A DNA stretch of 53,278 nt from Nanobdellota archaeon (GCA_038043805.1 JBBTBG010000004.1:1-53278); one strand, 5' to 3'; numbered from the stretch's first letter, positions 1 through 53,278 are shown. Notes: a model not told the origin generated them from the sequence alone. Program-made: numbers and translations.

Positions 1-27
1 TTAAAGAAGAGATAGATAAGATGAAAC

Positions 28-2052
28 TTAATCCATAAGTTTATACTTTGGGTATAAGAAACTAACACAAAGAATTAAAAATATCACCAAACCTGCCAAA
101 GAAAGCCAGGTGCTCATGCGATCGATTATAAGAGACTCATAACGCAATTCGATATCTCCTTTAGCATAAACAAGTATAAGATCAGGAGCAGCACGATAAA
201 CCTTTATTTCTTTACCATTCGCATATGCTTTCCAGTTAGGGAAGTAAGATATTTTGATAAGAACAGGAACTGCATGCTCTGCATGAATACGAAATCTGAT
301 AAAGTCTTGTCTTGGGCTTTGCTCTAAAATCTCTGCCCAATCTTGCTTTTCAGCAGGAATGTATGAAATACGCTGATCAACAAGAAGCTCCTCACGAATA
401 GCAGATGAGAAAAACCATGTGAGCACTTCTTCTTTCCAAGAAGCATTATCTACTACGCGCAAAGGTGTTTTGACAACTTCGATAAGACTTGCATTGCCTA
501 CACGATATGCGCGATAAACAATGTCTTTTGTATTAGTGGAGTAGCGCGCTACTTCTCCAAGTGCAGACCATTCTTCTCGCGCATGTTCTTCTGAAGAAAT
601 TATAGTATTAATCTGAAATAATCCAAGTTGAGCAGGTAGAATTTCTTTAAGAAGAGAGTCGTTTTTTGGGAGATAAGAATGATAGATAAAATTTCCCCAT
701 GAAAGGGCACCATCAGAATCTATCTCTTTTTCAAAATTGAGAAGGTATTCTCCATTACGTGTCGACTCAACATAGAGTCCCTTGATACCATATATTTGAT
801 TTTTCAAAGGTAGAAAATGTTGGAGATAATGAGGAGCACTCTCTTCATTATACGAAGCAACAACAAATGTTCTTCCTTCACCTATGTTTTGAATGGGAAA
901 AGTTTGCATTGAAGATGGGCCAACAGGAGAAATATGTGTTGCACTTACTATCATCAATAGTGCCATGCCTGCCAGCAAAACGGTAGCAAGTGTAGATTTT
1001 TTAACTACAAAAATAAGAGCAAGAGGAAACATCAGAATAATGAAGTACATAAGCCTATAATAATGAAAAGGCGATGATGAAATAGAGTCTCCTACAAGTG
1101 TAGCGGAGAGAATAATTAAAAGATACAAGGCAATAGGATAGAGCACTTTCTTTTCAGAGGATTTCTTTCCAAGCACTAAAAATAAGGCAAAACCTAGTGC
1201 ATATGCCAAAAGCAAAGAGATATTGGCGTTATTTGCAAGATGAATAACGGTCATATGCTGCTGCTTGGCAAGGAAAGGAAGCGTCCAAAATGAAGTAAGG
1301 AGAAATGTTAGAGTAATATGCTTATATAAAAATGTTCGAAACTTATATTCTCGTGCATAAAGAAAAAGAAAAGAAAGAAGAACAATTCCTGCAGCAACAG
1401 CAGCCACAATATGGCTAAGAATGATCAAAGTAAAAAGAAAAGTAGGTAAAATGATACTTCCTACTCTTCTGGCATGCACAAGTGACGAAATATAAAAAAA
1501 GAAAAGCATCATTCCAAATGCATGCGTCACAAGACCTATTTTAAATGTCGATGAAAAATTTCCCCCATAATAAGATGTTGGAAAGAGAAAAAGAAGAGCA
1601 AACATTAGTAGCATGAGAATAGCAGATCTTCCTTTTGAAAGTCCAAATGACTTTCCAAAAACATAAAATGAAATAGGAGTTAGAAGAAGAGTAATAGTGA
1701 GCATGATGCGGAGAGAAAAAACAATTGAGAACACATAGGAAAGTGCAGCAGCAAGATAGGTGTAAAGAGGAGGATAAAATTGGTTATGAGCGTAGCCTGC
1801 GTAGAAGTAAGGATTCCAAGAAAAAATATCTGGGAAAACGTAAATTTTTTCATACCATACAGAAAAATAAAGCCCTGCATGATCCCACATAATCATCTCG
1901 TTCTGCAAAAGCAAAGGAATAATGAATGAAAAAAGCAAGACAGTATATACTATGACAAAGCTGCTGATACAAAAAAGACGGTCTGAAAAGAGGCGAGAAA
2001 GTTTTTTTTCAGAGAATAAAAGCATACGTTGAAAAGAAGAAGGAACAATCAT
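28..2052 (-). CDS. Large polytopic membrane protein with a C-terminal soluble domain (GT-C-like glycosyltransferase suspected; family not identified)
   Basis: 674-aa ORF. The N-terminal ~400 aa is a run of hydrophobic segments and the C-terminal ~270 aa is soluble. The start lies 1 nt after the stop of the upstream Cys-rich gene, so they are probably co-transcribed. Confidence 0.55.
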   Translation of the reverse strand: MIVPSSFQRMLLFSEKKLSRLFSDRLFCISSFVIVYTVLLFSFIIPLLLQNEMIMWDHAGLYFSVWYEKIYVFPDIFSWNPYFYAGYAHNQFYPPLYTYLAAALSYVFSIVFSLRIMLTITLLLTPISFYVFGKSFGLSKGRSAILMLLMFALLFLFPTSYYGGNFSSTFKIGLVTHAFGMMLFFFYISSLVHARRVGSIILPTFLFTLIILSHIVAAVAAGIVLLSFLFLYAREYKFRTFLYKHITLTFLLTSFWTLPFLAKQQHMTVIHLANNANISLLLAYALGFALFLVLGKKSSEKKVLYPIALYLLIILSATLVGDSISSSPFHYYRLMYFIILMFPLALIFVVKKSTLATVLLAGMALLMIVSATHISPVGPSSMQTFPIQNIGEGRTFVVASYNEESAPHYLQHFLPLKNQIYGIKGLYVESTRNGEYLLNFEKEIDSDGALSWGNFIYHSYLPKNDSLLKEILPAQLGLFQINTIISSEEHAREEWSALGEVARYSTNTKDIVYRAYRVGNASLIEVVKTPLRVVDNASWKEEVLTWFFSSAIREELLVDQRISYIPAEKQDWAEILEQSPRQDFIRFRIHAEHAVPVLIKISYFPNWKAYANGKEIKVYRAAPDLILVYAKGDIELRYESLIIDRMSTWLSLAGLVIFLILCVSFLYPKYKLMD

Positions 2053-2053
2053 T

Positions 2054-2854
2054 CTAACTCCATCTAAAGAATCCTCTCACACGCTCAAAAAATCCAGGTC
2101 CTGCTATAGCAACTGTTTTGGAAAAAGGAGAATGACAATAAGGTTGTCCATTCGGGTGAAGTGCACATACTTCCTTGTCTTTTTTGCAGCACACCGCATA
2201 ATCTTTAAATTCTTTTCCTGTTCCTCCACAGAATGTATCAGCCCCACATCCACCATTTTTTTTAGGGTCAACACTACATCCCCAAATAGAAATTTTAATA
2301 GGTGGGAAACTAATCCCTAACTTTTTGACCTTACAGACTTGATTTGCAGCACAGCACTCTTTAACTTCTCCTCCAGGAGGGCAAGTGGTTTCACCTTTAG
2401 CGACGTTGCAGGCAGGGATTTGATCAGCCTTAAAGCAAGTACCATGTTCTTTCGGATCAAATCCGGGCAAATCAAGACCTTGTGTTTTACAAGTTTCTCC
2501 TTTCTCACAGCAAATCTCACCACATTGCGTTTGTCCTTTAGAAGCATCGCATTTCTTTTTACAATACGTAACGATACCTAGAAGGCCATCTCCTGTTTCA
2601 CCAGGTCCGCAACAGACTTGATTTTTGTAGCAAGTTTGTGTTGAAAAGCAACAACCATTTCCACATTTTTTTGCGCCAGGATCACTGTCAAAGGGAGCCT
2701 GACCACAAACTCCTTCTTTTAGAGATTTTCCAGAAGACGTGGTTCCAGAGCTTCCACTTGCAACAGCATTTCCAGTATAGTTGAAAGGAAATGAAAGACT
2801 TCCTATAAGGATAATGAAGGCAAGTAAGACAAACCCCACAACCACTTTTTTCAT
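2054..2854 (-). CDS. Secreted or anchored cysteine-rich protein (26 Cys in 266 aa, repeated CC-x4-5-C modules)
   Basis: N-terminal hydrophobic signal/anchor MKKVVVGFVLLAFIILIG. Repeated motifs GCCFSTQTC, ICCEKGETC, ECCAANQVC and VCCKKDKEVC counted by eye. Confidence 0.7.
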   Translation of the reverse strand: MKKVVVGFVLLAFIILIGSLSFPFNYTGNAVASGSSGTTSSGKSLKEGVCGQAPFDSDPGAKKCGNGCCFSTQTCYKNQVCCGPGETGDGLLGIVTYCKKKCDASKGQTQCGEICCEKGETCKTQGLDLPGFDPKEHGTCFKADQIPACNVAKGETTCPPGGEVKECCAANQVCKVKKLGISFPPIKISIWGCSVDPKKNGGCGADTFCGGTGKEFKDYAVCCKKDKEVCALHPNGQPYCHSPFSKTVAIAGPGFFERVRGFFRWS

Positions 2855-2892
2855 ATCTTCTCAAAGAGAGTATTGTTTATAAATTTTCTTGA

Positions 2893-3657
2893 TTAGGATG
2901 TTGAAAATTGACTATAAGGGAAGACATGAGCAAGATAACTCTCTTGAATCTTTTCTTGAAATTCTTCAACGCGCTCATCTGGAACGAGTAACTGCTTAAG
3001 GCTCAACCAAATTTCCAAAGGACCTTCATGTAGAATACCTTCTGACTTGCCGTTAATAAAAGAATGTCCATGGATTTCGCAGATTTTGCTGTCTAAACCA
3101 ATAATCACTCTTTCATGAGGATCTTCTGCATCGTAGCTTGCTGCACTTAGAGGGTGGGCTCCAAAACAGACATCATAAGCATGTCCAAACTCATATAAGT
3201 GAGAATCATCAGAAGCAATGATTCCCATTTCAATCATCTTGGCGCGAGACATCCACTTGGGACCGCAAGGCTTTCCATCAGGGAATTCCTGCATATCTTT
3301 ATGCATCTCCCCACTAACTAGTTTTTTCTGGCGCACAAGATCAAGGGCAGGATAAATAATTCCATCTTGAAGAATAGAATGAAGAGCGGCTGCACTCGTG
3401 CCGTGATAAAGGTATCCAGCTTTTGCATCAAATCGGGGAGAAGGAAGCCCCTGCTCATTGAAAGTATAATCGCCAAAAGAAATAGTTTTATTAAAATTGG
3501 CAAAGGGCGAGCCATAAGGTTTATTTTTCAAAGGTAAGTGAAGAGGAAGAGAATAAGGATCTCTATCAAAATCAAAACAAAGAGGTTGAGCTTTATTTTT
3601 TTGAAAAGCAGCTAGGATATCTTTCAGAGTGATGGAAGGTTGTATAGACTCATTCAT
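2893..3657 (-). CDS. Hypothetical protein
   Basis: 254-aa ORF with no overlapping competitor of similar size. It has a YHGTS motif, but no family can be assigned from sequence alone. Confidence 0.55.
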   Translation of the reverse strand: MNESIQPSITLKDILAAFQKNKAQPLCFDFDRDPYSLPLHLPLKNKPYGSPFANFNKTISFGDYTFNEQGLPSPRFDAKAGYLYHGTSAAALHSILQDGIIYPALDLVRQKKLVSGEMHKDMQEFPDGKPCGPKWMSRAKMIEMGIIASDDSHLYEFGHAYDVCFGAHPLSAASYDAEDPHERVIIGLDSKICEIHGHSFINGKSEGILHEGPLEIWLSLKQLLVPDERVEEFQEKIQESYLAHVFPYSQFSTS

Positions 3658-3757
3658 TCTTTAAAGAATAAGATAGGCTATTTAAATCTTTCTAATGTAG
3701 TCACTAGTAAGAGATAACAATAATAAGATTTAAATACTTCAAAAGCCTGTAAAAAAT

Positions 3758-4180
3758 ATGAAAAAGACGCTGATGAAAGCAAGTCTTGCAGGTCTCCTCG
3801 GAATGGCATTGATAGCTGGAGCAGGCAAGCGCACATATGATCGTGTACATTCACGACCCTCTCCAGCGCTGGAGCAGCAGCTTTCTGGGAGCAACCTCTA
3901 CAGAGAAATTGCCTCTCAAAGCACACAATCTCCTCTCCAACGCGAGTTAAGAGGTCTGGTTACCGACTTTGTATACCCTTATATCCTTCACTGGAAAGCA
4001 GATCCTGAACTTAAAGAATATCTTAATACGAACTGGGTCGATGCCGCAACAGGCAAGCACAGAAAGTATACTGATACAGAGGGTGCAATCCTCTGGCATG
4101 TAGGATGCAATCCAACTACTCCTTCCATGAGTAAGGATTATGTTCTTGCGCAAGTCGGAGCTGCTCCGTTAAGAAAATAA
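3758..4180 (+). CDS. Small secreted hypothetical protein
   Basis: 140-aa ORF with signal-like N-terminus MKKTLMKASLAGLLGMALIAGAG. Confidence 0.55.
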   Translation: MKKTLMKASLAGLLGMALIAGAGKRTYDRVHSRPSPALEQQLSGSNLYREIASQSTQSPLQRELRGLVTDFVYPYILHWKADPELKEYLNTNWVDAATGKHRKYTDTEGAILWHVGCNPTTPSMSKDYVLAQVGAAPLRK

Positions 4181-4215
4181 GAAAGTCTTTTAAACCTTGT
4201 GTTAATGGCAAGCTC

Positions 4216-4889
4216 ATGCTAGACCAAATCATCATATATGTTAAAGATGCTTTCAGAGAGCATCCAGGGCAGATCAGACATTTTGAGAGAACGCTCTACT
4301 GGTTAAGAGAGTATCATGCAGAAGCAGATGAGGCTTTTCAAATTGCAGCGTACGCGCATGACATTGAGCGTGCAACGAAAAACGAATAGATTGCCAGAAT
4401 TCCCTTGCTGAGTCAACATGGATATCGTGACCCTGAATTTCTTAAGTATCATCAAGAGCAAGGAGCTAGAGTAATTAAGGAATTTTTACAATCAGAAAAA
4501 CGATGCGCCACCTCACCTTAAAAGGTGAGGTTTGAATAGGCGCTCGTTTTTTGGATGCTCAAGGAACAACTCCAGCTTAAAAGCTGGAGTTTGCGTCAAG
4601 TTCCTTGACATCACATGCATACCCTGTGACTCTCTGCGATCGCGTTCATAGTTTAGTAGCAGCACATGAAGTCGGAGGAGATTTTGAACAAAAACTGTTG
4701 AAAGATTGTGATAGCATGAGTTTCTTTGAAACACAAGTCGATGGATTTGTCACAAAAAAAGTTCCTGAGTTAGGCGTAGTAAAAGTGCGTGATAAATTTG
4801 ACTGGATGTTTAATCGTATCTCTGATTCTAACATACAACATCAAGTGCGGAATCTTTACCAAGGAGCAATTAACCGGCTCCCATTATAA
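4216..4889 (+). pseudogene. HD-domain protein gene interrupted by an in-frame TAG (4387-4389) and by a 119-nt family A element
   Basis: ATG at 4216 reads ...AAYAHDIERATKNE, then TAG, then continues in the same frame as IARIPLLSQHGYRDPEFLKYHQEQGARVIKEFLQS up to 4494. The C-terminal part (HAYPVTLCDRVHSLVAAHEVGGDFEQKLLKDCDSMSFFE...) is in a different frame from 4614. Deleting 4495-4613 (119 nt, 2 mod 3) joins the two frames. Confidence 0.6.
4495..4613 (+). mobile_element. Family A structured insertion element, copy 1 (119 nt)
   Basis: Basal stem 4496-4503/4544-4551 plus GCGC/GCGC (4505-4508/4540-4543). Hairpin 4511-4517/4524-4530. Conserved joint TTTGAATAG, linker TGGATGCTC, second stem 4561-4567/4600-4606, tail GACATCA. 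Preceded by AATCA. Homologous to 24165-24271 and 46599-46691. Confidence 0.75.
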
Positions 4890-5633
4890 TCTCAATTTTC
4901 CTTTCTGCCAATCTCTGATAATTTGAATACAAGTTTTCTTTTCATCAACTTCTCCGCCTCTCTTGAGAAATCCACGCTTGCGTCCTATTTCTTCAACAAG
5001 TTCTTGCTCATCTTTTAACGTAACAGTCTCAATACCATAACATTCTTTTAAAGATTCAGGAGACTGCTTTGCCATCGTAACAATTTGATATGCTATTTTA
5101 TCAGGCTCTGCAATTTTATCAGGATGTTTTGATCCAAGCAAAACCAATTTAGAAGAGCCATCTTCATAAGGAATCACTCCAGGAGTATCTAAAATACGTA
5201 GATTTCCTGCATTTACCCATTGCACACCTCGTGTTGTTCCAGGTTTATCTGCAACAAGTGTCCGCGCTCTGCGTGCAAGGGCATTCAACAAAGCAGATTT
5301 TCCAATGTTAGGATATCCTACAACACCAATGTGAGGCTCTTCTATTTTCAAGCGTTTCGCAAGAATTTGCAAATGCCTACGAAGTTCAGCAATACCTTCA
5401 TTTTTTGTCCCAGAAACAAAAAAAGCATCAGGATACTCTTTACGTGCTCGTTCAAGTCGCAATGGAGAAGTAAGATCTTTTTTTGTGAAAGCCAATACCA
5501 GCTCTTTTCCATGTTTTTTAACTTTTCTTTCAATTTCACTATTTCGAGAAAGTTCAGTCATACGTGCATCTCCTACTACAACTAATATATCTGCATTCGC
5601 AATCACATCATCCACGACGCCCCAAAAACCCAT
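4884..5633 (-). CDS. Circularly permuted GTPase (YlqF/RbgA-type ribosome biogenesis GTPase)
   Basis: Permuted motif order: TKKD (G4), VSGTKNEG (G5), GYPNIGKS (G1), GTT (G2), DTPG (G3). Confidence 0.8.
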   Translation of the reverse strand: MGFWGVVDDVIANADILVVVGDARMTELSRNSEIERKVKKHGKELVLAFTKKDLTSPLRLERARKEYPDAFFVSGTKNEGIAELRRHLQILAKRLKIEEPHIGVVGYPNIGKSALLNALARRARTLVADKPGTTRGVQWVNAGNLRILDTPGVIPYEDGSSKLVLLGSKHPDKIAEPDKIAYQIVTMAKQSPESLKECYGIETVTLKDEQELVEEIGRKRGFLKRGGEVDEKKTCIQIIRDWQKGKLRL

Positions 5634-5725
5634 CTCTAAAGGAAGAAACGAAGGGTTATAAGGGTTGTGACAAGGAAAACTTATCTACAGCATGTTTTTA
5701 AAGATAAATAGCATTTATAGGAAAG

Positions 5726-6601
5726 GTGAATTTACTTACACGTCTTGGACGCTCTTTATCTTTTCTTAAAGCTGCAGCGCTTTCCACCATTCTCTTTTCC
5801 TCTTCTCTTCTTGCGCAAGAAAAATCTCAGAATGACCCAGATCAAGACGAATCAACCTATTTCCATTTATCTGTCCGAGATAACAAAGGTATGCCTGTTG
5901 ATTTTGAGCTTTCACCTTATCAGACCTATACTGCAGAGCTCTGGGGAGGGAAAAACTGGGGAAGCAGGCTTCCAACAGTTAATGTAGAAGGAGAGATCCG
6001 TGCAAGCGATGCTCTTCAAGTGAAAGAGGCTCTACGTCCTGATTCTTTATATGTTGTGCGAGGATTTCAGCAGGATTTCTTTTCCCCTAGAGATGAGGAT
6101 GTTGTGTCTGTTGACGCATATACAGTTGTTAATCAATTTGAAGGGTCACATTTCTCTCGTTCTTTAATTGTTAAAGATGCCTCAAAGTCATATCTGCCGC
6201 GCAGTTTGGGGTATGAGGGTCTTGTGGCAATTTATCCTTTTAAGGTAGAAACGAACGCGTTGCAGCATGTCTATTTAGATGCTAGGATAACCTCCCATTT
6301 CTTCGATGGAAGTTCTATGAAGAGAGATTCTGTTTTTGTTGCTCCTTCACATTTCTTTATCGTTCCTGAACCACGTCCAATGAAAACTAAACTTCTCATC
6401 TATTCTTTTGGTCAAGGATTTCCAAAGTTATTTGCTCCAGGCCATGGAACGCCTTTAACTTTAGAGTGTGCTTTTCAACTTGAAGGGCCTTGGAAAGATA
6501 TTACCACAAGCAGGGTTCATACTGACAACCCTTATGGAAACCTGAAATATGTAGATTATCGTACTGGACTTCCCGTAAGATTTTTTAGAATCAAGGAATG
6601 A
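5726..6601 (+). CDS. Secreted hypothetical protein
   Basis: 291-aa ORF with a GTG start and signal-like N-terminus ...AAALSTILFSSSLLAQE. Confidence 0.55.
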   Translation: MNLLTRLGRSLSFLKAAALSTILFSSSLLAQEKSQNDPDQDESTYFHLSVRDNKGMPVDFELSPYQTYTAELWGGKNWGSRLPTVNVEGEIRASDALQVKEALRPDSLYVVRGFQQDFFSPRDEDVVSVDAYTVVNQFEGSHFSRSLIVKDASKSYLPRSLGYEGLVAIYPFKVETNALQHVYLDARITSHFFDGSSMKRDSVFVAPSHFFIVPEPRPMKTKLLIYSFGQGFPKLFAPGHGTPLTLECAFQLEGPWKDITTSRVHTDNPYGNLKYVDYRTGLPVRFFRIKE

Positions 6602-6642
6602 CTATAATTCAAGGCGCAATGATGACTTCAAAGAGTACGAGA

Positions 6643-7608
6643 CTACTTATAATCTTTTCTGATAGGGGCAATTATTTTTTCTAGTTCTTCAATTACACTG
6701 CTTTTAAGATCCATTGGGTGGAGGTCGCCTTGAGAATATATTTTTTCGAGTTCTTCATAACTATTGATTGAGAGGTTTCCTCCAAATTTAACTGGTCTTT
6801 TTATTTCAATTTTATTAATTCTTGGGAAAATGATGAGCCTAGTGATTTGTAGCAGAGGGTTTTCCTTGGTTTCTTTTTCTGGACAGTAAGCGTTGTTAAT
6901 TGTTTTCTTAATCTCTTCATAACTATCAGTAACGCTGATTCCAGATCCAGGGATGCTCTTTGACATCTTTTGTCCAGGCCCTTTTAATGAGGTGATGAGT
7001 GGGATGTGTAGTGCGACAAAATTGTAATCTATAATTTTACTCATATCTTTACCCATCATATGTACTTTTCTTTGTTCCAACCCTCCAAGCGCGACATCTG
7101 CTCTGAGGTATTTTATATCTGCAATTTGCATCAATGGATACCAAAGCTGAGAGATAGTCGCGTTCTCTATATCTCTTGCGATTTCCTGCATGCTTCTCAA
7201 TCCTCTATTTATCGTTGAATTTTGGGACAATCTCATAATGTCCATTTGGTATTCTCTTTTAAACTGGAAATCGCTCCCAAGGACAATTTCAGCATCTATT
7301 CCTATCGCATTTATAGTTTTTCTCCAGTTTTCGACTTCTTTCTTTATTTCTTCTTCTCCACCTTTCCTATTGAGCATCGCATGAACATCTGCTAGAAGTA
7401 TGACTACTTTAAATCCTGCTTTTTCGAGATCTATGAGTTTGGTAATAGTCACAAAATGCCCTAAATGCATAGGGCCATTAGGTTCATATCCACAGTAGAC
7501 TCTTGGATGTTGTTTCTTTTTGAGAAGTGTAACAAGATCTTCCTGTGTAACAATTTCTTCCGTATTTCTCTTAATAAGCTCGAATCTTTCTTCTGCTGAC
7601 TTCTTCAT
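6643..7608 (-). CDS. tyrS: Tyrosyl-tRNA synthetase, archaeal type
   Basis: HIGH-type motif PMHLGH and a KMSKS motif. The C-terminal block KRPVKFGGNLSINSYEELEKIYSQGDLHPMDLKSSVIEELEKIIAPIRK closely parallels the remembered Methanocaldococcus TyrRS sequence. Length of 321 aa fits. Confidence 0.92.
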   Translation of the reverse strand: MKKSAEERFELIKRNTEEIVTQEDLVTLLKKKQHPRVYCGYEPNGPMHLGHFVTITKLIDLEKAGFKVVILLADVHAMLNRKGGEEEIKKEVENWRKTINAIGIDAEIVLGSDFQFKREYQMDIMRLSQNSTINRGLRSMQEIARDIENATISQLWYPLMQIADIKYLRADVALGGLEQRKVHMMGKDMSKIIDYNFVALHIPLITSLKGPGQKMSKSIPGSGISVTDSYEEIKKTINNAYCPEKETKENPLLQITRLIIFPRINKIEIKRPVKFGGNLSINSYEELEKIYSQGDLHPMDLKSSVIEELEKIIAPIRKDYK

Positions 7609-7701
7609 CTATCTTTGAGGGATCAGGGGGTTAAAAGCCTTGCTGTGGATTTTTTCGGAGCTGAGAAAGATTATTTATACTATGCCTCCTTAGATACCTA
7701 A

Positions 7702-8124
7702 ATGAATAAGCGCAAACTTATCTCTGGGAAAGAAGCAACGTATCGAGTGAAAATCTCCCCGCAGGCAGAAAAGATGATAAGAACACTACTTCATCAGGGA
7801 GGTTATGGAAGAAATATGAATGCGACTATTGAGTGGATTGTAGGAGACTGGCTTATTCATCAAAAACGTCTTTTTGAGCTCTTTGAATTAAGCGTTGACC
7901 AAGCAAAAAAAGAAGGCTATCTACCCTTTAGAGTTAAAGATCCGCAGGAAGACAGACGTTCAGGAAATAAGAGAAGAGGTGGTTATGATATTACCTTGCG
8001 AGGAATGGCGATGTATAAAGTGGATAAGCTTGCCCAGACAGGACTTTTTGGAGAAACGAACGCACAAGTAGTTGAACGCGTAGTCTATCGCGCTTTAGAA
8101 TATGCATTAGCAGAAGAAAAATAG
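7702..8124 (+). CDS. Hypothetical protein
   Basis: 140-aa ORF with a TATA-like ATTTATAC about 25 nt upstream. Confidence 0.5.
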   Translation: MNKRKLISGKEATYRVKISPQAEKMIRTLLHQGGYGRNMNATIEWIVGDWLIHQKRLFELFELSVDQAKKEGYLPFRVKDPQEDRRSGNKRRGGYDITLRGMAMYKVDKLAQTGLFGETNAQVVERVVYRALEYALAEEK

Positions 8125-8174
8125 ATTCTGGCGACAGACGAAGCATTTTTTAATGAAGATTCTTTTATGGAAAC

Positions 8175-8903
8175 ATGGTTCCTCCTGAGTCGGATAACAA
8201 TATTTATAAACCACAAATAATTCACAGTAGCAGTATGCTCCCCGGTGATCTAAAAGGGTCGCCGGATGAGTCTTTATTTTCTGCAAAGGAAAATTCTCAT
8301 TGTAACGAGACTCTTGTTTTTATTGATGAAGGTTTTCTTGCTAAGTTGAGTAAACATCTTGGGAAAGGCAGATATGTTAAGTTTGATAAGTTTCTTTTTG
8401 CAAAACTGCTTGCTCAAAAAGAAAGGTTAGACTGTCGCCATATTTTTTATTATACTGCACCACCGTTCCAGTCAAATCGACCTACACGTGACGAGGAACT
8501 ACGCAAGAGAGGATATGATCGTTTTATTAAAAGCTTAAAGAAATCCTCATTAATTACGATACGCGAGGGAAGATGCCAGAGACTTTTGATTGACAGCCAT
8601 CTTATTTTTAAGCAGAAATATGTAGATGTTCTACTTACTATTGACTTGATGAGAATTCCATTAAAATATCCTCAGATTCAAAGAGTTATTTTAATTTCAT
8701 CAGATAGCGATTTTGTTCCAGCGATTCATGCTCTCAAAGAATTTGGTATCAAAGTGATTCTCTATACTTTTTATGAGAAAAAAAGAAACACTAACTTTTC
8801 AAGGAGCAACGATCTTGTGAAAGCAGTGCATAAGTATGTTCTTTTAACTCAGCAAGATTTTCTTAATGCTGAAAAGACGAGGAGGAGCGAGCATGCGTCA
8901 TAA
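8175..8903 (+). CDS. NYN/LabA-like (PIN-related) domain protein
   Basis: Motifs VFIDEGFL and ISSDSDFVPAIHALKEFGIKVILY are typical of the NYN (DUF88/LabA) fold. The start codon is uncertain. Confidence 0.65.
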   Translation: MVPPESDNNIYKPQIIHSSSMLPGDLKGSPDESLFSAKENSHCNETLVFIDEGFLAKLSKHLGKGRYVKFDKFLFAKLLAQKERLDCRHIFYYTAPPFQSNRPTRDEELRKRGYDRFIKSLKKSSLITIREGRCQRLLIDSHLIFKQKYVDVLLTIDLMRIPLKYPQIQRVILISSDSDFVPAIHALKEFGIKVILYTFYEKKRNTNFSRSNDLVKAVHKYVLLTQQDFLNAEKTRRSEHAS

Positions 8904-10020
8904 GACCATCTATCTCGACAGCTCCGCAACTGCACCTGTTTTTCCTGAGGTGATAAAAACAATGCTCCCGTATTTTAAGGAGAAGTACGGCAATCCCTCG
9001 TCACCGCATCAGATGGGTGAAGAAGTACGAGAATCAGTTGAAGACGCTCGAAAGAAGCTCGCCTTAGAGATGGGATGTAAATCAAATGAAGTTATTTTTA
9101 CTTCGGGAGGGACAGAGGCAAATATGCTTGCTTTCAGAGGTCTTGCATCATCTTTAGCATATGAAAAGAAGAAAAAGATTGTCATCAGCGCGATTGAGCA
9201 CTCTTCAGTTTTTGATGTGTGTGATGCCTTGGAAAAACAAGGATTTGAAGTAGTAGAGATAGGTGTATATAAGCAAGGAATCCTGAGATGGGAAGAACTA
9301 GAGAAGGCAGTTGATAGTGATACCCTTATGGTATCAATTATTCATGGAAATAATGAAATAGGAACATTACAAGATATTCATCGCATTGGTATGCTATGCA
9401 AGAAGCGAGGCGTACTGTTTCATACCGATGCTGTGCAATCGTTTGGAAAGGAAATTATTAAAGTACATGATTGGCATATCGACTTATTGACTGCCTCTGC
9501 TCATAAACTGGGAGGACCAAAAGGAATCGGGTTATTGTATGTGTGTTCTGGAGTTTCATTACAACCTTTGATTTTAGGAAGTCAAGAAAGAAGACTACGC
9601 GGGGGAACAGAAAATGTTGCAAGCATTGTAGGTTTTGCTAAGGCAGTGGAGATTGTAAATAGAAAAAGAGGAAAGATGAAACCTCTCCAGTCATTTTTTA
9701 TGCAACGTATAGAAAAGTTAGGTGGAAGAATTACAGGATCGCACGAACAGCGCTTAGAAGATCATGTCTCTGCTGTTTTTCCAGGTGTGAATGCAGAGGT
9801 ACTTGTCTTACGCCTTTCGCAGAAAGGAGTAATGTGTTCTACCAAAAGTGCATGCCTTGATAAAGGTGCGAAAGAAAGTCGCGTGCTTAGAGCCACAGGC
9901 TTATCTGGAGAAGAAATTAGAGGAGCAGTGAGATTCGGATTACATCCAAATCTTACAAAAAAAGATATTTTAAGTACTTTAAAGATCTTAGAAAAATGTC
10001 TTAAAGAAAAAGTTTATTAA
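8893..10020 (+). CDS. Cysteine desulfurase (class V aminotransferase, NifS/IscS-like)
   Basis: YLDSSATAPV N-terminus, a PLP-lysine motif SAHKLGGPKGIG, and C-terminal SACL-type Cys (STKSACL). I take the start at the internal ATG (MRHKTIYLD) rather than the track start at 8866. Confidence 0.85.
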   Translation: MRHKTIYLDSSATAPVFPEVIKTMLPYFKEKYGNPSSPHQMGEEVRESVEDARKKLALEMGCKSNEVIFTSGGTEANMLAFRGLASSLAYEKKKKIVISAIEHSSVFDVCDALEKQGFEVVEIGVYKQGILRWEELEKAVDSDTLMVSIIHGNNEIGTLQDIHRIGMLCKKRGVLFHTDAVQSFGKEIIKVHDWHIDLLTASAHKLGGPKGIGLLYVCSGVSLQPLILGSQERRLRGGTENVASIVGFAKAVEIVNRKRGKMKPLQSFFMQRIEKLGGRITGSHEQRLEDHVSAVFPGVNAEVLVLRLSQKGVMCSTKSACLDKGAKESRVLRATGLSGEEIRGAVRFGLHPNLTKKDILSTLKILEKCLKEKVY

Positions 10021-10073
10021 GAGTATTTTACTAAACAATTGATGAGATTATCTTTGTTTCGACATCTTAATAA

Positions 10074-10994
10074 CTATTTCTTCTTTTCTTTCACAGGAAT
10101 TTGAGTTGTTGTCTTGAAAAAGAATGAACATCCAAAAACTATCAATCCAATAATTCCAACTATAATTGAATAGAAAGCAATACTAGATGTAAGAGGCGTT
10201 ACAAGGTCTTGCATGACTGCAACCACAAGAGGACTCCTAGAAAGGTCTTTTTCTGTAGATGAAGAAGACGGCTGTGCGAATTGATCGGAAAGCGCTGCTC
10301 CGAGTATTCCTTGGATTAAAAAGAGCGCAATGCTTGCACTTACCAAAGGTAATCCTATCCAGCGTAAGCGTGAAGAAAGAGAATCTCTTAGAAAATAAGT
10401 TCCTACGAGGCACAAAAGTGCAAAAACAAAGGACGCAATGAGAAAGATACGAAAGTAAGAGACATACTGGCGAACTTCTCCTAAATTATGTTCTTTATCC
10501 AGAATGGGTGCAAGGTCAACAGTATATGGCTTGTCTGCTGTAATTCCTCGTCTTTGAAATTCCTCCGTGACTAGTTTTGAGGTATCTGCTCCTGCAGGTT
10601 TACACACAACATTTTCTCCTTGAACTGCCTGCTGATTCGCAGTACATTCAGGAAGAGAAGCAATCTTTTGCTCTACTGAACTGCGGAGTGTTGATGCATC
10701 AAGAGTAATCACCAAATCGAGATTTTCTGTTTCTGAATTAATATAACTTAAGAGATTGCGAATAACTTTTGTTCCCTGCTCTTGAAGTACACCCTTAGGA
10801 AATGATACTTGACTATTTCCAGAGCTACTGAGTGCTTGTTCATAAAAACCATGCTTTGCAAAGACTTGCTCATAGATAGTAGGTGAAAGATACGCTCGAG
10901 CGCTTAGAGAAGTAAATCCTACCACTAGTGAAAAAACCAGGAGAAGTGAAAGAATACTTACCCCTATATATTTTGCAACCTCTTTTCCAGACAT
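10074..10994 (-). CDS. Membrane protein, hypothetical
   Basis: 306-aa ORF with an N-terminal TM segment, a ~150-aa loop and a C-terminal cluster of TM segments. Confidence 0.55.
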   Translation of the reverse strand: MSGKEVAKYIGVSILSLLLVFSLVVGFTSLSARAYLSPTIYEQVFAKHGFYEQALSSSGNSQVSFPKGVLQEQGTKVIRNLLSYINSETENLDLVITLDASTLRSSVEQKIASLPECTANQQAVQGENVVCKPAGADTSKLVTEEFQRRGITADKPYTVDLAPILDKEHNLGEVRQYVSYFRIFLIASFVFALLCLVGTYFLRDSLSSRLRWIGLPLVSASIALFLIQGILGAALSDQFAQPSSSSTEKDLSRSPLVVAVMQDLVTPLTSSIAFYSIIVGIIGLIVFGCSFFFKTTTQIPVKEKKK

Positions 10995-11077
10995 CTTACT
11001 ATAAGCATAAGTGGGTTTTTAAGGGTTTTCATTTTTGTCACCAGCATCTTTATAATCTGCTTTTTGTTTTGAATTTA

Positions 11078-12877
11078 ATGGATATGCAAGAGACTTGGGA
11101 TCTTTCGCCTTTGTTCAAAAGCGATGACGATCTAGCCATGAAAAAAGCAAGGAAAGAGATAGAAGAGAAACATAAAGTGTTTGTCGGCAAGTGGAAGCAA
11201 CGTTCAGATTATCTCCAAGATCCTCTGATTATGAAACAGGCTCTTGATGAATATGAAAATCTGATGCGTTTTTATGGAACAAGCGGCGCAGAAGGATATT
11301 ATTTCTCACTGCGTGAATACTTAGATCAGGCAAATCCTCTTATTAAGGCTCGTGTTAACAACGTCGATGCATGGAGTAAGGCTATCCAGAACGAAATTCA
11401 TTTTTTTACTTTGCGCATTGCTAAAATTCCTCATGTTGAGCAACAAAAATTCCTCAAACATCCACAGCTTAAGAAGTATGAGCATTTTCTCGAGCGTATG
11501 TTTACAGAAGCAGAACATGTTCTGTCAGAGCCTGAAGAAAATCTCTTAAATCTTTTAACTACGACTTCATATGATAATTGGGTCAAAATGGTTTCTACAT
11601 TCTTTTCAAAAGAATCACGTATTATTTTTGATGAAGAAGGAAAGGAGAATTCTCATACATTTGAAGCGTTGCAAGGTCTACTTGAAAGTTCTCATGAGCC
11701 TGTTAGGTCATCTGCTGCACGTGCAATGAATGATATTTTAAATAAGCATTCTGATGTTGTTGAATCTGAGATGAATTCCATTCTTGCTTACAAGAAAACA
11801 GTTGATCAAATCCGCAAATTCTCTCGTCCCGACAGCTCTCGCCATTTGTCTGATGATGTTTCCAGTGAGATGGTAGATACTCTTGTTGCAAGTGTTAGTG
11901 CTTCTTTTCATTTATCAGAGCGCTTCTATGCTTTAAAGGCAAAGATTCTAGGTCTTTCGAAACTGCAGTATTACGAGCGCAATCTTTCATATGGGACGTT
12001 GAATCAGAAATATTCTTATGAAGAATCTGTGAATCTTGTTCGTAAAGTACTTCATCGCCTTGACACTGAATTTGGAGCTATTTTCGAGCAATTTCTTAAG
12101 GAAGGATCTATTGATGTGTATCCTCGCGAAGGAAAGCACGGAGGTGCTTACTGCATTCATAATCTTATGAGTCACCCTACGTATATCATGCTGAATCATG
12201 TTGGAAGGTTGCAAGACGTCAAAACTTTAGCACATGAAGTCGGGCATGGCATTAACAATGAACTTATGAAAAAACAACAACATGCGCTTTCCTTTGATAC
12301 TCCTAAGTCAACTGCGGAGGTGGCAAGCACATTTATGGAAGATTTTGTTTTTGAAGAACTTGAGAGAGGCAGCAATCCTGAACAGAGACTCGCGCTTCTT
12401 ATCTTTAAACTTAATCAAGATGTTAGTACTGTTTTTAGACAGATTGCATTTTACAACTTTGAGCAGGAACTTCATATAGAATACCGCAACAAAGGATATC
12501 TTGCGAAAGAAATTATTCACGCGCTCTTTCTTAGGCACATGAAGGCCTATATGGGGGATGCAGTGGACTTTTCAGGTGGAGGAGATGCGTGGTGGGAGTA
12601 TATTCCTCATTTTCGCGATTTCTTCTATGTTTTTTCTTATGCTTCAGGTTTGTTAATTTCTAAATCTCTTCAGGCAAAAGTGCGCAAAGATCCTAGTTTT
12701 ATCATAAAAGTCAAAGAATTTTTAAGTGCAGGTACTTCAGATTCTCCTAGGAATATATTCTTAAAGATGGGTATTGATATTACTGATAAAGAATTCTGGA
12801 ATCAAGGGCTCAAGGAGTTTGAACGACTAATAGATGAAACAACTGCTCTTGCGAAGAAATTAGGAAAAATAAAGTAA
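11078..12877 (+). CDS. pepF: Oligoendopeptidase F (M3B metallopeptidase)
   Basis: HEVGHG zinc motif with the downstream E of the M3 family. Length and overall pattern fit PepF. I take the start at MDMQETWDL (11078) because the upstream part of the track ORF overlaps the divergent gene. Confidence 0.85.
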   Translation: MDMQETWDLSPLFKSDDDLAMKKARKEIEEKHKVFVGKWKQRSDYLQDPLIMKQALDEYENLMRFYGTSGAEGYYFSLREYLDQANPLIKARVNNVDAWSKAIQNEIHFFTLRIAKIPHVEQQKFLKHPQLKKYEHFLERMFTEAEHVLSEPEENLLNLLTTTSYDNWVKMVSTFFSKESRIIFDEEGKENSHTFEALQGLLESSHEPVRSSAARAMNDILNKHSDVVESEMNSILAYKKTVDQIRKFSRPDSSRHLSDDVSSEMVDTLVASVSASFHLSERFYALKAKILGLSKLQYYERNLSYGTLNQKYSYEESVNLVRKVLHRLDTEFGAIFEQFLKEGSIDVYPREGKHGGAYCIHNLMSHPTYIMLNHVGRLQDVKTLAHEVGHGINNELMKKQQHALSFDTPKSTAEVASTFMEDFVFEELERGSNPEQRLALLIFKLNQDVSTVFRQIAFYNFEQELHIEYRNKGYLAKEIIHALFLRHMKAYMGDAVDFSGGGDAWWEYIPHFRDFFYVFSYASGLLISKSLQAKVRKDPSFIIKVKEFLSAGTSDSPRNIFLKMGIDITDKEFWNQGLKEFERLIDETTALAKKLGKIK

Positions 12878-12893
12878 GAAGTTTAGTAAGAGA

Positions 12894-13385
12894 TTATCTT
12901 ACTTGAATTTCATAACCATTGCCGTTTAATTGAGCATATAATTTATCAACGTTAAACACATTCGTCTCCTCATGTCTTGTAATATCTAGGGAGATTTGAG
13001 TTTGATTTCGTAACGAGTGGCCCAACAAAAGAGGCACAAGAGCTTCTTCTTCAATATAAATGTCACTATTATTGATAAAGAAAGGAACATCTTTTTTACC
13101 ATCAGAAATTATTCCTGTAAAGCCATTCTGCGTAACCACTGACTCTCTCACAGTACCTTTGATATGTGAGGAATCGTAGCGCAAAGCATCTTCTAGAGAA
13201 CGAGTAGGATATTCATCATCATCTTTGACTGTTTCTGAAGGAAGAGGCGGAACTCTCTCAGAATAGTCTTTCCCATTTAAGAAAGCGTGAAATCTTCCAA
13301 GAGCATATCCTATAATTATACCGCCTGTAGCGGTAGCAGCGACAATCTCGCCTGTATTCCAATTTGTAAGTGATTCCAAACCCAT
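12894..13385 (-). CDS. Hypothetical protein with an N-terminal TM anchor
   Basis: 163-aa ORF with hydrophobic segment GEIVAATATGGIIIGYALG. Confidence 0.5.
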   Translation of the reverse strand: MGLESLTNWNTGEIVAATATGGIIIGYALGRFHAFLNGKDYSERVPPLPSETVKDDDEYPTRSLEDALRYDSSHIKGTVRESVVTQNGFTGIISDGKKDVPFFINNSDIYIEEEALVPLLLGHSLRNQTQISLDITRHEETNVFNVDKLYAQLNGNGYEIQVR

Positions 13386-13451
13386 AATAGAGATGAAGTT
13401 TTAAGGTTTATAAACTTTTCTATTAATGTTATTTTATAGTAGTAACTTTAT

Positions 13452-14366
13452 TTATTCTAGTATTTCTATACCGTCTACTACACCGTCCGAGTCCAAATCC
13501 ATACCTTCAACGACCTTGCAGAAAGTATGCTTATCGAAACGATTGCCTTTTTCTATCTCCTTGAACTGCTGCAAGAACGTGAGGATGGCTGCTTTTGTCC
13601 CTGAGTTTCTGATGCCTGCGATGTAGAGAAGATCTTTTTTTTCGTTAAATGGATTTTTGCATTTGTTAATCACTCCTATTTCTTCATGAACATAAAGTTT
13701 TTGTGTTATTGTAGAGTAAAACCCTTTTTTTTCCTCATCAAAAAAGACAGGCATACGCTTACCTATAGCTTCTGCGACTTTATTTACAATAGGACCCCCT
13801 ATGACGATTAGATTTTGTTCTTTGAGATCTTTATCTTGAATTTCTGTGTCAAGTTTGACCTTGCTGTTTGGGACGCGATTTAGAAATGTGCCAAGAAAAA
13901 GGGCAAGATCCATTCCAAAATAACCATCGCGGCTTCTGGCTTTTAGAGGTCCATGAGGATCGGGACTTCCAACAATAATCAATGCATTAAGTTGGCCTTG
14001 TTCGATAAAAGGTGTAAGAAAAGGAGATGCATGCTCATCAACTTTTGAGCTTTCCTGAAACTCTCCTATTGGGATTAAAAACGATTCTGAAACAGGAGAA
14101 TACCATTTGGCTATTATTCCCTGGAGACGTTCTTCCTTGACAATCTTTACGAGCCTTGCCTTTTCCATCTGGTGAATATAGTAATAAACTTTCTGTTCAT
14201 GGATTTTCATTTTCTTGGCAAGCTGTTTTGGGTACATAGGTTCTTTATGCAATGCCTCCAATATTTTTATTGCGATTGAACTGCCCAGAATGCCTGCTTC
14301 TTTTGAATAGATCTCACGAGTCGGAATGGTAAATGTCTTTCCTTTTTCTTGCTTAAGCACTTTCAT
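13452..14366 (-). CDS. Winged-helix (ArsR-like) DNA-binding domain protein with an uncharacterised C-terminal domain
   Basis: N-terminal ILEALHKEPMYPKQLAKKMKIHEQKVYYYIHQMEKARLVKIV matches the wHTH pattern. Confidence 0.6.
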   Translation of the reverse strand: MKVLKQEKGKTFTIPTREIYSKEAGILGSSIAIKILEALHKEPMYPKQLAKKMKIHEQKVYYYIHQMEKARLVKIVKEERLQGIIAKWYSPVSESFLIPIGEFQESSKVDEHASPFLTPFIEQGQLNALIIVGSPDPHGPLKARSRDGYFGMDLALFLGTFLNRVPNSKVKLDTEIQDKDLKEQNLIVIGGPIVNKVAEAIGKRMPVFFDEEKKGFYSTITQKLYVHEEIGVINKCKNPFNEKKDLLYIAGIRNSGTKAAILTFLQQFKEIEKGNRFDKHTFCKVVEGMDLDSDGVVDGIEILE

Positions 14367-14460
14367 ATTTATTCTAAATATTTTGTATTTATAAATATTA
14401 TCATAACATAATTATAAATTTATTAAAAATAGTTAAATACTTTTCGATTTTATATACTAT

Positions 14461-15474
14461 ATGGAAGTCCAGATATTTGAAATTGCTGATCAATTCAGTC
14501 TCGGAAGAGTTGAAAATTTCAGGAGATTAGAAAATGGGCTCATCAATGAGTCTTTTCAGGTTGTGACTGATAGGGGGCAGTTCATCCTTCAGAAACTTTC
14601 GCCTATTTGGGATGAAAGAGTAATTAGTGATTATCTTGCTGTGCAAAGCTATTTGCGCACTTCTGGAGTGCATGTACCTGTTCTTCTCAATGATAGAAAT
14701 GAGAAGCCTGTTTATGTTAAAGAAAAATGCCTTTGGCGAGCCTTTGAGTACATACCTCATGATCTCGTTGAAAATCCAGATCCTGAGTTGGCTTTTGAGG
14801 CTGGAGCCTTGCTTGGAAAGTTCCATACAACTATGGCTAAGAATTCATTCAATCCTACGTTCAGACTGCCAGGCTATCGAGACACTCCTGCAATAGTCAA
14901 AAAACTAAGAGTAGTTTATTCAGATTCAATTTATTCTGATAAGGTGAAGAAGGTCTTAAGAGAATATGCACTTATATCAAATATAATTGAATCACATTAT
15001 CTTCCAAATAATGATGGGAAAATTGTAATTCATGGAGATCCTAAATTCAATAACTTTCTTTTCAAAGGAGGAAAGGCTATTGCATTATTGGATCTTGATA
15101 CTCTGATGATGGGCTCGCCTCTTTTAGATGTTGGAGATGCATTTAGAAGCTGGTGCAGAAAGAAACCGTCAACATCTGAATTCTTACCAGAGATATTCAA
15201 TGCAGCCTTGAAAGGATATAGATCACAGTCATGCTTCGAGATAGGCGCAAGCGAGGCAAAAAATGCGATGTCACTAATTACTCTAGAATTATCCGCTAGA
15301 TATCTTATAGATTACTTTGAGGAATCTTATTTCCCATTAAAACCTAAATACTCTTGCAAAGCAGAGCAGAATCTTGCGCGCTGTCGGCGCTATTTAGAAT
15401 ATTACAGGAATTTTACTGGAGGTGTAAAAGAAAATCATCTGCTCGCTTGGGGCTTGAACATTGCAATTGAGTAG
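14461..15474 (+). CDS. Aminoglycoside/homoserine-kinase-type phosphotransferase (APH family kinase fold)
   Basis: Catalytic loop IHGDPKFNNFLF and metal-binding LLDLDT. Confidence 0.7.
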   Translation: MEVQIFEIADQFSLGRVENFRRLENGLINESFQVVTDRGQFILQKLSPIWDERVISDYLAVQSYLRTSGVHVPVLLNDRNEKPVYVKEKCLWRAFEYIPHDLVENPDPELAFEAGALLGKFHTTMAKNSFNPTFRLPGYRDTPAIVKKLRVVYSDSIYSDKVKKVLREYALISNIIESHYLPNNDGKIVIHGDPKFNNFLFKGGKAIALLDLDTLMMGSPLLDVGDAFRSWCRKKPSTSEFLPEIFNAALKGYRSQSCFEIGASEAKNAMSLITLELSARYLIDYFEESYFPLKPKYSCKAEQNLARCRRYLEYYRNFTGGVKENHLLAWGLNIAIE

Positions 15475-16348
15475 TCTCTCTTTTCAATTCAAAACATTTT
15501 TTAGAACAACAGCCTCCATAAAGCTGTTCACATTGAATGCAGATAGTACAAAATGTGTCGCATGAAAATTCAGAGCAGTTCTTATAAAGATCACAGGCAA
15601 TACCACAAAGTTCACATGATGTGATTGGCTTATTTTCAGAATTAACATTGCTCTTTAACCGTTTATCAAAAACAAAACACGTGCCTTCCCATATTGTATC
15701 TGGAAATTCTTTGCCAAAAGAAAGAATACCTCCTTTAAGTTGTGAAACATCTTTGAATCCTTGTTGTCTAAAATACGCAGATGCCTTTTCACATCTAATT
15801 CCGCCCGTGCAGTACATAATAATTTTCTTGTCTTTTTTGTCTTGTAATTCTTGAGCTACTTTAGGAAACTCTCTAAAAGTTTTTATTTGAGGAGTTAACG
15901 CTCCTTTGAATTTTCCTACATGTGACTCATATTTATTTCGTGCATCGAGAATAATAATTTCTTTTCCTATTTTCTCATTTTCTTTATTATAAATATCTAG
16001 GAATTCTTGAGGTGTGAGATTCTTTCCTGTATGAGCAAGATTAACTTCCTGCCCAAAATTAACAATTTCCTTTTTTATTTTAATAATCATTTTTTTGAAG
16101 GGAATGCTTATAGAAAGATCTTCTTTAAATATAATATCAGCAAATCTATTATCTCTTCGAAGTTCAGACTTATATGCTTCGACTTGCTCTTCTGTTCCAG
16201 CGACTGAACCGTTAATTCCTTCTTCTGCTACTAGAATGCGACCACGTAGACCAATATCTTTACAAAAATCAAGGTGGCTTTCTTTGAAAGATAGAGGATC
16301 TTCTATCCTCACATACTTGTAAAAGAGGAGAACATGAATATGTTTCAT
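15413..16348 (-). CDS. trhO: Rhodanese-domain protein of the UPF0176/YceA family (TrhO-like)
   Basis: N-terminal ILVAEEGINGSV block, rhodanese active-site loop YCTGGIRCEKAS and a Cys-rich C-terminus. Confidence 0.8.
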   Translation of the reverse strand: MKHIHVLLFYKYVRIEDPLSFKESHLDFCKDIGLRGRILVAEEGINGSVAGTEEQVEAYKSELRRDNRFADIIFKEDLSISIPFKKMIIKIKKEIVNFGQEVNLAHTGKNLTPQEFLDIYNKENEKIGKEIIILDARNKYESHVGKFKGALTPQIKTFREFPKVAQELQDKKDKKIIMYCTGGIRCEKASAYFRQQGFKDVSQLKGGILSFGKEFPDTIWEGTCFVFDKRLKSNVNSENKPITSCELCGIACDLYKNCSEFSCDTFCTICIQCEQLYGGCCSKKCFELKRETTQLQCSSPKRADDFLLHLQ

Positions 16349-16380
16349 CCCATTTAATCTATTTTTCCCTTTAAAAAACT

Positions 16381-16388
16381 TTTATATA
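16381..16388 (+). promoter_or_regulatory. TATA box (TTTATATA) for htpX, leaderless-type spacing
   Basis: TTTATATA ends 22 nt upstream of the ATG at 16410. The same box and spacing recur at several other genes in this window. Confidence 0.5.
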
Positions 16389-16409
16389 CCTTGAAAACAG
16401 TAGAAATAC

Positions 16410-17312
16410 ATGGTTGAACGGCTCCATTTCGAAGATCAAATTGCAAAGAATAAGATAAAGTCCGTGATTCTATTGGGAATTATAATTGTTGTATTTGTAT
16501 TAATTGGATATATCATAGCGCTCATTCTAGATCCTAGTTTTTTCTTCATTATCATGATCCTATCAATAGTTATCTCTCTTCTTTATACCTGGTTTGGTTA
16601 TTACAATTCTGACAAAATTGCCCTCGCATCAGTTGGAGCAAAGCCAGCCTCTCAAACGGCACACCGTCAGCTTTATCATGCAGTTGAAAACATGGCTCTT
16701 GCATCGGGACTACCAATGCCTAGAGTGTATGTAATGCAAGCAGAACAAATTAATGCGTTCGCATCAGGAAGAAATCCTGCAAAGGCAGTCATTTGCGTCA
16801 CTACGGGTGCACTCGATAAGCTAAGTAAGCAAGAATTAGAAGGAGTCATTGCACATGAAATGGCACACATTGCAAATTTTGACATTCGATTTATGACTCT
16901 TGCAACAGTATTAATTGGAATGATCTCTATCGCTGCAGAAATTCTCCTAAGAAGCATGTGGTTCTCATCTTCCGATAATAGGGATAGCCGTTCAGGAGCA
17001 ATTCTTCTTATAGTAAGTATTGTCGTTGCAATTCTCGCTCCTATTCTAGCTCAGCTCGTTGCTCTTGCGATTTCTCGAAAAAGGGAATTCACTGCAGATG
17101 CAACTGGAGTAAAATTCACACGCTATCCAAAAGGTCTTTCCTCTGCATTGCGTAAAATCAAAGGCGATCACGTCTCCGGAGATGAGCGCAAGCGTTTCTC
17201 CAAAGAAACGGCCCCGCTCTTCATGTCAGATCCTTATAGGAATCGCGTGGCAAATCTCTTTATGACGCATCCTCCGATTGATGAAAGAATTAGAAGATTG
17301 GAAGCGATGTAG
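16410..17312 (+). CDS. htpX: Zinc metalloprotease HtpX (M48)
   Basis: HEMAHI motif, TM segments on both sides, C-terminal THPPIDERI block. Confidence 0.9.
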   Translation: MVERLHFEDQIAKNKIKSVILLGIIIVVFVLIGYIIALILDPSFFFIIMILSIVISLLYTWFGYYNSDKIALASVGAKPASQTAHRQLYHAVENMALASGLPMPRVYVMQAEQINAFASGRNPAKAVICVTTGALDKLSKQELEGVIAHEMAHIANFDIRFMTLATVLIGMISIAAEILLRSMWFSSSDNRDSRSGAILLIVSIVVAILAPILAQLVALAISRKREFTADATGVKFTRYPKGLSSALRKIKGDHVSGDERKRFSKETAPLFMSDPYRNRVANLFMTHPPIDERIRRLEAM

Positions 17313-17477
17313 TTGAAGCATGCCCCGACCGACATTTATACCATCATGGAATTCAAGAGAGATACGCATGATACAAATTTAGTACAATATTCTTGTAGCG
17401 GTTGAGGTTTATATATTTTGTAGTCGATAGAAATGCAAAAGCAACTCGGATCATGCCAACCTTAATGTCAAGAGAAA

Positions 17478-17819
17478 TTAGTAATTGAACCTTCTTTCGT
17501 AATCTTTATGAGTCATCCATTCAAGAATAACGCTCACAATTTTTACTTCATTGCCTACAATAGTATACAGCAAGCGCCAAGCGTTAGGCAAGTCGTACTT
17601 CCATAATGCAGATATTCCATATTTTGAAATATATTCTTGTGGAATAAGTCTTTCTGGAACACGTACTCCAGCTCTCAAAGGATTCTCAAGTAAGTCTTTC
17701 TTAGCTCTTTCAATAAATTTGTATAACTCTTTATCTTCAAACGTTCCTTCTTGTAATGTTTCAAATGATTCTTTTAATTTGGTATTAGCAAAAGTCACTT
17801 CTTTAATACGTTCGTTCAT
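17478..17819 (-). CDS. RelE/ParE-superfamily toxin-like protein
   Basis: C-terminal LWKYDLPNAWRLLYTIVGNEVKIVSVILEWMTHKDYERRF fits the RelE/ParE core pattern. 4-nt overlap with the upstream small gene. Confidence 0.6.
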   Translation of the reverse strand: MNERIKEVTFANTKLKESFETLQEGTFEDKELYKFIERAKKDLLENPLRAGVRVPERLIPQEYISKYGISALWKYDLPNAWRLLYTIVGNEVKIVSVILEWMTHKDYERRFNY

Positions 17820-18091
17820 TTTTTGAGAAGTCCCTCTGCTTCAAGCTTTCGAATGAATGCAGGGTTCCAAATCCAAACAATCTTGTCTTCTGAATCAGTC
17901 ACAATTTTATTGCTTTGTTCAAGGTAGTCTAAGACCACTAAGTAAGTTTGCCACATCACTTTCTTTGGCAACGATTTCCATAACTCTGTTCGATTGTAAG
18001 CTCCCGAAGATTGCTCGATAGCGCGTTCTATCATCAATACTGTTTCAAGGGTAGGGGAGCGTGCAAAGAGGTTTTCTTTCACGACTTGCAT
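17816..18091 (-). CDS. Small winged-helix protein, candidate cognate antitoxin
   Basis: 91-aa ORF translationally coupled (ATGA overlap) to the RelE-like gene. Confidence 0.5.
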   Translation of the reverse strand: MQVVKENLFARSPTLETVLMIERAIEQSSGAYNRTELWKSLPKKVMWQTYLVVLDYLEQSNKIVTDSEDKIVWIWNPAFIRKLEAEGLLKK

Positions 18092-18100
18092 ATTCTATTG

Positions 18101-18116
18101 TATATCAAGTGATATA
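18101..18116. promoter_or_regulatory. Palindromic operator candidate TATATCA-AG-TGATATA upstream of the RelE-like operon
   Basis: 7-nt inverted arms lie between the start codon (18091) and the TATA-like ATATATAAA on the minus strand. Confidence 0.4.
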
Positions 18117-18202
18117 TAAATGTTTTGGTTTATTTGATTGTAAAAGAGTCGAAATGCAAAGGATATCTTTAAGGGATAGGGAAGTTCGTGACAATCCGAG
18201 GC

Positions 18203-19081
18203 TTACATTTTATAATCTTGGATATATCTCTTAAAAAACCAATTAAGAAATGGAGAATCATCCCTCTTGAGCTGGCTTCTTTCAAGTGAGGTGTAATAGC
18301 TATTTCTTTTAGTATATGGAATATCCAACATAGGATATCCATGTTTATGGAAGACAAAGTTCATCATAAGTCTAGATATTCTGCCATTTCCATCTCCAAA
18401 GGGATGTATTGTTACCCATTTTAGATGTACTAAAGCAGCCAACTCGACAGGATTTAGTTTATCTTTACTTTTATTATACCAGTCAAAGAAGTCTTTAATG
18501 AGAAAATCCAATTCGGCAGGCATGGGAGGAACATATTTACTTAAGGAAATGCCTACTTGATAATTTCTAATTCTTCCAGCAGCATCCTGCTTTGTTTTTT
18601 CAAATAATTTTTTATGCCAATATAATACTATTTGCAAAGAAAGCTCTTTTTTATATGATAACATCTCATGAAATACTCTATTATGTTCTTCTGCTTCTAT
18701 TACATCATTTATGGGCTTCTCATTGGGAGTTATTCCTCTTTCAAGTAAATTTGAAGTGTCTTTCAAGCTCAAAGTTGAACCCTCTATCTTTTGAGTGTTA
18801 TAAGTGAATTTTACTGCAAAAGTTTCTCTTTGTTTAGCTCGAGAAGAAGGAGGCGTTATCTTTTGCTCTTGAAGATATCTTTTCTTTATTTGCTCAAAGT
18901 CCGAGAACCACTTTTCTTTATAGAGCTCGATAACGAATTGCCTTTTTATCTTATCAATGTCTTTAGGTATCTCTTTTCCAAGATATTTCTCTTTCTTAAT
19001 AACTTTATTGCCTTCCCGCACACTATGTTCAAGATAGTAATATGTCTGTTCTCCCGTTTTCTTTTCTCTTATAGTTACCAT
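18203..19081 (-). CDS. Fic domain protein (AMPylase family)
   Basis: Canonical Fic motif HPFGDGNGRISR. Confidence 0.9.
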   Translation of the reverse strand: MVTIREKKTGEQTYYYLEHSVREGNKVIKKEKYLGKEIPKDIDKIKRQFVIELYKEKWFSDFEQIKKRYLQEQKITPPSSRAKQRETFAVKFTYNTQKIEGSTLSLKDTSNLLERGITPNEKPINDVIEAEEHNRVFHEMLSYKKELSLQIVLYWHKKLFEKTKQDAAGRIRNYQVGISLSKYVPPMPAELDFLIKDFFDWYNKSKDKLNPVELAALVHLKWVTIHPFGDGNGRISRLMMNFVFHKHGYPMLDIPYTKRNSYYTSLERSQLKRDDSPFLNWFFKRYIQDYKM

Positions 19082-19242
19082 AGATTACCTTGCCACTACA
19101 TATTTATAAATGCTTGTATTATAGCTATTTTGTAGGGGTAAGAATTTTCGAGAATGAAAGGATATTTTGGCATAGATCGATTGGTTCATTATAACGGAAA
19201 TCTTAGTCTTATTATAACTACAGAGTAGTAAATAAAGAAAGA

Positions 19243-19250
19243 TTTATATA
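19243..19250 (+). promoter_or_regulatory. TATA box (TTTATATA)
   Basis: Ends 22 nt upstream of the ATG at 19272. Confidence 0.5.
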
Positions 19251-19271
19251 GGCATTCTCTTTTTTTTAAAT

Positions 19272-19952
19272 ATGCCGCTCACAAGAATTGGACCTGGTTC
19301 CTGGAAGGACTGTCTGGAGCAAATCGTAAGAAACAATAGAAAAGTCGTTAGTTCTAGAGAGATAACCCAAGAGTTATTGAATCAAGGAGTAGGGAAAAAC
19401 ATTTATGATAAACCCATTTGGTTAGCAGAATGTACTTATGCTGTAGGTAACCAGATTTTTTTGGCGAGAGATAAGTTGAATGTTTTTTATGATCCTAAGA
19501 TCAAAGATTTGCTTCAAAAGAGCCATATTGTTTTAAATTCATTGGATCATAATTCAGTAAAAATCAACAATCTTTATTTTGGAAAAGTTATAGAAAATAT
19601 TGCAGGACAGGATATGAAAAAACCTATTGAAGAAAGAAGAGTATTACATGCATTCAATATAGATTTATCTAGTCCCACCACATACACGTTATCAACAGAT
19701 TCGTTTGCAGATGATCCGATAATGGTCTGGTATGCTGGAGGTTCGAAAGTAGCTAAAAGGTTAGGATTATATTTAAAGACTGAAGTTCCTGACAAATTTA
19801 GAACTGACTCGTTCCGTGTGGAATTACCTCCTGCGATAGTTTGTGTTTTAAATAATTTTATGGGTATAAGTTGGATAGATCTTGGCACTCGAACAATTGA
19901 CTGTGAGGGAAGAAAAGAAGGATATACTTTAATGAATCTTAAAAAGGGTTGA
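19272..19952 (+). CDS. Hypothetical protein
   Basis: 226-aa ORF with a consensus TATA box upstream. Confidence 0.55.
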   Translation: MPLTRIGPGSWKDCLEQIVRNNRKVVSSREITQELLNQGVGKNIYDKPIWLAECTYAVGNQIFLARDKLNVFYDPKIKDLLQKSHIVLNSLDHNSVKINNLYFGKVIENIAGQDMKKPIEERRVLHAFNIDLSSPTTYTLSTDSFADDPIMVWYAGGSKVAKRLGLYLKTEVPDKFRTDSFRVELPPAIVCVLNNFMGISWIDLGTRTIDCEGRKEGYTLMNLKKG

Positions 19953-20000
19953 TTTTCTATAGATATACATAATGCCCACTAAAATCGCAAGATATGTATA

Positions 20001-20073
20001 TGCCCCGTCCGGGATTCGCACCCGGGTTTTGGCCGCGAAAGGGCCACGTACTTGACTGCTATACTAACAGGGC
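20001..20073 (-). tRNA. tRNA-Glu (UUC)
   Basis: Hand-folded cloverleaf. Acceptor GCCCTGT/ACGGGGC, D stem GTAT/GTAC, anticodon stem TGGCC/GGCCA with loop CTTTCGC, T arm CCGGG-TGCGAAT-CCCGG, discriminator A. No encoded CCA. Confidence 0.88.
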
Positions 20074-20190
20074 TCGAGGTCAAAAACCTCAAGAGACTTT
20101 TAAATGTTGCTGTCGGTGGTAATTGTTATGCAACTGTGTAGTGAAAATAACTAATCGCAAGGAATAAAAAGGGCCAAATCGTATAGACGT

Positions 20191-21135
20191 ATGCAAGTCA
20201 ATGATCTTATTTTCAAAGAATTGATTAAAAGAGGATATTCTCTAGAAGGAAAAACACGAGTATGGAACATTGCAGATTCTAAATTATGGTATCTTTCTGC
20301 AGAACAGGCGCAGGCATATCTTGACCTTGAAAAACATAAAGAATACAGCAAATACATGTTTGAAACAGAGATTGAGATGCTCAAGAAATACATGCCGGAA
20401 ATTGCCGATCGTGTTCTTAATGGGAGTACAATTAATATTATTGATATTGGTTGTGGAGATGGTAAAAAAGCAGTTCCTATCATTGAAGAGCTGTATAAAC
20501 GTGTTAAATTGAGATATTGTCCTGTAGACATTAGTAGTTATATGGTTACTAAGGCAATTGACAAGATTACTCGCCTCAACAAAGGAGAAGTGGTTCAATT
20601 TCAGTGGAATATTTCAGACTTCGACAACCTTGAGAATGTTGCATCTCTGCTTCGTAATGGGCAATTTAGGCAGAACTTTCTTGTCTTCTTAGGAAGTACA
20701 TTGAGTAATTTTGAAATGCATGAAGTGCTCTACGAGATTATGGAAGCGATGGAAAGCAGCGAGGATTATTTAATGATGGGTGTTGCTTTAACCAATGCCA
20801 AGCCTGAAGATATTGTTAGATCTTATAAGCAAAGTTTGACAGACAATTTTCTTTTGAAAGTCCTCACACAAATAGGATTTAAGAGAGAAGATGTTGAGTT
20901 CGGAGTACGATACAAAAACTCAAGAGTAGAAATATATTATACACTGTTGAGGGATACAAGGCTCGCTTTTGGAGATCGCTCTGTTGCCTTCACAAAAGGA
21001 GATCAGATTCTTGTCGCAGTTTCCTATCGCTATAATGAATCAGAATTGAAAAAATCAATAAGATTATACTTTAAAAATACAAAGTTTTATCTAAACGACG
21101 ACAAAACATGGTGCTTAATCCTCTGTAAAAAATAG
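20191..21135 (+). CDS. SAM-dependent methyltransferase, EgtD-like (Methyltransf_33 type)
   Basis: IIDIGCGDGKKAVPIIEEL followed by YCPVDISSYMV, as in histidine-specific methyltransferase-type domains. Confidence 0.65.
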   Translation: MQVNDLIFKELIKRGYSLEGKTRVWNIADSKLWYLSAEQAQAYLDLEKHKEYSKYMFETEIEMLKKYMPEIADRVLNGSTINIIDIGCGDGKKAVPIIEELYKRVKLRYCPVDISSYMVTKAIDKITRLNKGEVVQFQWNISDFDNLENVASLLRNGQFRQNFLVFLGSTLSNFEMHEVLYEIMEAMESSEDYLMMGVALTNAKPEDIVRSYKQSLTDNFLLKVLTQIGFKREDVEFGVRYKNSRVEIYYTLLRDTRLAFGDRSVAFTKGDQILVAVSYRYNESELKKSIRLYFKNTKFYLNDDKTWCLILCKK

Positions 21136-22131
21136 TCATTTCTCTCTACTGAGATAGTCATAAATGGTTCTTGAAACAGCACTCATAACACGGTCGGATT
21201 CTTCTTGCGTGCTGTTTTTACTCATCATGCACAAAAGGTAGTTCTTTTTAGGAAGATAAATAATGCCGCAGTCATGGAAGATTTTTTCTTCCCTGTTGAT
21301 ACCTACTTTATGTGCTACTTTAACGTCTGGAGGCAGGCCTGCAGGAATTTGGGAGGTAAATTCAGTATGAAGAAGCAAAGAAAGTGCAAATTCTGAGAAG
21401 GGTCGACGGAGGTAGCTCGAGATATAGAGGGAGCGGAAGAGGTTAATATATTCTTTAGGGGTTACAGTTGTAATGTCATTCTCAGGAGGAGGCAGACCAA
21501 GGGAAGCCATGGTTTCTAGATAGTCTTCATAGGAGGTATATCTGCTTGCAAGGGCACGGGACAGCCGTATTATCCGATTGTTCAATCATGACTTTAAGTA
21601 GGTCTTTAAGTTGCATTTGATGTCCTGAACCTTTTTTATACAATGTTCCTGAAGATGGATCAAGATCTTCTTCTCGAAGAGTTATTGTTTCATCAAGAGA
21701 AAGATCTCCTCTTTCCACTTTCTTAAGGATCGTCATTGCTAAGGGAACTTTGAAAAGGCTTTGAGGAATAAATTTTTCTCTTTCATTATATCCTACCCAC
21801 GCACCTGATTGAAGGTCTTCATAATATAATCCATAGAAACCACTAACGTTCTTGGTAAGGAGAGGAACAAGCATCGATTTTAAGTCAGCATATGAAAGGT
21901 CATACGATTTCTGTCTTTCTACAAACTCTTGAGCATTGAGCAATGCGATATCTGGGAAATGAGTTTAAAATCTCCTTTATCTGGAGAAGAAGTCTTGGAA
22001 AACACATACAAGGTAGTAGCAATAAAAAAAAGATTAAGGATCAAAAGAATAGAAATGATCAGAAGCGCCCTTTCCTTAAACACCCTAATAATACGTAGTT
22101 CAGAAACAACAGGAAAAGAAGGAGTATCCAC
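21136..22131 (-). pseudogene. Class A beta-lactamase-like serine hydrolase split by frameshift(s)
   Basis: SxxK (SLFK) and SDN (EQSDNTA) motifs lie in ORF 21527-21943. The frame breaks right after SDNTA, and the remainder (LSRALASRY...KVAHKVGI, a KTG-like motif) continues in ORF 21136-21585. A TM-anchor ORF (21919-22131) overlaps the 5' part in a third frame. Confidence 0.6.
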
Positions 22132-22133
22132 GG

Positions 22134-22481
22134 TTATTTATCTTCTAAAAATCGAGTCTCCATTGTAGAAAGCTTCTCTAGTAATTGCTCAAGTTTGAAT
22201 TCCAAATCATCTATTTTTACTTTGAGTGACTGTATTTCTGTATTTTCTGATAAAGTTAGAGAAGATATACTTGGTGATGAGGTGCTTGAATCGAGAAAAC
22301 CTAAAAGATCTGGAGCATGGGTTGAAGAGGTCGGCGAAGAAGATGAAGTTACATCGATAAAGTTTGCAGAAGGATTTGCAGTTAAAGGTCGATTAGTGGT
22401 AGTTTCTTTCTTCAAGATACCTCTTTTTTGAAGGAGAGTAAAGTCCACAATATCATTGCTCTCTTTTCTAAACAAACCCAT
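22134..22481 (-). CDS. Hypothetical Ser/Thr-rich protein with a C-terminal coiled coil
   Basis: 115-aa ORF. Confidence 0.45.
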   Translation of the reverse strand: MGLFRKESNDIVDFTLLQKRGILKKETTTNRPLTANPSANFIDVTSSSSPTSSTHAPDLLGFLDSSTSSPSISSLTLSENTEIQSLKVKIDDLEFKLEQLLEKLSTMETRFLEDK

Positions 22482-22591
22482 ATTCTACTTACTACGGTCT
22501 GTTATTTAAAGGTATCACTGAATAAAGAATGAGAGTCTGGTATTAAACCATGCTATAAAAAGAAAAGAGGCAGTTTTTAATAAGGAGCATC

Positions 22592-23011
22592 TTAATCATG
22601 AGCTGCTTTATTCTTAAGAATGAGACATGCAGAGTTAATGCAGTAACGTTTCTTAGTTTTCGAGGGTCCATCATCAAAGACATGTCCAAGATGGCTTCCA
22701 CAGTTTTTACAAGTCACTTCTATGCGTTGCATTCCTGAAGAATTGTCCTCATTGAGCTTAACCGCTTTCGAGCTAGAAACATCTGAAAAGCTAGGCCAGC
22801 CAGTTCCAGAATCAAATTTTGTATCTGAAGAAAAAAGTCCAATTCCACAGGCAGCGCAATGATATATTCCTTTTTCTTTTGTATTCCAGTATTTTCCAGT
22901 AAATGCTCTTTCTGTGCCTTTTTCTCTCAAGACATGATACTGCTCAGGCGAAAGCTTATTTTTGTATTTTTCTTCTATCAGTTTTATATTTTCTTTCCGA
23001 GACATGTTCAC
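22592..23011 (-). CDS. msrB: Peptide methionine (R)-S-oxide reductase
   Basis: CxxC pairs (CAACG, CKNCG), GWPSF and the HLGHVFDDGP block. Confidence 0.92.
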   Translation of the reverse strand: MNMSRKENIKLIEEKYKNKLSPEQYHVLREKGTERAFTGKYWNTKEKGIYHCAACGIGLFSSDTKFDSGTGWPSFSDVSSSKAVKLNEDNSSGMQRIEVTCKNCGSHLGHVFDDGPSKTKKRYCINSACLILKNKAAHD

Positions 23012-23055
23012 AATAACGTAATAATATTTAAGAACCTTTGTTTATCTAGCGTAAT

Positions 23056-23505
23056 ATGAAATGGACGAAACGGCAGGTTATTAACAAAGGGCTTCTTTTA
23101 TTTTCACTCACTTGTTTTTCACCACTTGCATCTCAACTTGTTTTAGGAATAGTAAATACCTATACTCAGAGATGCGGACAAAAAATAGAAGGACCTTTAG
23201 AAATGAAAGTAATGTTTGAAAGAGAACGCGCGAAGCAAAATATATCTCCTGATAAAAAAATAGGATTTATTTGGGACATCCAGACTCCTGGAAAGTCAGG
23301 GACAATGAGAGTAGCACACAATAATTATATCGTTCTTTTCAGAAAAGGAAGTAATAACTCTGCAGTTGTAGAGCATGAGTTCTATCATATCTCTGACGGA
23401 CATTGTGATAAAAGATCGTATGGAAGTTTTTTAAATAACTTAAGATACTGGCTTGTCAATGAGCCTCAAGCTACACTCTACACAGCAACGGGAATACGCC
23501 TATAG
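23056..23505 (+). CDS. Small membrane-anchored putative zinc metallopeptidase (HExxH)
   Basis: N-terminal hydrophobic segment and HEFYHISDGH motif. Confidence 0.5.
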   Translation: MKWTKRQVINKGLLLFSLTCFSPLASQLVLGIVNTYTQRCGQKIEGPLEMKVMFERERAKQNISPDKKIGFIWDIQTPGKSGTMRVAHNNYIVLFRKGSNNSAVVEHEFYHISDGHCDKRSYGSFLNNLRYWLVNEPQATLYTATGIRL

Positions 23506-23506
23506 A

Positions 23507-23806
23507 CTACTTCATCACATCTATAAAAGTCTTACAGAATTTTTCTTTAGCTACGAGTAACACTTTTTTTCCTAACGGGGTAAGATGGTAGACAATATTC
23601 CGACCTTCTTTTTTTTCTTGGATTAGACCCTCTTCTTTTAGAGATTTGAGCGCAGGGTAGATCGTACCCGGGCTTGGACGGTCACCTTTACGTTTTTCCA
23701 GTTCATCTGCCAACTCTTGCCCATGCATGGTTTTTTTGGAAAGCATGAACAAGATAAGGAATGAAAGCATACCTCTCATATCACAACAATATTCCTTTTC
23801 GTTCAT
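23507..23806 (-). CDS. PadR family transcriptional regulator
   Basis: 99-aa protein with MHGQELADELEKRKGDRPSPGTIYPALKSLKEEGLI, typical of PadR wHTH. Confidence 0.85.
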   Translation of the reverse strand: MNEKEYCCDMRGMLSFLILFMLSKKTMHGQELADELEKRKGDRPSPGTIYPALKSLKEEGLIQEKKEGRNIVYHLTPLGKKVLLVAKEKFCKTFIDVMK

Positions 23807-23818
23807 ACATTTATTGGG

Positions 23819-23871
23819 TGACCGATATATTTAAATATAACTACCTTCCTATATATCGCATGACCGATATA
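23819..23871. promoter_or_regulatory. Repeated TGACCGATATA motif (x2) plus an inverted ATATATCG in the PadR divergent intergenic region
   Basis: TGACCGATATA at 23819-23829 and 23861-23871. ATATATCG (23851-23858) is the reverse complement of CGATATAT (23823-23830). Confidence 0.45.
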
Positions 23872-23979
23872 GTCATCTTCGTACGAAAACAAGAAGTGAA
23901 ACTTCAAGAATACTCTTATATTCACCAATTCTTGACAGTTGTCAAAAATTGGAAATCTTTGAAAGGAGGTGATGATACG

Positions 23980-24147
23980 ATGAATAGTTGTGACTACGGA
24001 TCTTGCTCTTCAGTCTGCCTCTCTGCAGATTCTCGCAGGTTTTTCACACGCGAGGAAAAACTAGAGATGTTAAAGGAATACAAGGAAGCTTTGGAGAAAG
24101 AGACTCAAGGCGTAAAAGAACGGATTACAGAACTCGAGAAGAAGTAA
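23980..24147 (+). CDS. Small Cys-containing coiled-coil protein (DUF5320-like), divergent partner of PadR
   Basis: GGAGGTGA lies 8 nt upstream of the ATG at 23980. MNSCDYGSCSS... is followed by EEKLEMLKEYKEALEKE coiled coil. Confidence 0.5.
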   Translation: MNSCDYGSCSSVCLSADSRRFFTREEKLEMLKEYKEALEKETQGVKERITELEKK

Positions 24148-24164
24148 ACCTCCATTTTCTTTTT

Positions 24165-24271
24165 TTATGTCGGGAACCGACGAAAACCACGTCATTCATG
24201 GCGTGGTGGTTCCCGAGCATCTCCAAAAACGAGCGCCTATTCAAACCACGGCTTTTAGCGCATCGTTTTTA
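24165..24271 (-). mobile_element. Family A structured insertion element, copy 2 (107 nt, intergenic, first hairpin largely deleted)
   Basis: The reverse complement reads AATCA|TAAAAACGATGCGC-TAAAAGCCGTGG-TTTGAATAGGCGCTCGTTTTTGGAGATGCTC-GGGAACC...GGTTCCC-GACATAA. Confidence 0.7.
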
Positions 24272-24347
24272 TGATTTATTTTTTTCTTTGTCTGAAAATA
24301 AGAGTTATGCGTTCTTCTGTTATTTTTTCAAGATAATGAAAAGGTTT

Positions 24348-24671
24348 TTATGCTACTTCAGACTCCAGATTTTTTGTTAAATCTCTTAATTCTTCAGGCG
24401 TTGCCGGTCTAAGTTCTGCTAATACAGGAATGTTAAGTGTGCGCGCCAGTTCTTGTTGCATTCTTCTCATCTCAAACACTGTTTCTTTATATCTTTCAAA
24501 AGAACCTTCAGGCACAGTAAATTTGGTATGTCTAAAGCTCTTACTGGGATCATATCCTTTTTCAAATCTCATTACTAAAAATCCATTTAGACAAATACCT
24601 TCTGCTCTCTTTAGGTGATAAATCATAGGGCTTCCTACAATTTCTGGAAAGTAATAGAGATCTTCTTCCAT
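24348..24671 (-). CDS. Hypothetical protein
   Basis: 107-aa ORF. Confidence 0.45.
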   Translation of the reverse strand: MEEDLYYFPEIVGSPMIYHLKRAEGICLNGFLVMRFEKGYDPSKSFRHTKFTVPEGSFERYKETVFEMRRMQQELARTLNIPVLAELRPATPEELRDLTKNLESEVA

Positions 24672-24752
24672 AAACGAAAAGGAAGAGGGTTTCTTTATAA
24701 ATCTTACTTTTCGTTAGGAAATATTAACGGGATAACACATTTTCTTTAGAAA

Positions 24753-24825
24753 TGGGGCCACTGGGATTCGCACCCAGGCCGCCAACACCCCATGCTGGAA
24801 TCCTACTAGGCTGGACCATGGCCCC
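24753..24825 (-). tRNA. tRNA-Pro (GGG)
   Basis: Acceptor GGGGCCA/TGGCCCC, anticodon stem CCAGC/GTTGG with loop ATGGGGT (G37), T arm CTGGG-TGCGAAT-CCCAG, discriminator A. Confidence 0.85.
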
Positions 24826-24867
24826 ATTAGCAAGGATGATGAAATGAGTCTTATAAAGATATGGAGA

Positions 24868-25752
24868 TTATCTTCTTGATGCATCTCCGAGACGCTCGAT
24901 AAGAGAACGCTTGGCTACTTTATAGTGATGATCTAAGGGCCAATAGTGTAGTGTGTTTTTATGATCTTCATCGCCAAAATAGATTGTACCAGTACCTAGT
25001 ATTTCTGGCTTTCCTGTGCTCGGATTACCTTTAAGAAAGACTGGAAGATCAAGGCGATCAGGATGCACTTTTGCAGGATAGACCATGATTTGATTTTTTG
25101 TGCTATCAAATTCATCATATGAGACGAGCTGGAGATTGTGCTCATAAAGATCAAGCGTTTGGGCTTTTCGTTGTGGCAAACCATGTTTTGACCACGTCTT
25201 CTCTACAAGATTTCTATAGAATTTTGTCGGGTGGATAGGACAGAGGATACCAATTTCTCCAGAATCAAGATTAAAAGCAGTAGAATCATAATACCTAGGT
25301 CTACTTCCGAGAGTGAAAGGAGTCCAGAAGAGGAATTCTTCTGTAAGATTAAGAACCGCTCCACGGATGTGTGTGCCTAAATACTGACCTAAATGAAAGT
25401 TTGTTCCTTGATGCAAGTCATCGAGGATTTTTTGAAAATTGTAAAAGGGAGCTTCATGTGAAAGAGGTTTGATAGAGAAGAAACAATCGATCTGGAGACC
25501 ATCAAACGTTGCTTTTTTAATAAAGAAAGGAACATTGCCGTGCGGCCAGACTCGAAAGGAACGCGGCCTTTCACCTTTTTGATTAGTTGAAGCATCCCAA
25601 GTGTAACAATTATATGTAATGGTTGTAAGATTTTGCTCGAACTCTTCTTGCGTATACAGACGCCTACCCTCAAAACCAAGTTGCCACCAGAGGACAAAAC
25701 GCTTGTCAATAATTTTTCTATGATGCAGTTCATCAAGAAGCGCGCGATCCAT
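24868..25752 (-). CDS. Hypothetical protein
   Basis: 294-aa ORF with no recognisable motifs. Confidence 0.55.
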   Translation of the reverse strand: MDRALLDELHHRKIIDKRFVLWWQLGFEGRRLYTQEEFEQNLTTITYNCYTWDASTNQKGERPRSFRVWPHGNVPFFIKKATFDGLQIDCFFSIKPLSHEAPFYNFQKILDDLHQGTNFHLGQYLGTHIRGAVLNLTEEFLFWTPFTLGSRPRYYDSTAFNLDSGEIGILCPIHPTKFYRNLVEKTWSKHGLPQRKAQTLDLYEHNLQLVSYDEFDSTKNQIMVYPAKVHPDRLDLPVFLKGNPSTGKPEILGTGTIYFGDEDHKNTLHYWPLDHHYKVAKRSLIERLGDASRR

Positions 25753-25778
25753 GTTGAGGCAGAGAGCTGCAAGCTTAA

Positions 25779-27541
<1,763 letters not shown>

Positions 27542-27542
27542 A

Positions 27543-28109
27543 TTAATGTGTTTTGAGGTAATTAAGAAGATCGGGACTTAACAGTGGTTTTCCTTTAACG
27601 AGTACATACCTATAAGGGAGAATAGTTGATTCTATTTTATTAATCTTTATTTCAATTTCATCTTTGAAAGAGATTTTTTCGAAAGGAGTTCCTTCAATAA
27701 TCTTCTTTACAGTATAGACTGCATTGTCTGTGCTCATTTGCATATTACCAATATTGAATGCAGGCATCTGCTTGAGAAACTGAGTAAGCTCTTCTCTTGT
27801 TCTTTTTTGAGGAGGATTGTCTCCAAGAATACCTCCTAGGACAAAATATTGGAATTGAGATGAGTTTTGAGGTGTTAATAATTGAGGGGCTTCGGGATCG
27901 AGAATACAGGGATTTTTTAGTTTAATCTTTTTTACTGATTCAGATAATACTCTTCCATAAGCCGAAAGCATCTCTTGATCTTTATTCTTAGAAACATTAG
28001 TAAACCACAAGTTATTTTTCCCTACTATTTTAGAAATATACCTATATTCAATAAAAGTCCACTCTCCTATTTCAGGTTCTAAGTGTTCAATGATAAAAGT
28101 CTTCTTCAT
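27543..28109 (-). CDS. SPOUT-fold SAM-dependent methyltransferase of the DUF431/Sfm1 type
   Basis: N-terminal FIIEHLEPEIGEWTFIEY and YFVLGGILGDNPPQKRT parallel the remembered yeast Sfm1 blocks (IIEHME..., FVFGGILGDHPPRDRT). Confidence 0.7.
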   Translation of the reverse strand: MKKTFIIEHLEPEIGEWTFIEYRYISKIVGKNNLWFTNVSKNKDQEMLSAYGRVLSESVKKIKLKNPCILDPEAPQLLTPQNSSQFQYFVLGGILGDNPPQKRTREELTQFLKQMPAFNIGNMQMSTDNAVYTVKKIIEGTPFEKISFKDEIEIKINKIESTILPYRYVLVKGKPLLSPDLLNYLKTH

Positions 28110-28161
28110 CTATTAAAAATGAAGAGAAGGTTAATAAAGCATATGCTCATTTTTTGTACAG

Positions 28162-28243
28162 GCCCAGATCGCATAATGGCATTGCGCCGCACTCGAAATG
28201 CGGTTTCCGCAAGGATTTCGAGGTTCGATTCCTCGTCTGGGCG
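28162..28243 (+). tRNA. tRNA-Ser (CGA), class II with a long variable arm
   Basis: Acceptor GCCCAGA/TCTGGGC, 3-bp D stem GCA/TGC with GG in the loop, anticodon stem CCGCA/TGCGG with loop CTCGAAA, 15-nt variable arm, T arm CGAGG-TTCGATT-CCTCG, discriminator G. Confidence 0.88.
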
Positions 28244-28323
28244 CTCGGAATCGAAGCGCTCACAGAGCAAAGCTCCGTGGCGACTTTTGCGAAGTATTCG
28301 CTCAAGTATTCCTCTTCTAGACG
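28244..28323 (+). repeat. Family B tRNA-linked module: 64-nt conserved two-hairpin insert (28244-28307) plus a degenerate repeat of the tRNA-Ser 3' end (28308-28323)
   Basis: About 52 of 65 hand-aligned columns are identical to the sequence following tRNA-Val (53085-53148, minus strand). ATTCCTCTTCTAGACG matches tRNA positions 58-73 (ATTCCTCGTCTGGGCG) at 13/16. The repeat period is exactly 80 nt. Confidence 0.75.
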
Positions 28324-28347
28324 TAGAAAAATATATCAAAAAAAAGA

Positions 28348-28683
28348 TTAATCTCCTCCTCCGCCTCCACCATCTCCACCACATCCACCTCCGCTATCTC
28401 CCCAATCGCTTCCACCACCAAAGTATGTAAAGAACGAGGATGAATCGCAGCTTCCCGAATATCTTGAAGACCTTCTGTTTAGTTTGGCAAGTTTGTAGAT
28501 ACAGGTTCCTACAACTAGAGCACATAGTCCCATTGTTGCGCCTAGGCATATTTTTTCACCGAGTGTCAATCCATCAGCTTGTTCTGCCTTTGCCTCAAGG
28601 TTACTCTGCGCATACACAGGGAGCGTAAGTACTGCAGTTATACCTACTTGACAAGATCTACTAATAAATTCTTGGAGTTTCAT
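28348..28683 (-). CDS. Bitopic membrane protein with a Gly/Cys-rich tail ending in GGGGGGD (paralog B)
   Basis: I take the start at MKLQEFISR (28683), 1 nt after the stop of paralog A. It shares LPxYxQSNL, GLT(L/I)GE, a TM segment and a C-terminal CGG.DGGGGGGD with the upstream gene. Confidence 0.6.
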   Translation of the reverse strand: MKLQEFISRSCQVGITAVLTLPVYAQSNLEAKAEQADGLTLGEKICLGATMGLCALVVGTCIYKLAKLNRRSSRYSGSCDSSSFFTYFGGGSDWGDSGGGCGGDGGGGGGD

Positions 28684-28684
28684 T

Positions 28685-29356
28685 TTAGTCTCCTCCACCT
28701 CCACCGCCATCACATCCACCTCCACAGTCGCTACTTCCACTACTACCACAGTCATATCCTCCAGAGTCATGGGAAGAGTGAGAATCAATATGGGAATGAG
28801 AACTCCCAAAATGCTGATGCGAGTGATCTTGATGTGTATGAGGACGTTTGGGCTCTTCAGCTTCAAGCAAGGGATGATGTTGAGGAACAGGATGTTGATA
28901 GTTTTGTGAGCGTTCAAGCTCCTCTTGATGCAGATTTCTTTGAAGGAAAGAATTATTGAGAGCAGGGTCTACGAGATCTGCTACGAGATCTGTTAAAGAA
29001 GATCCTGCATCTACGAAGGGAGTCTCATCTCCTTTGTCTTTTCTTCTTGATGCATAGGTTCCAGAAGAGTATTGTGATGGGGTGCGGGAAGATAATGCTC
29101 GCGAATCTCTATGAGATTGGTCTTTTTTAGCCTGATGTTTTTTATAGAAGTGTCTAATTCCAGTATATACAAGTGCACTCAGTCCCGCAAGGAGTGTACC
29201 TCCTGCAAGGAGTTCTCCGATTGTCAACCCATGTATGGGCGGTGCATCAAGATTGAGATTGCTCTGCGGATACATGGGGAGCATAAGGGAGCTTGTAATC
29301 GCTGTCTGATAAGTTCTCTGGAGTGTTGTTCCGTTAAGTTTTTTTTGTAGCGTCAT
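28685..29356 (-). CDS. Bitopic membrane protein with a His/Ser/Cys/Gly-rich tail ending in GGGGGGD (paralog A)
   Basis: 223-aa ORF: signal-like N-terminus, one TM segment (LLAGGTLLAGLSALVYTGI), His-rich stretch HTHQDHSHQHFGSSHSHIDSHSSHDS, then CGSSGSSDCGGGCDGGGGGGD. Confidence 0.65.
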   Translation of the reverse strand: MTLQKKLNGTTLQRTYQTAITSSLMLPMYPQSNLNLDAPPIHGLTIGELLAGGTLLAGLSALVYTGIRHFYKKHQAKKDQSHRDSRALSSRTPSQYSSGTYASRRKDKGDETPFVDAGSSLTDLVADLVDPALNNSFLQRNLHQEELERSQNYQHPVPQHHPLLEAEEPKRPHTHQDHSHQHFGSSHSHIDSHSSHDSGGYDCGSSGSSDCGGGCDGGGGGGD

Positions 29357-29459
29357 GGTGTTTTCCTACACTTGAGAAGATATCGGAATATTAGAAGCTT
29401 TTTATCTAAATTAGCGTAAAAACCGTAATATTTAAATATATAATAAGGTATTAACGATA

Positions 29460-30416
29460 ATGTCTCAGATTGATGAGGAAAACTCAGTAATAGAAAAAGT
29501 CGATGCACGCGATCTAAAAATTCTTGATATTCTTAAAGAGAACGCTAGAACAACTTACCAACAAATCGCTAAAAGGGTCTTGCTTTCACATGATGCTGTT
29601 GCAGAGAGAGTAAAAAGACTGCATATAAGTGGAATTATTTCTAAATTTACACTAGATGTAAATTACCGCTTGCTCGATTATGATGAATATTATTTATTTC
29701 TCCAGCTTCTTGAAAATGATGATGAAGAATTAGGAAAATTCTTTACATATCTCAAAGATTCACAATACTTTTCTCAAGTCATTCATTATTCAGGGAACAG
29801 AGATTTATGTATTGCGATAAAAACCCATAATCTTAATGAAACTGATGAGGTAATCACTGATGTTAATAATCATTTTGCAAAAATTATTTTAGGACAAGAA
29901 CTAATGAGAAAGGTAAAGAACCTTTCCAAGGAAAATACAGTCCCTCGAAAAAAAGAGATAGATCTAGACGCAAAAGACATACAATTACTCAATCTTCTTT
30001 TAGAGGATAGTCGCATGAATGCAGTAGATCTCGCGTCCAAGCTCTCTTTAAGTCCAGATGCAGTAGTCTACAGAATTAAGAAACTTGTTACTTCAGGAAT
30101 CATACGAAAATTTACAATAACTCTCAATGTAAATAAACTAGGAAACAGATGGTATACTATTCTTTTGTTGATGAATCTCCTGACAGCCAATGAAGAGAAA
30201 AAACTCCAAGAATATGCCAGAAGTAATAAGAATGTTGTAAGAATATTCAAAACAATTGGTGAATGGAACGTGATTTTAGACTTCTTGGTAAAAAATTCAA
30301 ATGAACTGCACTCGTGTATTAAAGAAATTAAGAATATGCTTCGAGGAAGCTTAAAAGATTATGACATCTCTTTGGGCTACAAAGAACTCAAGAACTCATT
30401 TAAAATTATACTTTAA
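29460..30416 (+). CDS. Tandem-duplicated Lrp/AsnC-type transcriptional regulator (two HTH+RAM units)
   Basis: Two copies of the D.(K/Q)(I/L)L..L..(N/D)(A/S)R pattern (DARDLKILDILKENART..., DAKDIQLLNLLLEDSRMN...), each followed by GII.KFT. Confidence 0.75.
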   Translation: MSQIDEENSVIEKVDARDLKILDILKENARTTYQQIAKRVLLSHDAVAERVKRLHISGIISKFTLDVNYRLLDYDEYYLFLQLLENDDEELGKFFTYLKDSQYFSQVIHYSGNRDLCIAIKTHNLNETDEVITDVNNHFAKIILGQELMRKVKNLSKENTVPRKKEIDLDAKDIQLLNLLLEDSRMNAVDLASKLSLSPDAVVYRIKKLVTSGIIRKFTITLNVNKLGNRWYTILLLMNLLTANEEKKLQEYARSNKNVVRIFKTIGEWNVILDFLVKNSNELHSCIKEIKNMLRGSLKDYDISLGYKELKNSFKIIL

Positions 30417-30508
30417 TTAGCCAAAATATTAATCGTTCTCTTTTTCATGGTTTAAAAGTCCAATGGGAACTTTTAAATAAAGTCTTATCTTCTTCACATT
30501 ATAAAAAG

Positions 30509-32059
30509 ATGGCACTCGACGTTCATAACCTTATCGCGGCAATCAATCCAGATATTTTCTGTGATCCAAGCGTGAAAAAAGAAGTAAAACAGATTAAAAA
30601 AGAAAAAGGGATTCGTGAAGCTGCAAAAAAGGCAAAGCCTCTGAAAGCAGAGTTTATGGACTTTGATGAAATTGCCTATAAAAACGCGTTTAAGAAAGCA
30701 GGTTTGAAAAACCCTATAGAAAAACACTCACTCACATATGATGCTTCAAGCGAATCTCTTGAGCAAATCTATTTCTGGATTCTAGATAAGCTGTATAAGG
30801 AATACGATGATGTACTTAATGTTGACAAATTAGCTGACAACTTCATCTCTGCACCAGGCTCATCACACTTCTCTGAATTTGGTATGAAGGCAACGACTAT
30901 GCAAAACCAAGGTATGAAACTTCTAGGAGATGCAAACAACGTTCTTAAGTCCATTCTTAACATTGTTTATGATCTTAAGGAATTCAAGCTACGCCTTGAC
31001 TTATATGACACTTATAACAACTCAAAAAAAGAGGTAGAAAAAAATACGGCTTTGCTCTCTCTTAAGCAGGTCTGGATGGATACTGTGGATGCAAAACGAG
31101 GAAATACTGGGATAAAGATGATGGCTCAACAGTATGATTATGTAACGCTCATTGATGCATTTATGTCAGCCAATTCAGTAGATGATGTCGCAAAATCTGT
31201 TGAAAAGGGAGGTTTAGATCTCAATGAACGAGTGCGAAGAATAGTCCAACAACGTATTGGCGAGTTCTTTCGTTGGGTAAAAGAATCAGGGAAAGAGCTC
31301 CAGAAAAGATTTGAGATTGAGAAGACTTATCTCAAAAGTCAAGTCAACGCCGTGAAGCTCTATGCTCACTGGGCAAAGCCTTACCTTCGCGCAGCACGGG
31401 CGCTTGAACAACGGGCAGCCCCAAACGCAGCATTAGTCAGCGTATTTAATACTGCTCTCTTTGAGTTGCTCTTGCTTGCGACAGGAGAGTTCAAAGTAGG
31501 AGACGAAATAATGAGAGGAAATCTGCCAAAAATATTTAGCAATTCTAAAATCCGCAAGTACAGGGCAATTCTGATTATTCAATTCAACTTCAGAAGCGTA
31601 CCTGAACGGGCAGGTCAGCAAGGATACGGGTATCGAGGAAAAGTAGATATTAATTTTACCAGTTATGCCCTCAATGATGAAGAGATTGAACTTCTAAAGA
31701 AAGAAGTGGATAAGGATGATTTTGAGGATACGTTCGCACTTATTGAAGGAGCCACGACAGAAAGTTTAGAGCAAATACAGGAAGAAATTAATCAATTTTT
31801 AGAGGACGACAAAGAAAAGAAAGAAAAGAAAGAAGAGAAAAAAGATACTGGGAATCCTTTCTCTGCTCTGATGGATTCATTTAAAGAACTTTTTGGCATG
31901 AAGAAGAAAGAAGAGAAAAAAGAAAAGAAAGAAGGAGAGATCGCGTCTGATTCAGAGCTCGAACAGGTGATGCGCTCACTTGTTCTTATTAAAGCCCGTA
32001 AAGAATGCCGTAAGTTCTACGGTCTGTATAAAGGTGCCCATAATATGCCTGGGTTCTAA
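30509..32059 (+). CDS. Hypothetical 516-aa protein with a Lys/Glu-rich C-terminal region
   Basis: Long ORF with no recognisable catalytic motif and KEKKEKKEEKK-type low complexity near the C-terminus. Confidence 0.6.
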   Translation: MALDVHNLIAAINPDIFCDPSVKKEVKQIKKEKGIREAAKKAKPLKAEFMDFDEIAYKNAFKKAGLKNPIEKHSLTYDASSESLEQIYFWILDKLYKEYDDVLNVDKLADNFISAPGSSHFSEFGMKATTMQNQGMKLLGDANNVLKSILNIVYDLKEFKLRLDLYDTYNNSKKEVEKNTALLSLKQVWMDTVDAKRGNTGIKMMAQQYDYVTLIDAFMSANSVDDVAKSVEKGGLDLNERVRRIVQQRIGEFFRWVKESGKELQKRFEIEKTYLKSQVNAVKLYAHWAKPYLRAARALEQRAAPNAALVSVFNTALFELLLLATGEFKVGDEIMRGNLPKIFSNSKIRKYRAILIIQFNFRSVPERAGQQGYGYRGKVDINFTSYALNDEEIELLKKEVDKDDFEDTFALIEGATTESLEQIQEEINQFLEDDKEKKEKKEEKKDTGNPFSALMDSFKELFGMKKKEEKKEKKEGEIASDSELEQVMRSLVLIKARKECRKFYGLYKGAHNMPGF

Positions 32060-32065
32060 ACAGGA

Positions 32066-32863
32066 CTATCGTAAAAGAAAAACATGCGACCCTGCATTGC
32101 TTTCTTTGAACTCTAAGGGCTGCCAAACTGGAATATCTAACTCAATTTCAAGTCCAGCACCACGTACATGAGTATTAAAAAGTGCGAAATCAACTTTATG
32201 TTCTTCTTCACAAGCCACTTCTAAAAGATAAACTTCATTGATAGCTTCACAAGCTTCAGGCGTAGCGTTTCCTTGAGCATAATAATCTCGTAGATTAGAA
32301 TAATAGGTCTCGATTGCAAAAACTCGTTCGATATCATTAGTATAGTTTGGAAGGAGATTTTCACATACTAAGACCTTGCCTGAAGGTCTAAGGTGATTCT
32401 TAAGAACGCACATAAATCGTTGTTTATACAAATCAGGAATGTGATGATATGCAGAGCTTGCTAAAACAAAGTCATATCTCTCTGAAAAACTCAATGTGCA
32501 CATATCATGACAAAAGAATCCCCAACCATCTTTTTGAAACCGTTTTTGCGCTACCTCAATAAATATAGGATTAATATCGACTCCTGTGACACTTAAAGAG
32601 GGATACACAAGGCTGATGTAATTAGCAAAGTTGCCAGGTCCACAGCATGCATCAAGCAAAGAGAGGTGTGGCAAAGCTAAACGCCGTTCAAGCCCCTTTG
32701 ATGCGTGCAACCCTCCAAAACCTTTCATGTCCTGCATTCTGACAGACTCTTTCATTAAGATTCCTGCAGCAACTGCCCACATCGTAACTTCATTATTCAT
32801 TCCATCAGGCCCATGTAAATAGGCATCTGCTGATGTATACAATAGTGAATCTTTTGCTTTCAT
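32066..32863 (-). CDS. Class I SAM-dependent methyltransferase
   Basis: Motif I LLDACCGPGNF and motif II VTGVDINP. 4-nt overlap with the upstream decarboxylase-like gene. Confidence 0.8.
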   Translation of the reverse strand: MKAKDSLLYTSADAYLHGPDGMNNEVTMWAVAAGILMKESVRMQDMKGFGGLHASKGLERRLALPHLSLLDACCGPGNFANYISLVYPSLSVTGVDINPIFIEVAQKRFQKDGWGFFCHDMCTLSFSERYDFVLASSAYHHIPDLYKQRFMCVLKNHLRPSGKVLVCENLLPNYTNDIERVFAIETYYSNLRDYYAQGNATPEACEAINEVYLLEVACEEEHKVDFALFNTHVRGAGLEIELDIPVWQPLEFKESNAGSHVFLLR

Positions 32864-34095
32864 TGTTTTCTCCGAATTGTTTGAGGAGAAGAAAGGACAT
32901 AACGCGTTTTATCAGTAAGATTACCTCTTGAAGTGATAATATCAGTGGTTCCATTTTTTCGAATGAGTACTTCCGCAGCAGGAGTTTTATTAAGAAAGTC
33001 CATATGTTGGGTCGCACAATATGCTCCAACATCTTCAACAATAATGTAATCTCCTTCCTTAAGGCTTGAAGGTATGTAAACAATACCTGGAAAAAGTCTA
33101 TCACTTGAGAGAGTGGTATTTCCACTAAGTTGCGCGGCTTTTTCTTTGTGTGATTCATTACAGATCAGACTGAATGTAGAGTCATAAAACTGTAAATGGT
33201 GCTGTCGTGGACGGATAGTGGCTGAAGGCATATATACATAGGATCCATTTGTAAATATTTCATAACATTCTTTACCCCATGTTTTCTCAACACCATTAAC
33301 TTGCAAAACAAGTTGCCCCACATCTGCGAGAACATCTCTTCCTGGCTCAATGCAAATAACTACATTACTATTCAAAGCATATTTTTGTATTCTTTCTTTA
33401 AGTGTTCTAAAATAAGGCAGCCATTCAAAATGTTCCTGTTTTTCATAATCAAATTTAAATCCCCCACCAAGGTTAATCTCTTTCAGTTCCGGGAAGTCAC
33501 TAAGACACTCAAATCCTTTTGTTTGGAATCGTGTATGAACTTCCAATCCATTGCCTGTTCCTGCATACATTTGAATTCCATAGAGAGTTTTTCCATATTT
33601 TTTCAAGAGCGCTTTGACTTCAGGAAACTGGCCTGGTTTGATTCCCTGACGTTGATTGGATTCAGGGGACAAATCCACACGAATTCTTGGTTCATCAGCT
33701 CCGCATTTCAACAATAACTCGAGGTTGCTTAAGGTAGCACAGTTAATAGGTATTCTTTCCCGAGTAAAATAGTTCAAATCTTCTCTAGAGAGGTGAGTTG
33801 GGGAAAGAACTTTGCTGATCGAGTTTAAGCCAAATCTTTTGAGCTGTTCGTTTTCCTCTAAAGATTGTAAAGTTAATCCAACCTTCCAAGATTCAAGGAG
33901 TGATGCAAGGTGAGGGTTAGAGTTTGCAAAATAAGACACATAGAGATTGATTTTGTTCTGTATGCCTGAGGTAGAGATGGCTTGAATAACCCTCTTAACA
34001 TTTGCGATAAGTGTGTTCTCACTGTAAACGAAGGTAGGAGTTCCTACAGTTTCTATAATCGCTTGCAACGATCTATTATTCATTTTCATTACCAT
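32860..34095 (-). CDS. Orn/DAP/Arg decarboxylase family (fold-type III PLP) homolog, atypical active-site residues
   Basis: Family blocks NLGGGF, CIEPGRDVLADVG and GAYCATQHMDFLN are present. However, the usual [FY]AxKAN reads SYFANSN and the usual GxHxHxGS reads GIQMYAGTG. Confidence 0.65.
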   Translation of the reverse strand: MVMKMNNRSLQAIIETVGTPTFVYSENTLIANVKRVIQAISTSGIQNKINLYVSYFANSNPHLASLLESWKVGLTLQSLEENEQLKRFGLNSISKVLSPTHLSREDLNYFTRERIPINCATLSNLELLLKCGADEPRIRVDLSPESNQRQGIKPGQFPEVKALLKKYGKTLYGIQMYAGTGNGLEVHTRFQTKGFECLSDFPELKEINLGGGFKFDYEKQEHFEWLPYFRTLKERIQKYALNSNVVICIEPGRDVLADVGQLVLQVNGVEKTWGKECYEIFTNGSYVYMPSATIRPRQHHLQFYDSTFSLICNESHKEKAAQLSGNTTLSSDRLFPGIVYIPSSLKEGDYIIVEDVGAYCATQHMDFLNKTPAAEVLIRKNGTTDIITSRGNLTDKTRYVLSSPQTIRRKQ

Positions 34096-34189
34096 AAAAT
34101 GGCATCTTATTGCTAGTATATAAAAACTATGAGACTTAATTCTTCATTAATAGGAAAAAGTATATAAATAGTACAATTTAATACATGAT

Positions 34190-35161
34190 ATGAATCTAGA
34201 CCTTAGAGAGAGGAAGCTGCTGTATTGGCTTGACCAAAACAGTCGTGCAACAAATAAAGAACTTGGAAAGAAGATTGGTCTCTCAGAACAAGCAATAGGT
34301 TACAAGTTAAAACGTTTGGAAGAAGAGGGCATTATCAAGAAGTATGTAACTTTCGTAAACACACCTGCTTTAGGATACACACACTATAAAGTTCTTTTGA
34401 GGCTGCATAAAACAAATGTCGAAAAAGAGAAAGAAATCATTAGTTTTTTAGTGAAGAATAAGAACGTGCGTTGGGTGGTATCATGTAGTGGAAAATGGGA
34501 TATTAACTTCTCTATTTTAGCAAAAAGTCCGCAAACATTTACAGACATTTATCGGGAGATTGAGCATAAGATCGGAGAGTATATCTCTGAGAAAAGTGTT
34601 TCACTTCTTATTCTCTCTCCTGGATTAACTAAGGGATACCTTGTTGGACAGGCAGGAGTTAAGGTCAGAAGATATGGAGAAAAAATAATAGGATGGGAGC
34701 TTGATTCGATTGAGAAAAAACTTTTAAAAGCAATTTCTCAAAATTCGCGCCAAAATATAGTGAATATAGCAGAAAAAATCAATTCTACAATAGATGTGGT
34801 ACGTTATAGACTAAAAAATCTAGAACAAGAAGGAATAATCAGTGGATACACTGTTCAACTAGGATTTGACAAAATAGGAGTACAGAGATATAGTATCTTC
34901 TTCACTCTGCATAAAATGAGCGATCAAACAGAGCGGGAGATGTTTGATTTTGCTCAAAAACAAAAAAACATCGTATTTATGTTGACAATGATTGGAACAT
35001 ATGACCTCTCGCTCGAATTTGAAGTTTCATCGTATCAAGAATTAGAAAGTATTCTTAAAAGATTTAGAGAAGAATTTGCAGATAATATTAACAATTTTGA
35101 GATCATCCTCAACACTGAAGAGTTCAAATACGACTTCTATCCCTTTGACTTTCGAGACTAG
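34190..35161 (+). CDS. Tandem-duplicated Lrp/AsnC-type transcriptional regulator (paralog of 29460-30416)
   Basis: LRERKLLYWLDQNSRATNKELGKKIGLSEQAIGYKLKRLEEEGIIKKY, and a second unit IEKKLLKAISQNSRQN...LEQEGIISGY. Confidence 0.75.
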   Translation: MNLDLRERKLLYWLDQNSRATNKELGKKIGLSEQAIGYKLKRLEEEGIIKKYVTFVNTPALGYTHYKVLLRLHKTNVEKEKEIISFLVKNKNVRWVVSCSGKWDINFSILAKSPQTFTDIYREIEHKIGEYISEKSVSLLILSPGLTKGYLVGQAGVKVRRYGEKIIGWELDSIEKKLLKAISQNSRQNIVNIAEKINSTIDVVRYRLKNLEQEGIISGYTVQLGFDKIGVQRYSIFFTLHKMSDQTEREMFDFAQKQKNIVFMLTMIGTYDLSLEFEVSSYQELESILKRFREEFADNINNFEIILNTEEFKYDFYPFDFRD

Positions 35162-35195
35162 CAACATTTATTTACTTCTCCCACCTCTATAAATA

Positions 35196-35723
35196 ATGGA
35201 AAAAAGAGAGAATCAGGAAGAGAAGAAGGAAAAAATAATTATTAAAGAGATTCCTTCAAAGGTAAAAATAATTCGCCAGATTTCAGAAGAAGAACGCACT
35301 CCTTCAGCACGCCCTTCAGGTCTGGAAAGAAGAGAGGAGGAAGTAGAGAGAGAGTTCTCAAGCTCGGCAACTTCAAACACAAATAACAACTTTCTTATTC
35401 GTTCTAATGCTCCTCCAACTTCTATTCAGCAAGTACGTACAACAGGAAATACTGCTGTTCAGCAAAATCCTCAAGAAGAGTCAGAAGCAGTAAGAAGATG
35501 GTATGCTCAAAGCACTAAGACTGCAGAGCAAGAAAGAAAGTATCAGCTTTCTACACAAGGCTCCGCAGTTATTCCTCAAGATAACTCTTTTGGTAGAAGA
35601 ATGATTGGAGAGAATCAGGAGCTTCAAAATATCCAAAATAGATCGATAGATAATGAAGATAAATACAATCTTAATAAGCCAGAAAAGAAAGAAACACGAA
35701 GAAGATATCCTTGGGAAGTCTAA
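35196..35723 (+). CDS. Hypothetical low-complexity (Glu/Lys/Gln-rich) protein
   Basis: 175-aa ORF directly upstream of the TIM-barrel gene. Confidence 0.45.
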   Translation: MEKRENQEEKKEKIIIKEIPSKVKIIRQISEEERTPSARPSGLERREEEVEREFSSSATSNTNNNFLIRSNAPPTSIQQVRTTGNTAVQQNPQEESEAVRRWYAQSTKTAEQERKYQLSTQGSAVIPQDNSFGRRMIGENQELQNIQNRSIDNEDKYNLNKPEKKETRRRYPWEV

Positions 35724-35758
35724 GAAGAGTATTTAAACATACATCTCCTCGATAAAGT

Positions 35759-37669
35759 ATGGGGGGCGAACATACATTTTATCCAGGGGGCCAGTATCCT
35801 CTAGATGTTGGAGGAAGAATAACTTCTGATTATTCAACAGGATACACTGCTGCAGCCGGCTCTTTCGGTGCAACTACAGATCCAAGGACAAGTAACCAGC
35901 TCAAAGCAGTTTCTGACAAAATTTCTACAGGCGTCAAAGCAATAGAGATAACCGCCATTCAGATGGAAGCATTGGACTATATTCCTAAACAGCATCTCGA
36001 TGAAATTAATCGTTTAAGAAAGATGGCTGGTGTTGACCTCACATTCCATGGACCACTTGTAGAACCAACAGGCATAACTAAGCAGGGATGGGATGAATCT
36101 CAAAGAGTAGAATCAGAAAAAAAGATGTGGAGTGCAGTAGATCGTGCTCATCGTGTTGATCCTGATGGAAATATCGTGGTCACATTTCACTCAGGAGTTG
36201 CCGGACTTCAGCCTGAGACAAAAATTATCGATGAAAAAGAGAAAGATCCTAAGAAAAGGGAAAAAACTATGACTATAATGGTAGTTGATGAACAATCAGG
36301 GAATTTCAGCAGCATACCTTTGACAGAAAAAAGGTATTTTCCAGGAGAAGAAAGAGAACCAGGGGATGCGAAAGGAATAAAAAAAGAACTGCAAAAAGTA
36401 AACAAAGAAGAGTGGATAAAGAAGCTCCAACAGTTGAATTATCATGCTTATCAGGGAAAGGAGATTGTTCAGCGCGCCCTTAATTCTAAAGAAGGGATAT
36501 CTGAGGAAGAGAAGGAAATTACAAAGAAGCCTGAAACTCTTCTTTCATATTATCAAAACTATGGGGATGAAAAAGTCCAGAAAGAAATTGACTCATTTAA
36601 TCCAATCTATGCTAAGGCAGTCCATAACAAGATTCAAGAGATAGCGCATGGAGATATCTACCTCAGGGATTCTTATAATGAGCTTAAAAATCTCTTCAAT
36701 CAAGCCTACGGAACTGCAGAAAAAAACGCAATGTCTAATGATATTGAGCGCAGAGAAAAAGCAGAAGCAGATCTCAAGAAACTCAATGGATTCAAAGAGG
36801 AAATGTCTAAGGTTGTGAATAATATAGAGAACGCACAGGAAATAGATAAATTTGGAAAAGAAATCATTAGAGGCGTTAATGTTTTACGTTCTCTCAATCC
36901 TCCTGAAACGCGTAAACCACTATTAGAGTTTATGCGTGACAAAGCTTCAGACACGTTCTCGAATGTGGCTTTCAATGCATATAAGGAATTTGCGCATAAT
37001 AAGCCAAAAAATACTGCTCCCATTATTAGTATAGAAAACCCTCCTGCAGGTACGGCAGCGTTCGACCGTGCAGAAGATTTAAGGGATCTTATTGAAGATA
37101 GCCAGAAAAAGTTTACACAGAGGGCAGTAAAAGAATTAGGCCTTTCAGAGTCACAAGCAAAAGAGCAGTCTGAAAAAATTATCGGAGCAACCTGGGACGT
37201 GGGTCATATTAATATGATTCGTAAATTTGGGTATAGTGAGAAGGATACGATCAAGCAAGCTGAAACGATTGCAAAGCACGTCAAACATGTTCATCTCTCT
37301 GATAATTTTGGTCTTGAACACACAGAATTGCCTATGGGAATGGGAAACGTCAAGACTAAAGAGATTCTCTCTCTACATGAAAACTTCAAAAAAGCAAAGA
37401 AAATTATTGAAACAGGAGGATGGTTCAAAGATTTCAAGCAGACACCTCTAAGAGAAACGCTTGCAGCGTTTGGTTCTCCTCTCTACGCAAATCAAATGGC
37501 TCCTGCCTGGAATCAGGCAGCTTTTGCAAGTTCAGGCTACTTTTCAGGCTATGGATTTAATCCCGACATTCATCATAGTATCTACGGAGCGGGATTTTCA
37601 GGTCTTCCCGTAGAGCTCGGTGGTCAAATTCAAGGCCGCAGTCGTGTTTCAGGCACACCTATGGAATAG
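35759..37669 (+). CDS. Xylose isomerase-like TIM-barrel (AP endonuclease 2 family) protein with a large charged insertion
   Basis: The N-terminal block ends in LTFHGP. The C-terminal block is WDVGHINM...HVKHVHLSDNFGLEHTELPMGMGNV (the HxHxxD...H.P.G.G pattern of this fold). They are separated by ~270 aa of Lys/Glu-rich sequence. Confidence 0.6.
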   Translation: MGGEHTFYPGGQYPLDVGGRITSDYSTGYTAAAGSFGATTDPRTSNQLKAVSDKISTGVKAIEITAIQMEALDYIPKQHLDEINRLRKMAGVDLTFHGPLVEPTGITKQGWDESQRVESEKKMWSAVDRAHRVDPDGNIVVTFHSGVAGLQPETKIIDEKEKDPKKREKTMTIMVVDEQSGNFSSIPLTEKRYFPGEEREPGDAKGIKKELQKVNKEEWIKKLQQLNYHAYQGKEIVQRALNSKEGISEEEKEITKKPETLLSYYQNYGDEKVQKEIDSFNPIYAKAVHNKIQEIAHGDIYLRDSYNELKNLFNQAYGTAEKNAMSNDIERREKAEADLKKLNGFKEEMSKVVNNIENAQEIDKFGKEIIRGVNVLRSLNPPETRKPLLEFMRDKASDTFSNVAFNAYKEFAHNKPKNTAPIISIENPPAGTAAFDRAEDLRDLIEDSQKKFTQRAVKELGLSESQAKEQSEKIIGATWDVGHINMIRKFGYSEKDTIKQAETIAKHVKHVHLSDNFGLEHTELPMGMGNVKTKEILSLHENFKKAKKIIETGGWFKDFKQTPLRETLAAFGSPLYANQMAPAWNQAAFASSGYFSGYGFNPDIHHSIYGAGFSGLPVELGGQIQGRSRVSGTPME

Positions 37670-37732
37670 AATTCTCGTCTATTCCAAGTAGTAAATCCCA
37701 AAGTTTAAAAACAACCCTCTCTTCGGTATCCT

Positions 37733-38569
37733 ATGGAGAAGAAAAAGGGGAAAGAAAAGCCTAGTCCCACTCGCACCCCATTACGCAAGATCACAGACCC
37801 CAAAGACATTGCCAGAGAATTTGCAATTAAAGTGCATGAGAAATTTGATCGAACGGTAAAAGCATCTATTTTATTTGGGTCTCAGGCAAAAGATTCTGCC
37901 AAGGTGGGTTCAGATATCGATATCATTCTAATTATTGATGACGCTTCAATCAACTGGGATCTCGAGCTCATTTCATGGTATCGGGAAGAGCTAGCAAAGA
38001 TCATAGAAAATTATAACGAAAAGGCAGACTTACACATCAATACTGTAAAGCTTACGACTTGGTGGCAAGACTTAATGTACGGCGATCCCGTTGTGATTAA
38101 TATTCTTCGCTATGGAGAAGCACTCATAGACATCGGAGGGTTTTTCAATCCTCTCAAGGCGCTTCTTCTTAAAGGAAAAATTCATTCTACTCCAGAGGCC
38201 ATATACGCCGCACTCCAGCGTGCACCAGGCCATCTTTCACGAAGCAAATACGCAGAAATGAGCGCCATCGAAGGTATTTATTGGTGCATGACGGATTCAG
38301 CACAGGCAGCACTCATGACTGCAGGCAAAGTCCCTCCCTCACCGGAACAAATTCCCCTTATGCTCAAAGAAATATTTGTTGATAAAGGAATGTTGAACAT
38401 GGATGCAGTCAAGGCAATGCGAGATCTCTACACAATTCACAAAGGAATTTTACATCACGAAATAGCAGAAGTCAAGGGTGCAGATATTGACCGATGGCAA
38501 GTCGTTGCAGAAAAGTTTCTTAAAGACATGACTTCAATTATTGATAAGCTTATAGAACAGCAAAAATAA
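37733..38569 (+). CDS. Minimal nucleotidyltransferase domain protein with a helical C-terminal domain
   Basis: FGSQAKDSAKVGSDIDIILIIDD (GS...DxD NTase signature). The core is paralogous to 48083-50005. Confidence 0.75.
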   Translation: MEKKKGKEKPSPTRTPLRKITDPKDIAREFAIKVHEKFDRTVKASILFGSQAKDSAKVGSDIDIILIIDDASINWDLELISWYREELAKIIENYNEKADLHINTVKLTTWWQDLMYGDPVVINILRYGEALIDIGGFFNPLKALLLKGKIHSTPEAIYAALQRAPGHLSRSKYAEMSAIEGIYWCMTDSAQAALMTAGKVPPSPEQIPLMLKEIFVDKGMLNMDAVKAMRDLYTIHKGILHHEIAEVKGADIDRWQVVAEKFLKDMTSIIDKLIEQQK

Positions 38570-38578
38570 AAAGAAAAA

Positions 38579-39400
38579 TTATCCAACAATGCTGTAAAGA
38601 TCCTTAGACGTCTGAGTGTAATTTGGATGATTCTTAATCGCTGCTTTTGACTTCAAGAGACTGCGTGCATACTCTGCGCGCTGGGCTTCAGGAATAAGCT
38701 CATCGAGATCTTTCTCCAATTCTTTGATAGTATAACGAAGCATACGATCCGCTTCATGTGGATGAGAAGTCTCATAGGTCTCCCTGATAAGAGCTGCGCG
38801 CTCATTTGCAACATCAGGATGAACTCCTCTTATCACATGATGTTGTGCAACTGCATTCTGAAGAAGCTCTGCACTTTTTTCAATAAAAGCAGCCATCGTT
38901 CTTACATCTTTAGCTTCTTTATTGGCATCAGAAAGTTCATTCAATTGATAGTAAGCATTATGAACATGAGCAATCAATCTTTCTCGATCAGAATTTCCAA
39001 GCTCAATTAACTTATTCTTTTCAAATTTGCCAGGTTCAACTTCAGTCCAGGCCATGGGATCAATCTTTAAATAGTTCTTAGCAAAATTCTCAGGATTCTT
39101 AGGATCAGCAGTAAATGCAAAATCAATCATTCCTTCAGGATTGACAGCAAAAGATCCCAATGAGCGTGATTCAAAGACTTGCTTTGCAGGTTCGTAATGC
39201 TTTAAAAGATGAGCATCTACATCATGCCTTCCAAAAACTAATCTACCATCATATTTACGCAAGAGCCTTTCAAGTTTTCCACGAGAACTTCCTTTCCTTG
39301 TAGGATCTTCTGCTCCAAGGCCTTTGGCTGCTCCCTCTATAGAAGTATAATCTTTCGTATGACCTCTCCAAGTATCATATTCTGCTTGTGTGATTGCCAT
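38579..39400 (-). CDS. Hypothetical protein
   Basis: 273-aa ORF with no recognisable motifs. Confidence 0.55.
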   Translation of the reverse strand: MAITQAEYDTWRGHTKDYTSIEGAAKGLGAEDPTRKGSSRGKLERLLRKYDGRLVFGRHDVDAHLLKHYEPAKQVFESRSLGSFAVNPEGMIDFAFTADPKNPENFAKNYLKIDPMAWTEVEPGKFEKNKLIELGNSDRERLIAHVHNAYYQLNELSDANKEAKDVRTMAAFIEKSAELLQNAVAQHHVIRGVHPDVANERAALIRETYETSHPHEADRMLRYTIKELEKDLDELIPEAQRAEYARSLLKSKAAIKNHPNYTQTSKDLYSIVG

Positions 39401-39469
39401 ACTTTTCCTCAGTATTCAGACTATTTAAACCTTTCGGCATATAGTGCCTAAATAGTAGTAACAGAAATG

Positions 39470-39477
39470 TTTATATA
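39470..39477 (+). promoter_or_regulatory. TATA box (TTTATATA)
   Basis: Ends 23 nt upstream of the ATG at 39500. Confidence 0.5.
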
Positions 39478-39499
39478 GAAGAGAAATGCGCTTGGTATT

Positions 39500-40054
39500 A
39501 TGAGAAATACTCACATATATTCAGGCATACACTCAAAACATATAGAAGATTTAAGTGCAATAGATAGAGCTTGCTTCGGGCGCGAGCCTTCAGAGCAAGA
39601 AATAAGACGTGCATTGAGACATCCTCATCTCTTCACATTTATCACACATCACGACAATAATCGAGAACAGATTGTAGGATACGGTTTAGTACTTCCACTA
39701 AATAGAACAGCTCATAAGGCCATCAAAGAGGGAAGAATGGCTGAAGAAGAGATAGGTTCAAAACATATTGTACCAGAATCAGAGGCTTCAGGAATATATA
39801 TAGCTTCAATTGCATCTCTACCTTATCATCCTAAAATTTCTCCTCTTCGCATGGTCTCTTTGCGCGGAAGAATTGTAGGATATACCCTTGGACCCCTGCT
39901 TCGTACTCCTAAAGAAGTTTTCGCTATTGCGATTTCTCACGATGGAGAATCTATTTGTCGTGAGACAGGTATGGTGCCTCAAGAGTATCAGGGTTCTCTT
40001 CAGGGTCTCAAAGGATATACTTCTCAACTTTTCACTAAATCCCCTTTAACATAA
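39500..40054 (+). CDS. Hypothetical protein (possible GNAT-like fold, weak)
   Basis: 184-aa ORF, first gene of a tightly packed three-gene unit. Only a vague IVGYGLV-type strand pattern is visible. Confidence 0.4.
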   Translation: MRNTHIYSGIHSKHIEDLSAIDRACFGREPSEQEIRRALRHPHLFTFITHHDNNREQIVGYGLVLPLNRTAHKAIKEGRMAEEEIGSKHIVPESEASGIYIASIASLPYHPKISPLRMVSLRGRIVGYTLGPLLRTPKEVFAIAISHDGESICRETGMVPQEYQGSLQGLKGYTSQLFTKSPLT

Positions 40055-40055
40055 T

Positions 40056-40550
40056 ATGAACAATCAATCTTTAAGAAAGAACATTGCCTCTGAATCCTGG
40101 CGCCTCGTCAAGGAAAAATTCACTCGTTACCTTCCCGCAGAACTTATAGGTACAGCATCGGCGTTTGCAGCAGGAGCTTATGCAGCAAATCACTTCAATA
40201 ATAATGCTTTAGCCATAGGATATGCTGCTACATTAGGAGAAACAATAGGATTCTACACTACAATTATTACTCAGCAAGTCCGTGAAGATCGTAAACAGGC
40301 ACAACGCAATCAACAACCTTATGGTTTTCAAGGGGCTCTTTCAACTTCGTGGGATCTCATCCGTGAATTCGGTCTTGCAGAAGTAATTGATACTCCCTTA
40401 ATTCGTCCTAGTGCAAAAGCGCTAGGAACAAAAGTCCTAGGACCAGAAACAGGAATTCTGGCAGGAAAGCTTGTAGGTGACCTGATGTACTTTATCATTG
40501 CAGGAACATGCCATGAGCTCACTAAAAGAAAAAAGGAGAAGAAGATATGA
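40056..40550 (+). CDS. Membrane protein, hypothetical
   Basis: 164-aa ORF with 3-4 hydrophobic segments and a 1-nt gap from the upstream gene. Confidence 0.5.
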   Translation: MNNQSLRKNIASESWRLVKEKFTRYLPAELIGTASAFAAGAYAANHFNNNALAIGYAATLGETIGFYTTIITQQVREDRKQAQRNQQPYGFQGALSTSWDLIREFGLAEVIDTPLIRPSAKALGTKVLGPETGILAGKLVGDLMYFIIAGTCHELTKRKKEKKI

Positions 40551-41122
40551 CTCTCTTTTATACTCAAGAGGAAGAGCAAACACTTAGAGACGTAGCCGCT
40601 TTATTAATAGCTGTGCTTCCAGAAGAACAAAAAACAGCTACTGCTCCTCTGAAGGAGTTATTAAGAGCTCAAGTCGTTACACAACATTTTCATCATCCTG
40701 AAGAGTTTCTCAATATTCCTCAAGGCATTCTTATGCTCGCAGAAGTAATAACAATGGCACGTTCTGCAAGATGGAAAGAAACACAAGCAGCTAATGATGA
40801 AGAATATCAATTTGCCAGTGCAAGTACGCGTTTCTATCTTCAAAATGAATATGCCCTACGATTTGCAGGCCTTCCATCCATTCTCCAGGAAGGGCTTCTG
40901 AAAAAAGCAAGTCAACCTATCACACTCATCCCCTTATTTAAGTTTCAGCTAGGACAATCAGACGCTTTCGTTTCATATATTCATCAACGTTCTCGGTATG
41001 AAGATCTTGTGATAGATACTGGAACAAAAAACCCTCTCGAGATAAGCCCTCTTGAACTGTATCTCACGCAAGGAGAGCTTCGTATAACGCTGCGTGCGAA
41101 GCTTAGGGAGTTTCTCAAATGA
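40547..41122 (+). CDS. Hypothetical protein
   Basis: 191-aa ORF with a 4-nt overlap (ATGA) with the upstream gene. Confidence 0.5.
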   Translation: MTLFYTQEEEQTLRDVAALLIAVLPEEQKTATAPLKELLRAQVVTQHFHHPEEFLNIPQGILMLAEVITMARSARWKETQAANDEEYQFASASTRFYLQNEYALRFAGLPSILQEGLLKKASQPITLIPLFKFQLGQSDAFVSYIHQRSRYEDLVIDTGTKNPLEISPLELYLTQGELRITLRAKLREFLK

Positions 41123-41181
41123 CATTCAAAGCAGACTTCGAGCAATTGCAGGGAATCGCGACAGAACGTGCGATGAAAACA

Positions 41182-41577
41182 TCAGTATGCCTCAATCTCT
41201 AATCCTTTAATCTTCTCAAAATGCCTTGCATTACGCGTAACAAGTGTTTCATGATGTTGCAGAGCAATCGCCGCAATCATAACATCTTCAGGTTCTATTT
41301 CATCGTTCTTTTTTGTTAGTGTTGCCTCAATCTCACCTGCAATAAAAGCACTTTCCATATCAAAGTCAACAACATAATGAGATGAGAGAAATTGTTTAAT
41401 TTTTTCTTTCTCACTATCAGGTCTATCACTTAAATGTGCTCCACTTATTAGTTCCATGACAACAGGTGATGGGATAAAAAGAGCAGAGTTATTCTTTTCT
41501 AAGCGATCTTTAAGAATGCGGGCTTTTTCACTACCTCGTAAGATGTCGATGATGAATGAAGTATCTAAGCAAACCAT
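41182..41577 (-). CDS. vapC: PIN-domain toxin VapC
   Basis: MVCLDTSFIID N-terminus and conserved acidic positions. It lies directly after the antitoxin gene. Confidence 0.85.
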   Translation of the reverse strand: MVCLDTSFIIDILRGSEKARILKDRLEKNNSALFIPSPVVMELISGAHLSDRPDSEKEKIKQFLSSHYVVDFDMESAFIAGEIEATLTKKNDEIEPEDVMIAAIALQHHETLVTRNARHFEKIKGLEIEAY

Positions 41578-41823
41578 TTAATTAAGCTCCTTAACAATTC
41601 GAGAGACTCTTTCAAAGCGAGATTTTCGGTGCTTATTTCTCCGTTCCTCAATTGCTTTTTCTAATTTCTCTCCAGACTCTCGAGAGAGAACTCCAAAGAA
41701 CTTGCTCAGGGAAGGTTTTCCTGTAATTCGAATCACAATTTCTGAAAAGCTTTCATTTTCTTTGCCAAGGCCTCTTAGCCTTCGATACGCCTCTTCAGTC
41801 AGAGAGATATTCTTTGTTGCCAT
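41578..41823 (-). CDS. vapB: VapB-type antitoxin (COG1753-like)
   Basis: ATKNISLTEEAYRRLRGLGKENESFSEIV pattern. I take the ATG at 41823 rather than the GTG at 41829. Confidence 0.75.
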   Translation of the reverse strand: MATKNISLTEEAYRRLRGLGKENESFSEIVIRITGKPSLSKFFGVLSRESGEKLEKAIEERRNKHRKSRFERVSRIVKELN

Positions 41824-41847
41824 ACCCACACATATATGTGTGGGTAT
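41822..41847. promoter_or_regulatory. Perfect 26-nt palindrome ATACCCACACATATATGTGTGGGTAT between the TATA box and the vapB start (operator)
   Basis: The sequence is self-complementary over all 26 nt. A TATA-like ATATAAATA lies immediately upstream on the minus strand, and the start codon is embedded in the palindrome end. Confidence 0.65.
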
Positions 41848-41857
41848 TTATATCTTT

Positions 41858-43558
41858 CTATGACAAAGAGTCTTCTAAGCGACTGAATATACTCTGATCC
41901 AATGTTTCTCCAACGACAATAGCATCATTCAAAGGAGGAATATCTCGTTTAGAGTCATGAGACCCAGGTTCATAAGTCTCTTTTTCATCAGCGGAAAGTT
42001 CTTCTAAAATAACTTCTTCTATATCTTTTTCTTCAAAAGGCACAGGCAAATTTTCCCAAGAAAGACTTTCTCCAAGAGCATCAACATTCGAAGGAGCTTC
42101 TTTAAGGAACTCTCTCTCTTGAAGATTTACTTTTACTTTACCAATAATAGCTTCTTCTTTCTCCTCCTTTTTTGCATCCACTCTCTCTGACATATCTTCA
42201 TATATTTTACTCCCATCTAAAACCACAGTAGTTCCTTCTTTGAGCCTTCCTATGGCTCCCGTTGCTCCAACCATACAGGCAATGCCAAGTTCGCGAGCAA
42301 GAACAGCAGCATGGCTGGTACTTCCTCCTTCTTCAGCAATCAAAAGACCTGCGCTAGAGAGTGCAAGCAAGGCATCAGGATATAGAAAAGAACGTACTAC
42401 AGCATCGTTCTTATTCACATGAGAAAAATCATTGTCAGAGATAATTTTCACATCTCCTTGTCCAGGTACTCCATTCGCAAATCCTTTTAGAATTTCATTT
42501 CCAGTGTAATTCTTATTGCTTGGTTCATTTAAAGTAAAACAAAGAGGGCGTGCTTCTAATAGAAAAAGCTCTTCACCAATATATGCAAATTCGATCGCCA
42601 AAGGTTGCTTAAAATGCTCTTCACATCTCAAGGCAGTACGCGCAAGCATTTTAACTTCTCGTTCACTTAATACTTGATATGTACTCTTGCCTTCAGATAA
42701 CTTAACAATACTACTTTCTCCAGAAGAGTCTCGCAAGACTGCATGTTTCTTTAAAGCTATGTTCACACGCTCAATAGAGAGTTCGCCTTCTTTCTCGCTC
42801 AGTTCATAATGATCTGGGGTAATCACTCCAGAGACAACACCTTCTCCCAGTCCCCAAACAGCTTCGACAACCATTCGGTTACTAGTAAGAGGATCTTTCG
42901 TAAAGAGCGTTCCCGATCTCTCAGAATCAATCATATGCTGAATAACAACTCCTAAAGAAAAATCATTCCAACTCATACCCTTTAAAGAGCGATATTTGAG
43001 TGCGCAGGCATTAAAAAGAGATGCAAAACATTGTTTTACTCTACGCAAAACATCTTTCTCTCCTTTTACATGAAGATAACTATCATGTTGCCCTGCAAAA
43101 CTCTCAGTTTCTTTACTGCATACAGAACTTCGTACAGATACAAAAAGAGGTTCAAAAGAACGCTTTAAAATAGCCAGTGCGCTGCTATCCTTTCCTTCAA
43201 ATACATGTTTATCAACATCTAAAATATCATAAGCTTCACTAACTGCATCAGCCAAATCTGAGGGTATGCTCGCATCAAGAATCATTTTTTTAATCTGCCC
43301 AGAAATCTCCTCAATTTTTTTAAAGTCATTCATATCTGTGTTCTCAAACAAAGACATAATTTTTGTTGACAATCCAGATTTTTCAAGAAAATGATTATAG
43401 GCTTTACTCGTAACACAAAAACCTGCAGGGACAGGATATTTTTCACGATACATCTCAGAAAGGAAAGCTCCTTTACTTCCCATCAAAGAAATATCTTGAG
43501 CTCCACTTTCAGAGAACCACCTTATAAAATCACTGGCTACTTCCCCTTTTCCAACCAT
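41858..43558 (-). CDS. PEP-utilising enzyme family protein: ATP-grasp (PPDK_N) plus mobile His domain, no PEP/pyruvate TIM-barrel domain
   Basis: GSKGAFLSEMYREKYPVPAGFCVT near the N-terminus and phospho-His motif GGSTSHAAVLARELGIACMVG. The C-terminus is an acidic tail instead of the third domain. Confidence 0.75.
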   Translation of the reverse strand: MVGKGEVASDFIRWFSESGAQDISLMGSKGAFLSEMYREKYPVPAGFCVTSKAYNHFLEKSGLSTKIMSLFENTDMNDFKKIEEISGQIKKMILDASIPSDLADAVSEAYDILDVDKHVFEGKDSSALAILKRSFEPLFVSVRSSVCSKETESFAGQHDSYLHVKGEKDVLRRVKQCFASLFNACALKYRSLKGMSWNDFSLGVVIQHMIDSERSGTLFTKDPLTSNRMVVEAVWGLGEGVVSGVITPDHYELSEKEGELSIERVNIALKKHAVLRDSSGESSIVKLSEGKSTYQVLSEREVKMLARTALRCEEHFKQPLAIEFAYIGEELFLLEARPLCFTLNEPSNKNYTGNEILKGFANGVPGQGDVKIISDNDFSHVNKNDAVVRSFLYPDALLALSSAGLLIAEEGGSTSHAAVLARELGIACMVGATGAIGRLKEGTTVVLDGSKIYEDMSERVDAKKEEKEEAIIGKVKVNLQEREFLKEAPSNVDALGESLSWENLPVPFEEKDIEEVILEELSADEKETYEPGSHDSKRDIPPLNDAIVVGETLDQSIFSRLEDSLS

Positions 43559-43590
43559 TCTAAGAAAAAGAATAACAGGTTAATAAATCT

Positions 43591-44130
43591 TTACTGCGTC
43601 TTTTCAAAAACAACTCTTGTCTTGCAAGGCACTTTAGACTTTATCATAATCATAGCAGCTTTAGCAACTTGAGCGCCTTTTTCTGTTGCACAAGCAACTG
43701 AAAACATCTGTTGTCCAGGCTTCACCATTGCAGCCCTTCCAACAACAACACCAAACGATTGAGTCATACCTGTAGAGATTCTGTCAGCTCCTGCAACTGC
43801 CGCCGCACTCTTATTCTCCCTTAAAAGGTGATGGGGATGTACTTTCACCATTAAGAAATACTGTCCTGGAGCCCCTTCATCCATCTGCTTAGTCAATAAC
43901 ATTCTACAAGCCTCTAATGCATTATCTCTCACTTGGACAGCCTGTTCAGAGGCAAGACTGATTTCATAGCCATATTTTCCCTGCTCATAATCTTTGCGAA
44001 CACCAGCATCAAATTTAACAATCTTACTATAAGGCACTGTCTTTATATAAGACTTATCCTTGCGACGCGAATTACGCGTATAAGGGCGCGCAATCTTCTT
44101 TGAATATGCTAATGCTTTACGTAAGCCCAT
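43591..44130 (-). CDS. rpl10e: Ribosomal protein uL16 (L10e)
   Basis: N-terminal ARPYTRNSRRKDKSYIKTVP...KIVKFDAG pattern and ~175-aa length typical of archaeal L10e. Confidence 0.88.
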   Translation of the reverse strand: MGLRKALAYSKKIARPYTRNSRRKDKSYIKTVPYSKIVKFDAGVRKDYEQGKYGYEISLASEQAVQVRDNALEACRMLLTKQMDEGAPGQYFLMVKVHPHHLLRENKSAAAVAGADRISTGMTQSFGVVVGRAAMVKPGQQMFSVACATEKGAQVAKAAMIMIKSKVPCKTRVVFEKTQ

Positions 44131-44409
44131 TTACTTCTTCCCTCCAGTCACAGCTTCAGAAACTTCAATCTCACTTGTCATAGCTTGTCCAGGCAATCCT
44201 TTCTCAAATATAGCTCTTACAATACCCTTATTACCATGCGCATCGCTTATTTTTCCCATAACCATCTTTCCCGAACTACTCTTCCAACTTACAGCCTTAC
44301 CCACATACTTTTTTGCCTCTTCTCTCTTGGAAAGTCCAAGATCAATCAAATAATGTTTTTCATGAATGCGATGTCTACTGCGTCGGAATTGTACTAAAAT
44401 ACCTTTCAT
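44131..44409 (-). CDS. rpl35ae: Ribosomal protein eL33 (L35Ae)
   Basis: GKISDAHGNKGIVRAIFEKGLPGQAM block. 92 aa, contiguous with rpl10e. Confidence 0.85.
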   Translation of the reverse strand: MKGILVQFRRSRHRIHEKHYLIDLGLSKREEAKKYVGKAVSWKSSSGKMVMGKISDAHGNKGIVRAIFEKGLPGQAMTSEIEVSEAVTGGKK

Positions 44410-44662
44410 CTCTCTTAAAGAAAAAAGAGGTTTTTAAACCTTTAGCTCTTTTGAGCTAAATGGGATAAAGATTCTATAAATCTTTATATCTTGTTGCTCT
44501 TCGATCGACGACAATATTATTTATCCTCCAACACTTTCTTTAAATTTAGAAAAATAGATACTTTTGTATAACAGAAAAATCTATTCAATCAACCTCATAC
44601 AACTATAATTATCCTATAACAGTCCACTTAAAAACTCTACAGAAAATAAACCAAAAGGAGAA

Positions 44663-45973
44663 CTAAACAGATCTTCTCTTATTAAAATAAGTATAGAGAT
44701 CTTTTATCTCTTGATCAGAGAGATCCTTATTAAAGAGCATCAACTCATCCATCAAACCTTTATAATCCATAAAACTATTCGTATTAGGAGACGTTCCAGT
44801 AGTTATCCTACAATTCGTTGTAGAACATGGAACTGTGCTTTGCAATACTCCGATACGTCTAACTTGAGTAAATGAAGTCATTGTAGGGCAACCTGTAGCC
44901 GTAGATTCTCTCAATACTCCATCAACATAAAATTTACAACTTCCTCCACTCGGCGTAATAGAAATAACTACAAAAGTCCACCTATTAGGATCAAAAAATG
45001 CTCCCTTTGCAGACTCTTTCCAACTACCTGCAGCACCCACTGCCAAAGAAGATTGCGAAGAGGTACCTGCAGTGACAACATTCATTCCAAAACCATATCC
45101 TGCGCCAGGAGCATTCCCCGATTGACCACTTATTAACAACACCTGTGAAGTCAAATCCGCTGGTTTTAACCAAACCGCAAAAGTAATACCTGTAGAAATC
45201 AAATCTAAAGACTTGTCTGCAGCTACAGCAGGCAAAGTTATGTAAGTAGTACCAGATCCACTAGGAAGAAATTCTGCAGAAGCACTACCTGAAATAAAAG
45301 AACTCTTACTCTGCGCAACACTACCCTGCCCAGTAGAATAAACAGGGGTAGCTGACAAACCTTGATAACTTCCAGCAGTATCTGAAATAGTAGGGTTATT
45401 TGGAGTCCAAGGATTAACCTCATCAAACCCGTACCAAGCGATAATTTTATTAAGCACAAGATGATCGCCTTCCTGAACTTGCTGTTCAGCAGAAATAGAT
45501 CCTGGCTGGTTTGTACCATCTGGGAGAAGAAGAACAGGTTGAACCTTAACGGAAGTGATCCTACCTGCTAATCCAGTTGAGCCAGGATTATCGATTGTAA
45601 TTGGTAAAGTTTCAAGCTCTTTAAAATTACCTCCAGGAACATTATAATCCAAAGCAGTTTCTTTACCAGAAGAATCTCTCAAAATTACTTTCAAAACACT
45701 CACTCTCGCCTCAGACCCTCCCTGATCTCTTCTTAAATTAAACTTTACTGAACTAATAGAACCGTCCCTTACAACATCTGTAACACCAGGAAGAATAGTA
45801 AACGAAGTTGTTAAAGCACTCGCACTAAGTTGACTCGTAGTTCCAATAATAAACTGCCTGATAACAACCCACATAATAGCAACTCCTGCCAACACTAGTA
45901 AAATCAATAGAACTGTCGTGACAACGTCACTCAAACCTTTTTTATCACCTATCAACAAACCTCTCCTTTGCAT
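44663..45973 (-). CDS. Archaeal type IV pilin-like protein (class III signal peptide) with a C-terminal LamG/concanavalin-like domain
   Basis: KKGLSDVVTTVLLILLVLAGVAIMWVV (prepilin-type N-terminus) and a C-terminal DELMLFNKDLSDQEIKDLY typical of LamG-type domains. Confidence 0.7.
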   Translation of the reverse strand: MQRRGLLIGDKKGLSDVVTTVLLILLVLAGVAIMWVVIRQFIIGTTSQLSASALTTSFTILPGVTDVVRDGSISSVKFNLRRDQGGSEARVSVLKVILRDSSGKETALDYNVPGGNFKELETLPITIDNPGSTGLAGRITSVKVQPVLLLPDGTNQPGSISAEQQVQEGDHLVLNKIIAWYGFDEVNPWTPNNPTISDTAGSYQGLSATPVYSTGQGSVAQSKSSFISGSASAEFLPSGSGTTYITLPAVAADKSLDLISTGITFAVWLKPADLTSQVLLISGQSGNAPGAGYGFGMNVVTAGTSSQSSLAVGAAGSWKESAKGAFFDPNRWTFVVISITPSGGSCKFYVDGVLRESTATGCPTMTSFTQVRRIGVLQSTVPCSTTNCRITTGTSPNTNSFMDYKGLMDELMLFNKDLSDQEIKDLYTYFNKRRSV

Positions 45974-46239
45974 ACCGTATATAAAATGCAGGGGTATTTA
46001 AATGTTTCTGCTAAATTAACCGTCGGTGTTCCGAGGAGAATAATAAACAAAAATAATTTTATCGAATAGAAATTTTCATCTAAACAATTTTTCTCCAAAA
46101 ACTTCAAGAAATTCTTTTGTTGTTCATACGCGAATGTGTTTCTGTTGTTGAAAGTGATGGTCATCGCTCCAGATGCCATCTTTAGGATGAGCGAGTGCAA
46201 GGGCGATAACCAAAATCAAAGATACAAATGAAACTCTAA

Positions 46240-46458
46240 TTACAATCCTTCTACCGCTTGTTCAATAAGACGAGAGACAGAAGAACCCTTAGCTTTGCTT
46301 ACTTCTTTAAGTTTCTTAATAGTACGCAAGGGAAGGGTAATATCTATACGCTTTCGTTTCCACAATTTCTCTCGTGTCTGGTCATAATGCTCCAGCTCCA
46401 TGAAATCTTGCTTGTACTTCTCAAAAATGTATTTGATATATTCTTCAGTGAATGACAT
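46240..46458 (-). CDS. Ribbon-helix-helix (CopG-like) protein, candidate antitoxin
   Basis: C-terminal IDITLPLRTIKKLKEVSKAKGSSVSRLIEQAV fits the RHH pattern. 14-nt overlap with the Doc gene. Confidence 0.6.
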   Translation of the reverse strand: MSFTEEYIKYIFEKYKQDFMELEHYDQTREKLWKRKRIDITLPLRTIKKLKEVSKAKGSSVSRLIEQAVEGL

Positions 46459-46879
46459 GTTTCAACCTCTCTGCAATAACGCGAATGTCACTAATATTTT
46501 TAGAAGCGATGGAAAGCATATGATGTTTGAGTAATTCTCGATCAACAGTTTTTTTGTGTTGATCAGCAAAGGCAAATGTTATAAACATGGCTGTTTTTTT
46601 ATGTCGGGGATCGACGGTCGCTCCCCGAGCATCCAAAGCACGAGCGCTTCCCCAAACCCCATCCTTTAGGATGGAGTGCGCATCGTGCTTTTGATTTCCA
46701 TCACTAAAGGGATGGTCAATTAAAATGGCTCGCATAAGATAGGCAAGTTTTTTGTAAATGCCTAATTTCTTTCTCTGCTGTTGATCGAGGGCAAAATCAA
46801 GGCTTGAGCTATTACTAAGAGTACCTCCAAATCCAAGAGCAATTCTACTAATGTCTTCCTTACTAATATTCATACACAT
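46445..46879 (-). CDS. doc: Doc (Fic-fold) toxin gene carrying an in-frame 93-nt family A element inside the catalytic motif
   Basis: HPFSDGNQK-[31 inserted codons]-TAMFITFAF. Removing 46599-46691 gives HPFSDGNQKTAMF, matching the length and pattern of HPFxDGNKRTA. Confidence 0.7.
   Translation of the reverse strand: MCMNISKEDISRIALGFGGTLSNSSSLDFALDQQQRKKLGIYKKLAYLMRAILIDHPFSDGNQKHDAHSILKDGVWGSARALDARGATVDPRHKKTAMFITFAFADQHKKTVDRELLKHHMLSIASKNISDIRVIAERLKHVIH
46599..46691 (-). mobile_element. Family A structured insertion element, copy 3 (93 nt)
   Basis: The minus strand reads AATCA|AAAGCACGA-T-GCGC-AC-TCCATCC-TAAA-GGATGGGG-TTTGGGGAA-GCGC-TCGTGCTTT-GGATGCTC-GGGGA-GCGACCGTCGA-TCCCC-GACATAA. 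Confidence 0.75.
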
Positions 46880-46969
46880 AATATCTCGTAAGTTCTATTT
46901 AAATCTTTCTATAAATAGCGTTATTTTATGTGTATAAATCTACGTAATCAATTAAAACCAAAGCTAAAG

Positions 46970-47572
46970 TTAGAGCTCACGAAATTTAACTCTATGCTTC
47001 TGAAGAGCTTCTCGAATTGCAGAAGCATCCTTTACATTAACAAAAAGTACATTTGAAAGTTTATCTATATTCAACGAAGAAACAATTCCTTCTCGTCGGT
47101 AAACTTTTTTGCCTTTCTTAAGGGTATAACCATAGAGCTCACGAAGTACAGCCATTTTCTGATGTTGTTTCAAGGAAGAAAGGTCGTATGAAATAAGAAC
47201 GTTATCCCCCTCTCTCTTCTCAAAAGAACACTTTCCATAAATAAGGATCCCATAAGCAGTTAATTCTCTTCGTAGTTCATTCCACTGTTCACTCTGCAAG
47301 TCACCTACAAGTACTGAAAGGGGAAGGGTAATCCCCCTCAATTTCCAAGTTTTTTCAGAGCGAAGTTCAAATTCATTGACAGCTTCTCGACAGAACGATT
47401 GTATCTCTCCGATTAGTTTATTATCGTTGATATCAATAAACAAGTCAACATCAGAGTCTTTTTTCTGTTCTCCACGCGCTACACTCCCAAAAAGAGTAAT
47501 ACTTCTTATTTTTTCTCTATCTTTTAACTTATCAAAGAAGACAGAAAGAAAATCATAAACATAAGCGAGCAT
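46970..47572 (-). CDS. Minimal nucleotidyltransferase (MNT-type)
   Basis: LFGSVARGEQKKDSDVDLFIDI signature. I take the start at MLAYVYD (47572), 1 nt after the stop of the upstream gene. Confidence 0.75.
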   Translation of the reverse strand: MLAYVYDFLSVFFDKLKDREKIRSITLFGSVARGEQKKDSDVDLFIDINDNKLIGEIQSFCREAVNEFELRSEKTWKLRGITLPLSVLVGDLQSEQWNELRRELTAYGILIYGKCSFEKREGDNVLISYDLSSLKQHQKMAVLRELYGYTLKKGKKVYRREGIVSSLNIDKLSNVLFVNVKDASAIREALQKHRVKFREL

Positions 47573-47573
47573 G

Positions 47574-47966
47574 CTACATTTTCTCCTCAAGTAGTTTTTG
47601 TAATGCAAATAACAATTCAATAGCTTCTTCCGCTTCTCTGGCTTCTTTATCTCTACCATAACAGAGGCGATTTCTTAATTCTTCAATACGAACAAGCTTC
47701 TTAAGAATGTCTTCTTTGTGGTTAAAGGCAAAAGAAAATGTATTCTCCGATCGTTTTTCAGATGCAAAAAAAGAATGGTTCACGTGAAATCCAGGAGGTA
47801 TTAAGAGATGTTCATGTAGGAAAATTGCAAAAAGATTCGTCGCTGCTTCAGAAACGGCAAATCCTATAATTTTTTGTCGTTGAACAACCAATCCAAGACG
47901 AATCTTTTCTTCGATGTCATCTATAAGTTCCTTTACAATTTTCTGATGTTCTTCAATGGAAGGCAT
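47574..47966 (-). CDS. Helical HEPN-like partner of the MNT (no clear RxxxxH motif)
   Basis: 130-aa helical ORF directly upstream of the NTase. I take the start at MPSIEEHQK (47966) because a TATA-like TTATATATA lies ~21 nt upstream on the minus strand. Confidence 0.45.
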   Translation of the reverse strand: MPSIEEHQKIVKELIDDIEEKIRLGLVVQRQKIIGFAVSEAATNLFAIFLHEHLLIPPGFHVNHSFFASEKRSENTFSFAFNHKEDILKKLVRIEELRNRLCYGRDKEAREAEEAIELLFALQKLLEEKM

Positions 47967-48001
47967 AAGGAAGAATAATAAAAGAAGTATATATAACTTT
48001 C

Positions 48002-48056
48002 TGTTATTAATAACAGAAAAGATGTTATACATAACAAATTTATGTTACATATAACA
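48002..48056. promoter_or_regulatory. Three phased operator palindromes TGTTA-N4-TAACA upstream of the HEPN-like/MNT operon
   Basis: TGTTATTAATAACA (48002-48015), TGTTATACATAACA (48023-48036) and TGTTACATATAACA (48043-48056). Starts are spaced 21 and 20 nt apart, immediately upstream of the TATA box. Confidence 0.6.
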
Positions 48057-48082
48057 TATTTACAAACTTGTTAGAGAACCTC

Positions 48083-50005
48083 TTACAATTCCAGCTCAAA
48101 CTTCCCTAATTCTTTCTCTAACACTTTAAACAATTCTCCAGAAATCTTCGTCGTTAATTTCCCCTTATTCTCAGAAAGTGCTTTATCAAATTCTTCTTGA
48201 GTAGACGTAACTAGCTTTCCATCGCTAACTTTACGGATATCCTTTCCCTCAATAATGAAATTAATGTTGCCAAGCAAAACAACCTCAGCTTTTCTGTTCC
48301 CTGCATAGGTAATCTGCACAAGTCCCTTTTCAGTCTTCACAAGGTCAGCACGTTGAGCATATTCCACGAGAGCATTAATCAGCTCCAAAGCGTCTTTACG
48401 CACACGGTCACTCTCAAGGGCATCCATCTTTCCAGAGGATACTTTACTCTTGAGGTTTACAAGTTCTTTCATTACCAAAGAGAATCTTCCCGAAATCTTA
48501 CCTTTCTTGATCATCTGAGTTTCAAACTGTTTAACAAGCTCAGGAGCAGGATGCTGTCCAAAGAACGTCTTCAGTAAACCAAACACTTCATTGTACAACT
48601 CTTGCGCTGTTTTTTGTTGGAGATTCTTCTCAATCTTTTTGCGCAGTTCCTTGAGCATAGCATTATATTCTTTTGTCTCCTTAAGAAAAGCATCCAGCTC
48701 TTTGCCAGAAAATTCTTTTAATTTACCGTATTCATACTGTTTGAAATAGTGCACAGCCTTCTCCAACGTTTTTAAATTTCCATCTGTCATGACCTTCATC
48801 TGATCGACAAACACTTTTTTAACATCTGCGACAATAGTTTTAGGCACAGGCGGCGCTTCTCCCGTAAGCATCATCAGTGCTTGCGTCGGAGTAACAACTC
48901 CATAATAGATATCTACCATAATATCCAGCATTTTTCTCTTTACAATCTCTTCAGTCTGTTCTCCCTGCTTCATATAGAGATCAATTGCTTCAGGGCTTGG
49001 CTTAATACGCCCCATTTTTAACAATAATTTCCATGGGATAAACGTTCCTCGATCATAGAGAGGTATACCATCACGAATAAATGTAAATGCGACAGGTTCT
49101 GCATCTTTTACTCTCTGCCAGAAGTCAGTCAATAACCACACCTGTACATTGAGTATATTCTTCACACCTGCCAATGCATTCGCTTCTCTAATAAAATCAT
49201 GTACGATAATATTTCTCAATCTCTCAAGCAAGTCAATACGCGACATACGTTTTACATCAGTATCATCGATAATGATAAAGACATCAACATCACTGTCTTT
49301 TCCAGCTGTTCCTCGAACAAGACTTCCTCCAACGACATAACTGGCAACATATTTATCGAATTTTCTCAACGAAAGAGACTTGTGAATGTTCGCAACTCTC
49401 AATGCGCCAAGAAATCCCGAATCATGTAATGGAAACATCGCGCTAATTGCATCTAAGAACTCATATTTGCTGTCAAGACCATAGTTCCACAAATCTATAG
49501 GTGTCTTTATGAGAACCCAAAGATTTTCTCCTGTCTCTTTTGCCATCTTAATAATTTCTGGCTTAATCTTAGGAACATTTTTGTACTGCTCTTCAGGAAT
49601 AATAACTAATGCATATAATGGCCTTGTATCTGCAATCTCTTTAGGGATCTGCTCATCTTCTTCAAACATCGGAGCTGCCTGCGCAGGCAATATTCCAAAT
49701 GCAATAGTAAATCTATATTTCTTCACAATATTTTTCTTCAATCCTTCTAATTTCTGCTTTACTTTCTCAAAATCAATCGCTTGTGGTTGAGATTGTTGTG
49801 GAACCATCATTCCAGGAGGAATTCCTGCAGCTAGAGGCATTCCAGCAGATGGCGACATTTTTCCAGGAAGCATTCCCAAAGAAGATATTGACGGCAAAGA
49901 GGGAAGAGCAACACCTTTATTCATCCCTTGAATGCTAGGAATGTAAACTTGAGATTTCTCTTCTTTGCCCTTTTCACTCTTCGCAGAAGTCTTATCTTTA
50001 CTCAT
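48083..50005 (-). CDS. Large nucleotidyltransferase-domain protein with a Pro/Met/Gly-rich N-terminus
   Basis: VVGGSLVRGTAGKDSDVDVFIIIDD NTase signature. The ~230-aa core is paralogous to 37733-38569 (shared ...W...GRIKPSPEAI / GKIHSTPEAI, PPVPKTI / PPSPEQI). Confidence 0.75.
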   Translation of the reverse strand: MSKDKTSAKSEKGKEEKSQVYIPSIQGMNKGVALPSLPSISSLGMLPGKMSPSAGMPLAAGIPPGMMVPQQSQPQAIDFEKVKQKLEGLKKNIVKKYRFTIAFGILPAQAAPMFEEDEQIPKEIADTRPLYALVIIPEEQYKNVPKIKPEIIKMAKETGENLWVLIKTPIDLWNYGLDSKYEFLDAISAMFPLHDSGFLGALRVANIHKSLSLRKFDKYVASYVVGGSLVRGTAGKDSDVDVFIIIDDTDVKRMSRIDLLERLRNIIVHDFIREANALAGVKNILNVQVWLLTDFWQRVKDAEPVAFTFIRDGIPLYDRGTFIPWKLLLKMGRIKPSPEAIDLYMKQGEQTEEIVKRKMLDIMVDIYYGVVTPTQALMMLTGEAPPVPKTIVADVKKVFVDQMKVMTDGNLKTLEKAVHYFKQYEYGKLKEFSGKELDAFLKETKEYNAMLKELRKKIEKNLQQKTAQELYNEVFGLLKTFFGQHPAPELVKQFETQMIKKGKISGRFSLVMKELVNLKSKVSSGKMDALESDRVRKDALELINALVEYAQRADLVKTEKGLVQITYAGNRKAEVVLLGNINFIIEGKDIRKVSDGKLVTSTQEEFDKALSENKGKLTTKISGELFKVLEKELGKFELEL

Positions 50006-50056
50006 AAGTATGTCACTTTGTAGGCATATTTAAAGTTATGCTTGACTTTTGATAAT

Positions 50057-50064
50057 TTTATATA
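50057..50064 (+). promoter_or_regulatory. TATA box (TTTATATA)
   Basis: Ends 22 nt upstream of the ATG at 50086. Confidence 0.5.
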
Positions 50065-50085
50065 ATCTTCTTTCCTTTCAAGAAG

Positions 50086-50634
50086 ATGTCAACATCATGG
50101 CAAAGAGGAGAGCGCAAATACCTTCCTGAATTTGTTTACGGAGGTATCGATGGAGCGGTGACGACGTTCGCAGTTGTTGCAGGCTCTATGGGTGCATCTC
50201 TCTCCTCAACAATTATTCTTATTCTTGGATTCGCCAATCTTATCGCAGATGGTTTTTCCATGGCCGTTTCTAACTATCTTTCTACAAAATCCCAGCAGGA
50301 CTTGCATCGCCACGACGCAGAAACAAAATTCTTTAAAAAAGAAGCAAAACATCCTTTTAAAACAGCAATAGCAACATTCTTTTCATTCATCATCATTGGA
50401 ATCATCCCTCTTCTCTCATTTGTCTGCGCAGTTTTTCTTCCCACACTCATTACTTTGCAGTTCACCCTTTCCTTTCTTTTAACAGGCGTTGCTCTCATCA
50501 TAGTAGGCGCTGTGAAAGGGACAATCGTGAAAAAGCATCCCTTCCACTCCTCTCTGGAAACACTCTTTATTGGAGGCGTCGCCGCCCTTCTTGCCTATGT
50601 CGTTGGTGCAGGAGTCAAAGCAATCATTAATTAA
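50086..50634 (+). CDS. VIT1/CCC1-family iron/manganese transporter-like membrane protein
   Basis: EFVYGGIDGAVTTFAVVAG and GFANLIADGFSMAVSNYLS blocks, with C-terminal TM segments. Confidence 0.75.
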   Translation: MSTSWQRGERKYLPEFVYGGIDGAVTTFAVVAGSMGASLSSTIILILGFANLIADGFSMAVSNYLSTKSQQDLHRHDAETKFFKKEAKHPFKTAIATFFSFIIIGIIPLLSFVCAVFLPTLITLQFTLSFLLTGVALIIVGAVKGTIVKKHPFHSSLETLFIGGVAALLAYVVGAGVKAIIN

Positions 50635-50635
50635 T

Positions 50636-51142
50636 ATGACTAATACAGATTATAGTGTTCAGAGACGTATTGAAATTGTTAAAGCAATGGAGAAGATAGT
50701 TCTTAAATCACCTAGCGATTTGATAGATTTTGTGTGTGAACTCATGAATGTTCCTAAAGACCAAGTATTGGCAGAAAAAGGGCCAAAACGCAATCCTGAA
50801 CTCTTGAGTACCCGTCATGTAATTCAATATCTTTTAGAAGGAAAGTTTCACCTCGGAAAAAGCGAGATAGGAAGATTGACCAACAGAGACCATGGATCAG
50901 TCATTAATGCGATTAAAGGAATTGAGGGCATGCTTCAAACGTATGGAAAACAAGTCAACCCGATTCATATTCCTGAAAGTTTGTTGAGAAAATACAGCGA
51001 ACAAGAGAGAGATCTCTCTTATATTGTACAAACTCCATTAGAAATTCTTGCGCCTGTGAGAAAATCACATGTCTATTATATTGTATTGAATCAGCCAACA
51101 CTAAGACATAAAAAACTCTCAAAAACTCTGAGCCTCGGATAA
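50636..51142 (+). CDS. Protein with a DnaA C-terminal-domain-like helix-turn-helix
   Basis: STRHVIQYLLEGKFHLGKSEIGRLTNRDHGSVINAIKGIE matches the R..AMYL....SL.EIG..F..RDHSTV.HA..KI pattern of bacterial DnaA domain IV. I take the start at the ATG at 50636. Confidence 0.6.
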   Translation: MTNTDYSVQRRIEIVKAMEKIVLKSPSDLIDFVCELMNVPKDQVLAEKGPKRNPELLSTRHVIQYLLEGKFHLGKSEIGRLTNRDHGSVINAIKGIEGMLQTYGKQVNPIHIPESLLRKYSEQERDLSYIVQTPLEILAPVRKSHVYYIVLNQPTLRHKKLSKTLSLG

Positions 51143-51275
51143 CCTGTCCCAAGAAGTCAATCTCCAGCATGAAGGCGATAATTATAAAATCTGTGAAGCG
51201 TGTGGTGCAGTCATGCAGGAAGACCATTGCAAACTCAAATGCAAACGCTGCGGATATTTTAGAAGTTGCAGCGAT

Positions 51276-52223
51276 CTATTTTAAAGCGTATGAAAAAAAG
51301 TCCTGGTAATTAACTTGAGATAGACTGCGAATATAGGCAGTATCTTCCGCGTTCAATGTTTCCTGATGATGAAAAATACTTCTTTTAATCGCACGTAACG
51401 GAACTTTTAAAGGCTCAGGTAAGACAGCACGCAATACTTCAATACTTGATTTTGCAAGACTATTACGATAAGCCCAGCCTTTCAAATGCTTTGCAAAGAT
51501 TTGTTTATAGCATCTCCAGCGAACTCCACTCCAAACATTCTGAACCCACAAATTATGATCATGTTGACGATTAACTACTGAATTTCGAGAGAGGTGTGTT
51601 GTTTTTTCTTGTCTAGACTCCAGATTGTGTGCGCTTCGCAGAGCAATGTCCCAGTCTTCAGCAGAAGTGATTGCGGGATCGTATCCCTGAACTTCATTTG
51701 TAAAAAAATCTCTCTCCCAAAACATCGTAGGATAGGGAAGAGGCCCTTGGCGAAGAAGATAACTGTAAAGAAGCGCGCCAGTCTCAAATGAGGGAGCAGG
51801 GACTTGGAAAAAATTACCTACTCTCTCATTTAAAAGAATCATATCAGTGTACACAAATTTTGCTCCTTTTTTGCTCGCAGCACTTACCCTCATCTCCAAA
51901 CTTCTCGGCGTCAAAAGATCATCTGAATGGATTATAGTAATATACTGAGCATTACATTGTCTAAGTCCTTGTTCAACACCTGTGTTAATGGCGGCGCTCG
52001 ATCCTTTATTCGATTGATGCACCACAATCAAGTTGTCGTTGCGCGCAGCAATCTTATCCAGAACTTTCGGCGTTTCATCCGTGCTCCCATCATCAACAAT
52101 AACATGCCTAAAGTTCCTATCTGTCTGCTGCCGTACCCAATAGAGATTCTGCAGCAGTAAAGGCAGACGCTGATTCTCTCGCGTACAATATACTGGAGTT
52201 ACCACAAGTGTTTGCGGTTGCAT
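51276..52223 (-). CDS. Family 2 glycosyltransferase
   Basis: VVTPVYCTRENQ...FRHVIVDDGSTDETPKVL N-terminal GT-A signature. The start at MQPQTL is likely. Confidence 0.8.
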   Translation of the reverse strand: MQPQTLVVTPVYCTRENQRLPLLLQNLYWVRQQTDRNFRHVIVDDGSTDETPKVLDKIAARNDNLIVVHQSNKGSSAAINTGVEQGLRQCNAQYITIIHSDDLLTPRSLEMRVSAASKKGAKFVYTDMILLNERVGNFFQVPAPSFETGALLYSYLLRQGPLPYPTMFWERDFFTNEVQGYDPAITSAEDWDIALRSAHNLESRQEKTTHLSRNSVVNRQHDHNLWVQNVWSGVRWRCYKQIFAKHLKGWAYRNSLAKSSIEVLRAVLPEPLKVPLRAIKRSIFHHQETLNAEDTAYIRSLSQVNYQDFFSYALK

Positions 52224-52314
52224 TAAAAAAAACTCACTCTTTAATTTAAAAACTTTTCTTTTTAGCAATTCTTGCAAACACTATTAATTTAAAGAGGTTC
52301 TACGTATAAACTTC

Positions 52315-52764
52315 ATGTTCGAATGGCTCTTCCGAAGAGGCTTTAAGGAATATTTATTTAAGGAAAGGCTTCCTGTCATTACAACACCTGCTCTTGGCAG
52401 AGGATTTTTTATTTTACATCCTCAGCACGCAAGAAGTTATCTTCTACGGCATAATGAAATAAGCCAGCCCGAAGTCCTTGGAAGAGTAGAAAGACAAAGA
52501 GCCGCCCAAGGGCAACGATATACAGTCAGCGTAACTCCTTATGCTCTTTTGTCAGATCGTGAGAAGCAAATGCTCGAAGCATCAATTGCCCCATACAAAA
52601 AGCTAGAAGCTAGAGGACAATCTATCTATGAAGCCAGAGAGGATTTGGAAAAAATTTCACGCGTTTTCATCTTCATAGATTTTCAACAATCTCCTATTCA
52701 ACAATTTCTTCCAGAAAATGTTGTCACTGGCGTTTTTACTAGCCCCCAGCATGAACAAGCATGA
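52315..52764 (+). CDS. Hypothetical protein
   Basis: 149-aa ORF. Confidence 0.5.
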   Translation: MFEWLFRRGFKEYLFKERLPVITTPALGRGFFILHPQHARSYLLRHNEISQPEVLGRVERQRAAQGQRYTVSVTPYALLSDREKQMLEASIAPYKKLEARGQSIYEAREDLEKISRVFIFIDFQQSPIQQFLPENVVTGVFTSPQHEQA

Positions 52765-52829
52765 GAACTCAACATCGGTAAGGGAGATCTTTCAGTAAAT
52801 TATTTAAAAATCAAAAAATACATTTTCTC

Positions 52830-53123
52830 ATGTCGCGATTATGGGGAAGTATCCGTGAAGTAGGATCTCTAGCATTATGGTCAGGATATATGATCTACGA
52901 AGCAGGCGTGGACCTTCTCAGCATTACCTACAATCGACTCAAAAACTACCGTATTTCTTATATGAAAGAAAAAGATCTTTTTATTCCAACTATCTATCTC
53001 CCTTCAGGAAGAGACGATCATCGTGCCCTGCCTCTATTGAATCTCATCTATAAAGAAAAAGAAAGAACTGGCCCCACAGGGAATACTTTAGCGAATACTT
53101 CGCGAAAGTCACCACGGAACTAA
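52830..53123 (+). CDS. Hypothetical small protein; the 3' end reads into the family B repeat
   Basis: 97-aa ORF with a hydrophobic N-terminus. The last ~18 codons (TGPTGNTLANTSRKSPRN) are encoded by the tRNA-Val 3' repeat and the 64-nt module, so the C-terminus is doubtful. Confidence 0.4.
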   Translation: MSRLWGSIREVGSLALWSGYMIYEAGVDLLSITYNRLKNYRISYMKEKDLFIPTIYLPSGRDDHRALPLLNLIYKEKERTGPTGNTLANTSRKSPRN

Positions 53124-53148
53124 GTTCTGTGAGTGCGTTCGATTCAGA
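53069..53148 (-). repeat. Family B tRNA-linked module: 64-nt conserved insert (53085-53148) plus an exact 16-nt repeat of the tRNA-Val 3' end (53069-53084)
   Basis: On the minus strand, ATTCCCTGTGGGGCCA occurs at 53164-53149 (inside the tRNA) and again at 53084-53069, 80 nt apart. The intervening 64 nt is homologous to 28244-28307. Confidence 0.75.
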
Positions 53149-53219
53149 TGGCCCCACAGGGAATCGAACCCCGGCGTCCTCCACGTGAAAGAGGCGTTCT
53201 GCCACTAGACTATAGGGCC
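53149..53219 (-). tRNA. tRNA-Val (CAC)
   Basis: Acceptor GGCCCTA/TGGGGCC, anticodon stem CCTCT/GGAGG with loop TTCACGT, T arm CGGGG-TTCGATT-CCCTG, discriminator A. The D stem is weak (one C-A mismatch) and the variable loop is 4 nt. Confidence 0.78.
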
Positions 53220-53278
53220 TTATTTTAAATAAAGAAAGAAGTTTATAAGCTTCACTTAAATAGATGGAAATTACTAAG

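Follow-up and report, generated by a model that had tools for sequence, protein, structure and literature searches.

A putative mobile hairpin element of 51 nt at tRNA gene ends in Nanoarchaeota

The tRNA-Val and tRNA-Ser loci

The DNA analyzed here (the window, 53,278 nt) is a whole contig of a Nanoarchaeota (DPANN) metagenome-assembled genome (MAG) from Hainich groundwater; identical stretches are found in several well assemblies, and the contig carries ordinary DPANN housekeeping genes. Close to its end, an intact tRNA-Val(CAC) gene is encoded on the minus strand (53149..53219; ARAGORN, and Rfam tRNA with 52.8 bits). The last 16 nt of this gene (53164-53149, tRNA positions 58-73; ATTCCCTGTGGGGCCA) span the end of the T-loop, the 3' strands of the T-stem and the acceptor stem, and the discriminator. 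A repeat search found an exact copy of them at 53069..53084, also on the minus strand. The two occurrences of TGGCCCCACAGGGAAT (53069-53084 and 53149-53164) are 100% identical and 80 nt apart, as stated in the first-pass annotation of this DNA. The chance expectation for an exact 16-mer to recur within ~100 nt is about 2e-8.

Between the two copies, on the strand of the tRNA, there is first a 3-nt linker, TCT (53146..53148), followed by the inverted repeat GAATCGAAC (53137..53145), an exact 9-nt reverse complement of tRNA-Val positions 53-61 (T-loop) that begins 3 nt past the tRNA. When the two-hairpin core described next is removed, the G at 53136 and the C at 53137 can also be read as sense tRNA-Val positions 56-57. 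Two hairpins come next, H1 (53110..53135) and H2 (53085..53109), then the second copy of the tRNA 3' end and a T-rich run, GTTCTTTCTTTTTCTTT (53052..53068). The 64-nt insert, which the first-pass annotation had treated as a single module, does belong to a real repeat family but is composite: its first 13 nt are tRNA-derived (the inverted T-loop and positions 56-57), and the mobile core, referred to below as M, is only 51 nt long. The linker varies by locus, being TCT at tRNA-Val, CTC at the tRNA-Ser of the window, and TGA in a related genome, L020.

Since the T-rich stretch still follows the second Val copy, this copy is most likely the original 3' end of the tRNA gene, judging from the sequence, and GTTCTTTCTTTTTCTTT would probably be the original tRNA-Val terminator, displaced by 80 nt. 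For comparison, the empty tRNA-Ser site of another related genome, L023, runs straight into TTTT. Past the second copy, no further decayed copies of the tRNA tail were found. The opposite (plus) strand contains a 97-aa ORF with no Pfam match (52830..53123), which, as noted earlier, runs into the repeat. It crosses the whole second copy and continues over the greater part of the module: its final 18 codons come from these sequences, and its stop codon lies inside the loop of H1. The C-terminus of this ORF is probably not genuine; in practical terms, the second 16-mer and the module produce spurious ORFs of this kind. The 149-aa protein encoded beside tRNA-Val has a sole homologue, 98% identical, on a contig that stops short of the tRNA; outside the strain, no homologue was found. 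About 2 kb from tRNA-Val, ORF 50570-51142 (plus) of this archaeal contig encodes a bacterial DnaA C-terminal helix-turn-helix domain (PF08299, 36 bits).

A sister copy is found on the plus strand at tRNA-Ser(CGA) (28162..28243; ARAGORN, Rfam). This gene is followed by the linker CTC, the inverted repeat GGAATCGAA (reverse complement of positions 54-62) and a G (sense position 57), which together occupy 28244..28256; then by the sister core M (28257..28307, with H1 at 28257-28282 and H2 at 28283-28307; cmsearch score of 80.4 bits for 28256-28307); and finally by a decayed copy of tRNA-Ser positions 58-73 (28308..28323). The geometry is the same as at tRNA-Val: 28228-28243 and 28308-28323 are 80 nt apart and identical at 13/16 positions. 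Alignment of the Val and Ser 64-nt inserts, which needs a single 1-nt gap per sequence, gives 54 matches over 65 columns (about 52/65 had been claimed), and a gap-free block of 57 nt is 86% identical, while the flanks of the two loci show no relation. The Val repeat combined with the sister geometry is far beyond chance. The earlier proposal that the Val locus holds a second family copy at a tRNA 3' end, brought there by insertion and not by segmental duplication, is supported by the unrelated flanks, the recurrence of the arrangement, and the empty site in L023. Directly downstream of the Ser module, the neighboring minus-strand ORFs 28348-28917 and 28685-29356 have no Pfam match; both have Gly/Cys-rich tails (..GGGCGGDGGGGGGD) that were detected as a repeat family.

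Some independent assemblies of the same strain break inside tRNA-Ser (L040 and L042, at about position 28191 of the window) or just before the Val module (L025, at about 52840). These breaks may indicate assembly trouble at the two tRNA loci, although other contigs span them. All other contigs that do so are identical, i.e., there is no strain polymorphism at either locus. For the user of such assemblies, the practical consequence is that some contigs stop at or near module-bearing tRNAs and others assemble through.

The window also contains three copies of a structured element of ~120 nt (4485-4625, minus; 24150-24275, plus; 46584-46700, plus), with a conserved core of the form GAGCATCCAAAAAACGAGCGCCTATTCAAACC .. 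variable hairpin .. GCGCATCGTTTTT and no Rfam match. A homologue in L032 (14492-14616) is 87% identical over 125 nt, next to a protein that is only 65% identical. This element, probably the 'family A' of the first-pass annotation, looks like an undescribed ncRNA gene family.

Structure and conservation of the 51-nt core

In the Val copy, H1 has the sequence CAC-T-CAC-A-GAAC tta GTTC-C-GTG-GTG, which forms three short helices with a 3-nt loop, a bulged base, and an A.C mismatch that is G.U on the opposite strand. The hairpin was delineated from folds, covariation, and RNAalifold on the opposite strand. The previously noted compensatory change from GAAC/GTTC (Val) to GAGC/GCTC (Ser) is real, and among all copies both sides have changed at 5/10 pairs, 95% of cells are paired, and 0/500 shuffles match the score. 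H2, delineated from the alignment, the covariance model, and a 12-nt tandem repeat, is a near-palindrome, ACTTTCGCGAA gta TTCGCTAAAGT, and the part of M with the highest sequence conservation; the sequence of its loop, AAGT.ATTC, is found again where M joins the tRNA copy. On the strand of M that runs with tRNA-Val (M+), H2 contains U.C and C.U mismatches, which turn into tandem G.A on the opposite strand. On that strand, none of the M+ mismatches (A.C, U.C, C.U) persists, as each is replaced by G.U or tandem G.A, and its fold is also better than that of M+ (z of -2.2/-2.4 versus -1.1/-1.3). The hairpins are thus imperfect, strand-distinguishing, and located near both ends of M. Given the H1 covariation and a mismatch asymmetry that favors the opposite strand, M is probably recognized as a folded single strand, most likely the one antisense to tRNA-Val. 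Besides, the orthologous copy in L020 carries in its H2 loop a 48-nt insertion consisting of two further hairpins, and the toleration of this insertion argues against a double-stranded palindromic protein site.

Comparison with Rfam 15 yielded only tRNAs at gathering score, and no match overlapped M even at E-values up to 10. Readings of M as a C/D-box or H/ACA RNA, a hammerhead, a group II domain V/VI, or an origin-recognition box were rejected, as the respective motifs are, by inspection, not conserved among the copies and there is no Rfam match. Neither an integron integrase in the window nor the attC R box GTTRRRY at the borders was found, and peptides translated from the module had no match in the protein database at E up to 10. 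The ends of the 64-nt insert, TCTGAATCGAAC.. and ..CGCTAAAGT, show no terminal inverted repeats by inspection; they have only GAAT in common, at unequal distances.

Between the orthologous copies of the window and L020, there are 5/61 differences in the inverted repeat and M (three of these in the H1 loop, AAA versus TTT) and 9/19 in the linker and the 16-nt copy (Fisher p = 4e-4). This pattern suggests that M and the inverted repeat have been kept by selection after insertion, while the spare tRNA tail decays. Such in situ conservation could equally mean a host function. It is conceivable, if distinctly unlikely, that M and the inverted T-loop repeat are a structured RNA or DNA element retained by the host and functional in the locus, its mobile past being secondary; options include a small RNA antisense to tRNA-Val or a 3'-trailer that pairs with the T-arm and affects 3' processing or termination. 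Such a role would account for the conservation of M and the 9-nt inverted repeat next to a decaying 16-nt copy and for the H1 covariation. It would also fit the finding that 9-12 nt able to pair with the T-arm follow the tRNA, as an inverted repeat, at Val, Ser, L020, and the third locus, L001 (described below), and, without M, at a tRNA-Leu of L029. However, M is missing from most tRNAs, including the orthologous tRNA-Ser of L023, it points either way with respect to the tRNA depending on the locus, identical tandem copies are present in L006 (also described below), and no Rfam family is matched. In the L029 case (9139-9250), tRNA-Leu(AAG) is followed after 9 nt by AGGATTCGAA, the reverse complement of the T-loop and the start of the T-stem, and then by TATTTT, with no module; this inverted match is partly the palindrome TTCGAA and its significance is uncertain.

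Other copies, empty sites, and the insertion motif

The conserved H2 core served as an exact pattern for scanning genome, metagenome, and viral collections. A single true match came from the genomes (L001) and another from the metagenomes (L006), the latter along with nine chance matches in coding sequence (L002-L005, L007-L011); in the viral collection, there was no true match, only one chance match in a capsid gene (L019). L001 is a Hainich Nanoarchaeota MAG in which M adjoins tRNA-Gly(GCC), with the T-loop TTCAATT, in the orientation opposite to that at Val and Ser. Read along the strand of the tRNA, the gene and its trailer are followed by the reverse complement of positions 57-67, T, TTCAATT, M (reversed), and CCCGA-GGTCGCA-TTTA, so M splits a fold-back copy of the tRNA tail at 60/61. 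L006 (2224-2414) contains at least 2 identical 90-nt units, each made of the module and tRNA-tail fragments, in tandem up to the contig end; the array starts inside the H2 loop, 8-12 nt past a thioredoxin gene, and the host tRNA lies beyond the contig. A simple inversion of the Val/Ser arrangement was considered as the source of the L001 and L006 arrangements but does not reproduce the observed order. In total, M is found at four independent sites, three of them beside the genes for tRNA-Val, tRNA-Ser, and tRNA-Gly and the fourth beside a tRNA that was not seen; both orientations occur, and one site has a tandem array.

Orthologous tRNA-Ser loci were reached via homologues of the neighboring SFM1-like protein. 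In L023 (69% protein identity), tRNA-Ser(CGA) is directly followed by TTTT, an empty site, whereas in L020 (78% protein identity) the module is present at the same tRNA-Ser; the other SFM1-neighbor loci (L022, L026-L038) carry no M. Its distribution and this empty orthologous site indicate that M is a small mobile element. The L020 locus is layered: tRNA-Ser is followed by T and a perfect 12-nt inverted repeat of positions 53-64, then by a DUF2569 gene, and beyond the latter by a second copy of positions 62-73 with the trailer, the module, and a decayed 13/16 copy of positions 58-73. The DUF2569 membrane-protein gene and its upstream region (8805-9331) lie between perfect 24-nt direct repeats, CTCGTCTGGGCGTGAGGAATCGAA (tRNA-Ser 62-73 and trailer). 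This gene, which in L020 sits between tRNA-Ser and the module and is missing from the window, is a cassette captured at the same tRNA-Ser site, and the layering means that the site was used repeatedly.

Deletion of the 51-nt M leaves continuous tRNA-derived sequence at Val, Ser, and L001. At Val the result is ..GAATCGAA-CG|ATTCCCTGTGGGGCCA, i.e., the inverted T-loop followed by sense positions 56-73; at Ser it is ..GGAATCGAA-G|ATTCC, and in L001, TTCAATT|CCCGA-GGTCGCA. M at Val and Ser is thus a clean insertion, with no duplication of its own, into a partial fold-back copy of the tRNA tail, which it enters in the T-loop at 57/58. As the M-deleted sequence is continuous and the 16-nt repeat lies inside the tRNA copy that hosts M, the repeat is part of that copy and not a transposase-type target duplication of M. 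The fold-back copy accompanies all four M insertions (4/4) and is absent at ~14 M-less tRNAs, save for the inverted repeat alone at tRNA-Leu of L029, which is why it may have been made by the same event as the M insertion. The length of the direct repeat differs between events (16, 16-17, 17, at least 21, and 24 nt), which speaks against a fixed-stagger transposase.

These observations bear on two further readings. In a cut-and-paste or casposon-like transposition, a staggered cut would have duplicated 16 nt of the tRNA 3' end around a 64-nt miniature derivative. The 16-nt repeats and the same 80-nt period at both window copies are what such a cut would give, and casposons do target tRNA 3' ends with duplications of at least 14 nt and form tandem arrays that share the duplication (PMC4779613). 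Nevertheless, the repeats come in several lengths (16, 17, at least 21, 24 nt), no terminal inverted repeats are seen on inspection of the 64-nt ends, the first 13 nt come from the tRNA instead of an element, and neither Cas1 nor PolB was recognized in the window. The variable repeat length and the clean excision largely refute this reading, which we consider highly improbable.

The position of M exactly within the T-loop sequence also recalls a former tRNA intron or split-tRNA leader, with M as a T-loop intron (57/58) and the second copy as the true 3' exon. Non-canonical positions of tRNA introns and intron 'transposition' are known in Archaea. Mobile elements that disrupt archaeal tRNAs have been described as well (PMC3293823). 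This reading is barely credible: nothing is missing from the tRNAs upstream, the Ser copy at the distal end is unable to pair with the 5' strand of the acceptor stem (TCTAGAC versus TCTGGGC), no bulge-helix-bulge is evident by eye at either junction, and M is found in both orientations.

The four independent events have the M+ strand flanks G|ATT, G|ATT, G|AATT, and G|GATT, i.e., G^ATT (AAT^C on the other strand) at 4/4 events, in a small sample in which all sites are T-loops. The insertion points appear to share this short motif and not the whole T-loop, with the reservation that n=4 and that the motif is confounded by T-loop conservation. On the same flanks, the orientation of M appears to follow the short motif and not the tRNA. 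The T-loops of the window are as reported in the first-pass annotation, GGTTCGATTCC in Val and Ser and GTGCGAATCC in Glu and Pro, but the specificity that it derived from them does not hold. The T-loop TTCGATTCC cannot be the determinant, as tRNA-Ser(GGA) of the same genome (L012 7956-8039; T-loop GGTTCGATTCC) and tRNA-Ser(CGA) of L023 share it and carry no module; nor is the module confined to the GGTTCGATTCC-type T-loop, given the oppositely oriented module at tRNA-Gly(GCC) of L001 with its TTCAATT. It follows from these counterexamples that the whole T-loop sequence is neither sufficient nor necessary.

The strongest rival explanation, although still rather unlikely, takes the block for what a tyrosine or other integrase left behind after site-specific integration: entry at the T-loop would have supplied a new 3' end, the direct repeats would be attL/attR cores, and the 64 nt would be leftover att arms or an att-bearing mini-element, with cassettes such as the L020 DUF2569 gene using the same site. 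Direct repeats of a tRNA 3' end that start in the T-loop, with the proximal tRNA intact, are the classic signature of this process, and a repeat length that varies (16, 17, at least 21, 24 nt) resembles att identity blocks. In L020, a 0.5-kb cassette in a perfect 24-nt repeat adjoins the tRNA and the older M block lies beyond it, an arrangement that looks like tandem integrations. H2 might be taken for a T-arm-like structure in which a 7-bp spacer, AAGTATT, separates inverted arms of 9 bp, and archaeal tRNA fragments left by integrating elements are documented (PMC9897764, PMC3293823). On the other hand, no integrase was recognized in the window, none is recorded beside M in L001, L006, or L020, and there was no viral contig match. 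Val, Ser, and Gly share the 51-nt core but have tRNA-specific repeats, so each would need its own attP, and two independent deletions cannot yield the same 80-nt remnant at Val and Ser. Furthermore, M interrupts the tRNA copy cleanly rather than lying alongside it and does not decay like the repeat, as a relic would be expected to. After this rival comes the host-retained element; the casposon-like and ex-intron readings are poorly supported.

A proposed non-autonomous hairpin element and its relation to known systems

In the best explanation, to which we give roughly even confidence, M is a hairpin element that cannot move autonomously and homes, probably in single-stranded form, to T-loop-like DNA; it is found within a spare copy of the tRNA tail. 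The layers that follow the intact tRNA (linker, inverted T-loop, and sense tRNA copy from the T-loop to the 3' end) form a fold-back partial duplicate, the distal end of which is most likely the original tRNA tail with its T-rich terminator. M would enter the T-loop part of this duplicate without duplicating its own target and in one orientation relative to G^ATT on M+ (AAT^C on the complement). This motif is located on the sense strand of TTCG^ATT T-loops and on the antisense strand, at the loop/stem junction, of TTCAATT T-loops, and its strand would explain why M runs in the direction of tRNA-Val and tRNA-Ser but against that of tRNA-Gly. M would move as folded single-stranded DNA with an enzyme provided in trans; the most likely candidate is a Y1/HUH transposase like those of IS200/IS605, the alternative being a recombinase that acts on hairpin sites. 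Insertions in real T-loops would be purged, so that only those in spare-tail copies survive. A simple peel-and-paste model does not predict that the fold-back copy would be made by the same event as the M insertion.

No integrase, transposase, or Cas1 domain was found in the 41 scanned window ORFs of at least 150 aa (40 by Pfam, one as a homologue-search query), which makes M non-autonomous within these 53 kb, and tblastn detected no Y1 transposase in the 53-kb window. An IS200/IS605 TnpA is encoded in L035, from a relative 63% identical at the neighboring protein; its linkage to M is only putative. The gene (L035 9287-9835, also in L037 and L036; 182 aa, NF033573 with 79 bits) adjoins the SFM1-like gene of a related nanoarchaeal genome and is flanked by several hairpins.

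REP-like clusters of a TCA..TGA hairpin family (TCA-N5-6-loop-N5-6-TGA) are found in L036 (5690-5930 and 8246-8363) and L020 (19510-19651), with 11 perfect hairpins of at least 8 bp in 9.7 kb versus 0.4 expected, and a hairpin in the H2 loop of L020 (8687-8705) is a member of the same family. One hairpin (TCAGGAATT GAA AATTCCTGA) resembles a T-arm fold-back.

A bolder version of the proposal is possible but doubtful, namely that M is a T-loop-homing miniature element, the first in DPANN, which travels as single-stranded DNA, recognizes G^ATT of T-arm-like hairpins, makes or exploits fold-back tails, and is selected together with a trans-acting Y1/HUH enzyme or hairpin-specific recombinase in a REPIN/RAYT-like manner, at sites that also take cassettes (DUF2569 in L020). 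If homing to the T-loop as a single strand is true, REP/PATE-like biology would reach the ultrasmall DPANN archaea, tRNA genes would have a concrete route to disruption, duplication, and decoration by cassettes, and tRNA tails would act as small platforms for cassette capture, as with the DUF2569 gene of L020.

Whatever its mode of propagation, M is a real, rare, and undescribed small element and a variant of a known theme, mobile DNA at tRNA gene ends. These ends are classic landing pads for mobile DNA, but the users known so far measure kilobases and bring along an integrase or casposase. Here, in contrast, a 51-nt hairpin element alone marks the tRNA end and is conserved while the tail copy that hosts it decays.

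The closest parallels fall into four groups. Like the archaeal integrative elements of tRNA 3' ends (PMC9897764; PMC3293823), the M loci have a direct repeat from the T-loop to the 3' end, an intact proximal tRNA, and a decaying distal fragment, and repeated use of one tRNA leads to tandem inserts, as in L020. They differ from these elements in that a 64-nt insert has no integrase, the same core is found at different tRNAs, the repeats being specific to each tRNA, and is located within the tRNA copy, accompanied by an inverted copy of the T-loop.

The IS200/IS605 elements and their miniature derivatives, i.e., palindrome-associated elements and REP/REPIN with RAYT, resemble M in that either end has an imperfect hairpin that differs between the strands and the borders show no duplicated target; M also seems to insert in one orientation by a short motif, as they do. 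In the clade studied here, a TnpA gene and REP-like hairpin clusters in related genomes add to the likeness. Characterized IS200/IS605 ends have spacers between the hairpin and the cleavage site, whereas the hairpins of M abut the ends of the element. M is also much smaller, its 51 nt being, to our knowledge, below the size of the known derivatives, is present in few copies per genome, is confined to tRNA-derived sequence, and has no cognate transposase gene in the 53-kb window. Long persistence with conserved hairpins, as described for REPINs (bioRxiv 10.1101/2021.07.10.451892), is another shared feature, although REPIN/RAYT systems are described for bacteria and M is archaeal.

Casposons (PMC4779613) likewise target the tRNA 3' end, duplicate its tail, and form tandem arrays with a shared duplicated segment. 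M has none of their terminal inverted repeats, Cas1, or PolB, the length of the duplication varies within the M family, and the units are 50-90 nt instead of kilobases. Finally, some insertion elements target hairpins: IS1397 inserts in enterobacterial palindromic units, and members of the IS110 family insert in REPs. M shares with them insertion near the loop of a DNA palindrome, here made up of the inverted repeat and the sense T-loop copy, and the H2 loop of L020 has itself received more hairpins; however, IS1397 and the IS110-family elements are full-size insertion sequences with their own transposase.
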